Origin: Bacteroidota bacterium
GTDB taxonomy: Bacteria; Bacteroidota; Rhodothermia; Rhodothermales; UBA10348
Length of the DNA stretch: 64,000 bases
Reading direction: 5' to 3'
Assembly: GCA_029262835.1 (NCBI GenBank)
Contig: JAJCYQ010000012.1
Span: 3,503 to 67,502 of the forward strand
This document shows positions 1-64,000 of the stretch, piece after piece. The number at the start of each line of letters is the position of its first letter. Positions within the stretch are counted from its first letter, which is position 1. The translations under genes and the position numbers were made by a program. Below the pieces are notes generated by a model, which saw only the letters and a list, made by a program, of their open reading frames with translations, did not search any database and was not told the DNA's origin.

Positions 1-214
1 ACTTGTCCCGGGCCGTCCAGCCTTCCGGTCCAGAACTACCACCGGGCAACAGCTCTCCACGTTCACGGGCCTCCTTTCTCCAGTTGTAGATCGTCGGAGC
101 AGAGATGCCTTCCTCTTCCGCAACTTCCTTCACCGTTCGATTATGCGGCGGGGCCAGCTTTGCGATGACTGCTTTCCTTCTCTCGTCTGAGTATTTCACA
201 GGATTTACCTCCAT
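1..214 (-). mobile_element. IS3-family transposase OrfA (HTH), 5' part only; runs off the left edge
   Basis: The minus-strand frame is open from ATG 214..212 to position 1. It translates to MEVNPVKYSDERRKAVIAKLAPPHNRTVKEVAEEEGISAPTIYNWRKEARERGELLPGGSSGPEGWTARDK, which fits the IS3/IS911 OrfA HTH pattern (KYS.E.K..V......SV.EVA.E.GIS..T.Y.W). It is absent from the ORF track because no stop lies inside the window. Confidence 0.7.
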
Positions 215-446
215 GTCCGCCCTTCTTAGAATCAAAGGTAAGGCAGGCGACATCTATCCTGATCGAGGGGGCAAGGGAGTTCGCATCCTTAGTTCCGCGA
301 TTGCAATATTCTCGAATCTCTCGAAGGACCTGAGATTTGCCTGAGTTGTTTGGCCCCACAAAAACGGTAACCGGACTTGGTGCGAATTTGTTTTTTTCAC
401 CTTCAGCAGTCCGCCCTGACTTTAATTCTAATTTCGTAACAATCAT
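141..446 (-). pseudogene. N-terminal fragment of a P-loop ATPase (OLD/AAA_21-like), apparently truncated by the IS element
   Basis: The ORF starts MIVTKLELK...VTVFVGPNNSGKSQVLREI, a Walker A ~30 aa from the N-terminus as in OLD-family and ABC-like defence ATPases. After ~75 aa it reads through into IS3 sequence (GGHGGKSCEILRREKESS is an alternate frame of the transposase start) and stops. The exact IS boundary (215 to ~330) cannot be determined. Confidence 0.5.
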
Positions 447-607
447 AACTCATTAGTAAATAGGTGCCACATAACACATCTTCTATGGAACAGCCTCCAT
501 TTGGCTTTTCCGGCGTATTCCGCCTACGGTTTGGCGAAGTATAACGGGTACAGGGGCTTCGCGCAAGGATTTCCGTTCAGTGTGCAGCCGATCTGCGGGC
601 CCGATTC

Positions 608-649
608 TTCCACATAGGACGCTTCCACATAGGACGCCACGTAGGACGC
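608..649. repeat. Tandem direct repeat TTCCACATAGGACGC x2 plus a partial third copy (CACGTAGGACGC)
   Basis: Read directly: ttccacataggacgc ttccacataggacgc cacgtaggacgc, 28 nt downstream of the multicopper oxidase stop. Confidence 0.9.
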
Positions 650-676
650 AGAACACGGAAGCCACGTACGCACCCC

Positions 677-2914
677 CTACTCCACCTCAAACGTCATCTT
701 CATGCCGCCCTCGAGGTGCTCGGCAATGTGGCAGTGCATCATCCACTGGCCGGGGTTGGTGAACTCGACGGCGATGTCGGCGGTCATGCCGGCCGGGATG
801 AGGACGGTATCTTTCCAGACCTGGTGCCGGACCGGGCGGCCGTTGTAGGACAGCACCAGGAAGCGCTGGCCGTGCAGGTGAATGGGGTGCTGCATGGCGT
901 GGGGCGAATCGCGGCGGTTCACTATTCGCAGGATTTCGGTAGATCCCCGGGCGAACGTCCAGTCGATGTCCATATTCTCGCGCCCGGTCAGTGGTTCGCG
1001 GATAACCCAGTCTACCTGCTGCGCGGTGGCGCTCCAGTTCATCATGGGCATGGTCCCTGTCCACTCGACGGGTTGGAACCACGACTGATCGGCACGGAGC
1101 AGCCAGTTCACAAGCGGCGGCACGGAGTGCGCCCGGATGAAAAGCTCCACTTCGCGATCTGGCACATACAAACTGTCCGCGCCGAGCTCCGCCTTTCGGG
1201 CAAGCGCCCGGCGGAAGCGCGTGTACTCGACCATCGGATCCATCCGTGGCCGCGGCGTGGGCCCGCGCGATGCCCAGCGGTTGACGCGCGCCGAATCGAC
1301 CATCACGAACCCCAGCGTATCGATCTCCGGGAAGAACACGCCCGCCGTGTGGTCGAGCGACTGCACGCGATTCGTGATCGCGTAGCGCCCCGCCTCGGGT
1401 AGCACAACATCTGCCGTGTACCGCTCGGCCGGCGCGATGGCCATGCTTTCCTCCCACACCGGATCGGAATACAGCCCAAGATCCGACCCCATGACCTGCA
1501 TGGCATGCCCCTCAATGCTCACGTTCCAGGTCCGCGTGTTCGATACGTTCGTCACGAAAAGCCGCAGCGTATCGAACCGCGCCACGTTGAGCGTCACGCG
1601 CTCTTCCCCATTGACAAGCGGCACGTTCCCGAACCGCCCCATGAGCATGTAATTCGCCGCCTCTTTCCCGTAGGGCACGTTTCCGCCCGCATCACCCGAA
1701 TTTCCCGGGCTACCAGGCGCAATCGTCAAATCGTCAAGCACCAGGATTTCTTCGCTCGATACGTACGGCAGCGCTTCGAACGCAGGCGGGCGAACAAGCA
1801 TATTGCCGTAGAGCCCGAGGTCCTGCTGCACCTCTTCGCGGTGGTGCGGGTGATACCAGTAGAGGCCTGCATCCGGAAAATGGACCTCGTACTCGAACGT
1901 TTCGCCGGGCGGCACGGGGTCCTGCGTCAGCCCAGGCACGCCATCGAACCGATTTTCGTGCCGCAGGCCGTGCCAGTGGATGGAACTGGCGAATGGGGCG
2001 TCGTTTTTAAATGTAACATTTATTGTTACATTTTTTTCGACATGGAGGAGGGGGCCGGGGATTTGCCCGTTGTAGCCCAGCATGGCCAGATCCCGGCCCC
2101 CCACGCGCTTCCGGACGGGGTAGGCGTGGAGCGTGAGCGAATCGCCATTGGAAAGGAAAAGCGTCTCCCGCGGGCGGGCCTCCGGAAGCGCGGCGACGTC
2201 CCCCGAGGGCGCCAACTCGGTCGATGGAACCCACGGCGCAACGTCCGGGCGCAGCGTATGCATGGCATCGGACATCCGAACGCCGGGGTGCATCGCGGGC
2301 ATGGGCCAGTCCGCAGCGCCCGCCGCCTGACCGCCAGCCCCGTGCGCGTGACCGTCCTCGGCGTGCGCATCTCCCCGAACCGGGCCGCCCGCAGGATCCG
2401 CGAACGCCGATATCTGAAACAGGTCGTGCGGCTCGAGGCGACTCGACGGCGATCGGCCGCGCAGCACGAGGGGCCCCGCGCGCTCGGTTGCCAGCGGGCT
2501 GTCCTCGAGGCTTACGAGCACCATGAATTTGTTCAGCGCGACCTCACCAAGGTGCGTCGTTCCATTTCCGATCCGGCCCAGACGCACCACCGGGTCGAGG
2601 TCGAGCGGCATGACCCACGCCATATAGACCGATCCCTGTGGCGCGGCCGGCAGTCCCTCGACGTGCGCCACCAGTTCATACCGCTGATGCCCGTCGCGCG
2701 ACACCGCCACCCCGAACGCCGACGCCGGCCGCGCCAGCTCCAGGCTCGCCTTCGCCCCGACATACGACGCCGTCGGCACCAGTTCCATGCAGTACAGCGA
2801 AAGCGGTTTGCATTCGGCACGTGACATCTGCGCCTCGGCTGCCGTCAGACCGCCCAACGCCGTCCAAAACAAAAAACCCAGCAAAAAAACCCGAATCCTG
2901 TTTATCACGCTCAT
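677..2914 (-). CDS. Multicopper oxidase (CopA/CueO-like) with a long N-terminal extension and a Met/His-rich segment
   Basis: Cupredoxin copper-ligand motifs are present: SSIHWHGL, WYHPHH, HPIHLHG and C-terminal HCHIAEHLEGGM. A His/Met-rich stretch reads GDAHAEDGHAHG...MPAMHPGVRMSDAMH. The start was moved to ATG 2914, which gives the signal peptide MSVINRIRVFLLGFLFWTALGGLTAAEA. Confidence 0.85.
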   Translation of the reverse strand: MSVINRIRVFLLGFLFWTALGGLTAAEAQMSRAECKPLSLYCMELVPTASYVGAKASLELARPASAFGVAVSRDGHQRYELVAHVEGLPAAPQGSVYMAWVMPLDLDPVVRLGRIGNGTTHLGEVALNKFMVLVSLEDSPLATERAGPLVLRGRSPSSRLEPHDLFQISAFADPAGGPVRGDAHAEDGHAHGAGGQAAGAADWPMPAMHPGVRMSDAMHTLRPDVAPWVPSTELAPSGDVAALPEARPRETLFLSNGDSLTLHAYPVRKRVGGRDLAMLGYNGQIPGPLLHVEKNVTINVTFKNDAPFASSIHWHGLRHENRFDGVPGLTQDPVPPGETFEYEVHFPDAGLYWYHPHHREEVQQDLGLYGNMLVRPPAFEALPYVSSEEILVLDDLTIAPGSPGNSGDAGGNVPYGKEAANYMLMGRFGNVPLVNGEERVTLNVARFDTLRLFVTNVSNTRTWNVSIEGHAMQVMGSDLGLYSDPVWEESMAIAPAERYTADVVLPEAGRYAITNRVQSLDHTAGVFFPEIDTLGFVMVDSARVNRWASRGPTPRPRMDPMVEYTRFRRALARKAELGADSLYVPDREVELFIRAHSVPPLVNWLLRADQSWFQPVEWTGTMPMMNWSATAQQVDWVIREPLTGRENMDIDWTFARGSTEILRIVNRRDSPHAMQHPIHLHGQRFLVLSYNGRPVRHQVWKDTVLIPAGMTADIAVEFTNPGQWMMHCHIAEHLEGGMKMTFEVE

Positions 2915-3204
2915 TCCTGACCCGGTTCTTCCGGCAACTGCGCCGAGTGCCATACGCCTACCACTACAACGACGTTTTTCTCCATGCGGTAGAAAAACCG
3001 GTATGGCGACACGATTACCTCCCTATATGGCGAATCCGGGAATTCGGGCAAAACCCTGCCCGATTCCGGGTACATTATGAGACGGTCCAATGCAGTCAAT
3101 GTACGACTGCGCATTCGCTCGGCGGCCAACGGTTTATCGCCTGCAATATGGTGGAGCGCTGAGTAGAATTGTGCACGGGCACCTGTCGTAAACCGGAGCT
3201 TCAT
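2911..3204 (-). CDS. parE: ParE/RelE-family type II toxin
   Basis: 97 aa with the ParE-like pattern ...ALDRLIMYPESGRV...YREVIVSPYRFFYRMEKNVVVVVGVWH. There is an ATGA overlap with the upstream antitoxin gene (3201-3204). Confidence 0.75.
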   Translation of the reverse strand: MKLRFTTGARAQFYSALHHIAGDKPLAAERMRSRTLTALDRLIMYPESGRVLPEFPDSPYREVIVSPYRFFYRMEKNVVVVVGVWHSAQLPEEPGQE

Positions 3205-3533
3205 CGATAACTGTCGAGAATTCGGTCCGCCTCTTCGAAAACCTCTTCCATGGAATGGGTGGCCCCTGCGGCAATATCCTTCTCTCCCTGAATCAGGATT
3301 TTAAGTATTTCCAGTTCCCGTTGAGACCTTTCGTACGATGCCGCACTGACCATAACAGCAGCCGCTCGCCCCCGCTGCGTGATGACAACGGGGTCAGAAG
3401 ACAGGGCCATGTCCTTGACAATACCGGCCGCCTCCTTTCGGAGCTCAGAAATGGGGATGATTTTCGGAACTGCTCTCACAATGACACCTTTTATGCTACT
3501 GTTACACGTACAACTGTATGTACCTGTTGACAA
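3201..3533 (-). CDS. Phd/YefM-family antitoxin
   Basis: Phd/YefM N-terminal pattern IPISELRKEAAGIVKDMALSSDPVVITQRGRAAAVMVSAASYE. The track ORF begins at a TTG, so the true start may be an internal GTG ~16 codons in. Confidence 0.75.
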   Translation of the reverse strand: MSTGTYSCTCNSSIKGVIVRAVPKIIPISELRKEAAGIVKDMALSSDPVVITQRGRAAAVMVSAASYERSQRELEILKILIQGEKDIAAGATHSMEEVFEEADRILDSYR

Positions 3534-3544
3534 CTGGTTCCTGG

Positions 3545-5590
3545 CTACCCCCCCAACTCCCTCTGGATCTGCTCGATCGTGTCGCGGAGTTCGGCGGCGC
3601 GTTCGAAGGCCATCTCGCCGGCGGCATCCATCATTTCCTCTTTGAGCTGCTTCATGAGGTCGCGCTTCTGGTCGTCCGAGAGGTACTGGATGACAGGGTC
3701 GGCGACCTTTTTGAGCTGGTCCGGCCCGTCGTAGTAGCGGGATGCAGGGCCGCCCTCGTGGTATTTTTCCTCGGCAATCACGGTGCCCGCCATGATCTGG
3801 TCGCGTGATTTGAGCACCGTCCGCGGCGTAATGCCGTGCTCCTCGTTGTAGGCCAGCTGGATTTCGCGGCGGCGCTCGGTTTCTTCCATCATGCGCTGCA
3901 TGGATCCCGTCACGGTGTCGGCGTACATGAAGACCTTCGAGTTCACGTTCCGCGCGGCGCGGCCCGCCGTCTGGATGAGCGAGCGGTCCGAGCGCAGAAA
4001 GCCCTCCTTGTCGGCATCCATGATGGCAACGAGCGATACCTCGGGCAGGTCGAGCCCCTCGCGCAGCAGGTTGACGCCGATCAGCACATCGAACTCGCCA
4101 AGCCGCAGGCCGCGCAGGATTTCGACGCGCTCGAGCGAATCGATATCGGAGTGGAGGTAGCGCACCGCGAGGCCGTATCCATCCAGATAATCCGAGAGGT
4201 CCTCGGCCATCCGCTTGGTGAGCGTTGTAACCAGCACGCGCTCGTTCCGGTCCACGACAATCTTGATCTCCTCGAGCAGGTCATCGATCTGGTTCGTGGT
4301 CGGCCGCACTTCGACGGCCGGATCGGCAATGCCCGTCGGGCGGATGATCTGCTCGACGAAGACGCCCCCGGTTTCTTCCATTTCGTAGTCGCCGGGCGTC
4401 GCGCTCACAAACACGACGTTCGTCATCTTGTCCTCAAATTCCTCGAACGTCATGGGCCGGTTGTCGAGTGCCGACGGCAGCCGGAATCCGTGCTCGACCA
4501 GGTTCAGCTTGCGCGCGCGGTCGCCGTTGTACATGGCCCTGACCTGCGGAATGGTGACGTGGCTCTCGTCAATCACCATCATGAAATCTTCCGGGAAGTA
4601 ATCGAGCAGGCAGTACGGGCGCTCGCCGGGGGCGCGCCCCGTGAGGTGCCGCGAGTAGTTCTCGACGCCGCTGCAGTAGCCGACTTCCTTCAGCATCTCG
4701 ATGTCAAACATGGTGCGCTGTTCGAGCCGCGCGGCCTCGAGCATCATGCCGTTCTCGCGCAGCACAGCCAGGCGCCAGTTCAGTTCTTCCTGGATGGATG
4801 CAACCGCTTTCTCTACCTGCTCCTTCGGCGTGACGAAGATTTTGGCCGGATAAATGGTCAGATACGGCTCCGACGAGCGCTCCTTGCCGGTCAGCGGATC
4901 GAACACGCTGATTTTTTCGATCTCATCTCCCCACAGCTCAATCCGGTAGGCTTCGGTCTCGGCGTAGGCGGGAAAGATTTCTATCACATCGCCCCGGACC
5001 CGGAACGTGCCGGGCGCGAAGTTGACGTCATTCCGGGCATAGTGGATGGAGATCAGGCCCCGCAGGAACTCGTTGCGCACGAGCGTATCGCCCTTTTTCA
5101 GCTGCACGACCTGTTTGCGGTATTCTTCGGGAGATCCGAGGCCGTAGATACAGCTCACGCTCGCGACCACAATCACGTCGCGCCGCCCCGAAATAAGCGA
5201 GCTCGTCGCGCGCAGCCGCAGCCTGTCTATCTGCTCGTTGATGGACATGTCCTTCTCGATGTAGGTATCCGAGTGGACGATGTAGGCTTCCGGCTGATAG
5301 TAGTCGTAGTAGGAGATGAAGAACTCGACGGCGTTGTCCGGGAAGAAGTGCTTCAGCTCGGCGAAGAGCTGCGCCGCGAGCGTCTTGTTGTGGCTCATGA
5401 CGAGCGTCGGGCGGCCAGCCTCCGCAATCACGTGCGACATGGTGAAGGTTTTCCCGGTCCCCGTCGCGCCGAGCAGCGTCTGCGCGCGGTCGCCCCGCTC
5501 CATGCCCTCAAGAAGCTCGGCTATGGCCGTCGGCTGATCGCCGGTCGGCACGAAATCACTCTGTACACGGAATGGAATGTCGGTCTGCAT
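3545..5590 (-). CDS. uvrB: Excinuclease ABC subunit B
   Basis: N-terminus [17 protein letters not shown], Walker A GATGTGKT, a DESH box, a helicase C region and a C-terminal UVR motif ([18 protein letters not shown]). Start set at ATG 5590. Confidence 0.95.
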
Positions 5591-5658
5591 GCGGCGAACG
5601 AGGGCGGAGACTGTTACCTTGATGTCCAGTAACACGCCGCCGCGCAATTCGATCCATT

Positions 5659-6786
5659 ATGCAATCCATCCATCGATCCATGAAACTGCCCATTGCCCTC
5701 ATGCTTCTTGGCCTCGTCGCCAGCCCCCTTCTGGCGCAGGAGCGCGACCACGTGACGGTCGAGGACTACGATCCCGTGACGCTCCTCAAGGTCCCCACGC
5801 ACGAGGTGACGGCGGCCAAATACCCGTTCGTGGACGTGCATAGTCACTGGTTCGGGGCATCGACCATGCGGGCGGGCCAGATCGATACACTCGTCCAGGA
5901 AATGGACGGCATGAACATGGCCGTGATCGTGAACCTCTCGGGGTGGTCGGGGGAGCGCCTCGCCGAAGGCATTGAGAACATGGAGGGGCGGCATCCATCG
6001 CGCGTCGTGACGTTCGCCAATCTGGATTTCGAGGGATTCGGAACGGATGAGTGGACGCGCGGCGCGGTGCGCCAGCTCAGGGAGGATGTCGAGGTGCACG
6101 GTGCGCGCGGTCTCAAAATCTACAAGAGTCTGGGGATGCGCACGGTCGATGTGGACGGCAACCGCGTCGCGGTGGATGATCCGCGGCTGGGCCCCATCTG
6201 GGCATTGGCAGGCGAGCTCGGCATTCCGGTCCTCATCCACTCGGCGGACCCGATGGGGTTCTGGCTGCCGAAGGATGAGCACAACGAGAAGTGGCTCGAG
6301 CTCAAGCTGCGCCCGCAGCGCTGGATGCTGCCGCTCGGCGGTCCGTCCTTCGAGGACCTGCTGGCCGAGCAGCACCGCGTGTTTGCCCGCCACCCGGAAA
6401 CGACGTTCATCAACGCACACCTCGGCTGGCTGGCGCCGGACCTTGGGCGCCTCGGCGAGCTCTTCGACCGGTATCCGAATGTCTATTCCGAGGTTGGCGC
6501 CGTGCTCTATGACCTTGGGCGGCAGCCGTTTACGGCCCGCGAGTTCCTGACGCGGTACAAAGACCGGATTCTTTTTGGCAAGGATGCCTACGCGGTCGAA
6601 GAGTACCACACGTACTTCCGCACGTTCGAAACGCGCGACGAGTATTTCGACTACTACCGCAAGTACCACGCGCAGTGGAAACTCTACGGGCTCGACCTGC
6701 CCGACGACGTGCTGCGCCACATCTACTACAAGAACGCACTGCGCATTATTCCGGGGCTGGATCCGGCGCTGTTTCCGGTGGAGTAG
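5659..6786 (+). CDS. Amidohydrolase-family (TIM-barrel metal hydrolase, amidohydrolase_2-like) secreted protein
   Basis: Signal peptide MKLPIALMLLGLVASPLLAQ, metal-binding DVHSHW near the N-terminus, and later LIHSADP and NAHLG motifs typical of the family. Confidence 0.7.
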   Translation: MQSIHRSMKLPIALMLLGLVASPLLAQERDHVTVEDYDPVTLLKVPTHEVTAAKYPFVDVHSHWFGASTMRAGQIDTLVQEMDGMNMAVIVNLSGWSGERLAEGIENMEGRHPSRVVTFANLDFEGFGTDEWTRGAVRQLREDVEVHGARGLKIYKSLGMRTVDVDGNRVAVDDPRLGPIWALAGELGIPVLIHSADPMGFWLPKDEHNEKWLELKLRPQRWMLPLGGPSFEDLLAEQHRVFARHPETTFINAHLGWLAPDLGRLGELFDRYPNVYSEVGAVLYDLGRQPFTAREFLTRYKDRILFGKDAYAVEEYHTYFRTFETRDEYFDYYRKYHAQWKLYGLDLPDDVLRHIYYKNALRIIPGLDPALFPVE

Positions 6787-8140
6787 ACGTTGATGATGCA
6801 TCACCGGTAAATATGCCCAGCAGGTCCTGGATCCGCCGGGGGATGGCCGAGGGACGGCTTCCTGTGCTGGCGCCGCTGCTCTGCCGGACCGCCGAAAGAA
6901 GTACTTCAAGCGCGGCGTGGGGGCGGTAGGCCCGGAGAAACGCCGTGGCCTGTTTCTCTATGAGTTTCCAGCGTCCAGAGATGGAAGTGGCAGCGCCGTA
7001 TTCGGGGCTCGCTTCCTGTGCCTGTCCCCGCGCCGGTTTCCGCGCGGAGGCCACGACCTCGGCCGCCCATGCCCCTCGTTGCAGGATATCTTCGGACCAT
7101 GGAATAGGCTTCGATGGGGCCGCCGCGAGGAGCAGGCCGAGGCGAAGCGCCTCGACGCTGTGATTTTCCAGAACGGAGCGGACGGTGACGGCATTGCCGA
7201 GACTTTTCCCCATCTTCGTTGTCGACATGAGCACCATGTCGTGTCCGTGGTAGCGCCGCATGGGAACGGGCGAGGTCATGAGACCGACTTCGTGCAGGAA
7301 CCGGGCGAGCCCGAGATACAGGAGCGGGTAGATCCAGGTGTCGTATCCGCCGTGGAATATGTCGATTCCTGCCAACGGCGCCCCTGGAGCGCCCGCGCGC
7401 TGGCCGGGCGCCGCAAACGGCTCGGCTTCCGGATCCCAGGCGACAAAGCACCAGAGATCGTCGAGCACGCAGTCGAGCGTGTTGGGGTCGGGCTCGGCGG
7501 TTCGGACACCGCAGGAGGGGCAGGTCATGGGGACAGGAGCTGTCCAGGGGAGCAGGTCGTCGGGAATGGCAACAGGCCCGCATCCATCACACAAAACCAT
7601 CGGGACGGGGGTGCCGTACGGACAGGGCCGCGACACGCGCCACGGCCCGAGCTCCCGGCCGTGCCCGGCGAGGATGTTTTTGGCCCGCTGCGACCATTCG
7701 GGAAGGGCGGCGAGCGTGGCGGCGCCGTCAAGCCCGGTGCGTGCATCCATTGGAGTGATCCAGACCTTCTCGTCCGCATGCCAGTGCGCGCGGCCATGCT
7801 GCACAAGGAGTTGGAAGAGGCGCTGTGTGGAGCGCATCATGGAGGCGTCGTTTGTCGAGCGGATGCGCGCGTAGTCGTAGCTGAGACGCAGGCGCTGGAA
7901 GTCCTCCGTCATGCGCGCGGCGACGCGGCGTGAGAAGGTGTGCGGATCTACGCCCTCGGCCTGGGCGCGCTCCAGGATGGGCCACCCGTAGGCGTCGAAA
8001 TTGGTCGTGTAGATGACGTCGAAGCCTTCGAGCCGGTGGAAACGGGCGTCGACATCGCCCAGCACATAGTTGCGCGCGTGTCCGACGTGCAGATCGCCGT
8101 TGGTGAACGGCGCGGAATCGAACGCAACGTATGGCAGCAT
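6746..8140 (-). CDS. Class I aminoacyl-tRNA synthetase-like protein, LeuRS-type catalytic core without CP1 editing or C-terminal domains
   Basis: HIGH-type LHVGHARNY and KMSKS-type KMGKS motifs. LeuRS-like blocks: NFDAYGWPILERA, LRLSYDYAR, PWRVSRPCPYGTPVPMVLC.GCGPVAIPDDLLP, LDCVLDDLWCF, IDIFHGGYDTWIYPLLYL, ALRLGLLLAAAPSKPIPW. At 464 aa it is far shorter than the ~800+ aa of canonical LeuRS. Confidence 0.7.
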   Translation of the reverse strand: MLPYVAFDSAPFTNGDLHVGHARNYVLGDVDARFHRLEGFDVIYTTNFDAYGWPILERAQAEGVDPHTFSRRVAARMTEDFQRLRLSYDYARIRSTNDASMMRSTQRLFQLLVQHGRAHWHADEKVWITPMDARTGLDGAATLAALPEWSQRAKNILAGHGRELGPWRVSRPCPYGTPVPMVLCDGCGPVAIPDDLLPWTAPVPMTCPSCGVRTAEPDPNTLDCVLDDLWCFVAWDPEAEPFAAPGQRAGAPGAPLAGIDIFHGGYDTWIYPLLYLGLARFLHEVGLMTSPVPMRRYHGHDMVLMSTTKMGKSLGNAVTVRSVLENHSVEALRLGLLLAAAPSKPIPWSEDILQRGAWAAEVVASARKPARGQAQEASPEYGAATSISGRWKLIEKQATAFLRAYRPHAALEVLLSAVRQSSGASTGSRPSAIPRRIQDLLGIFTGDASSTSTPPETAPDPAPE

Positions 8141-8160
8141 GAGTACAACTGGATTGTACG

Positions 8161-19387: not shown

Positions 19388-19924
19388 TCAGGCCGTCAGC
19401 CGCTCGCGCAGCGTGGCCAGTTGATTGGCGGCGCTTCCGTCGTAGACCTGGTCTCCTATGCGGATGACCATGCCACCTATGAGTTCTGGACTGATGCGCA
19501 CGTCGAGCCGGACAGACCCATCTGTCTTTTTCTCCAGCGCCTGGACGAGCGCCTGCCTGTTCTCGGGCGAAAGCTCGAACGGAACGCGTGCTTCGATATC
19601 CGTGACACCGAGTTGTTCGTTCCGAAGACCATGGTAGGCATCCAGGATTTCTCCGAGGAGTGCCTCCCGCTTTTTTTCGACCAGCAGCAGCGCAAAGCGA
19701 AGCATTACGTCGGACACCTTGTCCTTGAATACAGCGCTTACAACTGCACGTTTACCCTCCCGGGAAATGATCGGGCTTTCGAACACGCCCCGGAGCTCGC
19801 GCGATGCCACGAGCGCGTCACGAAGAACGGCTACGTCGGCATCAACGGCTTCGGCACGGCCCTTGGCGGACGCTTCAGCGAGAAGCGCCTGGGCATACCG
19901 GCGGGAAACGGTGAGTTGGCTCAT
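19388..19924 (-). CDS. atpH: F1 ATP synthase delta (OSCP) subunit
   Basis: VSRRYAQALL... and ...L.GG.V.RIGD.V.DGS....L; position in the operon. Confidence 0.85.
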   Translation of the reverse strand: MSQLTVSRRYAQALLAEASAKGRAEAVDADVAVLRDALVASRELRGVFESPIISREGKRAVVSAVFKDKVSDVMLRFALLLVEKKREALLGEILDAYHGLRNEQLGVTDIEARVPFELSPENRQALVQALEKKTDGSVRLDVRISPELIGGMVIRIGDQVYDGSAANQLATLRERLTA

Positions 19925-19927
19925 GAG

Positions 19928-20431
19928 TCAGTTGCGGGATAGATCGCCGAGCATATCCCCGACGATTTTCTTCTGACGTTCTGCATCGAGCGTGTCCCGA
20001 AGGATCTTGCCCGCGGCATCGACCGCCAGGTGGGCTACTTCCTCGCGCAGCATGTTGAGCGCATTCTGCTTTTCGCGCTCAATGTCTGCCTGGGCCTGCT
20101 CCTGGAGCTGCCTGAGCTGTGCGCGGGTATTCTCGACCTCTTCGGAGCGCAGCTTCTCAGCCGCATCCCGGGCCTCACGCATGATACGCTGGGCATCGGC
20201 CTCGGCTTCACGCCGTGCACGCGTGTTGTCAGCCTGCACCGCCTTGGCTTCCGCCAGGGCGTTCTTCGCCTCGTCGAGCGAGTCCTGGATGGAGGACTCA
20301 CGATCGGTGAGGGCACTCGTAATAGGCCCCCAGGCAAACCTGCGCAGGAGGATGAGAAGAATGCCGAACGTGATCGCGATCCAGAAGATCAGACCCGCGT
20401 TCGGGGCGAGAAGATTCGCTGCCAGGACCAT
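19928..20431 (-). CDS. atpF: Fo ATP synthase subunit b
   Basis: N-terminal TM followed by a long charged helix (..R....I...L.EA......A). Sits between atpE and atpH. Confidence 0.85.
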   Translation of the reverse strand: MVLAANLLAPNAGLIFWIAITFGILLILLRRFAWGPITSALTDRESSIQDSLDEAKNALAEAKAVQADNTRARREAEADAQRIMREARDAAEKLRSEEVENTRAQLRQLQEQAQADIEREKQNALNMLREEVAHLAVDAAGKILRDTLDAERQKKIVGDMLGDLSRN

Positions 20432-20441
20432 GGTGGGTTCC

Positions 20442-20669
20442 TTACTTGGTGGCCAGGATAATGCAGATCACGAGACCGAAAAGTGCCACACCCTCAATAA
20501 GGGCAGCAGCAATAATCATCGAGGTCCGGATGTCGCCAGCGGCTTCAGGCTGACGGGCCGATCCTTCCATGGCCGGGCCTGCAAGACGGCCGATGCCGAG
20601 ACCTGCGCCGAGCGCAACGAGACCTGCACCGAGACCTGCACCGAGATATGCCAGAGCTGTGGGTTCCAT
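20442..20669 (-). CDS. atpE: Fo ATP synthase subunit c
   Basis: 75-aa hairpin proteolipid with ARQPE loop and AALIEGVALF. Confidence 0.9.
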   Translation of the reverse strand: MEPTALAYLGAGLGAGLVALGAGLGIGRLAGPAMEGSARQPEAAGDIRTSMIIAAALIEGVALFGLVICIILATK

Positions 20670-20689
20670 TGATTTACCTGTTGTCGTGT

Positions 20690-21838
20690 TTAGTGTGTAG
20701 GAGAAAGTTCAGCATGATGCCCATGGTCGTGCTCCTCGACGGCCATGCCGATAAAGAGCGCGGAGAGCATAGTGAATACATACGCCTGGATGAAAGAGAC
20801 CAGGAGTTCGAGGAGGTAGATGAAGAGGGCGAACGCGACGCTCACTGGCGCGACGCCATAGCCGGCTCCACTACCAAAAAGGTTGGTAAACGAAAAAATG
20901 AGGCCGATCAGGCTCAGAATAACAAGGTGGCCCGCCGTCATGTTGGCAAACAGACGAATGGCGAGCGCGAAAGGCTTCGTGAAAATGCCCAGGATCTCGA
21001 CGGGAATCAGGATGGGCTTGACAAATGTGGGCACGCCGGGAGGCCACAGAATGTGCATCCAGTAGTCTTTCGTACCACCCACCTGCGTAATAACAAACGT
21101 GAACGTGGCCAGAACGGCGGTAACCATGAGGTTCGAAGTGGCCGTTGCGCCAAAGGGCACCAACCCGAGCAGGTTACAGGTCAGGATGAAAAAGAAGGCG
21201 GTCAACAGGAAGGGCAGGTAGCGATCGGTCTTGGCTCCGATGGCGGGACGCGCAATATCGTCACGCACGACCAGAATGAGCGTTTCAAGCATGTTCTGGA
21301 GCAGCCCGCGCGGCGCCGTCTCCCGGCCAATTCCGGCCTTGTACATTTTCGCGACACGCGTGAACAGAAGCCACACAATGAGCATGCCGATCCATGCGAA
21401 CAGCAGATGCCGCGTGATGGACATGTCGACGAGGACGTGGCCACCACCCGGCGGGGCGAGGTGGGCTTCGTAGTATCCACCGAGCGGCTCGGCGATGGTC
21501 TCCGCGCCGTCGTCGCCATGGGCAGCAGCGTCTTCGCCGCCTTCGTGCGTCGCATCCCACGAAGCCTTGTAGCCACCACGTTCAACAGCGGCCGTTGAGG
21601 TCAGGAAGAAGTCGACCGACAGGCCGCCCTCGGCCGAGGAGATGATGAATATGCGGGGCAGCTCGACCTTTCCGATGGGGGAGAAATCCAGGTAGTTGCC
21701 ATCCACACTGTGGTGGATGGGGTCCAGTTCTTCCTCTTCACCGGCCGCGGCGACGCCAGAAGCCTTGGCAGATTGCCATGCCGTCATGGCCACGAGGGCC
21801 AGAAGGAGCGCAGACAGGAAAAATGACTTCCGGATCAT
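20690..21838 (-). CDS. atpB: Fo ATP synthase subunit a (long Bacteroidota-type N-terminal extension)
   Basis: LAIRLFANMTAGH and the C-terminal ...AYVFTMLSALFI motif. Confidence 0.9.
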   Translation of the reverse strand: MIRKSFFLSALLLALVAMTAWQSAKASGVAAAGEEEELDPIHHSVDGNYLDFSPIGKVELPRIFIISSAEGGLSVDFFLTSTAAVERGGYKASWDATHEGGEDAAAHGDDGAETIAEPLGGYYEAHLAPPGGGHVLVDMSITRHLLFAWIGMLIVWLLFTRVAKMYKAGIGRETAPRGLLQNMLETLILVVRDDIARPAIGAKTDRYLPFLLTAFFFILTCNLLGLVPFGATATSNLMVTAVLATFTFVITQVGGTKDYWMHILWPPGVPTFVKPILIPVEILGIFTKPFALAIRLFANMTAGHLVILSLIGLIFSFTNLFGSGAGYGVAPVSVAFALFIYLLELLVSFIQAYVFTMLSALFIGMAVEEHDHGHHAELSPTH

Positions 21839-22134
21839 CAGACAGATTGTTTTTGGCGGTGGTGCAGGGTGAATACTTCCACCGTCAAGCCAAGTATGAA
21901 ACCGACACTGAAGCTCCCCAGAAACGCTACCTTGACTACGGGCACGAATACGAGGATGAGTGTCATTACAGCAGCCGTAATGAACAGGCGCGCCGTCATG
22001 CCTCCAAAAACCAGGAACATGAACTGCTGGGCAGGTCGGGACAGCGCATACCGCAGCGTGGCATAACTGCCCGATGCATAAAGCACTGCGATCGCGGAGC
22101 CGAGTATCAGGCTCCCCCAGAATCCCGTGAGCAT
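21838..22134 (-). CDS. Small membrane protein of the atp operon (AtpI-like)
   Basis: 98 aa with 3-4 TM segments and a 1-nt overlap with the atpB start. The family assignment is tentative. Confidence 0.4.
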   Translation of the reverse strand: MLTGFWGSLILGSAIAVLYASGSYATLRYALSRPAQQFMFLVFGGMTARLFITAAVMTLILVFVPVVKVAFLGSFSVGFILGLTVEVFTLHHRQKQSV

Positions 22135-22224
22135 TCCGTCTTCCGGCGGTGGATGTTTTGGGCGAGATTGTTCAGACGGGCTAATCTAAGGAGCAACAGT
22201 CCCCAGCGTCGCATGTGAGGGGTG

Positions 22225-22259
22225 AAAAGACGGTGAATGGACCTGTAAAAGACGGTGAA
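22225..22259. repeat. 13-bp direct repeat AAAAGACGGTGAA x2, 22-bp period, in the gap inside the atp leader genes
   Basis: Read directly at 22225-22237 and 22247-22259. It lies upstream (minus sense) of the AtpI-like gene. Confidence 0.9.
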
Positions 22260-22267
22260 CCCGCGCG

Positions 22268-22492
22268 CTACTCCTTGTCCTTTCGGCTCATTTCCCGCGT
22301 CATGCGGAGGAGCTGAACAAAAAAGGCCACCATCCCCACAAGCCCACCAATAACGGTCAACCAGGGGGTCGTCTCCAGCCAGCGGTCAAGCAGCCAGCCG
22401 CCCACGACGTAGAACGTCATGGTGCCAGCCAGTTGAAGCCCGAGACCCATATATGGCCCCGCTTCCTTCATGGCCTGTTGCCAGGAAGCCAT
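22268..22492 (-). CDS. AtpZ/AtpI-family small membrane protein
   Basis: 74 aa. GPYMGLGLQLAGTMTFYVVGGWLLDRWL.T.PW......LVG fits the ATPase_gene1 pattern. Confidence 0.7.
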   Translation of the reverse strand: MASWQQAMKEAGPYMGLGLQLAGTMTFYVVGGWLLDRWLETTPWLTVIGGLVGMVAFFVQLLRMTREMSRKDKE

Positions 22493-22899
22493 CAGGCGTT
22501 AGCCGATTCAAGGGCGGCTTTTTTCAGGTTGAGTGCATTTTCGCCACTCGCCTTGAGCCGACCCATCGTGCACTCTCCATCAAACTCGGCGCCTTCCTCG
22601 ACGATCAGGCGCCCCGTCGTAATGGTACCCTCGACCCGGGCCGTCGACGTGAGGAGCAGGCGCGTCTTGATTCGCAGATCTCCTTTTACGTGTCCGGCAA
22701 CGTCCGCCACATCGGCGTGCACATCGCCCTCAACGCGCCCTTCAGGGGCCACGATCACCTTGCCGCCCGCATGCAGCGATCCTTTCACCTTCCCTCCGAC
22801 CCGGATATTGTCGTCCGTACGGAGCGTGCCCTCGAACTCCGAGCCCGGAGTTACCATGTTGGCCTGCGGGGCCGCCTGCGTTGTTGTCTGTTTTGCCAT
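22492..22899 (-). CDS. Bactofilin (polymer-forming cytoskeletal protein)
   Basis: A beta-helical repeat pattern is seen: FEGTLRTDDNIRVGGKVKGSLHAGGKVIVAPEGRVEGDVHA..V.V.G.VKGDL....L.L...A.VEG.I....L.VEEGA.F.G. Start ATG 22899 overlaps the peptidase stop (TGATG). Confidence 0.85.
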   Translation of the reverse strand: MAKQTTTQAAPQANMVTPGSEFEGTLRTDDNIRVGGKVKGSLHAGGKVIVAPEGRVEGDVHADVADVAGHVKGDLRIKTRLLLTSTARVEGTITTGRLIVEEGAEFDGECTMGRLKASGENALNLKKAALESANA

Positions 22900-23801
22900 C
22901 AGTAACCTGTCAAGTAATCTTTCGGATTCTGTGCCAGCCCATTGTGCCACAGTTCAAAATGTACGTGTGGTCCGGTTGTGATTTCTCCCGAATTGCCGCT
23001 TCGGGCAATGGTCTCGCCACTCGTGACACGATCGCCCACACGCTTGAGCGCCACGCTGTTGTGTTTGTATACGGAAAGGAAGCCGCCTGAATGTTGTACA
23101 GCAATGACCTGTCCGCCGTCATGCATCCAGTCCACAAGCACCACATATCCGTCGCCCACGCTCCGCACGGGTGTCCCTTCGGCCACCGCTATATCGAGCG
23201 CATAATGCCCCGTACGGGCGTCAAACCCCCGGGTTGGAAACCCCTCTACGGGGGGGAGTGCCGGAAAAACAGGACCGGCCATCATACTGCCAATTGCCAC
23301 GGAACCTGCCCCTGGCCAATTGCTCTGCGCCGATGTCAGACGCCCGAGCGTTACGGCCGGCTGCTCGTGCACCTGCCAATCGGCACTCTGGAGCGGCTCC
23401 GAGATGGTCTCGCCCGCCTCAAGAACGGAACTCATGGCAGGTGAATCGGCCGTCCAGGAGCTGGAGTCCACCTTACCCAGTATCATATTCCGTATGCGCG
23501 ATACATATTCCTGCTGGCGCTCCAGGGAATCGGTCAGCGCCTGCATGCGAAGGTCATTCTGCCTGGCCATTCGAAAGACCTCTTCGCCCGCATATCCCGG
23601 CAGGAACGCTCCAAGCGGCGACAGCAGGAGAACAAGGCTGATCATGATGGATGCGACGAGCACCGCCAATCCCACCGCCCAGGCCATGGCCCGCGGGCGG
23701 ACGGCATGCGGCGTGGGAGGCTCGACATCGGAGTCATCCATGACGAGAACCGTCACAGACCGACCAGAACGTCGTGTGAATTCGCGTAGAAGGGAGATCA
23801 T
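22899..23801 (-). CDS. M23/LytM-family metallopeptidase, membrane anchored
   Basis: HYALDIA, GDGYVV, and SGNSGEITTGPHVHFELW (HxH) motifs, with an N-terminal TM AWAVGLAVLVASIMISLVLLL. The start is uncertain (23801 chosen; the ORF is open to 23876). Confidence 0.85.
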   Translation of the reverse strand: MISLLREFTRRSGRSVTVLVMDDSDVEPPTPHAVRPRAMAWAVGLAVLVASIMISLVLLLSPLGAFLPGYAGEEVFRMARQNDLRMQALTDSLERQQEYVSRIRNMILGKVDSSSWTADSPAMSSVLEAGETISEPLQSADWQVHEQPAVTLGRLTSAQSNWPGAGSVAIGSMMAGPVFPALPPVEGFPTRGFDARTGHYALDIAVAEGTPVRSVGDGYVVLVDWMHDGGQVIAVQHSGGFLSVYKHNSVALKRVGDRVTSGETIARSGNSGEITTGPHVHFELWHNGLAQNPKDYLTGY

Positions 23802-23970
23802 GACACACCAAACGGAGTTTTGCGGACAACGAAGCCCCATCAGGGGCTGTTCCGGCTGACCGGATATTACACGCATTGAATTTGGTCGTTACGCCGCAAA
23901 GTCGTACTTTAGGCGGCTGATTTCCAACAGAAAACCAAAGGACGTATCGTCCTGTCCGAACACCGTACTT

Positions 23971-24225
23971 ATGCCACAGCACAAATCTGCCATGAAGCGG
24001 GTACGCCAGAGTGCCGTACGCCGCGAACGCAACCGGGTCCATCGCAGCCGTATGCGCTCCATGGTCAAGAAACTCCGCACGACTGAATCGGTCGACGCAG
24101 CCACTCCGTTGCTCAACGACATCAAGGCGTATCTGGACCGGCTGGCCCACAAGGGTATCATCCACCGCAACGCAGCCGCCAACAAGAAAAGCCAGCTGGA
24201 AAAATTCGTCAAAAACCTCGCGTAA
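23971..24225 (+). CDS. rpsT: 30S ribosomal protein S20
   Basis: MPQHKSAMKRVRQS..RRERN....S.M....KK. Confidence 0.95.
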   Translation: MPQHKSAMKRVRQSAVRRERNRVHRSRMRSMVKKLRTTESVDAATPLLNDIKAYLDRLAHKGIIHRNAAANKKSQLEKFVKNLA

Positions 24226-24303
24226 CAGGTCCTTTTTCGTAGATTACGCAGGATCGGTTCGACCAACTCCACCACTATCCAATACCACAACAGAAGATCT
24301 GTC

Positions 24304-25239
24304 ATGGCTACAACTTCATTCCGTTCCACATTCGTCATGATCGCCCTGTTCGCAGGCGCTTTCATGACAGGCTGCAAAAGCGTACCCGTGGAAATCACGG
24401 CGCTCGACGCTCCTGAAACCCTGAAGACGGGTACCGCTGGCACGTTTGCTGTCGATACCAACGAAGACGCAAAGCAGCCGGTCACGGTCAGCTGGGCGTT
24501 CGGCGACAATGCAACAGGCTCCGGTGCGTCTACACAGCATGCGTTCAACAGCCCGGGCACCTATACGGTGACTGCGACGGCCACGAATCGCAAGGGCAAG
24601 TCTTCGGACGTTGAAGTGACCCGCGTGGTCGTTGCGAATATGGAGCCCGCTGCCATCACCGGCATGCGCGCCAGCAACATGAACCCGGACACACAGACGC
24701 GCGTCACCTTCTCGGCGACCGCTGCGGGCGATGATCCGATTTCCTACAGCTGGTCCATGGGAGACGGCACGACCAGCTCGGCAGCCTCCCCAAGCCACAC
24801 GTTCTCCCGCCCGGGCAACTACACAGTTGCCCTGGAAGTCTCGAACGAGTTCGGTTCAGACTCTCGCACCATGACACTCACGGTCGACATGTTCGAAGCC
24901 GCGATTTGCCGCGAAACGACCGAACTGGCTTCGGCCATGTTCGATCGCAACTCGAGCGATCTCAACACGATGGCCCGCGGTGTGCTGGCCGACAATGTTG
25001 AGATCCTGAACGAGTGTCCGAACATGAACGTCCGTCTGGAAGGCGTCGCCGCTCCCGGTGAGCGCCGCGCACAGGAACTCTCTGAGGACCGCGCACGCGC
25101 CGTTGAGTCCTTCTATACGGACAATGGTGTTTCCTCGACACGCATTGTGACGCTCGGCACGGGCCGTGCAGAAGGCGTCACGAGCAAGAAGGAAGGCCTC
25201 GCACAGTACCGCCGCGTGGACACGATCATCGTCCGCTGA
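24304..25239 (+). CDS. Lipoprotein with two PKD-like domains and a C-terminal OmpA domain
   Basis: Lipobox FAGAFMTGC, two repeats (...W.FGD..TGSG....H.F..PGTYTVT / ..WSMGDGTTSS....H.FSRPGNYTV), then an OmpA-like F....S.L.......L......L...P...V.LEG... Confidence 0.8.
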   Translation: MATTSFRSTFVMIALFAGAFMTGCKSVPVEITALDAPETLKTGTAGTFAVDTNEDAKQPVTVSWAFGDNATGSGASTQHAFNSPGTYTVTATATNRKGKSSDVEVTRVVVANMEPAAITGMRASNMNPDTQTRVTFSATAAGDDPISYSWSMGDGTTSSAASPSHTFSRPGNYTVALEVSNEFGSDSRTMTLTVDMFEAAICRETTELASAMFDRNSSDLNTMARGVLADNVEILNECPNMNVRLEGVAAPGERRAQELSEDRARAVESFYTDNGVSSTRIVTLGTGRAEGVTSKKEGLAQYRRVDTIIVR

Positions 25240-25291
25240 GGCGAACGCGCGCGCCGGTCATAGTACCGGTATAATGATTACGTCTGTAAAA

Positions 25292-25329
25292 GGGGCGGCC
25301 GACACCAGGTGTCGGCCGCCCCTTCTTTT
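25292..25329 (+). terminator. Rho-independent terminator
   Basis: GGGGCGGCCGACA-CCAG-GTGTCGGCCGCCCC followed by TTCTTTT. Confidence 0.7.
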
Positions 25330-25408
25330 GGTGGGTCTGTCCGGGCCCGTCGACACAACGTGGCGAGTTACCGGTTTAGAAGGTGCAAGGTCGGTCGATA
25401 ACACGCGT

Positions 25409-26554
25409 ATGAACATCCAGAAGCATATCCTCGCCGCGTGTATCCTGCTCCTGCTGCCCGTGCTGGCAGGCACGAACTCCGTACATGCACAGAGCAACCA
25501 GTTCCGTGATTCGCGTGCCCACCTGGGCATTGCTGGTGGCCTCTTTACGTTTCATGGCCCTATCGACCTGCTGCAGCCGCGCAGTGGATCGAACTTCGTT
25601 CGCGAGCATGACCCGGCGGTTGCGCTGCTTGGGTCCTTCCCCATCACGACCGATCGCTTTTTCTTTCGTGGCATGCTGCTGTTCACCAATTTCAGCACGA
25701 AAGACGGACGCCGCCTCGTGGGAGACGGCAAGAACGAATTCCTGACGCAGGATATCATGATTTTTGAATCCGAAGTCGTCATGACGCTCCGTGCCGGGTC
25801 GCGTAGCCGGTTCCTGCCCTACATTTTCACGGGCTTCGGCGGTATGCTGGCCGACACCTTCGGATCGACCAAGAACACGGTCGACCTACCCGGCGTCGGC
25901 GTACCTGGTCCCGAACGGAGCGTCTACCAGATGCCGATCGGTATTGGCTTTGACTACGCCTTCGATGGCTGTATTTCGGCGTTCACCGAGGTCAGCTACC
26001 GGTTTGATCTGAACTACGTTTTCCGGAATGAGAACAACTACGATCCGCACAATACGTCGCTCGTTCTGGGAGGCATGCGCTTCTGCGTGAAAAACCCCTT
26101 CAAGAAAGCGGCGCCACCGCCACCAGCCGTGCCCCCACCGCTCGACGTCCCCGCCTACACGCCGCCCCTTCCGCGGTCGGTCAAGGTCTGCACGCTCGTC
26201 GATCTGAACAGTATTTACTTCGCGGCCGGATCCTCGGACCTGGACAGCGAGGCGCGCCGTCTGCTCGATGAGAACATCGAAGCGCTTCGGCTCAACCCGA
26301 CGTGCTGTGTGACCATCACCGGCCACACCGACTCCGAGGCAGCCAGTGTCTATGCAATCCGCGTGGCCCGGCAACGTGCTGAAGTCGTCTACGCATACTA
26401 CCTTGCAGCAGGCCTCAGCCCCGAGCAATTCACGGTCGATGCCGAGGCCATCACCACGCCCTGCCCCAAAGGCAAAGGAGAAGAATGCAAGGAAGTCCAT
26501 CGTGTTGAAAGTGCGCCCTTTGACTGCTCGCGGTTGTTGTTTCCCAACCAATGA
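25409..26554 (+). CDS. OmpA-family outer membrane protein (N-terminal beta-barrel-like region + OmpA C-terminal domain)
   Basis: Start ATG 25409 gives the signal peptide MNIQKHILAACILLLLPVLAGTNSVHAQ. A Pro-rich linker (PPPPAVPPPLDVP) is followed by an OmpA-like ...IYFAAGSSDL..EA...L...........V.I.GHTD.... Confidence 0.75.
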   Translation: MNIQKHILAACILLLLPVLAGTNSVHAQSNQFRDSRAHLGIAGGLFTFHGPIDLLQPRSGSNFVREHDPAVALLGSFPITTDRFFFRGMLLFTNFSTKDGRRLVGDGKNEFLTQDIMIFESEVVMTLRAGSRSRFLPYIFTGFGGMLADTFGSTKNTVDLPGVGVPGPERSVYQMPIGIGFDYAFDGCISAFTEVSYRFDLNYVFRNENNYDPHNTSLVLGGMRFCVKNPFKKAAPPPPAVPPPLDVPAYTPPLPRSVKVCTLVDLNSIYFAAGSSDLDSEARRLLDENIEALRLNPTCCVTITGHTDSEAASVYAIRVARQRAEVVYAYYLAAGLSPEQFTVDAEAITTPCPKGKGEECKEVHRVESAPFDCSRLLFPNQ

Positions 26555-26580
26555 TGTCCGCATCTACGTGACCGCCCGTC

Positions 26581-27561
26581 ATGCCTGACGCTGCGCGCGA
26601 ACTCCCCGACCGACTCAAGACGGCGCTCAAAAAACACGCCGAGCGGCTTGGTTTCGAGGCCTGCGGCGTTGCCCGCGCGGTGAAACTCGACGCCGAAGCG
26701 GCGCATCTCGAAGAATGGCTTTCGAGCGGCCGTCACGCGAGCATGAACTGGATGACGGGGCACTTCGAGAAGCGCATAGATCCGCGCCGCCTCGTGCCGG
26801 GTGCGCGAACCGTCATCTCCGTACTGCACAGTTACCTGCACGAGGATGCCGTTCCTCCCTCCGATCCCACCATGGGCCGCATAAGCCGGTATGCATCTGG
26901 CGATGACTATCATTTTGTCATGAAGGAGCGGCTGTTTGAGCTGTTCGAATGTCTGCGCGAGGACGCTGGCGCCGTTGAAGGCCGCGCTTTCGTCGATTCG
27001 GCACCCGTCATGGACAAAGTCTGGGCCCAGCGATCGGGACTCGGATGGATAGGCAAGCACACCAACCTGATAAGCCGCGATGCCGGGTCCTGGTTTTTCA
27101 TAGGCGAGCTGATCGTGGATATCGAGTTGCCGCCCGACGACCCGGCCACGGATTACTGCGGCTCGTGCACCCGTTGCCTGGATGCCTGCCCCACGGACGC
27201 CATCTTCCAGCCCTATTCCGTCGATGCCACGAAGTGCATATCCTACACAACGATTGAGCACCGGGGCGATGACATTCCGCCCGACATGCGCCGCGGACAC
27301 GGCAACTGGATTTTTGGATGCGACATCTGCCAGGAGGTCTGCCCGTGGAACAAGTTCAGCCGAACTACCCGCGAGCCGCGCTACGCGCCGCGTCCCGGCA
27401 TGCATACGACCACGCTTGAGGAGTGGGACGAGATGGATCTGGACGCTTTTCGGGAGCAGTTTCGCAAAAACCCGGTCAAACGCACCAAATACGAGGGCTT
27501 CAAGCGGAACGTGCGATACGCGATGGAGAATCTGCGTCCGGGCACGGAAGGAACACCGTAA
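26581..27561 (+). CDS. queG: Epoxyqueuosine reductase
   Basis: CGSCTRCLDACPTDAI and GCDICQEVCPWN ferredoxin motifs, WFFIGE, and CISYTTIE. Confidence 0.9.
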   Translation: MPDAARELPDRLKTALKKHAERLGFEACGVARAVKLDAEAAHLEEWLSSGRHASMNWMTGHFEKRIDPRRLVPGARTVISVLHSYLHEDAVPPSDPTMGRISRYASGDDYHFVMKERLFELFECLREDAGAVEGRAFVDSAPVMDKVWAQRSGLGWIGKHTNLISRDAGSWFFIGELIVDIELPPDDPATDYCGSCTRCLDACPTDAIFQPYSVDATKCISYTTIEHRGDDIPPDMRRGHGNWIFGCDICQEVCPWNKFSRTTREPRYAPRPGMHTTTLEEWDEMDLDAFREQFRKNPVKRTKYEGFKRNVRYAMENLRPGTEGTP

Positions 27562-29509
27562 AACGCGAGCCCTCACCCTGGCGGCTTTCCACCTCGATTC
27601 GGCCGCCCATGAGGTCGAGCAGGCGTTTTGACAGGGCCAGTCCCAGCCCCGTGCCCTCGAAGCGCCGATTCATGTACGGATCTTCCTGCGTATATGCCTG
27701 GAACACCTGATCCAGATAGGATGGGGATATTCCGATTCCTGTATCCTCAATGCTGACAGCCACCCAGGTCCCGCGCACCTCCGCCTTCATGTGGATACGG
27801 CCTTTCTCGGTGAATTTCGACGCATTCGATGCCAGATTCTCCAGTACCTGCTCAATCCGCCGCGCATCGCCCAGCACGTCGTACCGGGAGGCGTCGAGTT
27901 CCAGCACGAGCCGGATGTCCCGGTCCTCGAGGATCGGCTCGAGCCGGTCGGCAACGCGCTGCAGAATGGGCGCCACGTTGACACGGTTCTGCTGCAGGCG
28001 CACCTGACCCATCTCGAGCTGCGAAAGATCGAACAGGTCCTGCACCAGGACCAGCACCTTCTGGGACCGTTCTCCGATCCCGTCTATGAATTCGTGGATC
28101 TGTTCGGGGAGCGGCTGGCCGGTCGTCTCCTCGAACTCCTCGCATTCCCGCGCGAGGAGCTGCGCGTATCCGTTCAGCGCACCCAGGGGGGTCCGTATCT
28201 CATGACTCATGGTCGCCACGAATGACGTGCGCGCACTGGCGACCACTTCGGCTTCCTGCCTGGCGTGCTGCATCATGAGTTCCGCCTCTCGCCGTTCGGT
28301 CACATCCGACAGAATACCATACATCACGGTCTCTGAATCGCCCCCAATTCGGGGAGATGCGAACTCCTGCAGCCAGCGGAACCCGTCGTCCGGTAGAACG
28401 ACCCGGTACGTGACCCGCGACTCGTTCCCGGCGGCCAGATTCGCGTGATGCGCTCTGACGAGTGCGGCGTCGTCGGCGTGCACCACGCGCTGCATCCACC
28501 CGAATTGACCCAGGAGGAGCATGTCCCGGCTGCGTCCCGTGAGGTTTTCCATCTGGCGGGTGACAAACGCGTACTGGCGCTCGCCATCTTCACCGAGTTG
28601 GTAGCCGAAGAGCGCGTCGTCAATCACGTCGGCGGCATGCGCGTGCACGTTTCCTGCCCGGATCCAGGCGTGCAGGTCCTGGTAGAGTCCGGCCCATTGT
28701 TCGATCCGCACGATCTGTTCGGGATCGCTGGCCGGACCCGGCGACGACCAGATGAACAGGAGCTGGGCACGCACGCCGTATCGATCCTGCAGGGCAATCA
28801 GACGCAGGCGCGCCTCAGCGTGCGCTGGCAGCGCCTCCAACTGCCCGGTCGTGGCCCTGTGGGGAAGGTCTGGTGCCGCCGCTGTGCTCTCCGTCTCCGC
28901 TGTGCTCTCCGTCGCAGTCAGCGCGGCGCGCACGAAAAACATGCTGCCGGGATGGGTGCGCTCATAAATGGCCACCATCTCGGCTTTGGCGTGGCGGGCA
29001 AAGAGCTCGGCGGCTCCGTCGCGGAAAATATGCGCGTCGAAGCAGGACGTGGCCAGCTCCCGGAGTTCTGCGGCCGCTTCCGGAACAGGGATGGTGGCGA
29101 TTTCAATGTTGGCAGTTTCCGGGTTCGCGGCGTCGACGCTGGGCGTCACCTCGGGCGCCGGCGCGCCAACGTGCGCATCGCCCTCGCCGAAAAGGAACCA
29201 TCCTTCTCCCCCGGCCTTGGGCATCACCGTGACGTGCAGTCCATCCTGGACAATGGGCAGCGTGATGGTTTCGTCGTCGCGGCTAGTTTCACCGGTCAGT
29301 GTTGAGAGCGTCCACAGGATATCCTCGGGCGGACGCGCACCGATTTGCCAGCGCCAATTCTGCCTGGCCCGGTCGTTCAGGTCCATGACGCAGCCCGCTG
29401 CATCAAGCTCTACGAACGCCGGCTCCGCGGCATCGGAGCGCATGATGTGGGGCAGAAGAGAATCCGTTGGCATGAATCTGTATGTAGACTGTGCAGCCAC
29501 CGATGCCAA
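27500..29509 (-). CDS. PAS-domain sensor histidine kinase
   Basis: H-box SHEIRTPL. N, G1 and G2 blocks (NLASNASKFT, DTGIGI, GTGLGLA). PAS-like segments lie upstream. Confidence 0.85.
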   Translation of the reverse strand: MASVAAQSTYRFMPTDSLLPHIMRSDAAEPAFVELDAAGCVMDLNDRARQNWRWQIGARPPEDILWTLSTLTGETSRDDETITLPIVQDGLHVTVMPKAGGEGWFLFGEGDAHVGAPAPEVTPSVDAANPETANIEIATIPVPEAAAELRELATSCFDAHIFRDGAAELFARHAKAEMVAIYERTHPGSMFFVRAALTATESTAETESTAAAPDLPHRATTGQLEALPAHAEARLRLIALQDRYGVRAQLLFIWSSPGPASDPEQIVRIEQWAGLYQDLHAWIRAGNVHAHAADVIDDALFGYQLGEDGERQYAFVTRQMENLTGRSRDMLLLGQFGWMQRVVHADDAALVRAHHANLAAGNESRVTYRVVLPDDGFRWLQEFASPRIGGDSETVMYGILSDVTERREAELMMQHARQEAEVVASARTSFVATMSHEIRTPLGALNGYAQLLARECEEFEETTGQPLPEQIHEFIDGIGERSQKVLVLVQDLFDLSQLEMGQVRLQQNRVNVAPILQRVADRLEPILEDRDIRLVLELDASRYDVLGDARRIEQVLENLASNASKFTEKGRIHMKAEVRGTWVAVSIEDTGIGISPSYLDQVFQAYTQEDPYMNRRFEGTGLGLALSKRLLDLMGGRIEVESRQGEGSRFTVFLPCPDADSPSRIARSA

Positions 29510-29530
29510 TACAGTGCCAAAATCCTGCGT

Positions 29531-30808
29531 TCAGACAAGACCTTCTGATTTTTCTGCGGGAACCACCCAATGCAGCCACCAGACACCGCTGAGAATCTGC
29601 AAGAAGGCGAACCCCAACACGACATGGCTCAAACTGAGCCCGCTGAATTCCAGAACGAGACTCGCAACAAGTATGGACGCGGCGTCGACCAGGAAAAAGA
29701 GCAGCCACTCGGTGGCGAAAATCCGTCCCCGGAACCGGTCTTCCGAGCGTTCCTGGAGTAGTACGGTGGACAATACCCAGTTGGCGCCGCTCGTCGTATG
29801 CGCCAGCACAACGGGCAGAATGACCCAGAAGGTGAATGTGAGGCTACCCGCGACGCCATAGGCTACGCCGCTGAAGACCATGCAGAACCCCATGAGCGAC
29901 GGCCAGACGCGCATGTCCCGGAACCAGGCGCGCGCCAAAACCGGGCCCAGACCCGTCCCGAATCCCCGAGCCGCGAACAGCAATCCGATGGCCATGGCCT
30001 GCCGTCCTGGGCTGATTTCCTCGCCCATGAGCGTGAGCATATAGACCAGACCACCGCCGGCGAGGCCCCACGTCGCTTTGGCGAGCGCCATCCGCCCCAC
30101 CTGGGGCCGCTCCCGCATGCGCTGCCAGCCCGCGAGCACGTCGGACGTGGCACGCTGCAGGAGGCGGATTCCAGGAAAACTGCCGGAGGCCCTGCCGATA
30201 TCCATGGAAGCCGTGTGCTGCGGAATCCGGGTGCGGTATATGAACCAGGCCGAGACCACGTAGGTCAGGCTGTCGATGATGAAAACCATCTTCAGGCCCA
30301 GCACGTCGGCGGCAATTCCCCCGACGGCGGCGCCTATCGTCAACAGGATGGACCAGGTCGCCGACAGAATGGTGTTGGCCGTGACGAGTTCGTGACGGGA
30401 CACCAGATTCGGAATGGATGACGACTGCGCCGGCTGGAAGACGGACGCGACCACAACCTGTGCGGCCGTTATCAGATAGACCCAGTACACTTCACCGGGT
30501 TCGTCAATCAGCAGGAAACCGAGCACGATGACCGCGCGGAGCAGGTCGGACGCTATCATCACCTTGCGCCGATCCAGCCGGTCCACGATCAGGCCGGCGA
30601 TGGGCGACGCCAGCGCCATGGGGAGCATTTTCGTGATGAAGACCGCTCCCAGTGCAAACTCGGACCCGGAAAGGGACAAAACGAGGCTGTAGAGGGCAAT
30701 CGTGTTGAACCAGTCCCCAAAAAGGGACACCACGTTTCCGAGCCACAGGCGGCGAAAGTTCACGTTGCTCCGGACGAGCGCCGCGTATCCGGTCTCGCTA
30801 CGGACCAT
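29531..30808 (-). CDS. MFS transporter
   Basis: About 12 TM segments. N-terminal [16 protein letters not shown] and the G..VDR.DRRK loop motif. Confidence 0.8.
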
Positions 30809-32351
30809 CCGGGGCCTGTTCCTGCTCGGATGCTGCTTCCGGCTTCAGAAGCGGGAAGAGAATGACGTCCCGGATGGAATCCTGGCCGGTCAACAGCATG
30901 GTCAACCGGTCAATCCCAACCCCCAGTCCCGCCGCTGGCGGCATGCCGTACTCGAGTGCGCGCAGATAGTCTTCATCGAGTTGCATAGCCTCGGAATCTC
31001 CACGCCGCCCAAGCGCCACCTGGTCTTCGAACCGGCTGCGTTGGTCAATGGGGTCATTCAGCTCGGAAAACGCGTTGCACAGCTCCTTGCCGTTGACAAT
31101 GGCCTCGAAGCGCTCCACAAGCCCCTCCTTGGTCCGATGCCGTTTGGCCAGCGGACTCAGCTCAACCGGGTAGTCCGTAATAAAGACGGGATCAATGAGA
31201 TGCGGCTCCACGAACTCGCCGAACACTTCGTCAATGATTTTTCCACTGCCCATCGCGCCGTCCACCTCCAACCCAAGCTCGGTGGCGACAGAAGCCAGTG
31301 CATCCCGCTCCAGCCCGCGAAGATCCCGACCTGTTTTCTCAGCAATGGCGTCAAAGAGAGGCAAGCGCCGCCAGGGCCGCGCCAGCGAAATGGTGCGCTC
31401 GCCCGAAGTTACCTCCGGCTTGCCATGCAGCGCGATCGCCAGCGTCTCCACCATCTCCTCAACGAGCGACATCATCCACCCATAGTCGCGGTAGGCCACG
31501 TAGAGTTCCATCATGGTGAACTCCGGATTGTGGTACCGGGACAGCCCCTCGTTGCGAAAGTCCTTGGAGATCTCGTAGACCCCGTCGAATCCACCGACAA
31601 TCAGGCGCTTCAGATACAACTCGTCCGCGATACGGAGGAAGAGGGGCATGCCAAGAGCATTGTGGTGGGTCTTGAACGGACGCGCCGCCGCCCCCCCGTA
31701 CACCGGCTGCAATACGGGCGTTTCTACTTCGATATAGCCTCGTTCATCCAGAAAACGACGCATGCCGGATATAATCGTTGCGCGCTGCTTGAACACGCTC
31801 CGCACGTCGGGGTGCACGATCAGATCCACGTAGCGCTGGCGGTACCTGAATTCCTTATCGGTGATCTCGTTGAACACCTTGCCATCGGTCTCCTTCTCGA
31901 CAGGCAGCGGCCGGAGCGCCTTGGCGAGCAGTTCGACACGTTCGGCGTGCACCGACACCTCGCCCATGCGGGTCCGAAAGGCAAAACCTGTTACTCCGAT
32001 GATATCGCCAATATCGAGCAGCTTCTTGAATACCGTGTTGTAGAAACCCTCCGGCAAATCATCGCGCCGCACGTAGACCTGGATCTGACCCGATTCGTCC
32101 TGAAGGTGCAGAAACGAGGCCTTGCCCATGATACGACGGGACATGATGCGCCCCGCCAGGGAGACCTCAAACCGTTCCACCGGCTCGGCGGCGTCTTCTG
32201 CCCCGTGCTTCGCATCGTCATAGGAAGCGAGCACCTCCTCGGCATGATGGGTCACATCCCACCCGTATCCATACGGACGGACGCCCTCCTCGTGCAGCCT
32301 GTCAAGCGCCGCGCGGCGTACTTCTTCCTGTTCGGTAAATTCGCGTGCCAT
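30798..32351 (-). CDS. lysS: Lysine--tRNA ligase (class II)
   Basis: OB-fold [24 protein letters not shown]. Class II motifs ([25 protein letters not shown]). Confidence 0.95.
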
Positions 32352-32358
32352 AAGGCTG

Positions 32359-33162
32359 TCAATCAGCGGCGGTGTAGTCCGGGCGAGGCCTGATGGTCAT
32401 TTCAATACGCTCAACCGGCTGGTCCTGGAGCGCCGGATGCACTTGTTCACCACTACTCCGGCCTGTGGGCGACGTGGCGATGGCATCGAGCACATCCAAG
32501 CCTTCCACCACCTGGCCGAATACGGTGTACTGCGTATCGAGGAAGGGCGTCCCGCCCTCGCTCGCATACGCCTCCCTGGCTTCGTCAGAGATGGAGAAAT
32601 CGGGATTCTGCGCCTTCACCTGCGCCTCGAGCTGGTCCAGCATGGCCGGCGGCACCGGCTCACCATGGACAATGTAGAACTGGGAACCGCTCGAGCGCCG
32701 TTCCGGATTTACCTGGTCACCCTGACGGGCTGCGGCCAGGGCACCTTTGCGATGGAACAGGCCCTCGCGGAATTCCGCCTCGATCGTGTAACCCGGCCCT
32801 CCCTGTCCGTCGTTCATGGGGTCATCATCCCTGGAGTTGGGGTCGCCACCCTGCGCCATGAATCCCGCAATCACGCGGTGAAAGCTTGTCCCATCGTAAA
32901 ATCCATCTTCTACGAGTTTCCTGAAGTTGTCACGGTGCTGGGGTGTCTGGTCGTACAGGCCGACCACCATCGTGCCCAGGCGTGTTTCAATTTCATAGAA
33001 GTCGGTCATCGTGTATTCCTCAGGTGCATTTTCAGGGTTGGATTCGGCAGGCGCGTCACTTCCAGGTGCATTTTCCGCGGGGCTGCTGTCGTTGTTCGAC
33101 GCACAGGCAGAACACGAGATGAGCAGCATGCCGGCCAGTAGTATTTTGGAGATGGATTGCAT
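32359..33162 (-). CDS. Peptidyl-prolyl cis-trans isomerase (cyclophilin type), lipoprotein
   Basis: FHRVI.GFM.QGGDP, SQFYIV and YTVFG.VVEG.DV motifs, with lipobox LLISCSAC. Start set at ATG 33162. Confidence 0.9.
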
Positions 33163-33264
33163 GGCAGGTTGATGGATTCTGGGGTTGGCAGACGGTAGAC
33201 GGCCGAATGGGGTCAAGGATCGGGCTTATCGAGCGGAATTCCCACAGCCAGACCACGTTTTCAC

Positions 33265-33750
33265 CTATTTATCGGAGAAGCCGTCCTGGTTGGAGAAGTC
33301 GTCCAGCCACAACTGCGATTCGGCCATCAGGATATTGTAGTGGTCACGCAGGAGACTTACGACGCGAGCGGCCATGTTGCGAAGGTTGGCTCGTTTTTCC
33401 TGTTTGGCTACGACAGCCGACAACTGCTCGGCCGATTCCTCGACCACATGCGTCGCCTCGGAAAGGGAGTACCACCAGGAGTTTTCAACGGCCGGTCGGA
33501 CGGGCATGTGCGGACCTCCAGGAATGAACGGGGCCAAAACATCAATCAACTCGCGCACTTCCCGGCACATCCCATCCAGCTTCTCTTTGTGCGCCAGTGA
33601 AATGGCTGTGGCCCAGACGGTGGTTTCCGTCGCCAGCACCCGTGAGAGAACCTGCACGAGAACAGCGCAGACAGCATGGAAGGAGGCATCCTGGTTCTCC
33701 ACCTGCGCGATGATCTTCTGCAGTTTCTGAGCCGATTCTGTGCGATTCAT
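33265..33750 (-). CDS. Hypothetical all-helical protein
   Basis: 161-aa ORF, co-directional and 6 nt from the upstream gene. No family recognised. Confidence 0.4.
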   Translation of the reverse strand: MNRTESAQKLQKIIAQVENQDASFHAVCAVLVQVLSRVLATETTVWATAISLAHKEKLDGMCREVRELIDVLAPFIPGGPHMPVRPAVENSWWYSLSEATHVVEESAEQLSAVVAKQEKRANLRNMAARVVSLLRDHYNILMAESQLWLDDFSNQDGFSDK

Positions 33751-33756
33751 GCTGAT

Positions 33757-34650
33757 TCAGCGGTCCTTCAGGGCCGTGTGTATCTGATCCAAAAGTACGA
33801 CAGCACGCTCGCCTGTCAAGTGTCCGCCCGCTCTGGCCGTGTGTACGGCCTCGACGGCCATCGCACAATAAACGGGGATCAGATCTGGGGCGGATGCCCT
33901 CAATGCCTTGACATGAAGTGCTATCGTGTCGGCATCTCCACGTGCGAACGGGCCCGTCAAGGCCTGTTCAGGACCATCCCGCAGGGCATTTGCAACCGAC
34001 TGCAGCACAAGGGGCTTTATGGCCCTCGCGAACGGCACGCGTCCACCTACGGCACCATCCCAGATGGACTGTGCCGTATGAAGCAGCGCCGTGTTGAAGT
34101 TGCTGGCCATGACGGCCGCTGCATGATAGAGGGCCTTGTGCTCACCAGCTATTTCGAGCGGCTCAGCGGCCAGCGCCGTGGACAGGCGTATCATATGTGC
34201 GATCGCCGCTGGACTTCCTTCGATCCCGATAGTGATCCCTCTGAACAGATCGTCGCTGTCATCGTGACCCGCGGCAACCGGAAACGTCTGCATGGGGTGG
34301 AAGGAACCTGTCTGTGCTCCCTTCTCGGCAAGCGGTCGCAACACGTCGGACCCGAGTGCGCCAGCCGTATGCAGGACCGTTGTGCCCACCCAGTTTCCGC
34401 CGAGACCTGCCAACGCGCCGGCGACGCCCGCAATGGCCCCGTCCGGTACGCAGATCAGAAGCAGCTCGGAAACGCAGAGCCGGACATCCATGACGCCGAG
34501 TGGCGTGCCCATGGACAACTCCGCACACAGGCGTCGGGCCGACTCCATGGACCCGGACAGTATGGCATCGACCTCATACCCCTGCCGGACCAGAGCCTTC
34601 GCAAGATGCGAACCCAGGCTACCGGCTCCAATCAGTGAGAATCGGTCCAT
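33757..34650 (-). CDS. Rossmann-like / DUF2520 domain protein (predicted NAD(P) oxidoreductase)
   Basis: N-terminal LIGAGSLGSHLAKAL and C-terminal ALTGPFARGDADT...H..AL, characteristic of DUF2520 proteins. Confidence 0.75.
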   Translation of the reverse strand: MDRFSLIGAGSLGSHLAKALVRQGYEVDAILSGSMESARRLCAELSMGTPLGVMDVRLCVSELLLICVPDGAIAGVAGALAGLGGNWVGTTVLHTAGALGSDVLRPLAEKGAQTGSFHPMQTFPVAAGHDDSDDLFRGITIGIEGSPAAIAHMIRLSTALAAEPLEIAGEHKALYHAAAVMASNFNTALLHTAQSIWDGAVGGRVPFARAIKPLVLQSVANALRDGPEQALTGPFARGDADTIALHVKALRASAPDLIPVYCAMAVEAVHTARAGGHLTGERAVVLLDQIHTALKDR

Positions 34651-34657
34651 GACTCGA

Positions 34658-35443
34658 TCAGCGCCTGCCGATCAGTACACCCGCGTACCCGGGTTCTGAG
34701 TCGTTGGGCCCGGACAGGGCGTCTATGCGCACCGCATTGGCGCGGCGATGCCGAGCTGCCATCACCGCCGTAAGGACGGCCCCCTTGCCGCGTACCAGAA
34801 CATCGCTTTCCTGATTCATGAGAACCGTCAGGTCATCCACGTCCAGGTTTTCCAGTCCGCGTCGGAGGCGTTCCATGCCCGCCTCGTTTGCACGCTGGAT
34901 GTCAGCGCACGCGACGACGAGCGTGGGCCGGTTGAACATGATTTCTCCGACCGCATTACCGAGTTCCTTGCAGAAATCGAGCGATTCCGAGCCCATGACA
35001 AGCGGCACCACGGCAAAATCTTTCAGCACGGCCTGAAGGAACGGCAACTGGACATCCATGCCTGTATGATGAAAATGACCGGTGTCGTCAATGAAGATGT
35101 CGTCGTCCTCATCACAGAGTTCCTCTCGGACACGTTCGTCTATTTCGACACTGCCCAGCGGGCTCGTGTAGTCGTCCAGGCTGCAGATGGCTATGCGCCG
35201 AAAGTCCTTGATGTGTTCCGGACTCGGTGATATCACGATCACGGTCTGGAATCCACCGTCCTTCACTGCTGCATAGACCTGCGCGGCGGCCGCACCGCCC
35301 GAGAGGCGATTGGAATCCGGTACAATAATGGTGCTTACCCGGAAGTCAGGTGGGTTTGCGGCTGTTTCGGAGAGGAGGGACTGAACCTGGGCGTGAAGGG
35401 GGGCTTCCTGCGTCGCGTAATTGGACGCTACATGTGGCTGCAT
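34658..35443 (-). CDS. MEMO1 / AmmeMemoRadiSam-protein-B-like protein with substituted metal-ligand positions
   Basis: The family pattern is recognisable (...VIVISPSP.H......I.......TPLG.V.ID......L...........H...H.....QLPFLQ.....F.VVPL.MG), but the usual HAGY and EHS histidines read PDSN and HHT. Confidence 0.55.
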   Translation of the reverse strand: MQPHVASNYATQEAPLHAQVQSLLSETAANPPDFRVSTIIVPDSNRLSGGAAAAQVYAAVKDGGFQTVIVISPSPEHIKDFRRIAICSLDDYTSPLGSVEIDERVREELCDEDDDIFIDDTGHFHHTGMDVQLPFLQAVLKDFAVVPLVMGSESLDFCKELGNAVGEIMFNRPTLVVACADIQRANEAGMERLRRGLENLDVDDLTVLMNQESDVLVRGKGAVLTAVMAARHRRANAVRIDALSGPNDSEPGYAGVLIGRR

Positions 35444-35604
35444 GCGCTTGAATGGCGTGTTGCGTGCAAATTAGGGCACAGTCCGGCAAGCTTCAACCAC
35501 AGGGTAAAAATCCGTCCCTACTGCAACCCGCAGGGCAGCAACAAAGTACGTGCCGGCGAGACCCGAAATAACAATCAGATTTATGTATAGAACGGATACA
35601 AACA

Positions 35605-36777
35605 ATGAGAAATGCTCGATTTGCACTGATTACTGCGCTCATGATACTGACGGGCACCGAGTCCATGGCGCAACGCTATATGCTGGTCAGTTCCCGGGGA
35701 AATCATACCATTAAGCGGTATAACCTCGACACAGGAGCCTACGTGGATGACCTGATTCCTGCCACATCAGGACTCAACAATCCACAGGAAGTCCTGCTTG
35801 GCCCTGATGGAAATCTATATGTATCATTCCGATTCGGGTCCAATAGCGGTACCGTCAAAAAGTATGATCTGGATGGCTCTTTCCTTGGAGACTTCACGTC
35901 CGGGTATACGCTCGCCGAGGCAACGAAAATGTCGTGGACTCCAAGCGGCGACCTGACGGTCAGTCAGTGGTCTTCCACGCAGAATGAAGCCGTCACATTT
36001 GACGGACAGACCGGACAATTTCAAGGACTGGCTGCTCGAGAGGGCGGAATAGTCAACCCCATGGATCATGAATGGCTTCCCGACGGCCGGCTGATAGTGG
36101 CGAACTGGAGTCAAACCGGGCAGAGTGGGTTCATTGGCACCTATGATAGTGAGGGGCTGGCTGGTCCAAGGCTCACGTCCATTCCCCAGGGCCCGGTCAA
36201 CATGTGGTGGGACGACAATGGAGATCTACTGGTCGCCGACTGGACATTGGGTGCAGTGCAGCGATACACCAGCGAAGGCCAATTCCGATCCACATTCATC
36301 AGCGGCCTGAATCGCCTGGAAGGGTATGCCGTTTACGGTGACTACCTGTACCTCGGAGAGTGGCAGGGAAATACCGTCAAGAAATATCGCAAGGATACCG
36401 GTGAATTCGTCGAGACCTTCATTACGGCAGGCCGAGGAGGTCTACTCAATCCGAATTCCATCCTGATTCTGGATATGTCCGTGACCGACACAGAAGACGA
36501 TACCCAATTGCCTGGAAGCACAGAGCTATCGTCAGGATATCCGAATCCATTCTCCGAGGAAGTAACCTTGCAATTCACGGTTGCCCAACCCGGTCCGCTC
36601 ACCATAGTGCTATTCGACATCCTTGGCCGAGAAGTAATGCGCACCGCCCTTGGGCATACAGCCGCCGGAAATCATTCCGCCCGCCTCGCTACCGGAGACC
36701 TCGCACCCGGAGCGTACGTGGCGCGCCTGGTATCGGCCAACGGAACAGCGCACACCCTGATTACCAAGCAGCGATAA
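35605..36777 (+). CDS. Secreted NHL-like beta-propeller protein with T9SS C-terminal sorting domain
   Basis: Signal peptide, repeated ...G..L..P.......DG.L.V.. blades, and a C-terminus YPNPFSEEVTLQFTV..PGPLTIVLFDILGREV......H.AG.HS..L..GDLAPGAYVARL. Confidence 0.7.
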   Translation: MRNARFALITALMILTGTESMAQRYMLVSSRGNHTIKRYNLDTGAYVDDLIPATSGLNNPQEVLLGPDGNLYVSFRFGSNSGTVKKYDLDGSFLGDFTSGYTLAEATKMSWTPSGDLTVSQWSSTQNEAVTFDGQTGQFQGLAAREGGIVNPMDHEWLPDGRLIVANWSQTGQSGFIGTYDSEGLAGPRLTSIPQGPVNMWWDDNGDLLVADWTLGAVQRYTSEGQFRSTFISGLNRLEGYAVYGDYLYLGEWQGNTVKKYRKDTGEFVETFITAGRGGLLNPNSILILDMSVTDTEDDTQLPGSTELSSGYPNPFSEEVTLQFTVAQPGPLTIVLFDILGREVMRTALGHTAAGNHSARLATGDLAPGAYVARLVSANGTAHTLITKQR

Positions 36778-36781
36778 CCGG

Positions 36782-39136
36782 CTACAAATCCTGCTGGCGG
36801 GCGCGCAGTACGAACAGCCCTTCACGCCGGCTCGTGACCAGAATGTTGCCGGATTCGAAATACGGATACGAACTCCACGTGCCGTCGAATCCGGCGACAT
36901 TCCTGTTACTGGGAGTCGTATCGAAGTATCCGATTTCAACCGGCGACGTCCTGTCGCGAATATCAATGACCCGGAGACCACTCGCATTGTTGGTCTGGTA
37001 CATGAAGTCGCCCTTTACATACAGGTTGTGGTCGGTCGAATTGGTGGCCCCGTAATACTCGGCTACCATGATCGGCTCGTCCAGGTCGGTCATGTCCCAC
37101 ACCATGGTCCGGGTTTTTTCGACAGCTCCGGACAGCTCATCGGCCTCGTCGTTCTGGTAAAAGAAGCGTTGATCGTCCGTAAACCAGCCCTGATGAACGT
37201 ACGCCGAGTTCGGATAGCGTCCCTGCGATATCGCGATCGGGGTCTCCTTGTCCGACACGTCCGATACGGAAATAGCCGTGCCGTTCGACGAAATGCAGAT
37301 CTCCTTGCCGTGGTGCTCCGTGTCAGGACCCTGATAATTGACGCACTGGGCATCGTGCGTGGCGCCGCTGCCGTTCCGGCCCGTTTCAGGGTCGTTGAAA
37401 CAGCCCACGAACGTCGGATTCTTCGGATCCTGGATATTTATCATATGCAGTCCGCCGCCACACGTCTCGCCCCCACTGCTGTTTCCTACCGTGTAGGCGT
37501 AACCGGTCTCCTCATTGATCACAATGTTGTGTGAGCTGGCAATGCCGGTATAGTGGACATCCGGCTCGTAATACTGGTATTCGCCCGGCCAGTCGCGCAG
37601 CCTCGACAGATCGAACACCTGCATACCGTGCTGCTCGGCACCATCGGCGACAATGAATACATGGTCCTTGTAGACCTTCATGTCGCGCCAGGTCGAACCG
37701 GGCGACCCTTCCGTGCGCGGCACCTCGCCCAGCACAACGGGCTGCTGCGGATCGGTCAAATCCACGAAAACAGCCGCTTCCATGTGACCAATAATACCGA
37801 ACTCGCGTCCCGTCTCAGGGTCGGTCCAACCCCAGACGTCATTCAATCGAACGCCACGATTCATGCGCATGTCCTCGAGCGGAATGAACGAGACCAGATC
37901 CACATTCTGGCAGGCATGCCCCATGGCCTCACCGTCCTCACACTCGATCATTTCACCGGCAATCGGCTCCATGGAAGGCACTGGGCGTGCCTGTGAGTCA
38001 ATGCGCTGCCAGGAGGACCCGTCGCGTGCGAACAACATGGTCGATCCCAGGCCATAGTCATCCCCGGGAATCCCCACGACAAGATGACTGGTGGATGCGG
38101 CAAGTGCCGATCCGAACTGACTTCTTGGACCCGTGCCGGGATTTTCAATCACACCCACGGACTCTAGATTCCGGGCGTCGTAGCGGTACAACCGTCCAAC
38201 ACCCTCGTCGAGCGGGGCCGATACGATGATTTCACTGCCCGAAACAGCGACCGATGCCCCAAAAAATCGCGGACCGTCAGAGGCACCATCCGGTGAGAGC
38301 GTACCAGCCAGTTTGAGCTCAGCGCCGTCCAGCGTGAATGCATGCACCTGGCCGGCGCCACGCGCTGCCCGTGGATTGGGCGCGAATACATGCTCGCCCG
38401 ATGCCAGGAGCGTAACGCCGAGACGATCTCCCTCTGGCGCATCGTCACGGACGAGGTGCCCCACGTGGGCAAAGTCCTGCGCGACGCCGTAGAGGTCTAT
38501 CCGGCCTCGGTTCTGATGATGTCCGGGAGATCCGACCAACAGATGACCATCCTTGACCACAAGCCCTGATCCGAACAGATTGCCTTCCTGCGGCTCCATG
38601 GCCGTAAGCGTGGCCGCCTGTGTAAATGGCGCTTGCAGACGGTAGGCATAGACGGTTCCCGTCCGCGCCGATGCGCCTGGGGCTCCAACGAACAGGAATC
38701 CATTCGATGCCGTCATTGCAGAGCCGAACTCGGCCACGCGGTCGGCACCCGGCCCGGCAATGCGGCCCACTTCTGTCCACGCGCCCATTTGCTCACGGAA
38801 CAGGTAGACCGCGCCTGCTCCATCCGCCGCCGTTGGCGCGGAAACGGCCAGGTAGTCTCCGGACAGCACGATCTGTGTACCGAACCCGTCACCGACGGCG
38901 GCATCAGAGGCGCTTATGGTTTGAGAAATACTCCACTCGCCGCGCGCATCCGGCGCGACAACATGTACCATGCCGGTATTGGAGAACCCAGCAGGTTCAC
39001 CGACGAAAACACGGCTTTCGGTCATTAGCAGTGTCTGGCCGAACCGGTCCATGCGAAGCATTTCAGCTGGAATTCCGTCCGTAGACGCAGCGGTCAGCGA
39101 ACCGGCAAAAAGGGTCAGGGCAAGCAGCAGGGTCAT
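36782..39136 (-). CDS. FG-GAP-repeat + choice-of-anchor-B (LVIVD-type) family secreted protein, paralogue 1
   Basis: The N-terminal half has FG-GAP-like repeats (FG....L.GD.L.V.AP....GAVY.F). The C-terminal half carries VWGWTDPETGRE, HN..INEETGYAY, GGLH and ...WS.YPYFESG...V.S...GLFVL. Confidence 0.7.
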   Translation of the reverse strand: MTLLLALTLFAGSLTAASTDGIPAEMLRMDRFGQTLLMTESRVFVGEPAGFSNTGMVHVVAPDARGEWSISQTISASDAAVGDGFGTQIVLSGDYLAVSAPTAADGAGAVYLFREQMGAWTEVGRIAGPGADRVAEFGSAMTASNGFLFVGAPGASARTGTVYAYRLQAPFTQAATLTAMEPQEGNLFGSGLVVKDGHLLVGSPGHHQNRGRIDLYGVAQDFAHVGHLVRDDAPEGDRLGVTLLASGEHVFAPNPRAARGAGQVHAFTLDGAELKLAGTLSPDGASDGPRFFGASVAVSGSEIIVSAPLDEGVGRLYRYDARNLESVGVIENPGTGPRSQFGSALAASTSHLVVGIPGDDYGLGSTMLFARDGSSWQRIDSQARPVPSMEPIAGEMIECEDGEAMGHACQNVDLVSFIPLEDMRMNRGVRLNDVWGWTDPETGREFGIIGHMEAAVFVDLTDPQQPVVLGEVPRTEGSPGSTWRDMKVYKDHVFIVADGAEQHGMQVFDLSRLRDWPGEYQYYEPDVHYTGIASSHNIVINEETGYAYTVGNSSGGETCGGGLHMINIQDPKNPTFVGCFNDPETGRNGSGATHDAQCVNYQGPDTEHHGKEICISSNGTAISVSDVSDKETPIAISQGRYPNSAYVHQGWFTDDQRFFYQNDEADELSGAVEKTRTMVWDMTDLDEPIMVAEYYGATNSTDHNLYVKGDFMYQTNNASGLRVIDIRDRTSPVEIGYFDTTPSNRNVAGFDGTWSSYPYFESGNILVTSRREGLFVLRARQQDL

Positions 39137-39197
39137 GATGCAGTCTGAGATGTGGTTAACAGACTACAGTATAACAAAAGATTCCGGGCTGGTTCCG

Positions 39198-39689
39198 TTA
39201 CTGGACGTGGGCCTCGAGAAACCAGAGCGACTGGTCCAGACCGCGCGTGACCTCCGTAAACAGATCAGCTGTCACATCGTCAGATGCATCGGCCGCCTTA
39301 TCAATGGCCTCACGGCACCAGGCCGCTACATAGGAAAATCGGTCGGCCAACGCCGCAACGACTTCTTCGTCACGCACTGTTTCGAGTGGAAGATCGACGA
39401 GACGACTTTTTCCTGCGGCCATACGAATGGTCCCTTCCGCGCGGCCGCCCAGGGCGCCTATCCGCTCCGCCAAGTCATCGACGGGTGCATCCAGATCGGC
39501 GACCAGTTTGTCGAAGAGGTCGTGATAGGCAATGAAATGTGGACCGCGGACATTCCAGTGCGCCTGTTTGGTCTGGGACCGGAGGTCAGAGAGGTCGGCG
39601 AGCGCCTGATTCAGAACGGCGATCATGTCCGCGCGTGTGTCCTCATCAATGTCCATGCGGGTATTGAAGGAAGTCTGCATTGTTGCCAT
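39198..39689 (-). CDS. dps: Dps (DNA starvation/stationary-phase protection, ferritin-like)
   Basis: LNQALADLSDLRSQTKQAHWNVRGPHFIAYHDLFD... is a canonical Dps ferroxidase region. Confidence 0.9.
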   Translation of the reverse strand: MATMQTSFNTRMDIDEDTRADMIAVLNQALADLSDLRSQTKQAHWNVRGPHFIAYHDLFDKLVADLDAPVDDLAERIGALGGRAEGTIRMAAGKSRLVDLPLETVRDEEVVAALADRFSYVAAWCREAIDKAADASDDVTADLFTEVTRGLDQSLWFLEAHVQ

Positions 39690-39831
39690 GGGAGTTGTTC
39701 ATTTCGTTACTTTCTACTTGTCATTACAACGTGCCCCTCGGCCGCATTGTTCGGACTTTCTCCAATCTTCAACTCGGTTTTTAGGGGTTTGCCCTACAGC
39801 CTTTCTGCCCCTGGCCGATCTATACTGTGCC

Positions 39832-40563
39832 ATGCTCCAGAACTCTACACCGACCGCTGTTCGCACCCCACTCACTTTGCTCGCCGGGCTGTGCGTGCTG
39901 GCTGGTCTGTCGGCCTGCTCCGGAAACGAAGCTGCTGCGCCAACGGCCACAGTGCCAACCCGTATATCTGCTCCAGCCCTCGTGTATCCCGTGAATGGGG
40001 ACCAATTCGCGCCGACGACCGTCGCGCTCACCTGGAAAAAAGTGGACAATGTCCGCTCCTACGAACTGCAGTGGACAACCACGGCGCCGGACGGCGGTGT
40101 GGAAACCACGGGAAATGCGGTGACAGATGGCCTGTCTCACCTTCTGGAGGACCTGCCGCCGCGTTCCCGCGTCCAGTGGAAGGTACGCTCCGTGAATGTG
40201 AACGGAGAGAGTCCCTGGAGCCAGGAGCGCGTTTTTACGGCGCTGACGGCGCCGAAGCGCATCCCGCCACCGACGCCCCTGCTTCCAGAGAACGGCAAGA
40301 TGGGACTTGATCGTTTCGCCGAAATCAGGTGGACACCCGTTGAAAACGCCCTTTCATACGAGATCCTGGTCACTATCGATGAGGACATGCGCCTGTTCCA
40401 GGCAGACATTGAAGGCCTTCAGGAGCCGGCGCTCAACCTCACCCAGCTCATTTACACCTATCCGTATTGGTGGAAAGTCCGCGCACTGGGACCATCCGGG
40501 TACAGTGAATGGTCGCCCGTATGGATTTTCACCGTGCGCGACGGACCTGACGGGGGGGCATGA
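39832..40563 (+). CDS. Lipoprotein with two FN3-like repeats
   Basis: Start ATG 39832 gives the lipobox LLAGLCVLAGLSAC. Two repeats follow the pattern P.NG........L.W..V.N..SYE......; there is an ATGA overlap with the downstream peroxidase gene. Confidence 0.55.
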   Translation: MLQNSTPTAVRTPLTLLAGLCVLAGLSACSGNEAAAPTATVPTRISAPALVYPVNGDQFAPTTVALTWKKVDNVRSYELQWTTTAPDGGVETTGNAVTDGLSHLLEDLPPRSRVQWKVRSVNVNGESPWSQERVFTALTAPKRIPPPTPLLPENGKMGLDRFAEIRWTPVENALSYEILVTIDEDMRLFQADIEGLQEPALNLTQLIYTYPYWWKVRALGPSGYSEWSPVWIFTVRDGPDGGA

Positions 40564-41903
40564 TGAACCGAATATGCTGTCATAGGACGGTCGCAATGTC
40601 CTTTATCGCCATTATGGCGCTTCTCCTGACTGCTTGCGACTCAGGTTCATCCTCCCCGGAGGTAAATCCTGAGTTGGATGCCATCCTGGAGCGAGAAGTC
40701 ACGCTCGATGGGCTGCGTCCGCTGTCTGCCTTCACGCTACCCGATGAAACTGACCTCGCGGCGTTGCCACAGGACCCTCGAAACCCGCTCACGCCGGAGA
40801 AGGTCGCCCTTGGAAAGCTCCTCTTCCACGAGACGGGCCTCGCAACCAATCCTGTTCAACCGGCGTCGATTGGCACGTATTCATGCGCGACCTGCCACCA
40901 TGCCAGTGCCGGTTTCCAGGCCGGGCGGCAACAGGCCATCGGTGACGGCGGAACAGGCTGGGGGCAACGTGGAGAGGGTCGACGTCGATCTCCCACATAT
41001 GCCGCCTCCGAAATTGATGTACAGCCGCTTCGTTCGCCGTCCGCGCTCAACAGCGGCTTCCAACGCGTGACCATGTGGAGTGGAAACCTTGGCGCCAACG
41101 GCGTGAATGCCCAGTTTACGGGTCCCTGGCCGGACGACAGCGGCGAATCGGCCAATTACCTCGGGTACGACGGCCTGGAGTCCCAGGCCATTGCCGGGCT
41201 GCGGGCGCACCGCATGGACCGGTTTGAGGCATCTCCGCTCGCCACGCACCCGACGTACCGGGCTATGTGGCAGCAGGTCTGGCCCGGGCAGGAAATTACG
41301 CGGGAGCGCGTCGGCCTGACCATCGCGGCGTATGAACGTACGCTTGTCGCCACGCGGGCTCCCTGGCAACGCTGGCTCCGAGGCGACGTGGGCGCCATGT
41401 CAGATCCTGAAAAACGAGGAGCCATCCTGTACTTCGGCAAAGCAAACTGCTCGGACTGCCACACCGGGCCGGCCCTCAGCCAGATGGCATTCTACAGCCT
41501 CGGTATGCCCGACATGCCGGGAATCGATGCTTCCGGGGCAGGGGCACGTGGACGTGGCTCCTTCACGGGACGGGAAACTGACGATTTCACGTTCAAGGTG
41601 CCGCAGCTCTACAACCTGGCCGATTCCCCGTTCTACGGCCACGGCGGGACGTTCACTTCGCTCGAAGAGGTCGTTGACTACTACAACCAGGGTGTTCCGG
41701 CCAAAGCACTTCCGGATGGGCGCGTCACGACGCAGTTCCACCCGCTCGGGTTGACCCGGGACGAAGTAGCCGATCTTGTTGCGTTTCTGCGCGGCGCGCT
41801 TCGGGATCCGAATCTGGACCGATACGTGCCCGAAGCCCTCCCGAGCGGCAACTGCTTCCCGGCCAACGATCCCGAAGCGCGCCGCGACCTGGGGTGTGAT
41901 TGA
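40560..41903 (+). CDS. Di-haem cytochrome c peroxidase (CCP/MauG family)
   Basis: Two CxxCH motifs (CATCHH, CSDCHT). Also LG..LF.......N....C..CH, FKVP.L.N and GVF.SLEEVV.YY-like blocks. Confidence 0.9.
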   Translation: MMNRICCHRTVAMSFIAIMALLLTACDSGSSSPEVNPELDAILEREVTLDGLRPLSAFTLPDETDLAALPQDPRNPLTPEKVALGKLLFHETGLATNPVQPASIGTYSCATCHHASAGFQAGRQQAIGDGGTGWGQRGEGRRRSPTYAASEIDVQPLRSPSALNSGFQRVTMWSGNLGANGVNAQFTGPWPDDSGESANYLGYDGLESQAIAGLRAHRMDRFEASPLATHPTYRAMWQQVWPGQEITRERVGLTIAAYERTLVATRAPWQRWLRGDVGAMSDPEKRGAILYFGKANCSDCHTGPALSQMAFYSLGMPDMPGIDASGAGARGRGSFTGRETDDFTFKVPQLYNLADSPFYGHGGTFTSLEEVVDYYNQGVPAKALPDGRVTTQFHPLGLTRDEVADLVAFLRGALRDPNLDRYVPEALPSGNCFPANDPEARRDLGCD

Positions 41904-41932
41904 GGCGCGCCGCGATCTGGGGTGTGACTGAG
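41877..41932. repeat. 28-bp tandem duplication spanning the peroxidase stop codon
   Basis: gcgcgccgcgacctggggtgtgattgag / gcgcgccgcgatctggggtgtgactgag, 2 mismatches. Confidence 0.9.
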
Positions 41933-41963
41933 GCAGGTCCGGTCCGCGCGGATGGCGGCCCAA

Positions 41964-44354
41964 CTACGAATCGACCTGTTTGCGTTTCAGGAAGAAGACC
42001 CCCTCGCGGCCCGATGTGACGACGATCACACCGCTCTTGAAGTATGGGTAGTTGCTCCACGCTCCCAGAACCGGGGAATTGTCGTTCGGACCGTAGGGGA
42101 CCGTATCGAACCAGCCCACCTCGACGGGATTTTCCGGATCCGACACATCAAGCAGCCGCAGCCCCGATACGTAGTTGGTCTGATACATGATATTGTCGCG
42201 CACGTAGAGATTGTGATCTATCGCGTTGTCTGGCGCCAGGTATTCGCCGGAGACCACCGGGTCATCCAGATCGGTAAGATCAAAAATGAGCGTCCGCGTG
42301 CCTTCCACAAGATCCTGCGCCTCATCGGCCTCGTCGTTGAGATAGAAATAACGGTGATCCTCCGTGAGCCAGCCTTGATGGGCATAGGCGACCGCCGGGT
42401 AATCAGCAACCGCAATCGCGACCGGATTGTCCTTGTCAGTCACATCTGCAATGGAGAGCGCCGTGCCGTTCGAGCTGAGGCAGATTTCATGGCCCGTGTA
42501 ATCGGCATCTGGTCCGCGGTAGAGCACACACTGGGCATCGTGCGTCGCGCCAGAGCCGCCACGACCCGTACTCGGATCGTTGAAGCATCCGGCAAACACC
42601 GGATGCAGCGGGTCGCTCAGATCCATCATGTGCAAGGCGCCCCCGCAGGCCTCACCGCCTGAATCGGAACCCACGGCATAGGCGAACCCTGTCTCTTCGT
42701 TGATTACGATGTTGTGCGAGCTGTACACACCCTTGTAGATGTTGTCCTCCTTGAATGTGACCGGCATGTCCGCAGGGTCGATATCCCTGAGCCGCGTCAG
42801 ATCCAGAATCTGCACGTGGTGGGCTCCAGCGCCGTCCGCGACGACATAGGCGTAATTTCTGTATGTCTTGACATCGCGCCACAGGCTCTGGTTCGCTGTC
42901 TCCGTCTTGGGAAGATCTCCGACATATACTGGATTCTCGGCGTTCGTGAGGTCTACGATTGACAACCCGTCCGTCCGGCCAATGAGAGCATACTCGCGAT
43001 CGGTTTCCGGATCGGTCCAACCCCAGACGTCCGACATCTGGATGCCCCGCTTCGCGCCCACGTCCGACCGTGACAGAAAAGATACCATGTTGATGTCCGT
43101 ACACGGGAATCCGCCGGCACGGTCCTCATCGCACGTCACCATGCCGCCCGTGACGGATTCAAAAACGCCCGAGTCGCTGTAGAGCGCATCGCCTACCTGC
43201 CACGTGCCGTCAGCCTGGGCCGTCATCGGAAATGCCGCGCCCTCAAAGTTGTCATGCCCGGCAGCGCCTACTATGGCAACGTTTCCATGGGCGGCTATGG
43301 TGCCCCCAAACCCCGACCGGAATTGCAGAAACTCCGGCATCAGCAATGAGATGTCCGGTGCCGCCGTGTCGTCCGTCCAGACGTACCGGTAGACCGCTCC
43401 GCCCTGCGCCTCATAGCCGGGTGCGCCAACGAGCAGCGCGCTGCCCGACAGGGCGAGGCTGGCTCCAAACTGGTCGTTGCCAGTCGACAGCGCAGGCATG
43501 AGCCCGTCGCCCAGAGCCAGGCCGTCATCTGTCACCGTGGCGCGGAGAACCGCCCCTCGGCGCTCAAACCGCCCGGGTACGCCTATGTATACGTATCCGT
43601 CGTCAGCCGCCAGCGCCGAACCAAATGCATCACCATCCTGCGGTTCATCGGCAGAGAGTGTCGCGTGGTGCGTCCATCGGTTGCCGGTCCACCTGAAGTC
43701 ATACACGCGGCCGCGGCCCTGGTCGGCCCGGGGAGACCCGACGTATATATGTCGGCCGGACAGCGCAAGCGCACTTCCGAAGGCATCGTTGCCCTCCCGG
43801 TCCTCGGCGTCGAGCTCCCCGTACGGCATCCAGTCACTTCCCTCAATCCGGTACATGTGGACTTTGGCCGGCGTGTCCCCGTCGCCCGTGGATGTCACCG
43901 CCAGATGCCCCGAACGCAGGTGTACCTGGGCACCAAAACCTGCTTGGTCGTGCATTAAACGCATGCTCTCCGCCCACGAGCCGTCGGCCTGGCGCCGGTA
44001 CATGTAGACACTGCTTTCGAGTGGTGCGCCGACGGCCAGCCAGTCGCCGTCGACCGAGACCGCGCGGCCAAAGCCGTCTTTTGCACCGTCCATCTCGGAT
44101 ACCGAGAGTCGGTCGACCTCCGACCAGGCGTCACCATCCGGACCGAAGATGAAGAGCGTACCGGGTTGCATCAGGTTACGCCCCTCGCCAACGAACACAT
44201 TTTCCCCATCGGTTGCAACGACGGCGCCGAACTGGGGCCCGAGTTGCGCGGACGCGGGCGCGACGGCCAAGAGCAGGACGATCAGGATGTGCAGATTGGG
44301 CAGAATGGACAGATTGCGCAGCTGGAATTGAGCGTGCAGCGTGACGGTTTTCAT
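41964..44354 (-). CDS. FG-GAP-repeat + choice-of-anchor-B (LVIVD-type) family secreted protein, paralogue 2
   Basis: Same architecture as 36782-39136, and the C-terminal halves align closely (VWGWTDPETDRE, HNIVINEETGFAY, GGALH, WSNYPYFKSGVIVVTSGREGVFFL). Confidence 0.7.
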   Translation of the reverse strand: MKTVTLHAQFQLRNLSILPNLHILIVLLLAVAPASAQLGPQFGAVVATDGENVFVGEGRNLMQPGTLFIFGPDGDAWSEVDRLSVSEMDGAKDGFGRAVSVDGDWLAVGAPLESSVYMYRRQADGSWAESMRLMHDQAGFGAQVHLRSGHLAVTSTGDGDTPAKVHMYRIEGSDWMPYGELDAEDREGNDAFGSALALSGRHIYVGSPRADQGRGRVYDFRWTGNRWTHHATLSADEPQDGDAFGSALAADDGYVYIGVPGRFERRGAVLRATVTDDGLALGDGLMPALSTGNDQFGASLALSGSALLVGAPGYEAQGGAVYRYVWTDDTAAPDISLLMPEFLQFRSGFGGTIAAHGNVAIVGAAGHDNFEGAAFPMTAQADGTWQVGDALYSDSGVFESVTGGMVTCDEDRAGGFPCTDINMVSFLSRSDVGAKRGIQMSDVWGWTDPETDREYALIGRTDGLSIVDLTNAENPVYVGDLPKTETANQSLWRDVKTYRNYAYVVADGAGAHHVQILDLTRLRDIDPADMPVTFKEDNIYKGVYSSHNIVINEETGFAYAVGSDSGGEACGGALHMMDLSDPLHPVFAGCFNDPSTGRGGSGATHDAQCVLYRGPDADYTGHEICLSSNGTALSIADVTDKDNPVAIAVADYPAVAYAHQGWLTEDHRYFYLNDEADEAQDLVEGTRTLIFDLTDLDDPVVSGEYLAPDNAIDHNLYVRDNIMYQTNYVSGLRLLDVSDPENPVEVGWFDTVPYGPNDNSPVLGAWSNYPYFKSGVIVVTSGREGVFFLKRKQVDS

Positions 44355-44428
44355 GGCAACAGGAGATTGGTTGGGACCCCTATACTATTCCGCTCGGGGC
44401 ATATCTGCAAGCAGGGCGCCCCGACATC

Positions 44429-44476
44429 GGCGCAGCGGCACGGCGGCGCAGTAGCATGGCGGCGCAGTGGCACCCC
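44429..44476. repeat. 16-bp tandem repeat x3 (GGCGCAGYRGCAYSSC)
   Basis: ggcgcagcggcacggc ggcgcagtagcatggc ggcgcagtggcacccc, between the sdaA stop and the start of paralogue 2. Confidence 0.9.
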
Positions 44477-44483
44477 GGCCGCG

Positions 44484-45902
44484 TCAACACTCGGGCACGC
44501 GCACCGAGATGTTGACGGCCAGGCCGCCCTCGCTCGTTTCCTTGTAGCGGTCGCTCATGCCGCGGGCCGTCTCATCCATTGTCTTGATGACATCGTCCAG
44601 GCTCACGCGGGCCTCCGCCGGATTTCCCGCGAGGGCCAGTTCGGCCGCATTGATGGCCTTGAGCGCTCCCATCGAATTGCGCTCAATACAGGGGATCTGC
44701 ACGAGCCCCTGGACCGGGTCGCAGGTCAGTCCCAGATGGTGCTCCATGGCAATTTCGGCGGCCATCAGCGCCTGCTCCACTGTACCGCCCTGCGCTTCGG
44801 TAAGCGCCGCCGCGGCCATGGCCGACGAGACGCCGACCTCCGCCTGACAGCCTCCGGCCGCCGCTGAAATGGTGGCCCGCTTCTTGAAAAGCGTTCCTAT
44901 CTCGGCCGCCACGAACAGAAAGTCGGCAATGTCCTGGTCCCGCACGTCCTGCTCGACGAAGCAGACGAAGTACATGAGCACGGCAGGGATGACGCCCGAG
45001 GCGCCGTTTGTGGGAGCCGTTACGACGCGGCCGAGGGCGGCGTTCTCCTCGTTGACGGCAAGTGCAAAACAACTCACCCAGTTCATGACTTCCTTGAAGC
45101 GGATGGTGCGACGACACAACTGACTGACCCACTTTTCGGCGGTGCGTCCCGGCGTCATATCATCTGGCACGAGGCGCTCATGCAGATCGGCGGCTCGTCT
45201 TTTGACATGCAGTCCTCCGGGTAGCGTACCTCGGGTCGTGCATCCCCGGTACATACAGTCCCGCATGGTGTGCCAGATGGCCATGACGCGGTCGCGGCTT
45301 TCCTGCTGGCTGCGCCAGGCGGCCTCGTTCGCCCAGACCATGTCAGCAATCCGGAAGTCGTGCGCGCGGCAATGTGCGAGCAGCTCCTCAGCGGTCGTCG
45401 TCGGGTGCGGCAACACGACGTCCGCCACGGTATCCAGCGATTCACCTTCGCGCTGCACGAATCCGCCGCCAATTGAATACCAGTTCGATGCGTGTTCGGC
45501 GCCGTCGATGACGGCCCGGATGGTCATGCCGTTCGCATGGCCAGGAAGCCGCTCCGACATGCGGAAAATAATGTCGCGCGCGGGATCGAACGCAATACGG
45601 CGATCTGACGTGAGCGCCACCCGCTTCCCGTCACGAAGCTGCTCCATGAGGACTGTAATTTCTTCCACTGGGACGGTAGCCGGGTCGTACCCGAGCAGCG
45701 CCAGGCAGATTGCCGTATCGGTGCAGTGGCCCTTACCCGTAAGCGCAAGCGAGCCATAGAGATCGACCTGCAGCTTCTCAATCGCACCGAGCGCCCCAAA
45801 CTCTGCCTTCCAGCGCTGAATGGCACGCCATGGCCCGAGTGTATGTGAACTCGACGGGCCGATGCCAATCTTGAGCATGTCGAAAACGCTTATTGGGCCC
45901 AT
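44484..45902 (-). CDS. sdaA: L-serine ammonia-lyase (Fe-S type, single chain)
   Basis: MGPISVFDMLKIGIGPSSSHT.GP, then GGCQAEVGVSSAMAA. Start set at ATG 45902. Confidence 0.9.
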   Translation of the reverse strand: MGPISVFDMLKIGIGPSSSHTLGPWRAIQRWKAEFGALGAIEKLQVDLYGSLALTGKGHCTDTAICLALLGYDPATVPVEEITVLMEQLRDGKRVALTSDRRIAFDPARDIIFRMSERLPGHANGMTIRAVIDGAEHASNWYSIGGGFVQREGESLDTVADVVLPHPTTTAEELLAHCRAHDFRIADMVWANEAAWRSQQESRDRVMAIWHTMRDCMYRGCTTRGTLPGGLHVKRRAADLHERLVPDDMTPGRTAEKWVSQLCRRTIRFKEVMNWVSCFALAVNEENAALGRVVTAPTNGASGVIPAVLMYFVCFVEQDVRDQDIADFLFVAAEIGTLFKKRATISAAAGGCQAEVGVSSAMAAAALTEAQGGTVEQALMAAEIAMEHHLGLTCDPVQGLVQIPCIERNSMGALKAINAAELALAGNPAEARVSLDDVIKTMDETARGMSDRYKETSEGGLAVNISVRVPEC

Positions 45903-46049
45903 TTCTACAATGCGGATCTGATGAGGGTGCGGCGCATTTACACCACGAAGCCCCAGACGTTTCCCCGCCCAACCACGGCCCAACCGCTATCTACCTGCTC
46001 TCCAGGACACCAACACGCTGTGAACTCCCTTTCTCCCCTTTCGACACCC

Positions 46050-47531
46050 ATGACCCGCACGCAGGCGCGCCACCTCCTGCGGCGGGCCTGCATGTCGTCG
46101 GATCCAGAGCGCATTGACGCCATCACGGGCCGGCTGGCCGCCGATGTCGTGGCGGAATGGGTTCACGCGCCCATGGAGACAGTGTTCTTTCATGCGCCGT
46201 CCTGGATGAACACATTTTACCCACCAGTGGGCTCTGACCAGTCCGCAATTCGCGCATTCCTGCAGCAGAATGAATACTGGGTCGATGAAGTGCGCAGCGA
46301 CTGGCTCTCGGACCTCATGGCGGGTCGGCTCCGGAACCGGATGACACTGTTCTGGCACAATCATTTCGTGACCGACATCCGCAAGTACCGCTACGCTGCG
46401 CTCGCCTACCGTTACCTGTTCCTGCTGACGTCGTCATCGCTCGGCAACTTCCGGCAGCTGGTGCGCAACATCTGCACCGACGGCTCCATGCTCTACTACC
46501 TGGACGGCCGGTTCAACCGCGCCGGTGCGCCCAACGAGAATTTTGCCCGCGAGCTCATGGAGCTCTTCACGATGGGCGCAGAAAATGAGCACGGTACCCC
46601 CAACTACTCACAGCAGGATGTGGCTGAAGCAGCCCGGGCGCTCACCGGCTGGACCATGAATGTGCGGAACAGCTGGCACGCGGTCAAGGTCGCCAGTCGC
46701 TTCGACCGCGGAGAAAAAACGTTTTTGGATGCGACCGGCCCCTGGGATCACGAGGACGTTGTCAATCTGATTTTCAGGCGGCGTCAAGACCAGGTGGCCC
46801 GCTTCATGGCACGCCGGTTGCTTGAAGAGTTCCACCGGGTTGACCCAGACCCGGATGCTGTGCAGGCCGTGGCCGAACGCTGGGTGGCCCACGACTTCGA
46901 AACAGGACCGGTGATCGAGGCGCTCCTTTCCTCGGAGCTGTTCTTTGCCGAGGATACCATCGGGGCACGTATCAAAAGTCCCATCGAATACATTGCGCTC
47001 GATATCACATTGCGGGCTGGCCAGGTGGAATCGAGCAAACGACCGCTTGTACTTTCTGGTGTGGATACGCTCGGGCAGCGACTGCTCTCTCCACCCAGTG
47101 TGGCGGGTTGGCCGGGCCACCATGCTTGGATTTCGACCGAAACCCTGCCTGCCCGCTGGCACGCCACGGGGACGACGACCGAATTTGCAGGCAGCGTGGA
47201 AGGCTGGAATCATATCATGCAGACGTACACCGAGCCCGGCTACCCGTGGCCCGCGGTGTCGTTTGCCCTGAATGTGGCTGAAGCCGCGTTTTCCGTGCCC
47301 CTGGAGCATGTGGCTGTGCCCGATTCCGGCATTCCCTTTGCCGGAAACCTCGATACGTCGCCTCTTCCGGACGACCTCATGCAGGGCCCGGCCTACCGGC
47401 GAAACCTTGTCAAACTCTTCCTGGGATCGAATCCATGGTATGAATGGTCGCCGCTCGCGCCACAGGCCTGGCTTCTGGCCCGCAACTACTTCGTTGCTCT
47501 CGCCCAATTCCCTGAATACCAGTTGAGCTGA
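46050..47531 (+). CDS. DUF1800 domain protein
   Basis: LFWHNHF, MLYYLD, and PNENFARELMELFTMG are characteristic DUF1800 blocks. Start estimated at ATG 46050. Confidence 0.8.
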   Translation: MTRTQARHLLRRACMSSDPERIDAITGRLAADVVAEWVHAPMETVFFHAPSWMNTFYPPVGSDQSAIRAFLQQNEYWVDEVRSDWLSDLMAGRLRNRMTLFWHNHFVTDIRKYRYAALAYRYLFLLTSSSLGNFRQLVRNICTDGSMLYYLDGRFNRAGAPNENFARELMELFTMGAENEHGTPNYSQQDVAEAARALTGWTMNVRNSWHAVKVASRFDRGEKTFLDATGPWDHEDVVNLIFRRRQDQVARFMARRLLEEFHRVDPDPDAVQAVAERWVAHDFETGPVIEALLSSELFFAEDTIGARIKSPIEYIALDITLRAGQVESSKRPLVLSGVDTLGQRLLSPPSVAGWPGHHAWISTETLPARWHATGTTTEFAGSVEGWNHIMQTYTEPGYPWPAVSFALNVAEAAFSVPLEHVAVPDSGIPFAGNLDTSPLPDDLMQGPAYRRNLVKLFLGSNPWYEWSPLAPQAWLLARNYFVALAQFPEYQLS

Positions 47532-47532
47532 T

Positions 47533-49143
47533 ATGTGCAAACAGCGAGGATCAAGGCTGCAGGATGGTACGCTACACGACGAGGCTCATGCCCGGTGGAC
47601 GCGACGGCAGTTCCTTCGAGGCGTTGCGCTTGCAGGAACAGCGGCTACGCTGGGGCTCGGAGGCACGCGGGTTTCGGTGGCGGAGCCGACAGGGCTCATG
47701 CACAGACTGGCGGCGCTCGGCGGCGACCGTATACTGGTCATGATCCAGCTTTCCGGCGGAAATGACGGCCTCAACACCGTAGTTCCTCTTGGCAACGATC
47801 TCTATCGCCAGGCACGCCCGTCACTCGGCATTCGGGATCAGAGTGCCATTCGGCTGGCCGATGGCATCGGGCTGCATCCGTCGCTCTCCTCGTGGGAGCG
47901 GCTCTACCAGGACGGACGCATGGGGATTGTCCAGAACGTGGGCTACGCGGAACCCGAGTTGTCCCATTTCATGTCAACCGATGTATGGCTCTCCGGAAGG
48001 AATGCAGCTGATTTCGACAGCACGGGCTGGACCGGGCGATTTCTTGAGCACATGCACCCGGATGTGCCCGCGACGCTTCCCGATCACCCACTGGCCATGC
48101 AGATCGGCGCATCGACTCCGCTTCTTTTCCAGGGAAACGAAGCCCACTACGGAGTCACTTTCCCGGACCCGTCCATGCTCGACAGGTTGACCTCCGGGGG
48201 GAGCATCCACAATGAAGAGGACGTACCGGACACCTCCTACGGAGAGGAAATTGCCTTCGCGCGCAGTGTGGCCAATGCTGCATTCGTGCACGCCGGCGCC
48301 ATTCGCGATGCCTACGATACGGCCCGCAATGAGGCCTCGTATCCCGGCAACACCCTGGCACGGGACCTGGCCATCGTGGCCCGGCTCATACGAGGAGGAC
48401 TCGGCGCCCAGATATACCACGTCACACTCGGGGGGTTCGACACCCATGCCTCCCAGTCAGGGTCGCACGCTACGCTGCTCGCGCGCCTCGGAGGTGCCGT
48501 CAGCGCGTTTATAAACGATTTGACCGCTGACGGTCATATGGACCGCGTCTGCGCTGTCACCTTCTCGGAATTCGGACGCCGCATCCGCGAAAATGGATCG
48601 TCCGGAACGGATCACGGGACGGCCGCGCCCATGTTCGTCTTCGGCAATCATCTGACGGGCGGCACGACAGGCAACATGCCGGACCTTGCGCACCTCGATG
48701 CCGCCGGAAACCTTGTGGCCAGCACCGACTTCCGGTCCGTGTACGGAAGTATCATGAAAGACTGGTTCAGCCTTCCGGAGGGTCAGGTGGACACGCTCTT
48801 CGGTGGGGCCTGGCCCAATTTGGCGTTGTTCAGCGGTTCGGTGGCGACGCACACCGGCAGGGCATTGGCGCTACCCATCCACCTCCGCGTTGAGAGCGTC
48901 TACCCGAATCCGCTGCGGACCTCCGGGCGTGTTGTGCTGCATTTGCAGCAGGCTGGACCCGTTTCCTGCACACTCGTCGACGCCCTCGGGCGCACGGTAG
49001 GTCGTTTCGGGCCCGAACGCATACTCCAGGTCGGTCGCCACGAGATCATTCTCGAGCGGCCTGGCCATCTCGCGGCCGGCAGCTACCTCCTGCGCGTAAC
49101 GCATGCCGGCGAATCGGCCGCAACTCCGCTCGTGCTGAAATAA
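47533..49143 (+). CDS. DUF1501 (sulfatase-like) protein with Tat signal and T9SS C-terminal sorting domain
   Basis: Twin-arginine motif TRRQFLRGVALAGTAA. DUF1501 blocks GGFDTH and FSEFGRR..ENGS.GTDHG. The C-terminus YPNPLRTSGRVVLHL...GPVSCTLVDALGR......GSYLLRV resembles the T9SS CTD. Confidence 0.8.
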   Translation: MCKQRGSRLQDGTLHDEAHARWTRRQFLRGVALAGTAATLGLGGTRVSVAEPTGLMHRLAALGGDRILVMIQLSGGNDGLNTVVPLGNDLYRQARPSLGIRDQSAIRLADGIGLHPSLSSWERLYQDGRMGIVQNVGYAEPELSHFMSTDVWLSGRNAADFDSTGWTGRFLEHMHPDVPATLPDHPLAMQIGASTPLLFQGNEAHYGVTFPDPSMLDRLTSGGSIHNEEDVPDTSYGEEIAFARSVANAAFVHAGAIRDAYDTARNEASYPGNTLARDLAIVARLIRGGLGAQIYHVTLGGFDTHASQSGSHATLLARLGGAVSAFINDLTADGHMDRVCAVTFSEFGRRIRENGSSGTDHGTAAPMFVFGNHLTGGTTGNMPDLAHLDAAGNLVASTDFRSVYGSIMKDWFSLPEGQVDTLFGGAWPNLALFSGSVATHTGRALALPIHLRVESVYPNPLRTSGRVVLHLQQAGPVSCTLVDALGRTVGRFGPERILQVGRHEIILERPGHLAAGSYLLRVTHAGESAATPLVLK

Positions 49144-49154
49144 GGGCCTGTCTG

Positions 49155-49934
49155 TCACCGCCGGATGGCCCGCGCAATCGTATCGCGGTGCGTGAGCAGC
49201 AGGCTGCGCAGATAGGGCGCAATAGCCATCACGCCGTCGAAGCCGGCGGCGCGCGCGGCGGCATCGTCCCGGTCAAAGGGCCACGTTGCGCTTTCCGCGA
49301 AATGAGGCAGATCCCGGTAGAACCCAAGCGTCATCACGTCCCAGGCCCCACCCGCATCCCGGACGAAGATCAGGTTGCCCGGATGGTCCATGCCAGCGTA
49401 ATACGCGTTTTCCATCTGGCGCTGCGCAACGAGTTCGTCATATTTCCCGGCCAGCGCTTCGAACATCTCCACGTGGAAGAGGCCCGCCCCGTCGGCGCGC
49501 GCATGCAGAACGTCCACGGACGGCCCCCACATGAACGTGTCCTCCGTCCAGGATACGATTTCATTGTGCCCTTCGCGGAACGTCTGCTCTGCCAATTGCC
49601 GCGCTGCCATGCGCTTAGGCGCATACCACGCCTCCCACGAACCCATCGGGTGCATGACCAGGAAGTCCCACTGGTCGCCCTGGCTGTGACGCATCCAGAG
49701 CGGGCGCTCCTCGCCAGCTGCCTCCATGGCATCAAAATGCGCGTGGTACAGATCCATCACCTCGGCATACGCGCCCGGCGCGGCGCGTACGAGTTCCACG
49801 CGGTAGAGCGCAGAGAAGTCGCCTGCCTCGGCCGCTCCCGGCGCCCCGCCGCTCTGCGCCCAGGCTGTCCACGGCGCAACGAGCGCCGCGCACACGACGA
49901 GCACGGCCATCCGATCAATTTTCCTGCGTCGCAT
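49155..49934 (-). CDS. Hypothetical secreted protein
   Basis: Signal peptide MRRRKIDRMAVLVVCAALVAPWTAWAQ. No family recognised. The start is uncertain (49910, 49934 or 49958). Confidence 0.4.
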   Translation of the reverse strand: MRRRKIDRMAVLVVCAALVAPWTAWAQSGGAPGAAEAGDFSALYRVELVRAAPGAYAEVMDLYHAHFDAMEAAGEERPLWMRHSQGDQWDFLVMHPMGSWEAWYAPKRMAARQLAEQTFREGHNEIVSWTEDTFMWGPSVDVLHARADGAGLFHVEMFEALAGKYDELVAQRQMENAYYAGMDHPGNLIFVRDAGGAWDVMTLGFYRDLPHFAESATWPFDRDDAAARAAGFDGVMAIAPYLRSLLLTHRDTIARAIRR

Positions 49935-51639
49935 CGAACAGAACCTCCCCTCCGACAATGGTGTAGAGCACGCGCGTATCCCGAATGGCCTCCGCGGGCA
50001 CGGTCAGGATATCCTGCGAAAGCACAGTCAGATCGGCCAACTTGCCGACCTCGATCGATCCCTTCACATCCTCCTCGAATGCGGCGTACGCGTTGTTGAG
50101 CGTGTAGGACTGGAGCGCCTGTTCGCGCGTCAGACGCTCATCTTCGTAGAAGACCGAGCCGTCCGCAAGCTGGCGGCTCACGGTCGCGTAATAGCTTGAA
50201 ATGGCGTCGATCGGCTCAACCGGCACGTCCGTTCCGTTCGTCACGACCGCCCCCGACTCCCAGAGGCTCTGCCACATGTAGGCACCCGTCCGGGCGCGCT
50301 CTTCGCCGAGGCGGCGTAGTACCCACGGGGCGTCAGATGTCGCATGAATGCCCTGCATGGAGGCAATGACGCCGAGTTCGGCAAAGCGCGGAATGTCGTC
50401 CGGATGCAAATGCTGTGCGTGCTCAACGCGCCACCGGTGATTGTCCAGGCCGCGCTCCACAAAGGTCTGCTCGAAAATGTCGAGCGCCTCGCGATTGGCC
50501 CGGTCTCCGATGGCATGCACGTTGAGTTGAAAACCGATATCAGCGGCCAGTTCGGCGAGCGCTGCCAGCGAATCCATCGAAGATGTGTTCAGACCGCTCG
50601 ACTGCGGCAGGTCCTCATAGGGCTCAAGGAGCCAGGCCCCGTGGGCGCCGAGCGCGCCGTCAATGGTCCGCTTGATGGAGCGCACCGTCAAATGGGGCGT
50701 TTCCATGCGGTAGTCCGCCGCCCGCGCCCTGAGCGCAGCGTTTCCGGCCCGGATCATGACGTAGAGCCTAACGGGGAGCGCGCCTTCCTCGTTCAGCTCC
50801 TTCAAAAAATCGATCGTCCCGAAGCCCGAGCCGGCGTCCTGGAACGACGTTATGCCGTGCCGCAGCGCTTCGTCGGCCGCGAGCCGCGCCATGGTCCGGT
50901 TCTGCTCATCGCGCTCCTCGGCCGTCATCTCCGCCTCGGCTTCCGAAAGCGCCCGCCCGACCAGACCCTGCGCCGTCTCGCGCAGCAGCCCCGTCGGATT
51001 GCCCCGCATATCCTTTATGATTTCGCCGCCATCCGGATTGGGCGTCTCGCCGCTGATCCCGCCGCGCCGCATGGCCTCGGCGTTCACAAACGCCGCGTGC
51101 CCACTGGCATGTCCGAGGTAGACCGGGTTCTGGGGAGATACGGCGCTCAGCGACTGGTGCACCGGATTGCCCTCCACGGCGCCCTCGGGGACCTCGTCCC
51201 ACTTCTCCTGGTGCCACCCGCGCCCCTGGATCCATTCGCCTGGCGCGGCCTCGGCCGCCGCCGCTTCCACCATCGCCACGATTTCATCCCATGTGCGGGC
51301 GCTTGTCAGATCCAGGATCATTTTTGCGCGGCCGAGCGACAGGAAGTGGCCGTGTCCTTCAATGAGTCCGGGCGTTACCACCGCTCCATCGAGCTCAATG
51401 ACCTCCGTCCCGGGTCCAATAAGCGCCTCCATGTCGGCGCTCGACCCTACAGCCATAATCGTGTCCGCCCGAACGGCGACAGCTTCGGCGTAGGGCTGGT
51501 CCGCGTTCACGGTCGCCACCTTCCCCCCGCGCAGCACGAGGTCGGCCGCCGTATCCGGAGCGCCGCACGCGGCGAGCAACGCACCGCCGGCAAGTGCGGC
51601 CATGGCAATAACAAAGGGAACAGATGTGAGTTTATTCAT
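49915..51639 (-). CDS. Amidohydrolase (amidohydrolase_3 / YtcJ-like), lipoprotein
   Basis: Lipobox ALLAAC. GLIEGHGHF metal motif, HAIGD, and a C-terminal GSIE.GK.ADL.VL. Confidence 0.8.
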   Translation of the reverse strand: MNKLTSVPFVIAMAALAGGALLAACGAPDTAADLVLRGGKVATVNADQPYAEAVAVRADTIMAVGSSADMEALIGPGTEVIELDGAVVTPGLIEGHGHFLSLGRAKMILDLTSARTWDEIVAMVEAAAAEAAPGEWIQGRGWHQEKWDEVPEGAVEGNPVHQSLSAVSPQNPVYLGHASGHAAFVNAEAMRRGGISGETPNPDGGEIIKDMRGNPTGLLRETAQGLVGRALSEAEAEMTAEERDEQNRTMARLAADEALRHGITSFQDAGSGFGTIDFLKELNEEGALPVRLYVMIRAGNAALRARAADYRMETPHLTVRSIKRTIDGALGAHGAWLLEPYEDLPQSSGLNTSSMDSLAALAELAADIGFQLNVHAIGDRANREALDIFEQTFVERGLDNHRWRVEHAQHLHPDDIPRFAELGVIASMQGIHATSDAPWVLRRLGEERARTGAYMWQSLWESGAVVTNGTDVPVEPIDAISSYYATVSRQLADGSVFYEDERLTREQALQSYTLNNAYAAFEEDVKGSIEVGKLADLTVLSQDILTVPAEAIRDTRVLYTIVGGEVLFDATQEN

Positions 51640-51650
51640 GGTCCTGTATA

Positions 51651-54600
51651 TCAATGTATTTCCTGCGCTTTACGGTCCAGAAGCGTCTGGATCCGGCGCT
51701 GGGCCTCGGCCACCTGCGGCTGAAGCACAGGGTCGGCGCGCTGCCAGCGCTCGGCCATTTCCTCGTAGGCGGCAATGGCCTCGTCAATCTGCCCAAGCTC
51801 TTCGCGCAGCGCGCCGAGCCGGAAGAGCGAGAGCGCCAACGTCCCCTCATCGAAGAATATACGACCGGGATCAACCGCTGACGTGTACGCACGAAGGTGC
51901 GCCGCGGCCGCTTCCGTATTGCCGCGCTCGAGCTCCAGGTCGGCGAGCTCACGACCGGCGCACCTGTTGCACCCAAACTCCGACTCCGTGGCGCGTACCG
52001 CTTCAATGGCTTCCGCCAGGTCCATCTCGCCCGCCATACCACGGGCATACGCGCTTATGAGGCGTGCAAACGGAAAGAGGTCAACACCCACGTCGGCAGC
52101 CCGGCGCTCGATCCGGTCCAGAACCGGCACGGCATCTGCGTGGCGCCCCGTCGTGGCCAGCGCCGCGGCGCCCGTCATGACAATGCTCCACGACTCCCGG
52201 TCGTGCTCCAACTGCGAATCCATGGCAACGAGCGAGTCAACGGCCGGATATAACGCGCGCGTGTCACCTGTCAACAGCGCCTCTTCCCACAACAGATCCA
52301 CCCGACGCTCAATCTCACGGAAGGCGCGCGTTCCCGGGCTCAGCACGCCCCAGTCGCGACGCACATACCCATTTAGTGCCTGCTTCTGGATGCGCGCCTC
52401 CCGCAGGCGGCCCTCAGCGAGCGCGAGATCGCCCAGCGCGGAGATATAGTTCCTTGAATCCCCCTCGAACCGCGCCCGCGCCCGGATGGAATCGGCCCAG
52501 GCGTAGGCCGCCTCCAGATCCTTGTCCATGAACGCGATCTGTGCGCGACGCAGAGCTAATCGAGACTGCCCAGGAAAAGCGCGATCAAACGCTTCCACTT
52601 CCTCGCGGTACTCCTCATAGCGCTGCTGGCCAGCCAGCGAGCGAATCAGGTTCTCCCGGAATACCGAGCCGTCGCGCACGGTCATGGCACGCCGCAGGAG
52701 CTCCTCCGCTTCCACAAAGCGAGCCTCCTGGTTGTAGATGATTGCCAGGTTGTTGAGCGACGCTTCATCGAATGGATAGCGGCGGAGTACCTCTTCGTAG
52801 GCCTGCGCCTCCTTCTCGTCGTCGAGTTCCACAATGCTGTAATAGTAAGCTTCCGTCAGCAGCCGCTCGCGAAGTGGCAGCCTTTCGCGCAGCTCAAAGC
52901 CGCGTGTCACCCAGGCCCGCGTGGAATCAAGAATGCCACCGGCATTCTGGTTGAGCACGGCCAGCTTCCGGTACGCCATGGCGAACCGGGGGTCCATCTG
53001 GATGACGCGCTGCATCATGTCCCGGGCCTCCCCATAGCGCCCCTGGTCGGCCACATCTTCCGCTTCCGTATAGAGCCGCAGCGCCTCGGTATTCTGCGTT
53101 GTAACCTGCGCCAGCGGCTGACTGCTCCTGATGGATGTCACCGATTCACCAATCTGCTCGCGCAGCCTGGCCGAGGCCCGGTCAATCGCGTCCAGGACAT
53201 CGGCATCTGAACGCGCGCTTTCGCGGAAGGCCACGAGCTGACTGCCGTCCGCGACGGACACAATCCGGGCGTTGATGATATATCCCGCACCGGCCTGGTT
53301 TATATCCCCCTCAATGACCGCCTTCACGCCCTCCCTTTCGGCCACGGACCGCGCGAGCGCGGGCGAAAGCGTCGTATCTGTCCGAATCTGCATGCGCTCC
53401 AGTGCCGACTGGATAGTCGCTCGGTCTACCAGGCGGAACGCATCGGACTGCGACAGGTCAATCCGGAGCGCCTCGGTCACGGTATTACTGAGCGTGGGCT
53501 CGTCGGTTGTATTGTCGAACTGGGCCACAATCAGCGCATCCTGCGCCGTGAGCGTCCCCGCCGTCATCAGCGTCGCGAAGGGCCCAACGCCAGCCGCCCG
53601 AAGCCCGAGAAATCCACCCGCAAGAAGTCCCAGCACGCCAAGCGCAAGAACCCCTCCCAGAAATGCCCGTTTTGTCGTCAACCATGACTGCAGCCCGTGC
53701 AGCCGGGCGCGCTCACCCGAATTCAGATGCGCCCTCTTTTTCTCCACCTTGACCGCATAGAGCACCACCGGCAGCCCGAGCAGCATGAGCCCGACACCCA
53801 GCGGAAACACCCAGTCGGGAAGCCCAAGCATCAGCATGGCCGTATACACGACCACAAGCCCGCCAAAAGCGAAGAGGCTGAATGTAATAATGGCTTTCTG
53901 CAGGATGGATGCGTCGCTCGCCGCTGCATCGGCACCCGCGCGCCCCTGGCCAGCGGCCGCGCGCTCCACCGTCTGGACCAGCGTCGGGTCCGCATACGGC
54001 GTCAACGCCTGGGCGAGCTCGCTGGCCGATCGGTAGCGCTCATCGGGTGATTTGGCGAGGCACTTCATGACGAGCGCAGCCAGCTCGGGCGGCACGCTGT
54101 CTGGCAGCGGCTCCGGGGTCTCATTGATGATCGAGTAGACCATGGCGGCTTCATACCCACCCATGAAGGGCCGCCGCCCTGCGAGAAGCTCGTAGAGAAT
54201 GATGCCCATGGCCCAGATATCCGAGCGGGCATCGACCTGCTCACCGCGAGCCTGCTCCGGACTCATGTAGGAGGCCGTCCCAATGGTCGATCCGGCCTGC
54301 GTCAGATCAGACAACCCACTCAGTTTCGCCACACCGAAATCCAGGACCTTGACCAGCCCTTTCTCGGTCACCATGATGTTGGCGGGCTTGATGTCCCGGT
54401 GCACGATCCCCGCCTTGTGCGCCGCGGTCAGGCCCTTCGCGACCTGCCGTACCAATCCGCACGCCTCTTCCATGGACGGAGGATGCTCTTCAAGCAGGTA
54501 CTTGAGCGTCTTGCCGTCATAGAACGACATGACAATAAACAGCTCGCCCGTATCGGTCTCGGCAATATCGTGGATGGTGCAGATGTGGGGATCATCGAGA

Positions 54601-54788
54601 CTCGATGCCGCACGCGCCTCCTGCATGAAGCGCTCCTTCGCCTTCTCGTCCGAGCTGAATGAAGCCGGAAGAAACTTCAGCGCTACCGTCCGGCCGAGCT
54701 TCGTATCGGTGGCCTTGTAGACCACGCCCATACCGCCCGAACCCAGCTGTTCGAGTATATGGTACTGTCCGACAGTTTGTCCTTTCAT
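51651..54788 (-). CDS. Ser/Thr protein kinase with TM segments and a long C-terminal TPR region
   Basis: GSGGMGVVYKA, HRDIKPAN, DFG and SPEQ motifs, followed by TM helices and TPR-like repeats. Start set at ATG 54788, downstream of the tRNA-Val terminator. Confidence 0.85.
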   Translation of the reverse strand: MKGQTVGQYHILEQLGSGGMGVVYKATDTKLGRTVALKFLPASFSSDEKAKERFMQEARAASSLDDPHICTIHDIAETDTGELFIVMSFYDGKTLKYLLEEHPPSMEEACGLVRQVAKGLTAAHKAGIVHRDIKPANIMVTEKGLVKVLDFGVAKLSGLSDLTQAGSTIGTASYMSPEQARGEQVDARSDIWAMGIILYELLAGRRPFMGGYEAAMVYSIINETPEPLPDSVPPELAALVMKCLAKSPDERYRSASELAQALTPYADPTLVQTVERAAAGQGRAGADAAASDASILQKAIITFSLFAFGGLVVVYTAMLMLGLPDWVFPLGVGLMLLGLPVVLYAVKVEKKRAHLNSGERARLHGLQSWLTTKRAFLGGVLALGVLGLLAGGFLGLRAAGVGPFATLMTAGTLTAQDALIVAQFDNTTDEPTLSNTVTEALRIDLSQSDAFRLVDRATIQSALERMQIRTDTTLSPALARSVAEREGVKAVIEGDINQAGAGYIINARIVSVADGSQLVAFRESARSDADVLDAIDRASARLREQIGESVTSIRSSQPLAQVTTQNTEALRLYTEAEDVADQGRYGEARDMMQRVIQMDPRFAMAYRKLAVLNQNAGGILDSTRAWVTRGFELRERLPLRERLLTEAYYYSIVELDDEKEAQAYEEVLRRYPFDEASLNNLAIIYNQEARFVEAEELLRRAMTVRDGSVFRENLIRSLAGQQRYEEYREEVEAFDRAFPGQSRLALRRAQIAFMDKDLEAAYAWADSIRARARFEGDSRNYISALGDLALAEGRLREARIQKQALNGYVRRDWGVLSPGTRAFREIERRVDLLWEEALLTGDTRALYPAVDSLVAMDSQLEHDRESWSIVMTGAAALATTGRHADAVPVLDRIERRAADVGVDLFPFARLISAYARGMAGEMDLAEAIEAVRATESEFGCNRCAGRELADLELERGNTEAAAAHLRAYTSAVDPGRIFFDEGTLALSLFRLGALREELGQIDEAIAAYEEMAERWQRADPVLQPQVAEAQRRIQTLLDRKAQEIH

Positions 54789-54926
54789 GGGGCGTTCCGG
54801 GTGGGTTCGGCAAATATAGGGGATGACGGCGCAAAGAACACACACCGGACGGGCCGGGCTTTCATGATACAAGGGACATCCAGAGAAGCCCGGAAAAAGG
54901 CTCGTGAGTCGCTGGAACCCGGGCAT

Positions 54927-54961
54927 GAAAAAAGCCCACCCCAGTCCGGGGTGGGCTTTTT
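54927..54961 (-). terminator. Rho-independent terminator downstream of tRNA-Val
   Basis: Minus strand: AGCCCACCCC-GGACT-GGGGTGGGCT followed by TTTTTT. A-run/T-run flanks give it a bidirectional appearance. Confidence 0.7.
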
Positions 54962-54962
54962 G

Positions 54963-55036
54963 TGGGCCCTACGGGATTCGAACCTGTGACCTCTCGCGTG
55001 TGAGGCGAGCGCTCTAAACCGCTGAGCTAAGGGCCC
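54963..55036 (-). tRNA. tRNA-Val (anticodon CAC), no encoded CCA
   Basis: Minus strand: GGGCCCT TA GCTC AGCGGTTTA GAGC G CTCGC CTCACAC GCGAG AGGTC ACAGG TTCGAAT CCCGT AGGGCCC A. There is one A:C mismatch in the T stem. Confidence 0.85.
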
Positions 55037-55072
55037 TGATTTGAGCAGCCGGTTGGGCGCTCGACCTGATAA

Positions 55073-55762
55073 TTACTCTCTTGTCGATACCTGGACAAAA
55101 CCCGTACCAGCCAGCAGGCGAGTGGCACCACCACGCAGGGGTCCACTGTCGAAGCGCGGCGTCATGCTGGACGATGTTGAAATTACGGGCAGTGCCCCTG
55201 TCGGAGCAACCGGTAGCGCAGCTTCCGAAGCAGATATTCTGTCAAGCCGAAACGATCCGGTCGCAAACGAAACGGCGCTGAGTGGACCCGCTGCAATTGC
55301 GCCATGCGCATCGACAGGAGATGAAAGCTCACTTTCTGCGCTGACAGGTTCATCCACGGCCAACTGGGCACCTTCCACGCCGGGCTCGGAAAACACCGAC
55401 ATCCCTGCCATGACGCCAATCAGCATGAGCACACAGGCAACAGACGTGACAACCGCGACACCGCTCAGCCGGTCGGTCAGCGCCGCCTGCAGGTGCTGCT
55501 CGCGACTCAGTTCCATGGCCACGCGGCACCGGATCTCAGCTTCAATATCGTGTGTCGAGTGCCTGCAGCCATACGAACTCAGCAGCGCCCTCGTACGGCA
55601 CAGGCAATGCGCCTGATCGGCCAGTTCGGGGTCCGTGGCAAGCAGTTCTTCGAAAGCCGCGCGCACGGCGGCATCCATGGTGCCATCGACGTACTCACAC
55701 ATGAGTTCGTCGAGTTGGTCGTCTTTGGAATCGGGGCAGTAACCTTCCGGCATAAGCGTCAA
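55073..55762 (-). CDS. Putative anti-sigma factor (zf-HC2-like N-terminus, one TM)
   Basis: N-terminal C....L..Y.DG.......A.FE.HL..C..C pattern, a central TM (VAVVTSVACVLMLIGVMAGM), and a position directly downstream of the sigma factor. Confidence 0.55.
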   Translation of the reverse strand: MTLMPEGYCPDSKDDQLDELMCEYVDGTMDAAVRAAFEELLATDPELADQAHCLCRTRALLSSYGCRHSTHDIEAEIRCRVAMELSREQHLQAALTDRLSGVAVVTSVACVLMLIGVMAGMSVFSEPGVEGAQLAVDEPVSAESELSSPVDAHGAIAAGPLSAVSFATGSFRLDRISASEAALPVAPTGALPVISTSSSMTPRFDSGPLRGGATRLLAGTGFVQVSTRE

Positions 55763-55802
55763 TACGGGTTATCAATCCGTACCACGACATGTGTGCAAGG
55801 TT

Positions 55803-56504
55803 TCAGTCGTCGTTCTGCGGCGTGTAGACTTCGCGGAGCAGGCTCTGCAGCTTCGTACGCCCCCGGTTGATCCGGCTCTTGACGGTGCCCATCGGAAGGC
55901 CGGTGATATCGGCAATTTCTTCGTAGGCCAGCTGCTGCACGTCACGCAGCACAACCACCTCGCGAAACTCTTCGGGGATCTGCTTGAGCGCTTCCTGGAT
56001 GAAGAAATCCTGGATGGTGCTTTCTGCGTGCTTGTCCGGGGAGAACGTTTCGTCCGGAATTTCCACCTCATACTCCTCGTCATCCCGGTTCACCGACTGC
56101 AACGAGTAGAGACGGCGGCGCTTGCGCTTACGGTACTCCGAGCGGGCCAGGTTGCCAGCAATGGTGTACAGCCAGGTCGAGAACTTGGCAATCCGGCGGT
56201 AGGAGTGGCGATTGCGGTACACGCGCAGGAACGTCTCCTGCAACAGGTCCTCGCACTCCTTCATGTCACCCAGGAACCTGTAGATGTAGTTCGTGAGCGG
56301 ATCCTTGTACCGGCTGACCAGGATATCGAAGGCCTCGACCGTCCCCATCTGGAACTGGGACATGAGGTCCTCATCGCTCATCTGGCTGAGCGCATCATAG
56401 TGGCGATTGTTCGGGTTGACATTCCCGGACAATCCCATTTCGGATGCTTTGACCTTGAGCGTTCGCTTTTTCAACGTTCCTGCCTGCTCGGTATTGGTAA
56501 TCAT
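55803..56504 (-). CDS. ECF-type RNA polymerase sigma-70 family factor with N-terminal extension
   Basis: Region 2 (FD.LV.RYK..L..Y..RFLGD....EDLLQETFLRVY, STWLYTIA.N) and region 4 (VV.LRD...L.YEEIA.ITG.P.GTVKSR..RGR..L). Confidence 0.85.
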   Translation of the reverse strand: MITNTEQAGTLKKRTLKVKASEMGLSGNVNPNNRHYDALSQMSDEDLMSQFQMGTVEAFDILVSRYKDPLTNYIYRFLGDMKECEDLLQETFLRVYRNRHSYRRIAKFSTWLYTIAGNLARSEYRKRKRRRLYSLQSVNRDDEEYEVEIPDETFSPDKHAESTIQDFFIQEALKQIPEEFREVVVLRDVQQLAYEEIADITGLPMGTVKSRINRGRTKLQSLLREVYTPQNDD

Positions 56505-57520
56505 GTATTTGCCGTTACGTGGCGCAACAGAAGGTGCAGAATCATACGCTCGCTACGGGCGCTGCCGCCTTTCAATTCGAAATCGGCCGCCGTAAGCGCT
56601 GAAATAGCCCCTTCAATCTGTCGAGGATCATATTTCCTCAACGCCTGAAGATAGCCTTTCAGTATGTAGGGCGAAAGGCCGACGCGTTTCGCCATGTCGT
56701 TTTCAGCGATTCTTGTTCTCTGCAATCCTGTCAGTTGCCACAACTTCAAAAAGTACGAGGAGAGGATGGCGACAATGCGCGTGCACTCTCCCTGCGGGTT
56801 TGATGACTGCTGCAATAATCGTTCCGATATGCGCAGAGCTTCATCATAATCCCGGTTTCCAACGACCCGCTGCAGCTCGAACACGTTGAATTCACGCGTC
56901 TGGCCACTCGCCTGGATCACATCGTCGGCCGTGATCTCCGTCCGCTCTCCAGCATACGTCGAGATCTTGTCCAGTTCTGCGGCCGCTGCAGACAGGGAAG
57001 TGCCCACGAATTCAGCCAGCATGTGGATGGCCTGCTGATCCAGCTTATACCCCTTTTCACGCGCTACGACGCCAATCCAACGGGCCGTTTCGTTCGCGTA
57101 GAGCGCCCTGAAACCCGCCACTCGGGCCGTACCCTTGAGCGCACGGTACGGATGCCGCGTCATGTTCGGTTTCCCCGAGCAGACCAGGAATACAATACAC
57201 GCCGGGTTGGGCTGCTCCCCGAGCGCCTTGAACAGGGCATTCTCCTTCATCTTGTCGAAATCCCGGATCACGACCAATCGTCGTTCTGCCATCATGGGAT
57301 AGGACTGACAAGCTGACAGGGCGGCGCGGGCATCTACGTCGGAGCCATACAGGATATCCTGGTTGAAATCCCGTTCGTGTTCTGGGATGGCATGGCGAAC
57401 GAGCGTCTGCTGCAGGGAATCAATGAACCACCGCTCCTCTCCATGAACCAGATAGAGCGGTTCGAATTTCCGGGCCTCAAACGCCTTTCGGAGTTCCTCA
57501 TACGGGATAGGCGCAGCCAT
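56501..57520 (-). CDS. holA: DNA polymerase III delta subunit
   Basis: The N-terminus ...PLYLVHGEE.....S....L.....P...RDFN...LYG.D reads like HolA. Length ~340 aa. Start set at ATG 57520. Confidence 0.8.
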   Translation of the reverse strand: MAAPIPYEELRKAFEARKFEPLYLVHGEERWFIDSLQQTLVRHAIPEHERDFNQDILYGSDVDARAALSACQSYPMMAERRLVVIRDFDKMKENALFKALGEQPNPACIVFLVCSGKPNMTRHPYRALKGTARVAGFRALYANETARWIGVVAREKGYKLDQQAIHMLAEFVGTSLSAAAAELDKISTYAGERTEITADDVIQASGQTREFNVFELQRVVGNRDYDEALRISERLLQQSSNPQGECTRIVAILSSYFLKLWQLTGLQRTRIAENDMAKRVGLSPYILKGYLQALRKYDPRQIEGAISALTAADFELKGGSARSERMILHLLLRHVTANT

Positions 57521-57948
57521 CAGGATCGCATTTCGTAGAACTGCTCGGCAACATCGCGCAGCGCATTGGCATCTTCGAGTACGATGCCATACAGGTATTC
57601 GGTCAGCGCATCGGGCCATGGGTCGATGCGGGCCATGTGCCTCGTGAGAACGCCCCGGACACGCGACAACTCACCGACCAGCCACTCGGCGTCGGCGTCA
57701 GGCTCCACGGTAACGGTAACGGTCGGCACATCCTCAAGCCCTGCCCGCTGTGTGGCTTCCGGCAGATGACGCGTAATCTCTGCCTCGAGCATCTGCAGAT
57801 ACCTGTCCCGGATACTGTCCGAAGAACCGACGTGCGTCAGCGTAAGGCGGTCGGCCGGCAACGCCGCCAGAAGCGGCCGCTGCATATCGAGTTCATCGAC
57901 CAGATAGGCCAGTTGATCCAGTATGGCATCCCGCCCCTGATCCATCAT
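57520..57948 (-). CDS. Hypothetical protein
   Basis: 142-aa ORF, tightly packed between nuoI-like and holA (4-nt and 1-nt overlaps). No family recognised. Confidence 0.4.
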
Positions 57949-58562
57949 GCATCGGCCAGGTCAGCCGCCAGCGACGCAAGGAATGGGCTGTCCCGCAGCG
58001 AATGATGATTATTGTCCGGTCGATGCGTCCACCCGCCCTGCGAATCGGGGTTGCGCTGGGCCGCGAGCCAGTCCAGCCTGTCCGCGAGCCGCTCCTTGGG
58101 CACCATGAGCCGATCCAGACCAAAAATGGCCTCTTCCCGGTCCTGGAACGTCATGTCATACTCCTTCGACATGATGATGGCCTCCTCCGGGCACACCTCT
58201 TCACAGAATCCGCAGTAAATACAGCGCAGCATGTTGATCTCAAACCATTCGGGCTCGCGCTCCTTGGGACCTTCCATTTCGCGGGACTGCATGGAGATCG
58301 CCATCGGCGGGCACGCTCGGGCGCACAGGTTGCACGACACGCAGCGCGTTTTTCCCTCTTCCTCAACCAGCACCGGTCGCCCCCGGTAGCTGTCCGGCGG
58401 ATACCACTGCTCTTCCGGGTACTGGAAGGTGTACATGGGCTCGTTGTAGATCTTCCGGAATGAATATCCGAGCCCTTTGAAGACCTCTGGAAGGTAGAGA
58501 CGCTCCCAGAAATTGAGCGTCCGTTCTCCGGCAGTGGCAGTGTTGACAGGTGTTCCAGGCAT
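57945..58562 (-). CDS. nuoI: NADH-quinone oxidoreductase subunit I-like 2x[4Fe-4S] protein with C-terminal extension
   Basis: YLPEVFKGL...T.QYPEE......YRGR. The cluster motifs [12 protein letters not shown] and [16 protein letters not shown]. Confidence 0.8.
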
Positions 58563-58607
58563 GGTCAGCGTTTGAAATGTCAGTCGACGAGCAAGATACG
58601 ATCCAAT

Positions 58608-59918
58608 TTATGATTTGGCTTTGAAGACAAGCGTCAGCGGCACGCCCTCGAAGTCAAAAGCGGCACGGATCTGGTTCTCCAGATACCTTTTGTAGGCATC
58701 GCCGATACCCTTCGGGTAGTTGCAGAAAAAATTGAAGACCGGCGGATCGGCGCGCACCTGCGTGACATATTTGATTTTTACATAATGCCCCCGATAGGAC
58801 GGCGGGTGGTGCCGCTCAATCGCAGGTCCCAGCATGTCGTTCAATTGACTGGTCGATACGCGCGTGCTGCGGCGGGCAATGACGCCGAGAGCGGCATCGA
58901 GGACTTTGTAAATGCGCTGGTGTGTGACGGCCGACAGCGTGATGATGGGCACGTAGCTGAGCGTCTTGAGCCGGTCGCGGACCAGGCGCTCGTAGTCGCG
59001 CACGGAATTGGTTTCCTTGTCCGGATACAGGTCCCACTTGTTGATGCCGATGACGAGCCCCTTTTTCATACGCTCGGCAGCAGCCAGGACCCGGATATCC
59101 TGCGCTTCAAGCCCTTCAACGGCGTCAATCAGGAGTACCGCCACATCGCACGTCTCAATGGCCCGCTCGGTGCGCAGCCACGAATAGAACTCCACATTCT
59201 CCCGGATGCGCGCCTTGCGCCGGAGACCCGCCGTATCGACCAGAACCAGCTTCTGCCCGCCAAACTCCAGCTCGGTATCTATGGAGTCGCGGGTCGTGCC
59301 GCTGATTTCGGTAACGATCGAGCGCTCGGATCCCAGAAGGGCATTCGTAAGCGATGATTTACCGACGTTGGGCCGCCCGATGATGGCAATGCGGGGGCGG
59401 GCGTCCGGCTCCGGCTCGGGATCGGGCGGGAGCAGCTCGAGCACGCGGTCCAGCAGGTCACCCGTCCCCATACCATTGATGGACGAGAGCGCAAAGACTT
59501 CCTCGAATCCGAGGGCGTAGAACTCGGCGGCGCCCCAGCGGCGCTCGTCGTTGTCGGCCTTGTTCACGACCAGCATGACCGGGCGGTCGCTACGGCGAAG
59601 TATGGATGCCATTTCGGCGTCCAGGTCTGTGATGCCGGTTGTGACATCCACAACGAACAGGATCAGGCCCGCTTCTTCAATGGCCAGATGGACCTGCTCC
59701 CGGATGGCGGCCTCGAAACGGTCGGCCGAACCGGGCACGAACCCGCCCGTGTCAACAATGGACATGGTCCGGCCACCCCAGTCCATGTGCCCGTATACGC
59801 GATCGCGTGTGACGCCAGGCTCGTCATGGACAATGCTGCGCCGCTCTTCGGTGAGGCGGTTGAAAAGTGTGGATTTGCCGACATTAGGTCGGCCCACGAT
59901 GGCAACGAGGGACATCAA
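58608..59918 (-). CDS. der: Ribosome-associated GTPase Der/EngA
   Basis: Two G domains ([24 protein letters not shown]) and a KH-like C-terminus. Confidence 0.95.
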
Positions 59919-60757
59919 GAGCGTTCTTTTCGCTCAAGGTACAACGCGCGGAACAACATATAGGCCGTTTCCGCCGTCTCTGTTGTGAACCAATAATTGA
60001 TTCCAGCGCCAATGGCCGCTCCGGCCACGGGAATGGCCTGCGCCAGCTTGCGGCCCACGATGTTCTTCGCTATTTCGCGGGGAAGGTGCCGGTTCTGGTC
60101 GCGGAACGTACCGCTCACACGACCCTTGTATCCCGTGCCGTGCGCAAATGCCGCGCCGGCCACGTTGATTTCGCGCAGCGCATCGCCCTTGGCATCCCGG
60201 CCCGAGGACGCCGCCACATTGAAGATCGAGAGCACGATGGGCCGGTAGTCGGGACCCTTGACGGCAAAACCATAGGCCGCACCGATCTGCTGGATAAGCC
60301 GCAGGTTGATGGCAAAAAGCAGCGGGATGTCAGCGGCTATGAGCAGGGCACCTCCGAGTCCTGTACCTCCTCCTTCCACGGCGGCCAGGATGGCATTTTC
60401 CGACACATAGGTCCGGGCCAACCGATCCAGTTTTTCGAGTGGCATGTCGCGCAATTCGGGTACAGCCGACACCTCCATGCCGTGGGCGCGCGCGCCCGCC
60501 AATACGTCGTCGGGGTCGTACGTCCAGCCCGAGGCATCATTGAGCATGGACAGGAAATCGCTCACGGCTTCGTCGACCTGGTCCACAACGTCGGCCGATA
60601 CCGTCCGCTTCACAACCCAGTCCATGGGCTGCATGGCCCAGTTCATGGCCTGGGCCACGAACGAAGCATCGCCGTGCTGCCACGCTTCGATCTGGCGCTT
60701 GGCCGTTTTTTCGTAGTCATTCAGTCGCATAGACGCAGTATACGCGCCAACGGCCAA
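59915..60757 (-). CDS. EcsC-family protein
   Basis: ...GGGTGLGG...IAADIP.LF.INLRLIQ.IA..YGF... is an EcsC-like core. Confidence 0.7.
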
Positions 60758-60761
60758 AAGG

Positions 60762-62270
60762 CTACATCATATCGTATTTCTTCAACAGGCGGTACATCGT
60801 GGCCCGGCCAATACCGAGTTCAACGGCGGCTCTATCCACGTTTTCATCACACAGCTTGTAGGCGCGTTCCACCGCGCGGTGCTTGAGGTCCTCGAGCGAA
60901 AGAATGCCTCCGTCCTCGTCTTCGAGCGAGACGTCGTCCGCGCCTGAACCCGCGCCGTTGTGCCCGGCGCCTCCATCGTGGCCATTGTTGCTGCTGCGCG
61001 CGTTCCTGCTGCTCCCGCTGTTCCCCCTCGATGCGGAAAACGGTGTTTCGGCCGCTTCTGCGAGCGTCATCCGGTCCGCCCAGGGCGAAATCGGATTCAC
61101 ATTGGATATCATGAGGTCGGCGGCCGTTATTTCTTCGTGGTCCGACAGCAGGATAGCGCGCTCAATAGCGCTCTTCAATTCACGGACGTTTCCGGGCCAT
61201 TTGTGTGCCGCAATAGCCTTGCGCGCCTCTGCCGAGAGCTTCTTGCCCTTGAATTCCGGATGATCCTTGATGTATTCCCTGTGGAAATGCCCGGCCAGCA
61301 GGAGCAGGTCGGAGCCGCGTTCACGCAGTGGTGGCAGAGGAATGGGGAACTGGAACAGGCGGTAATACAGGTCTTCGCGGAATGTACCCTGCCGGATCAT
61401 GGCAACGACATCCCTGTTCGTGGCGCTGATGACGCGGGCCTTGAAATCGATGGTAGTGCTACCCCCCACCCGGGTGATTTCTCCTTCCTGGAGTGCTCGG
61501 AGCAGTTTGGCCTGCAGGTCGAGGTCCAACTCGCCGATTTCGTCGAGGAAAATAGTCCCTCCGTCGGCCTGTTCAAACTTTCCAATCTTCCGGGCGTGTG
61601 CGCCTGTGAATGAGCCCTTCTCATGGCCGAAGAACTCGCTCTCCATGAGGTCTCGGGGAATGGCAGCGCAGTTCACGACGACGAATGGGCCGCGGCTGCG
61701 GGCCGAGTTGAAGTGGATGGCTTTAGCCACCAGCTCCTTACCCGTCCCACTTTCTCCATGTATGGCCGCCATCAGGTCCCCGCGCGTCGCTTTCTGGATG
61801 AGACGGTACACGTGCTGCATGGGCCCACTCTCCCCGATGAGGCCCTTGATCTGGTATTTCTGCTTGACTTCGTCGCGCAGCGTTTCAACTTCGCGCTCGA
61901 GCGATACTTTCTCGAGCACATTCCTTACGATGGAGTCGAGCTTGACGAGATCGTCCTGCCCTTTCGTGATATAGTCGTACGCGCCTACTTTCATGGCCTC
62001 GACGGCCGTATCGATCACGCCCTGTGCCGAGACCATGATCACCGGTAGCCCCGGACGCTGCGCCACGACCTGACGAAGCACTTCCACGCCATCCAGACCC
62101 GGCATCATGATGTCGAGTAGAATCAGGTCGGGCGGCGTCGACAGCGATTTCAGCATATCCTCGCCGCTGTGAAAGACCTCCACTTCGTAGTTGTCGTGCT
62201 TGTCAAGCCGATAGCTCAACATGCGCGCGTAGTGCCGATCGTCATCAACAACGTAAATGCGATAACTCAT
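60762..62270 (-). CDS. Sigma-54-dependent response regulator (REC + AAA+ + Fis-type HTH)
   Basis: The REC domain has DLILLDIMMPG. The AAA+ domain has GESGTGKE, GAFTGA-like GSFTGA and FLDEIGE. The C-terminus holds an HTH (...AA.ELGI.RATMYRLLKKY). Confidence 0.9.
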   Translation of the reverse strand: MSYRIYVVDDDRHYARMLSYRLDKHDNYEVEVFHSGEDMLKSLSTPPDLILLDIMMPGLDGVEVLRQVVAQRPGLPVIMVSAQGVIDTAVEAMKVGAYDYITKGQDDLVKLDSIVRNVLEKVSLEREVETLRDEVKQKYQIKGLIGESGPMQHVYRLIQKATRGDLMAAIHGESGTGKELVAKAIHFNSARSRGPFVVVNCAAIPRDLMESEFFGHEKGSFTGAHARKIGKFEQADGGTIFLDEIGELDLDLQAKLLRALQEGEITRVGGSTTIDFKARVISATNRDVVAMIRQGTFREDLYYRLFQFPIPLPPLRERGSDLLLLAGHFHREYIKDHPEFKGKKLSAEARKAIAAHKWPGNVRELKSAIERAILLSDHEEITAADLMISNVNPISPWADRMTLAEAAETPFSASRGNSGSSRNARSSNNGHDGGAGHNGAGSGADDVSLEDEDGGILSLEDLKHRAVERAYKLCDENVDRAAVELGIGRATMYRLLKKYDMM

Positions 62271-62349
62271 GTTCAGGGGGGTGTGAAATGTGGGAGTACC
62301 CCTGAGTTATCGCCCTCTCCGCGCTGGCCTTAAGAGCCTGACACGTGTT

Positions 62350-63162
62350 TTATATCAAAATGAGACCGAGTCCGCCCACGAGGAAGCAGTACACAGCGAA
62401 CACACTCAGCTTTCCGCGCCGGACGAATGTCAACACGACGCGTATGGCCACGATCCCTGAAAGGAAGGCCACCACGGTTCCCAGAAGGAGTACGAGCCAA
62501 TTCACGTCTCCCACCTGCTGCAGCGCCTCGGAGACCTTGAGCAGTGTAGCCCCGACGACAACTGGAAGCAGCATCAGGAAGGAGAAATCGGCGGCTTCCT
62601 CAGGCTTCACGTTCTGGTAGAGCGCCGTACAGATCGTCGCACCCGACCGGGAAATGCCCGGCATGATGGCGGCCGATTGTGCCAGGCCCACAAGCAGGCT
62701 CTTGGGCGCTGTCATCCGCCCGTCCGGGTTGGGCCGCAGCTCGGTAAGAACGAGCAGCAGCCCGGTCACCAGCAACATGGCCGATGCCATGCGCGGGTCC
62801 TGAAAGGCGGCATCGAAAAAGTCCTTGAATAGTACGTAGACGAGGCCGGTAGGAATCATGGTCAGGAGGATGTGAATGCCTGTCCGGAATCCACCGTCCG
62901 CCTCGTACGCTCGCCGCCACTTAGACGGCGCGGCCAGCCCCGCTACACCTTCATTTATGAGGACCACCAGGCGGGAGCGGTATACATATATAATGGACAT
63001 CACCGTCCCGAAGTGGACGAGGACCTCAAACAGGATGTCGCCGCTCGTGGCCGAGAGGCCGAGCACATGCTTGCCAAGCACCAGATGACCCGAAGAGGAC
63101 ACCGGCAGAAACTCCGTGAGCCCCTGGATCAATCCCAATACAACCGATTCCCACCACGTCAT
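62350..63162 (-). CDS. uppP: Undecaprenyl-diphosphate phosphatase
   Basis: GL.QGLTEFLPVSSSGHL and PG.SRSG.TI motifs with ~8 TM segments. Confidence 0.93.
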   Translation of the reverse strand: MTWWESVVLGLIQGLTEFLPVSSSGHLVLGKHVLGLSATSGDILFEVLVHFGTVMSIIYVYRSRLVVLINEGVAGLAAPSKWRRAYEADGGFRTGIHILLTMIPTGLVYVLFKDFFDAAFQDPRMASAMLLVTGLLLVLTELRPNPDGRMTAPKSLLVGLAQSAAIMPGISRSGATICTALYQNVKPEEAADFSFLMLLPVVVGATLLKVSEALQQVGDVNWLVLLLGTVVAFLSGIVAIRVVLTFVRRGKLSVFAVYCFLVGGLGLILI

Positions 63163-63180
63163 GGCGTGCTTTACTGCGTT

Positions 63181-63423
63181 TTAATCGTTTGCCGTGTTAT
63201 CGTCTGCGTTCATGCCGTCTGCGTTCATGCCGTCTGCGTTGATATCACTGTAGAGCCGGTCAATCCAGTGAGGCCGGCCGGCGCCAAAAGCTACGCCGCC
63301 GATTATTGTCGTCTCGTGAAGAAGTTGGTCCTGTATCATGTCCTCGGGAGCATAAGGGTGAAATGACGCGATTGCAATCCAATCCAATCCCTCATGCCCT
63401 TGTCTACCAATCATTTGCAGCAT
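63181..63423 (-). CDS. Possible small protein with a C-terminal (ADGMN)n repeat
   Basis: This is the only ORF in the gap. ATG 63423 is the chosen start because the upstream part of the track ORF runs through the repeat element. There is no family match and coding is uncertain. Confidence 0.25.
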   Translation of the reverse strand: MLQMIGRQGHEGLDWIAIASFHPYAPEDMIQDQLLHETTIIGGVAFGAGRPHWIDRLYSDINADGMNADGMNADDNTAND

Positions 63424-63452
63424 TTTTACGCTCAGAGCGTAATTTCCAGCAT

Positions 63453-63660
63453 GTCGCGAGCTTGCCTGACGTGGCGCGAGCTGCCCTGAGCTGTCGTGAG
63501 CCGCCCTGGAATGGCGCGAGTGTGAATCGCGACAGCTCCGGGCAGCTCGCGCCACCTCAGCTACAATCACGACAGCTCAGCCACAATCGCGCCAGCTCAG
63601 TCAGTATCGAAATTTATATAAAATATTATTTATATTGCTTTTATGGATATTGCTCGCGAC
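63453..63660. repeat. Nested inverted/direct repeat cluster plus a 45-bp AT-rich tract
   Basis: A 25-bp inverted repeat at 63472-63496 / 63530-63554 matches 24/25. The motif AATC(A/G)CG(A/C)CAGCTC occurs at ~63525, 63565 and 63585. The outer pair is GTCGCGAGC (63453) / GCTCGCGAC (63652). The AT-rich tract spans 63606-63650. Confidence 0.85.
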
Positions 63661-63744
63661 ATTTCGTCCATATGCCCCAGAGGACGTCCATACACCAGAG
63701 CCACGGCAAGTGAGGGGAACACTGCCAGCCGGCAGACGGGCCAT

Positions 63745-64000
63745 TCAGGGTAGGCCCGGTTCCACCATGACGACGTCCTCGCGCTCGACCAGGACGGCGC
63801 CTACTGCCCCACCACGCGGCTTCCGGACATACTTGCGCTCGGTTACGATGACGGGCGCGAGGCCGCTGGTGCGGGCCTTCGACCACCACGCGGCAATCCG
63901 TGCGGCGGCCTCAACAACGGGCGCGGGCGGCGTGTCGGAGCGCCCTTTCAGCCGCAGCACGACGTGGCTGCCGGGCACGCCGCGCGCATGGAGCCAGAGG
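63745..64000 (-). CDS. DUF814 (NFACT-R) domain protein, C-terminal part; continues past the right edge
   Basis: ...LWLHARGVPGSHVVLRLKG......P....EAA.IAAWWSKA.......V.VTERKYVRKP.G...G.V is the DUF814 signature. The frame is open to position 64000. Confidence 0.7.
   Translation of the reverse strand, partial: LWLHARGVPGSHVVLRLKGRSDTPPAPVVEAAARIAAWWSKARTSGLAPVIVTERKYVRKPRGGAVGAVLVEREDVVMVEPGLP

Follow-up and report, generated by a model that had tools for sequence, protein, structure and literature searches.

Synthetase paralogues encoded beside atypical tRNAs are known from ProRSx and tRNAProX (PMC10404621). Like the locus described here, this pair and PylRS-tRNAPyl join a paralogue to an odd neighbouring tRNA whose anticodon does not match the ancestry of the enzyme, in an accessory module of patchy distribution. 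Both tRNAProX and tRNAPyl have the usual tRNA length and have been proven to serve the ribosome as substrates, whereas the RNA at our locus carries a 125-nt domain in its D loop and its putative partner enzyme is drastically reduced. GluQRS/YadB, MshC and a MetRS paralogue (Aravind et al., 2010; PMC2922099) have likewise kept a catalytic core, lost RNA-binding modules and taken on a dedicated task. These proteins descend from GluRS, CysRS and MetRS and have no tRNA-like RNA gene of their own; cupin and Lys-N6-monooxygenase neighbours, which are absent from our locus, further define the MetRS paralogue (PMC2922099). LeuRS-I of Sulfolobaceae and LeuRS2 of Halobacteria have disabled editing or charging and probably non-translational roles (PMC9437257). 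Unlike the protein described here, both are full-length enzymes of archaeal type; they bind ordinary tRNALeu, and neither is accompanied by an RNA of its own.

tmRNA, viral 3' TLSs, B. cereus tRNA-Other and the Y-RNA-like YrlA also fuse a tRNA-like acceptor and T arm to extra structured RNA. Synthetases are known to aminoacylate several members of this group, and the enzymes used are housekeeping ones, not a private paralogue; in tmRNA and YrlA the anticodon arm is replaced, whereas our RNA keeps a full cloverleaf and bears its domain in the D loop. The thrS operator and T-boxes share with our locus a tRNA-related RNA element ahead of an aaRS-type gene. The former mimics anticodon arms only and the latter bind tRNA without resembling it, whereas the RNA class described here also exists unlinked to the gene. 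Neither this RNA nor the paralogue family was found described in the searchable literature, and a 2022 review of aaRS duplications has no LeuRS-derived aaRS-like protein in its list.

The window analysed here is a stretch of 64,000 nt (contig JAJCYQ010000012.1, assembly GCA_029262835.1, positions 3,503-67,502). It contains an ORF for a 464-aa protein with the N-terminus MLPYVAFDSAPF and, directly upstream as a reading made from the sequence alone had proposed, a tRNA-like RNA (Table 1).

Table 1. Features of the paralogue-RNA module and its surroundings, in window coordinates.
Feature	Position	Strand	Basis or remark
Convergent Amidohydro_2 gene	5659..6786	+	41-nt overlap with the paralogue 3' end
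CDS, 464-aa minimal LeuRS-derived class Ia synthetase paralogue	6746..8140	-	Pfam/NCBIfam, phmmer, AlphaFold, Foldseek, dN/dS
Spacer hairpin GTACAA-TCCAG-TTGTAC, between CCA and ATG	8143..8159	-	sequence comparison
tRNA-like RNA gene	8161..8367	-	covariation-supported cloverleaf, strong constraint
Encoded CCA	8163-8161	-	
Discriminator G	8164	-	
Acceptor stem	8367-8361 with 8171-8165	-	
D stem	8358-8355 with 8214-8211	-	
Structured D-loop insert, after G18G19	8218..8342	-	motifs, length, subgroup covariation
Anticodon arm	8209-8193	-	
Anticodon-position triplet GUU, 7-nt loop CCGUUAA	8200..8202	-	alignment of RNAs
T arm	8188-8172	-	
Putative promoter-like TATGTTGA element upstream of the RNA	8402..8409	-	sequence comparison only

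By both sequence and fold, the nearest relatives of the 464-aa protein are bacterial LeuRS. It matches the Pfam domains tRNA-synt_1g, tRNA-synt_1e and tRNA-synt_1, with no match to the GluQRS-type catalytic domain (tRNA-synt_1c, PF00749), and its top NCBIfam model is leuS_bact (TIGR00396), which it matches in three separate stretches at 117.3 bits, below the curated cutoff of 548.4. In a phmmer search of the PDB, residues 10-119, 163-306 and 295-359 align with residues 41-150, 418-580 and 623-686 of T. thermophilus LeuRS. The AlphaFold model (pLDDT 85.7, pTM 0.88) retrieves only LeuRS as top Foldseek matches in the PDB (TMq 0.74-0.81), including the naturally CP1-less enzyme of Mycoplasma mobile (3ziu), evidence that CP1 is dispensable for a working LeuRS. 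Catalytic fold and ancestry are shared with this enzyme and with canonical LeuRS (T. thermophilus 1h3n/1obc, E. coli 4aq7), as are the HIGH motif (LHVGH, residues 17-21), the KMSKS motif (KMGKS, 309-313), the RDWxISRQRYWG-equivalent segment (GPWRVSRPCPYGTPVP) and a Zn-type Cys quartet (C184, C187, C207 and C210). H18, G20 and H21 never vary across the paralogue family described below, and K309 and K312 hardly do.

Compared with LeuRS, the protein lacks the ZN1 module, CP1, the Leu-specific insertion, most of the anticodon-binding domain and the C-terminal domain, and its partner is not tRNALeu. Pfam gives no match to the CP1 editing domain (PF13603), and residues 151-417 of T. thermophilus LeuRS have no counterpart in the phmmer alignment. 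Longer family members do contain a CP1 region, in which the T(T/S)RPDT editing block is unconserved. The C-terminal tRNA-elbow-binding domain of ~60 aa is absent from all 23 aligned family members, and only about four helices of the anticodon-binding bundle are left in the 464-aa protein. The C-terminal domain of LeuRS binds the tRNA elbow; the elbow is exactly the part remodelled in the partner RNA, and the elbow-binding domain is missing family-wide. These results bear out most of what the sequence-only reading had claimed for the protein. Its stripped LeuRS-type core without CP1 or C-terminal elbow domain is recovered concordantly by phmmer, the family alignment, AlphaFold and Foldseek, the passage straight from the first half of the Rossmann fold into the RDWxISRQRYWG-equivalent segment shows up as a gap against T. 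thermophilus LeuRS, both catalytic motifs are kept and conserved in the family, and all the core blocks it had quoted are found in the protein. The low-complexity tail that it placed at the C-terminus has to be shortened: disorder is limited to residues ~450-464. Residues ~350-445 are modelled with confidence as helices, which correspond in the alignment to the opening helices of the anticodon-binding domain of LeuRS and carry a family motif, YRPHAA.

The leucine pocket has been remodelled. In T. thermophilus LeuRS we take it to comprise M40, F41, Y43, F501, S504, Y507, H541 and H545; the aligned residues of the 464-aa protein are S9, A10, F12, V225, D228, C231, T268 and P272, and the family-wide changes relative to this list are M40S, F41A, Y43F, F501V, S504D, Y507C, H541T and H545P/L. 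The sole pocket residue kept is the Asp that binds the alpha-amino group (D80 in T. thermophilus, D49 here). Since every aligned leucine-pocket position has changed family-wide, the substrate is probably not leucine, and the enzyme, as judged from these alignments, is probably no longer leucine-specific.

The gene is intact and under purifying selection. Its reading frame is open in all relatives, and comparison with an 82.5%-identical orthologue (L038) gives a dN/dS of 0.21 overall and 0.18 in the core, at a synonymous divergence (pS) of 0.29. Searching the window by tblastn with four canonical LeuRS returned matches only at 6881-8131 and no CP1 or C-terminal LeuRS pieces. A frameshifted or fragmented leuS was rejected on this result, and the gene is a real paralogue, as the sequence-only reading had held; the conserved catalytic motifs and the dN/dS likewise speak against degenerate catalysis.

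An exhaustive profile search among 1.84 billion representatives revealed a rare and small family of LeuRS-derived paralogues (about 28 clusters, 425-740 aa; defined here as P0001-7 and P0012-28). The family is visible only through this search, in which it scores 314-798 bits against at most 270 for ordinary LeuRS; word-indexed homologue searches returned just 3-6 relatives. It is monophyletic (100/100 NJ bootstrap) and shares, with the window protein included, the derived signature motifs FDSAPFxNGxLHxGH, LDCxxDDxWCF and FHxGxDTxxY. The minimal form is nested within the family tree, and no member is more reduced than the window protein, a derived form. The module of paralogue and RNA recurs in at least five phyla. 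Plasmid and phage searches returned canonical leuS and neither family members nor RNA matches, PADLOC matched no defence model to the 464-aa protein, to a long homologue or to the adjacent amidohydrolase, and the neighbours of the window module are housekeeping genes; a mobile-element or defence origin was rejected on these grounds.

The RNA measures 204 nt to the discriminator, followed by the encoded CCA. Across 37 sequences, 99.1% of cells in the 21 pairs of the cloverleaf are paired, against 40-48% in slid controls and in none of 500 shuffles to the same extent, and compensatory changes are found in the anticodon and acceptor stems. The T loop and G18G19 are conserved. The RNA is under strong constraint: it differs from that of L038 at only 2 of 204 nt, against 29% at the synonymous sites of the adjoining gene. 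Of 43 unique RNAs, 19 have the anticodon GUU, a share that rises to 15 of 21 where a strong LeuRS-like gene lies downstream; non-GUU anticodons are conserved within lineages, the class as a whole including GUU, AUU, ACU, UUG, UAA, UCU, CCU, AUC and UUU. The window clade has C33 instead of U33, and the discriminator varies between G and A. The weight that the sequence-only reading gave to an 'aberrant' CCA is not borne out by the relatives, as an encoded CCA is present in just 11 of the 43 RNAs and others have GCACAC or GCAAUC.

The inserted domain measures roughly 100-125 nt across the RNAs; in 43 of them, drawn from several phyla, the D-loop segment that holds it is 118-146 nt long. In the window RNA it is closed by a GGCUCCC/GGGAUGCC helix, and it shares with relatives the motif GAUACGCC and a CACUG-type element. 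In one subgroup RNAalifold shows covarying helices, both partners having changed in 20 of 49 pairs. The longest closing stem averages 5.1 bp with the RNA's own partner strand and 4.55 bp in cross-partner controls, a crude test in which the control was not beaten and in which the closing sequences are similar and GC-rich across members, so that the evidence for structure rests on the subgroup covariation, the conservation of motifs and length and the divergence of 2 in 204.

ARAGORN calls neither a tRNA nor a tmRNA for the window RNA, and the RNAs of relatives are likewise uncalled. Rfam, at gathering threshold over the window and at E<=10 over 8050-8550, yields a sub-threshold partial tRNA match (RF00005, 21.8 bits against a threshold of 29, covering just the 3' two-thirds), a chance match to YrlA (15.2 bits against 69) and, in 8050-8550, nothing else, T-box included; at 204 nt the RNA also exceeds the ~70-95 nt usual for a tRNA. 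Known RNA families (tmRNA, YrlA, T-box and others) were rejected accordingly. Unlisted in Rfam, uncalled by ARAGORN and not found in the searchable literature, this RNA would constitute a new class of structured ncRNA. We further note that gene callers translate straight through it and that tRNA and Rfam annotation misses it.

The RNA lies upstream of the paralogue on the same strand in all seven distinct loci ascertained through the protein (the window, L001, L006, L007, L043, L044 and L045), at a gap of 5-50 nt, and DNA-pattern scans found 21 unique RNAs with a strong family gene directly downstream. Overall the distance to the start codon is 5-50 nt, reaching ~330 nt, always on the same strand. 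The linkage is kept in different neighbourhoods and phyla and at protein identities of only 32-38%, and every relative that the protein led to has the gene beside the RNA, in agreement with the proposed association. The spacer hairpin noticed earlier does lie between CCA and ATG, with N5 rather than N6 and ending at 8159 rather than 8160; it is lineage-specific, occurring only in the window and L038. Because it has no T-run it is not a terminator, and none was found between RNA and ORF. The promoter-like element is conserved as TATGTT(G/C/T)(A/G) in L038, L001, L006 and L009 and resembles a Bacteroidota -7 box.

No conserved third gene was found at the LeuRS-like loci, and no downstream acceptor was revealed; nor were small-molecule pathway genes found conserved near the module. 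The Amidohydro_2 neighbour keeps its place in the close clade but is missing at distant loci, and local synteny explains its presence. A PhyH gene follows the paralogue only in L043. At L033 the RNA gene stands by itself, with a T-run behind it and no member of the family downstream. RNAs of this class in Actinomycetota adjoin ArgRS-like and class II aaRS-like genes and TauD dioxygenases; there the type of paralogue matches the anticodon of the RNA (UCU/CCU with ArgRS-like), and the RNA gene follows its aaRS-like neighbour or is separate from it.

We propose, with somewhat better than even confidence, that the editing-less LeuRS-derived core and the upstream ~204-nt RNA form a dedicated pair, in which the enzyme would charge the 3' end of the RNA, probably with an amino acid other than leucine. 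The core would be catalytically competent and would have descended from bacterial LeuRS by stepwise domain loss, and its gene would be transcribed behind the RNA. RNase P, 3' processing and CCA addition would free the RNA, leaving a nearly leaderless mRNA, and the enzyme, with HIGH, KMSKS and Asp49 intact, would be expected to activate an alpha-amino acid with ATP and pass it to the 3' end of its partner. Because the anticodon-side and C-terminal elbow-binding modules are lost, recognition may proceed through the elbow domain and the acceptor/T arm, whose near-invariance is, in the pattern-ascertained loci, partly ascertainment bias. The charged RNA could then act as an orthogonal aminoacyl carrier or donor, which the bulky elbow domain might separate from ordinary translation.

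An alternative, which we consider unlikely, is that the RNA acts in cis as a tRNA mimic, a 5' leader bound by the paralogue, a housekeeping synthetase or RNase P for autoregulation or mRNA maturation and with no RNA function of its own, on the model of the E. coli thrS operator or tRNA-punctuated processing. Its constant strand, its closeness to the start codon without an intervening terminator and the gap of only 5-7 nt between discriminator and ATG in L001 and L007, where the RNA structure must affect initiation, would all suit such a leader. A decoy, however, needs no 7-nt anticodon loop with a lineage-conserved triplet, full T loop, G18G19 or ~125-nt domain; the stand-alone gene at L033 and the placement of the RNA in Actinomycetota do not fit, and the paralogue itself would be left functionless. 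The sequence-only reading had offered a dedicated pair and autoregulatory mimicry side by side as speculation, and we favour the former because a promoter-like element precedes the RNA, every hallmark of a processed tRNA is kept and the RNA is also found as a gene by itself. Very improbable, and already contradicted by the evidence, is a decaying remnant, that is, a truncated or frameshifted leuS pseudogene beside a broken tRNA gene: a protein very short for LeuRS and far under the leuS cutoff, with an RNA that tRNA finders reject, might suggest one, but the intact frames, the dN/dS of 0.21, the invariant catalytic motifs, the confident fold, the window free of CP1 or C-terminal coding remnants, an RNA almost invariant between genomes that differ at 29% of synonymous sites and the recurrence in at least five phyla all argue against it.

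A specialised decoding tRNA, intact or in two pieces after D-loop excision, might read the Asn codons AAC/AAU with whatever amino acid the paralogue loads, in programmed mistranslation or recoding of the tRNAProX/ProRSx kind or code expansion of the tRNAPyl/PylRS kind, a role we rate as improbable, a shade more so than action in cis. It would account for the canonical cloverleaf with an EF-Tu-facing acceptor/T arm and an anticodon loop, and for a GUU conserved across phyla and other anticodons within lineages, but a 125-nt elbow domain would be expected to clash with ribosomal elbow contacts, and the window clade replaces the universal U33 by C33. The long closing helix of the insert could be an RNase III-type excision site; we know of no excision system for bacterial D-loop inserts, and the strong sequence constraint, conserved motifs and conserved length of the insert argue for a function in the mature RNA rather than for a discarded spacer. 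Slightly less probable again is a chemistry away from the 3' end, in which the aminoacyl-adenylate is passed to an internal modified base, as by GluQRS at Q34 of tRNAAsp, or to a small molecule, as by MshC and MetRS paralogues, with the RNA as cofactor or scaffold only. GUU is a queuosine-type anticodon and the amino-acid pocket is remodelled, both in keeping with this; the C33-G34-U35 of the window clade would not make a TGT substrate, small-molecule pathway genes are not conserved nearby, and use of the acceptor end best accounts for so tight and exclusive a linkage to a tRNA-shaped RNA whose acceptor is intact. Precedents exist for both alternatives, in adjoining dedicated aaRS/odd-tRNA pairs for decoding (PMC10404621) and in truncated class I paralogues without an anticodon-binding domain, GluQRS and MshC, for the other chemistry (PMC9437257, PMC2922099).

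Against the preferred reading of a dedicated enzyme-RNA pair stand several observations. The discriminator varies between G and A though A73 is critical for LeuRS, the conservation of GUU is unexplained if the enzyme ignores the anticodon, and the minimal enzyme is without almost every known tRNA-binding module. Further, no conserved third gene at the LeuRS-like loci points to a downstream acceptor, and the closing stem of the insert did not exceed its cross-partner control in the crude comparison. Sulfolobaceae LeuRS-I is a LeuRS paralogue able to make adenylate yet unable to charge tRNA (PMC9437257).

The Actinomycetota loci hint at a wider family of aminoacyl-carrier RNAs. We suggest tentatively, as a possibility that we still think rather doubtful, that elbow-expanded RNAs are each charged by a private LeuRS-, ArgRS- or class IIb-derived paralogue and that the amino acid is then tailored or delivered, the window module being the most reduced member. 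TauD or PhyH Fe/2OG dioxygenases encoded alongside might, for example, modify the tethered amino acid, which might otherwise pass to an acceptor, non-ribosomal or specialised ribosomal. Such RNAs would form a bacterial class not recognised before.

Pyrrolysine coding, tRNA-dependent amino-acid synthesis, programmed mistranslation and tRNA-dependent natural-product chemistry have all been built from synthetase paralogues and odd tRNAs. The module described here adds a naturally minimised class Ia synthetase, at 464 aa roughly half of LeuRS, paired with a tRNA that bears a conserved 125-nt elbow domain. If the enzyme charges the RNA, the pair would show how little protein suffices when RNA supplies the recognition surface, and would be a ready-made orthogonal pair for synthetic biology. 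It raises a testable question, namely which cargo is loaded and where it is delivered, and if the carrier-RNA reading is true, these loci would represent a shadow aminoacylation system parallel to translation.

Pfam assigns the paralogue to three catalytic-domain families of class I synthetases (tRNA-synt_1g, 1e and 1); its top NCBIfam model is bacterial leuS, matched in three separate stretches with 117 bits where the cutoff is 548. In a phmmer comparison with PDB sequences, residues 10-119, 163-306 and 295-359 align to residues 41-150, 418-580 and 623-686 of T. thermophilus LeuRS. The first Rossmann half is thus followed at once by the RDWxISRQRYWG segment that comes after CP1 in LeuRS (here GPWRVSRPCPYGTPVP), as a sequence-only reading of this DNA had proposed, and the protein ends shortly past KMSKS. 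That reading had listed CP1 and the C-terminal domain as missing, and both are indeed gone; so are ZN1 and the Leu-specific insertion, which it did not mention. The LeuRS-like core that it described is recovered in an AlphaFold model built from a 29-sequence alignment (pLDDT 85.7, pTM 0.88), where 49/49 best PDB matches are LeuRS (TMq 0.74-0.81), the best target coverage being that of the naturally CP1-less Mycoplasma mobile enzyme. Of the supposed low-complexity tail, the last ~105 aa, only residues ~450-464 are disordered; residues ~350-445 are confidently helical and match the opening helices of the anticodon-binding domain in LeuRS, with YRPHAA as the family motif. By score, CP1, C-terminal domain and pocket, the paralogue falls outside housekeeping LeuRS.

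Canonical LeuRS queries match the window solely inside the paralogue ORF, and no CP1 or C-terminal LeuRS pieces lie near it; its neighbours are the tRNA-like RNA on one side and a convergent Amidohydro_2 gene on the other, with the same type of 3' overlap in L001 and L006, two relative loci syntenic with the window. Compared with the 82.5% identical orthologue at L038 ('Bacteroidota bacterium OFTM240' MAG), dN/dS is 0.075/0.36 = 0.21 (core 0.18, tail 0.29). The lack of leftover LeuRS domains nearby, the existence of a protein family and this ratio rule out a truncated or frameshifted leuS, and the proposed status as a paralogue stands. We further note an AAA_14/DUF4143 ATPase gene that is missing from L001 and L006 and so may be a local insertion, and a canonical class II LysRS-type gene, presumably the housekeeping lysS.

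Features of the window and parts of the tRNA-like RNA
Feature	Position	Strand	Remarks
Amidohydro_2 gene	5659-6786	(+)	convergent, 41-nt 3'-end overlap with paralogue; ORF/Pfam
Paralogue CDS	6746..8140	(-)	464 aa, N-terminus MLPYVAFDSAPFTNGDLHVGH; ORF call
ORF through RNA gene	7948-8262	(-)	
Spacer hairpin	8143-8159		5-nt loop
Encoded CCA	8161-8163	(-)	after tRNA-like RNA
tRNA-like RNA	8164-8367	(-)	204 nt, upstream of paralogue, same strand
Acceptor 5' strand	RNA, 5' end		GCGCCCG, then UA
D-stem 5' strand	RNA		GCUU
D-loop 5' segment	RNA		A-CUGG-CCCAAAC
Inserted domain	RNA, D loop after CCCAAAC		~125 nt
D-stem 3' strand	RNA, 3' of insert		AU + A, GAGC, then G
Anticodon arm	RNA		CUGGU-CCGUUAA-ACCAG
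Variable region	RNA		AGGA
T arm	RNA		GCGGG-UUCGAUU-CCCGU
Acceptor 3' strand	RNA, 3' end		CGGGCGU, discriminator G
AAA_14/DUF4143 ATPase gene	9975-11219	(+)	adjoins hisF
LysRS-type gene	~29.4-30.9 kb (approximate)	(-)	tblastn 334 bits to LysRS-like query from L047

Word-indexed searches return only a handful of relatives of the paralogue. When 1.84 billion cluster representatives are searched exhaustively with a profile, ~28 (425-740 aa) come out at 314-798 bits, bounded by a clear score break from ordinary LeuRS (<=270 bits); public annotation calls them 'leucyl-tRNA synthetase' or 'class I tRNA ligase family protein'. Paralogy is also seen in an NJ tree, where the family is monophyletic with respect to canonical LeuRS (100/100) and the window clade, P0001-3 (100/100), nests within it as the sister of a Rhodothermales clade; the long forms branch at the base. 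On this placement the 464-aa protein is what a stepwise loss of domains has led to. A CP1-like insertion survives in the long forms (PF13603 in P0014 and P0005), though without conservation of the threonine-rich editing block; mid-length forms are without CP1 and retain part of Anticodon_1; and a ~60-aa C-terminal domain is absent from every aligned member. Editing and the elbow-binding domain are lost throughout the family.

Within the core, canonical (E/D)MFPYPSGxLHxGH is replaced by FDSAPFxNGxLHxGH, DTFxxSSWY by LDCxxDDxWCF and GGxEHAxLHLLY by FHxGxDTxxYLxLY. Mapping through the phmmer PDB alignment and the family alignment places the changes M40S, F41A, Y43F, F501V, S504D, Y507C, H541T and H545P/L (T. 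thermophilus numbering) at what we take to be the leucine-pocket residues. The alpha-amino-binding Asp (D80 = D49), HIGH and both KMSKS lysines are invariant or nearly so. Judged from sequence, the catalytic chemistry, with its adenylation and transfer motifs, looks intact, whereas the leucine pocket looks remodelled.

The tRNA-like RNA drew no ARAGORN call in the window and no hit in the Rfam gathering scan; a permissive Rfam scan matches tRNA to its 3' two-thirds only, below threshold (21.8 vs 29 bits), and YrlA by chance. A TATGTT(G/C/T)(A/G) box upstream is conserved in the window, L038, L001, L006 and L009, and other lineages carry sigma-70-like boxes there. No terminator was found between RNA and ORF, and the transcript likely runs from promoter through RNA to ORF. 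The hairpin reported in the spacer is present, with a slightly smaller loop and span than described.

With the window counted, 7/7 distinct loci reached through the protein carry the RNA immediately upstream, which extends the noted pairing well beyond this DNA: L001 and L006 have it, as do L007, with a different neighbourhood and 32% protein identity, and the long-form loci L043 (a Pseudomonadota MAG), L044 and L045. In L043 and L044 one acceptor pair has changed in a compensatory way, from C6:G67 to U6:A67. Further loci came from scanning JGI metagenomes and one genome per GTDB species for an exact pattern. The 43 unique RNAs of D-loop-expanded type come from Rhodothermales and other Bacteroidota, Planctomycetota, Acidobacteriota, Pseudomonadota and Actinomycetota, with a strong family gene directly downstream in 21. 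Paralogue and RNA form a conserved two-gene module.

Pairing in the cloverleaf reaches 99.1% over 37 distinct core sequences (slid controls: 40-48%), and three anticodon-stem and two acceptor pairs show double-sided changes, values reached by 0/500 shuffles; because the search pattern set the acceptor and T arm, that they do not vary at pattern-ascertained loci cannot count as independent support. The D-loop segment with the inserted domain spans 118-146 nt in 43/43 RNAs, and several clades share the motifs GGAUG...GAUACGCC, GAGCGA and CUAsCACUGC. In an RNAalifold prediction for an 8-sequence Rhodothermales subgroup, 20/49 insert pairs still pair through two-sided changes; a simple stem-length comparison did not set the closing helix of the insert apart from cross-partner controls (5.1 against 4.55 bp on average). 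The strongest single argument for constraint is that the window and L038 RNAs differ at 2/204 positions, compared with 29% of synonymous sites in the gene beside them. The encoded CCA, earlier taken as a feature, is not conserved (11/43). Trailers of the window's own tRNA-Ser and tRNA-Val are CAC and CAA, resembling those of the RNA genes of L001, L006 and L007, and the CCA is presumably added enzymatically. None of the hallmarks of a processed, L-shaped tRNA with a CCA end is missing from the RNA, which has a conserved elbow domain in addition.

Some copies occur in other settings. A Rhodothermales copy at L033 (=L091, L093; RNA 2315-2520, anticodon AUU), near uvrB as in the window, keeps its cloverleaf intact and shows a T-run past the acceptor stem, with no LeuRS-like gene within 5.4 kb downstream; there the RNA appears to persist as a stand-alone gene. 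In metagenomic L082 (loop CCGUUAA, CCA encoded) a 280-aa ORF, 78-920 downstream of the RNA, takes the place of the LeuRS-like gene, and its N-terminus, IGIVGGLGP, is Asp/Glu-racemase-like by eye. For P0003 the gene caller read through the RNA gene (L006 6001-6195), giving a spurious ~50-aa N-terminal extension; the window ORF at 7948-8262 is likewise translated through it. Such extensions (for example ...ERWSV(T/K)PEERVRFPSGV...) could serve to find more RNA copies in protein databases. The DNA pattern also caught true tRNA-Arg(CCG) genes of Lysobacterales and other Gammaproteobacteria (L010, L020, L025-L027, L034, L035, L040, L041), each with a duplicate of its first ~19 nt (GCGCCCGTAGCTCAGCTGG) ~130 nt upstream, followed by a conserved GC-rich spacer; an integration scar or a further small RNA may be what is seen here.

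RNAs of this class also occur in Actinomycetota (Solirubrobacterales and relatives), with other anticodons and beside other synthetase paralogues. An ArgRS-like gene (PF00750, HLGH kept) ends 30-90 nt upstream of UCU/CCU copies; at L037, tabulated with L029, L008 and L076, it is followed by RNA[UCU], directly by a TauD/TfdA dioxygenase gene, and by a 280-aa ORF. AUC copies precede a TauD-like gene (L031/L049/L058/L075), divergent class IIb (Lys/Asp/Asn-type) synthetase-like genes lie near Actinomycetota copies, and at L047, L073 and L096 the gene behind the UCU copy encodes a degenerate LeuRS-like protein whose HIGH motif is gone. The sole LeuRS-like locus with a dioxygenase neighbour is L043, where a PhyH-family Fe/2OG dioxygenase with a SEC-C motif (6357-7298) directly follows the 719-aa LeuRS-like gene. 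This recurrence, read from the locus tabulations, suggests that the RNA is a scaffold of general use, teamed with private synthetase paralogues; possibly the amino acid is tailored while on the carrier RNA.

A functional partnership of enzyme and RNA is highly probable. RNase P and 3' processing would release the RNA, the paralogue would load a non-leucine alpha-amino acid onto its 3' end, and the charged RNA might serve as an orthogonal aminoacyl carrier; we consider 3'-aminoacylation of this kind somewhat favoured. Recognition would be through the acceptor/T-arm and D-loop domain. This fits bacterial LeuRS, which takes its cues from D-loop/elbow architecture and discriminator and not from the anticodon, and whose C-terminal domain, lost in the family, normally touches the tRNA elbow.

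The aminoacylation model does not explain why GUU is conserved across phyla beside a minimal enzyme without an anticodon-binding module, nor C33 in the window clade, nor a discriminator that is G or A. A specialised tRNA decoding Asn codons is quite unlikely, and a cis-regulatory or processing leader is unlikely too, if a shade less so. Chemistry away from the 3' end, of the GluQRS or MshC type, is about as doubtful as the decoding tRNA, and a decaying remnant, set beside the dN/dS of 0.21 and the near-identical RNAs of the window and L038, is scarcely credible.

To our knowledge, neither a tRNA whose D loop holds a conserved ~125-nt domain nor a LeuRS reduced as far as the 464-aa paralogue has a precedent. 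Editing loss has a parallel in the CP1-less M. mobile LeuRS. Conceptually, the paralogue resembles GluQRS, MshC and a MetRS paralogue (PMC2922099), truncated class I paralogues with new tasks; similarly, ProRSx-tRNAProX (PMC10404621) and PylRS-tRNAPyl set an odd tRNA beside a synthetase of its own. For LeuRS, a 2022 review of duplicated synthetases has only LeuRS-I and LeuRS2, and no LeuRS-derived aaRS-like protein (PMC9437257), and full-text literature searches found no description of the module. We class it as a probable dedicated synthetase-paralogue/tRNA-like pair, a known general kind in new form. Its anatomy is solid and surprising, and if the carrier-RNA reading is true, the module could prove categorically new.
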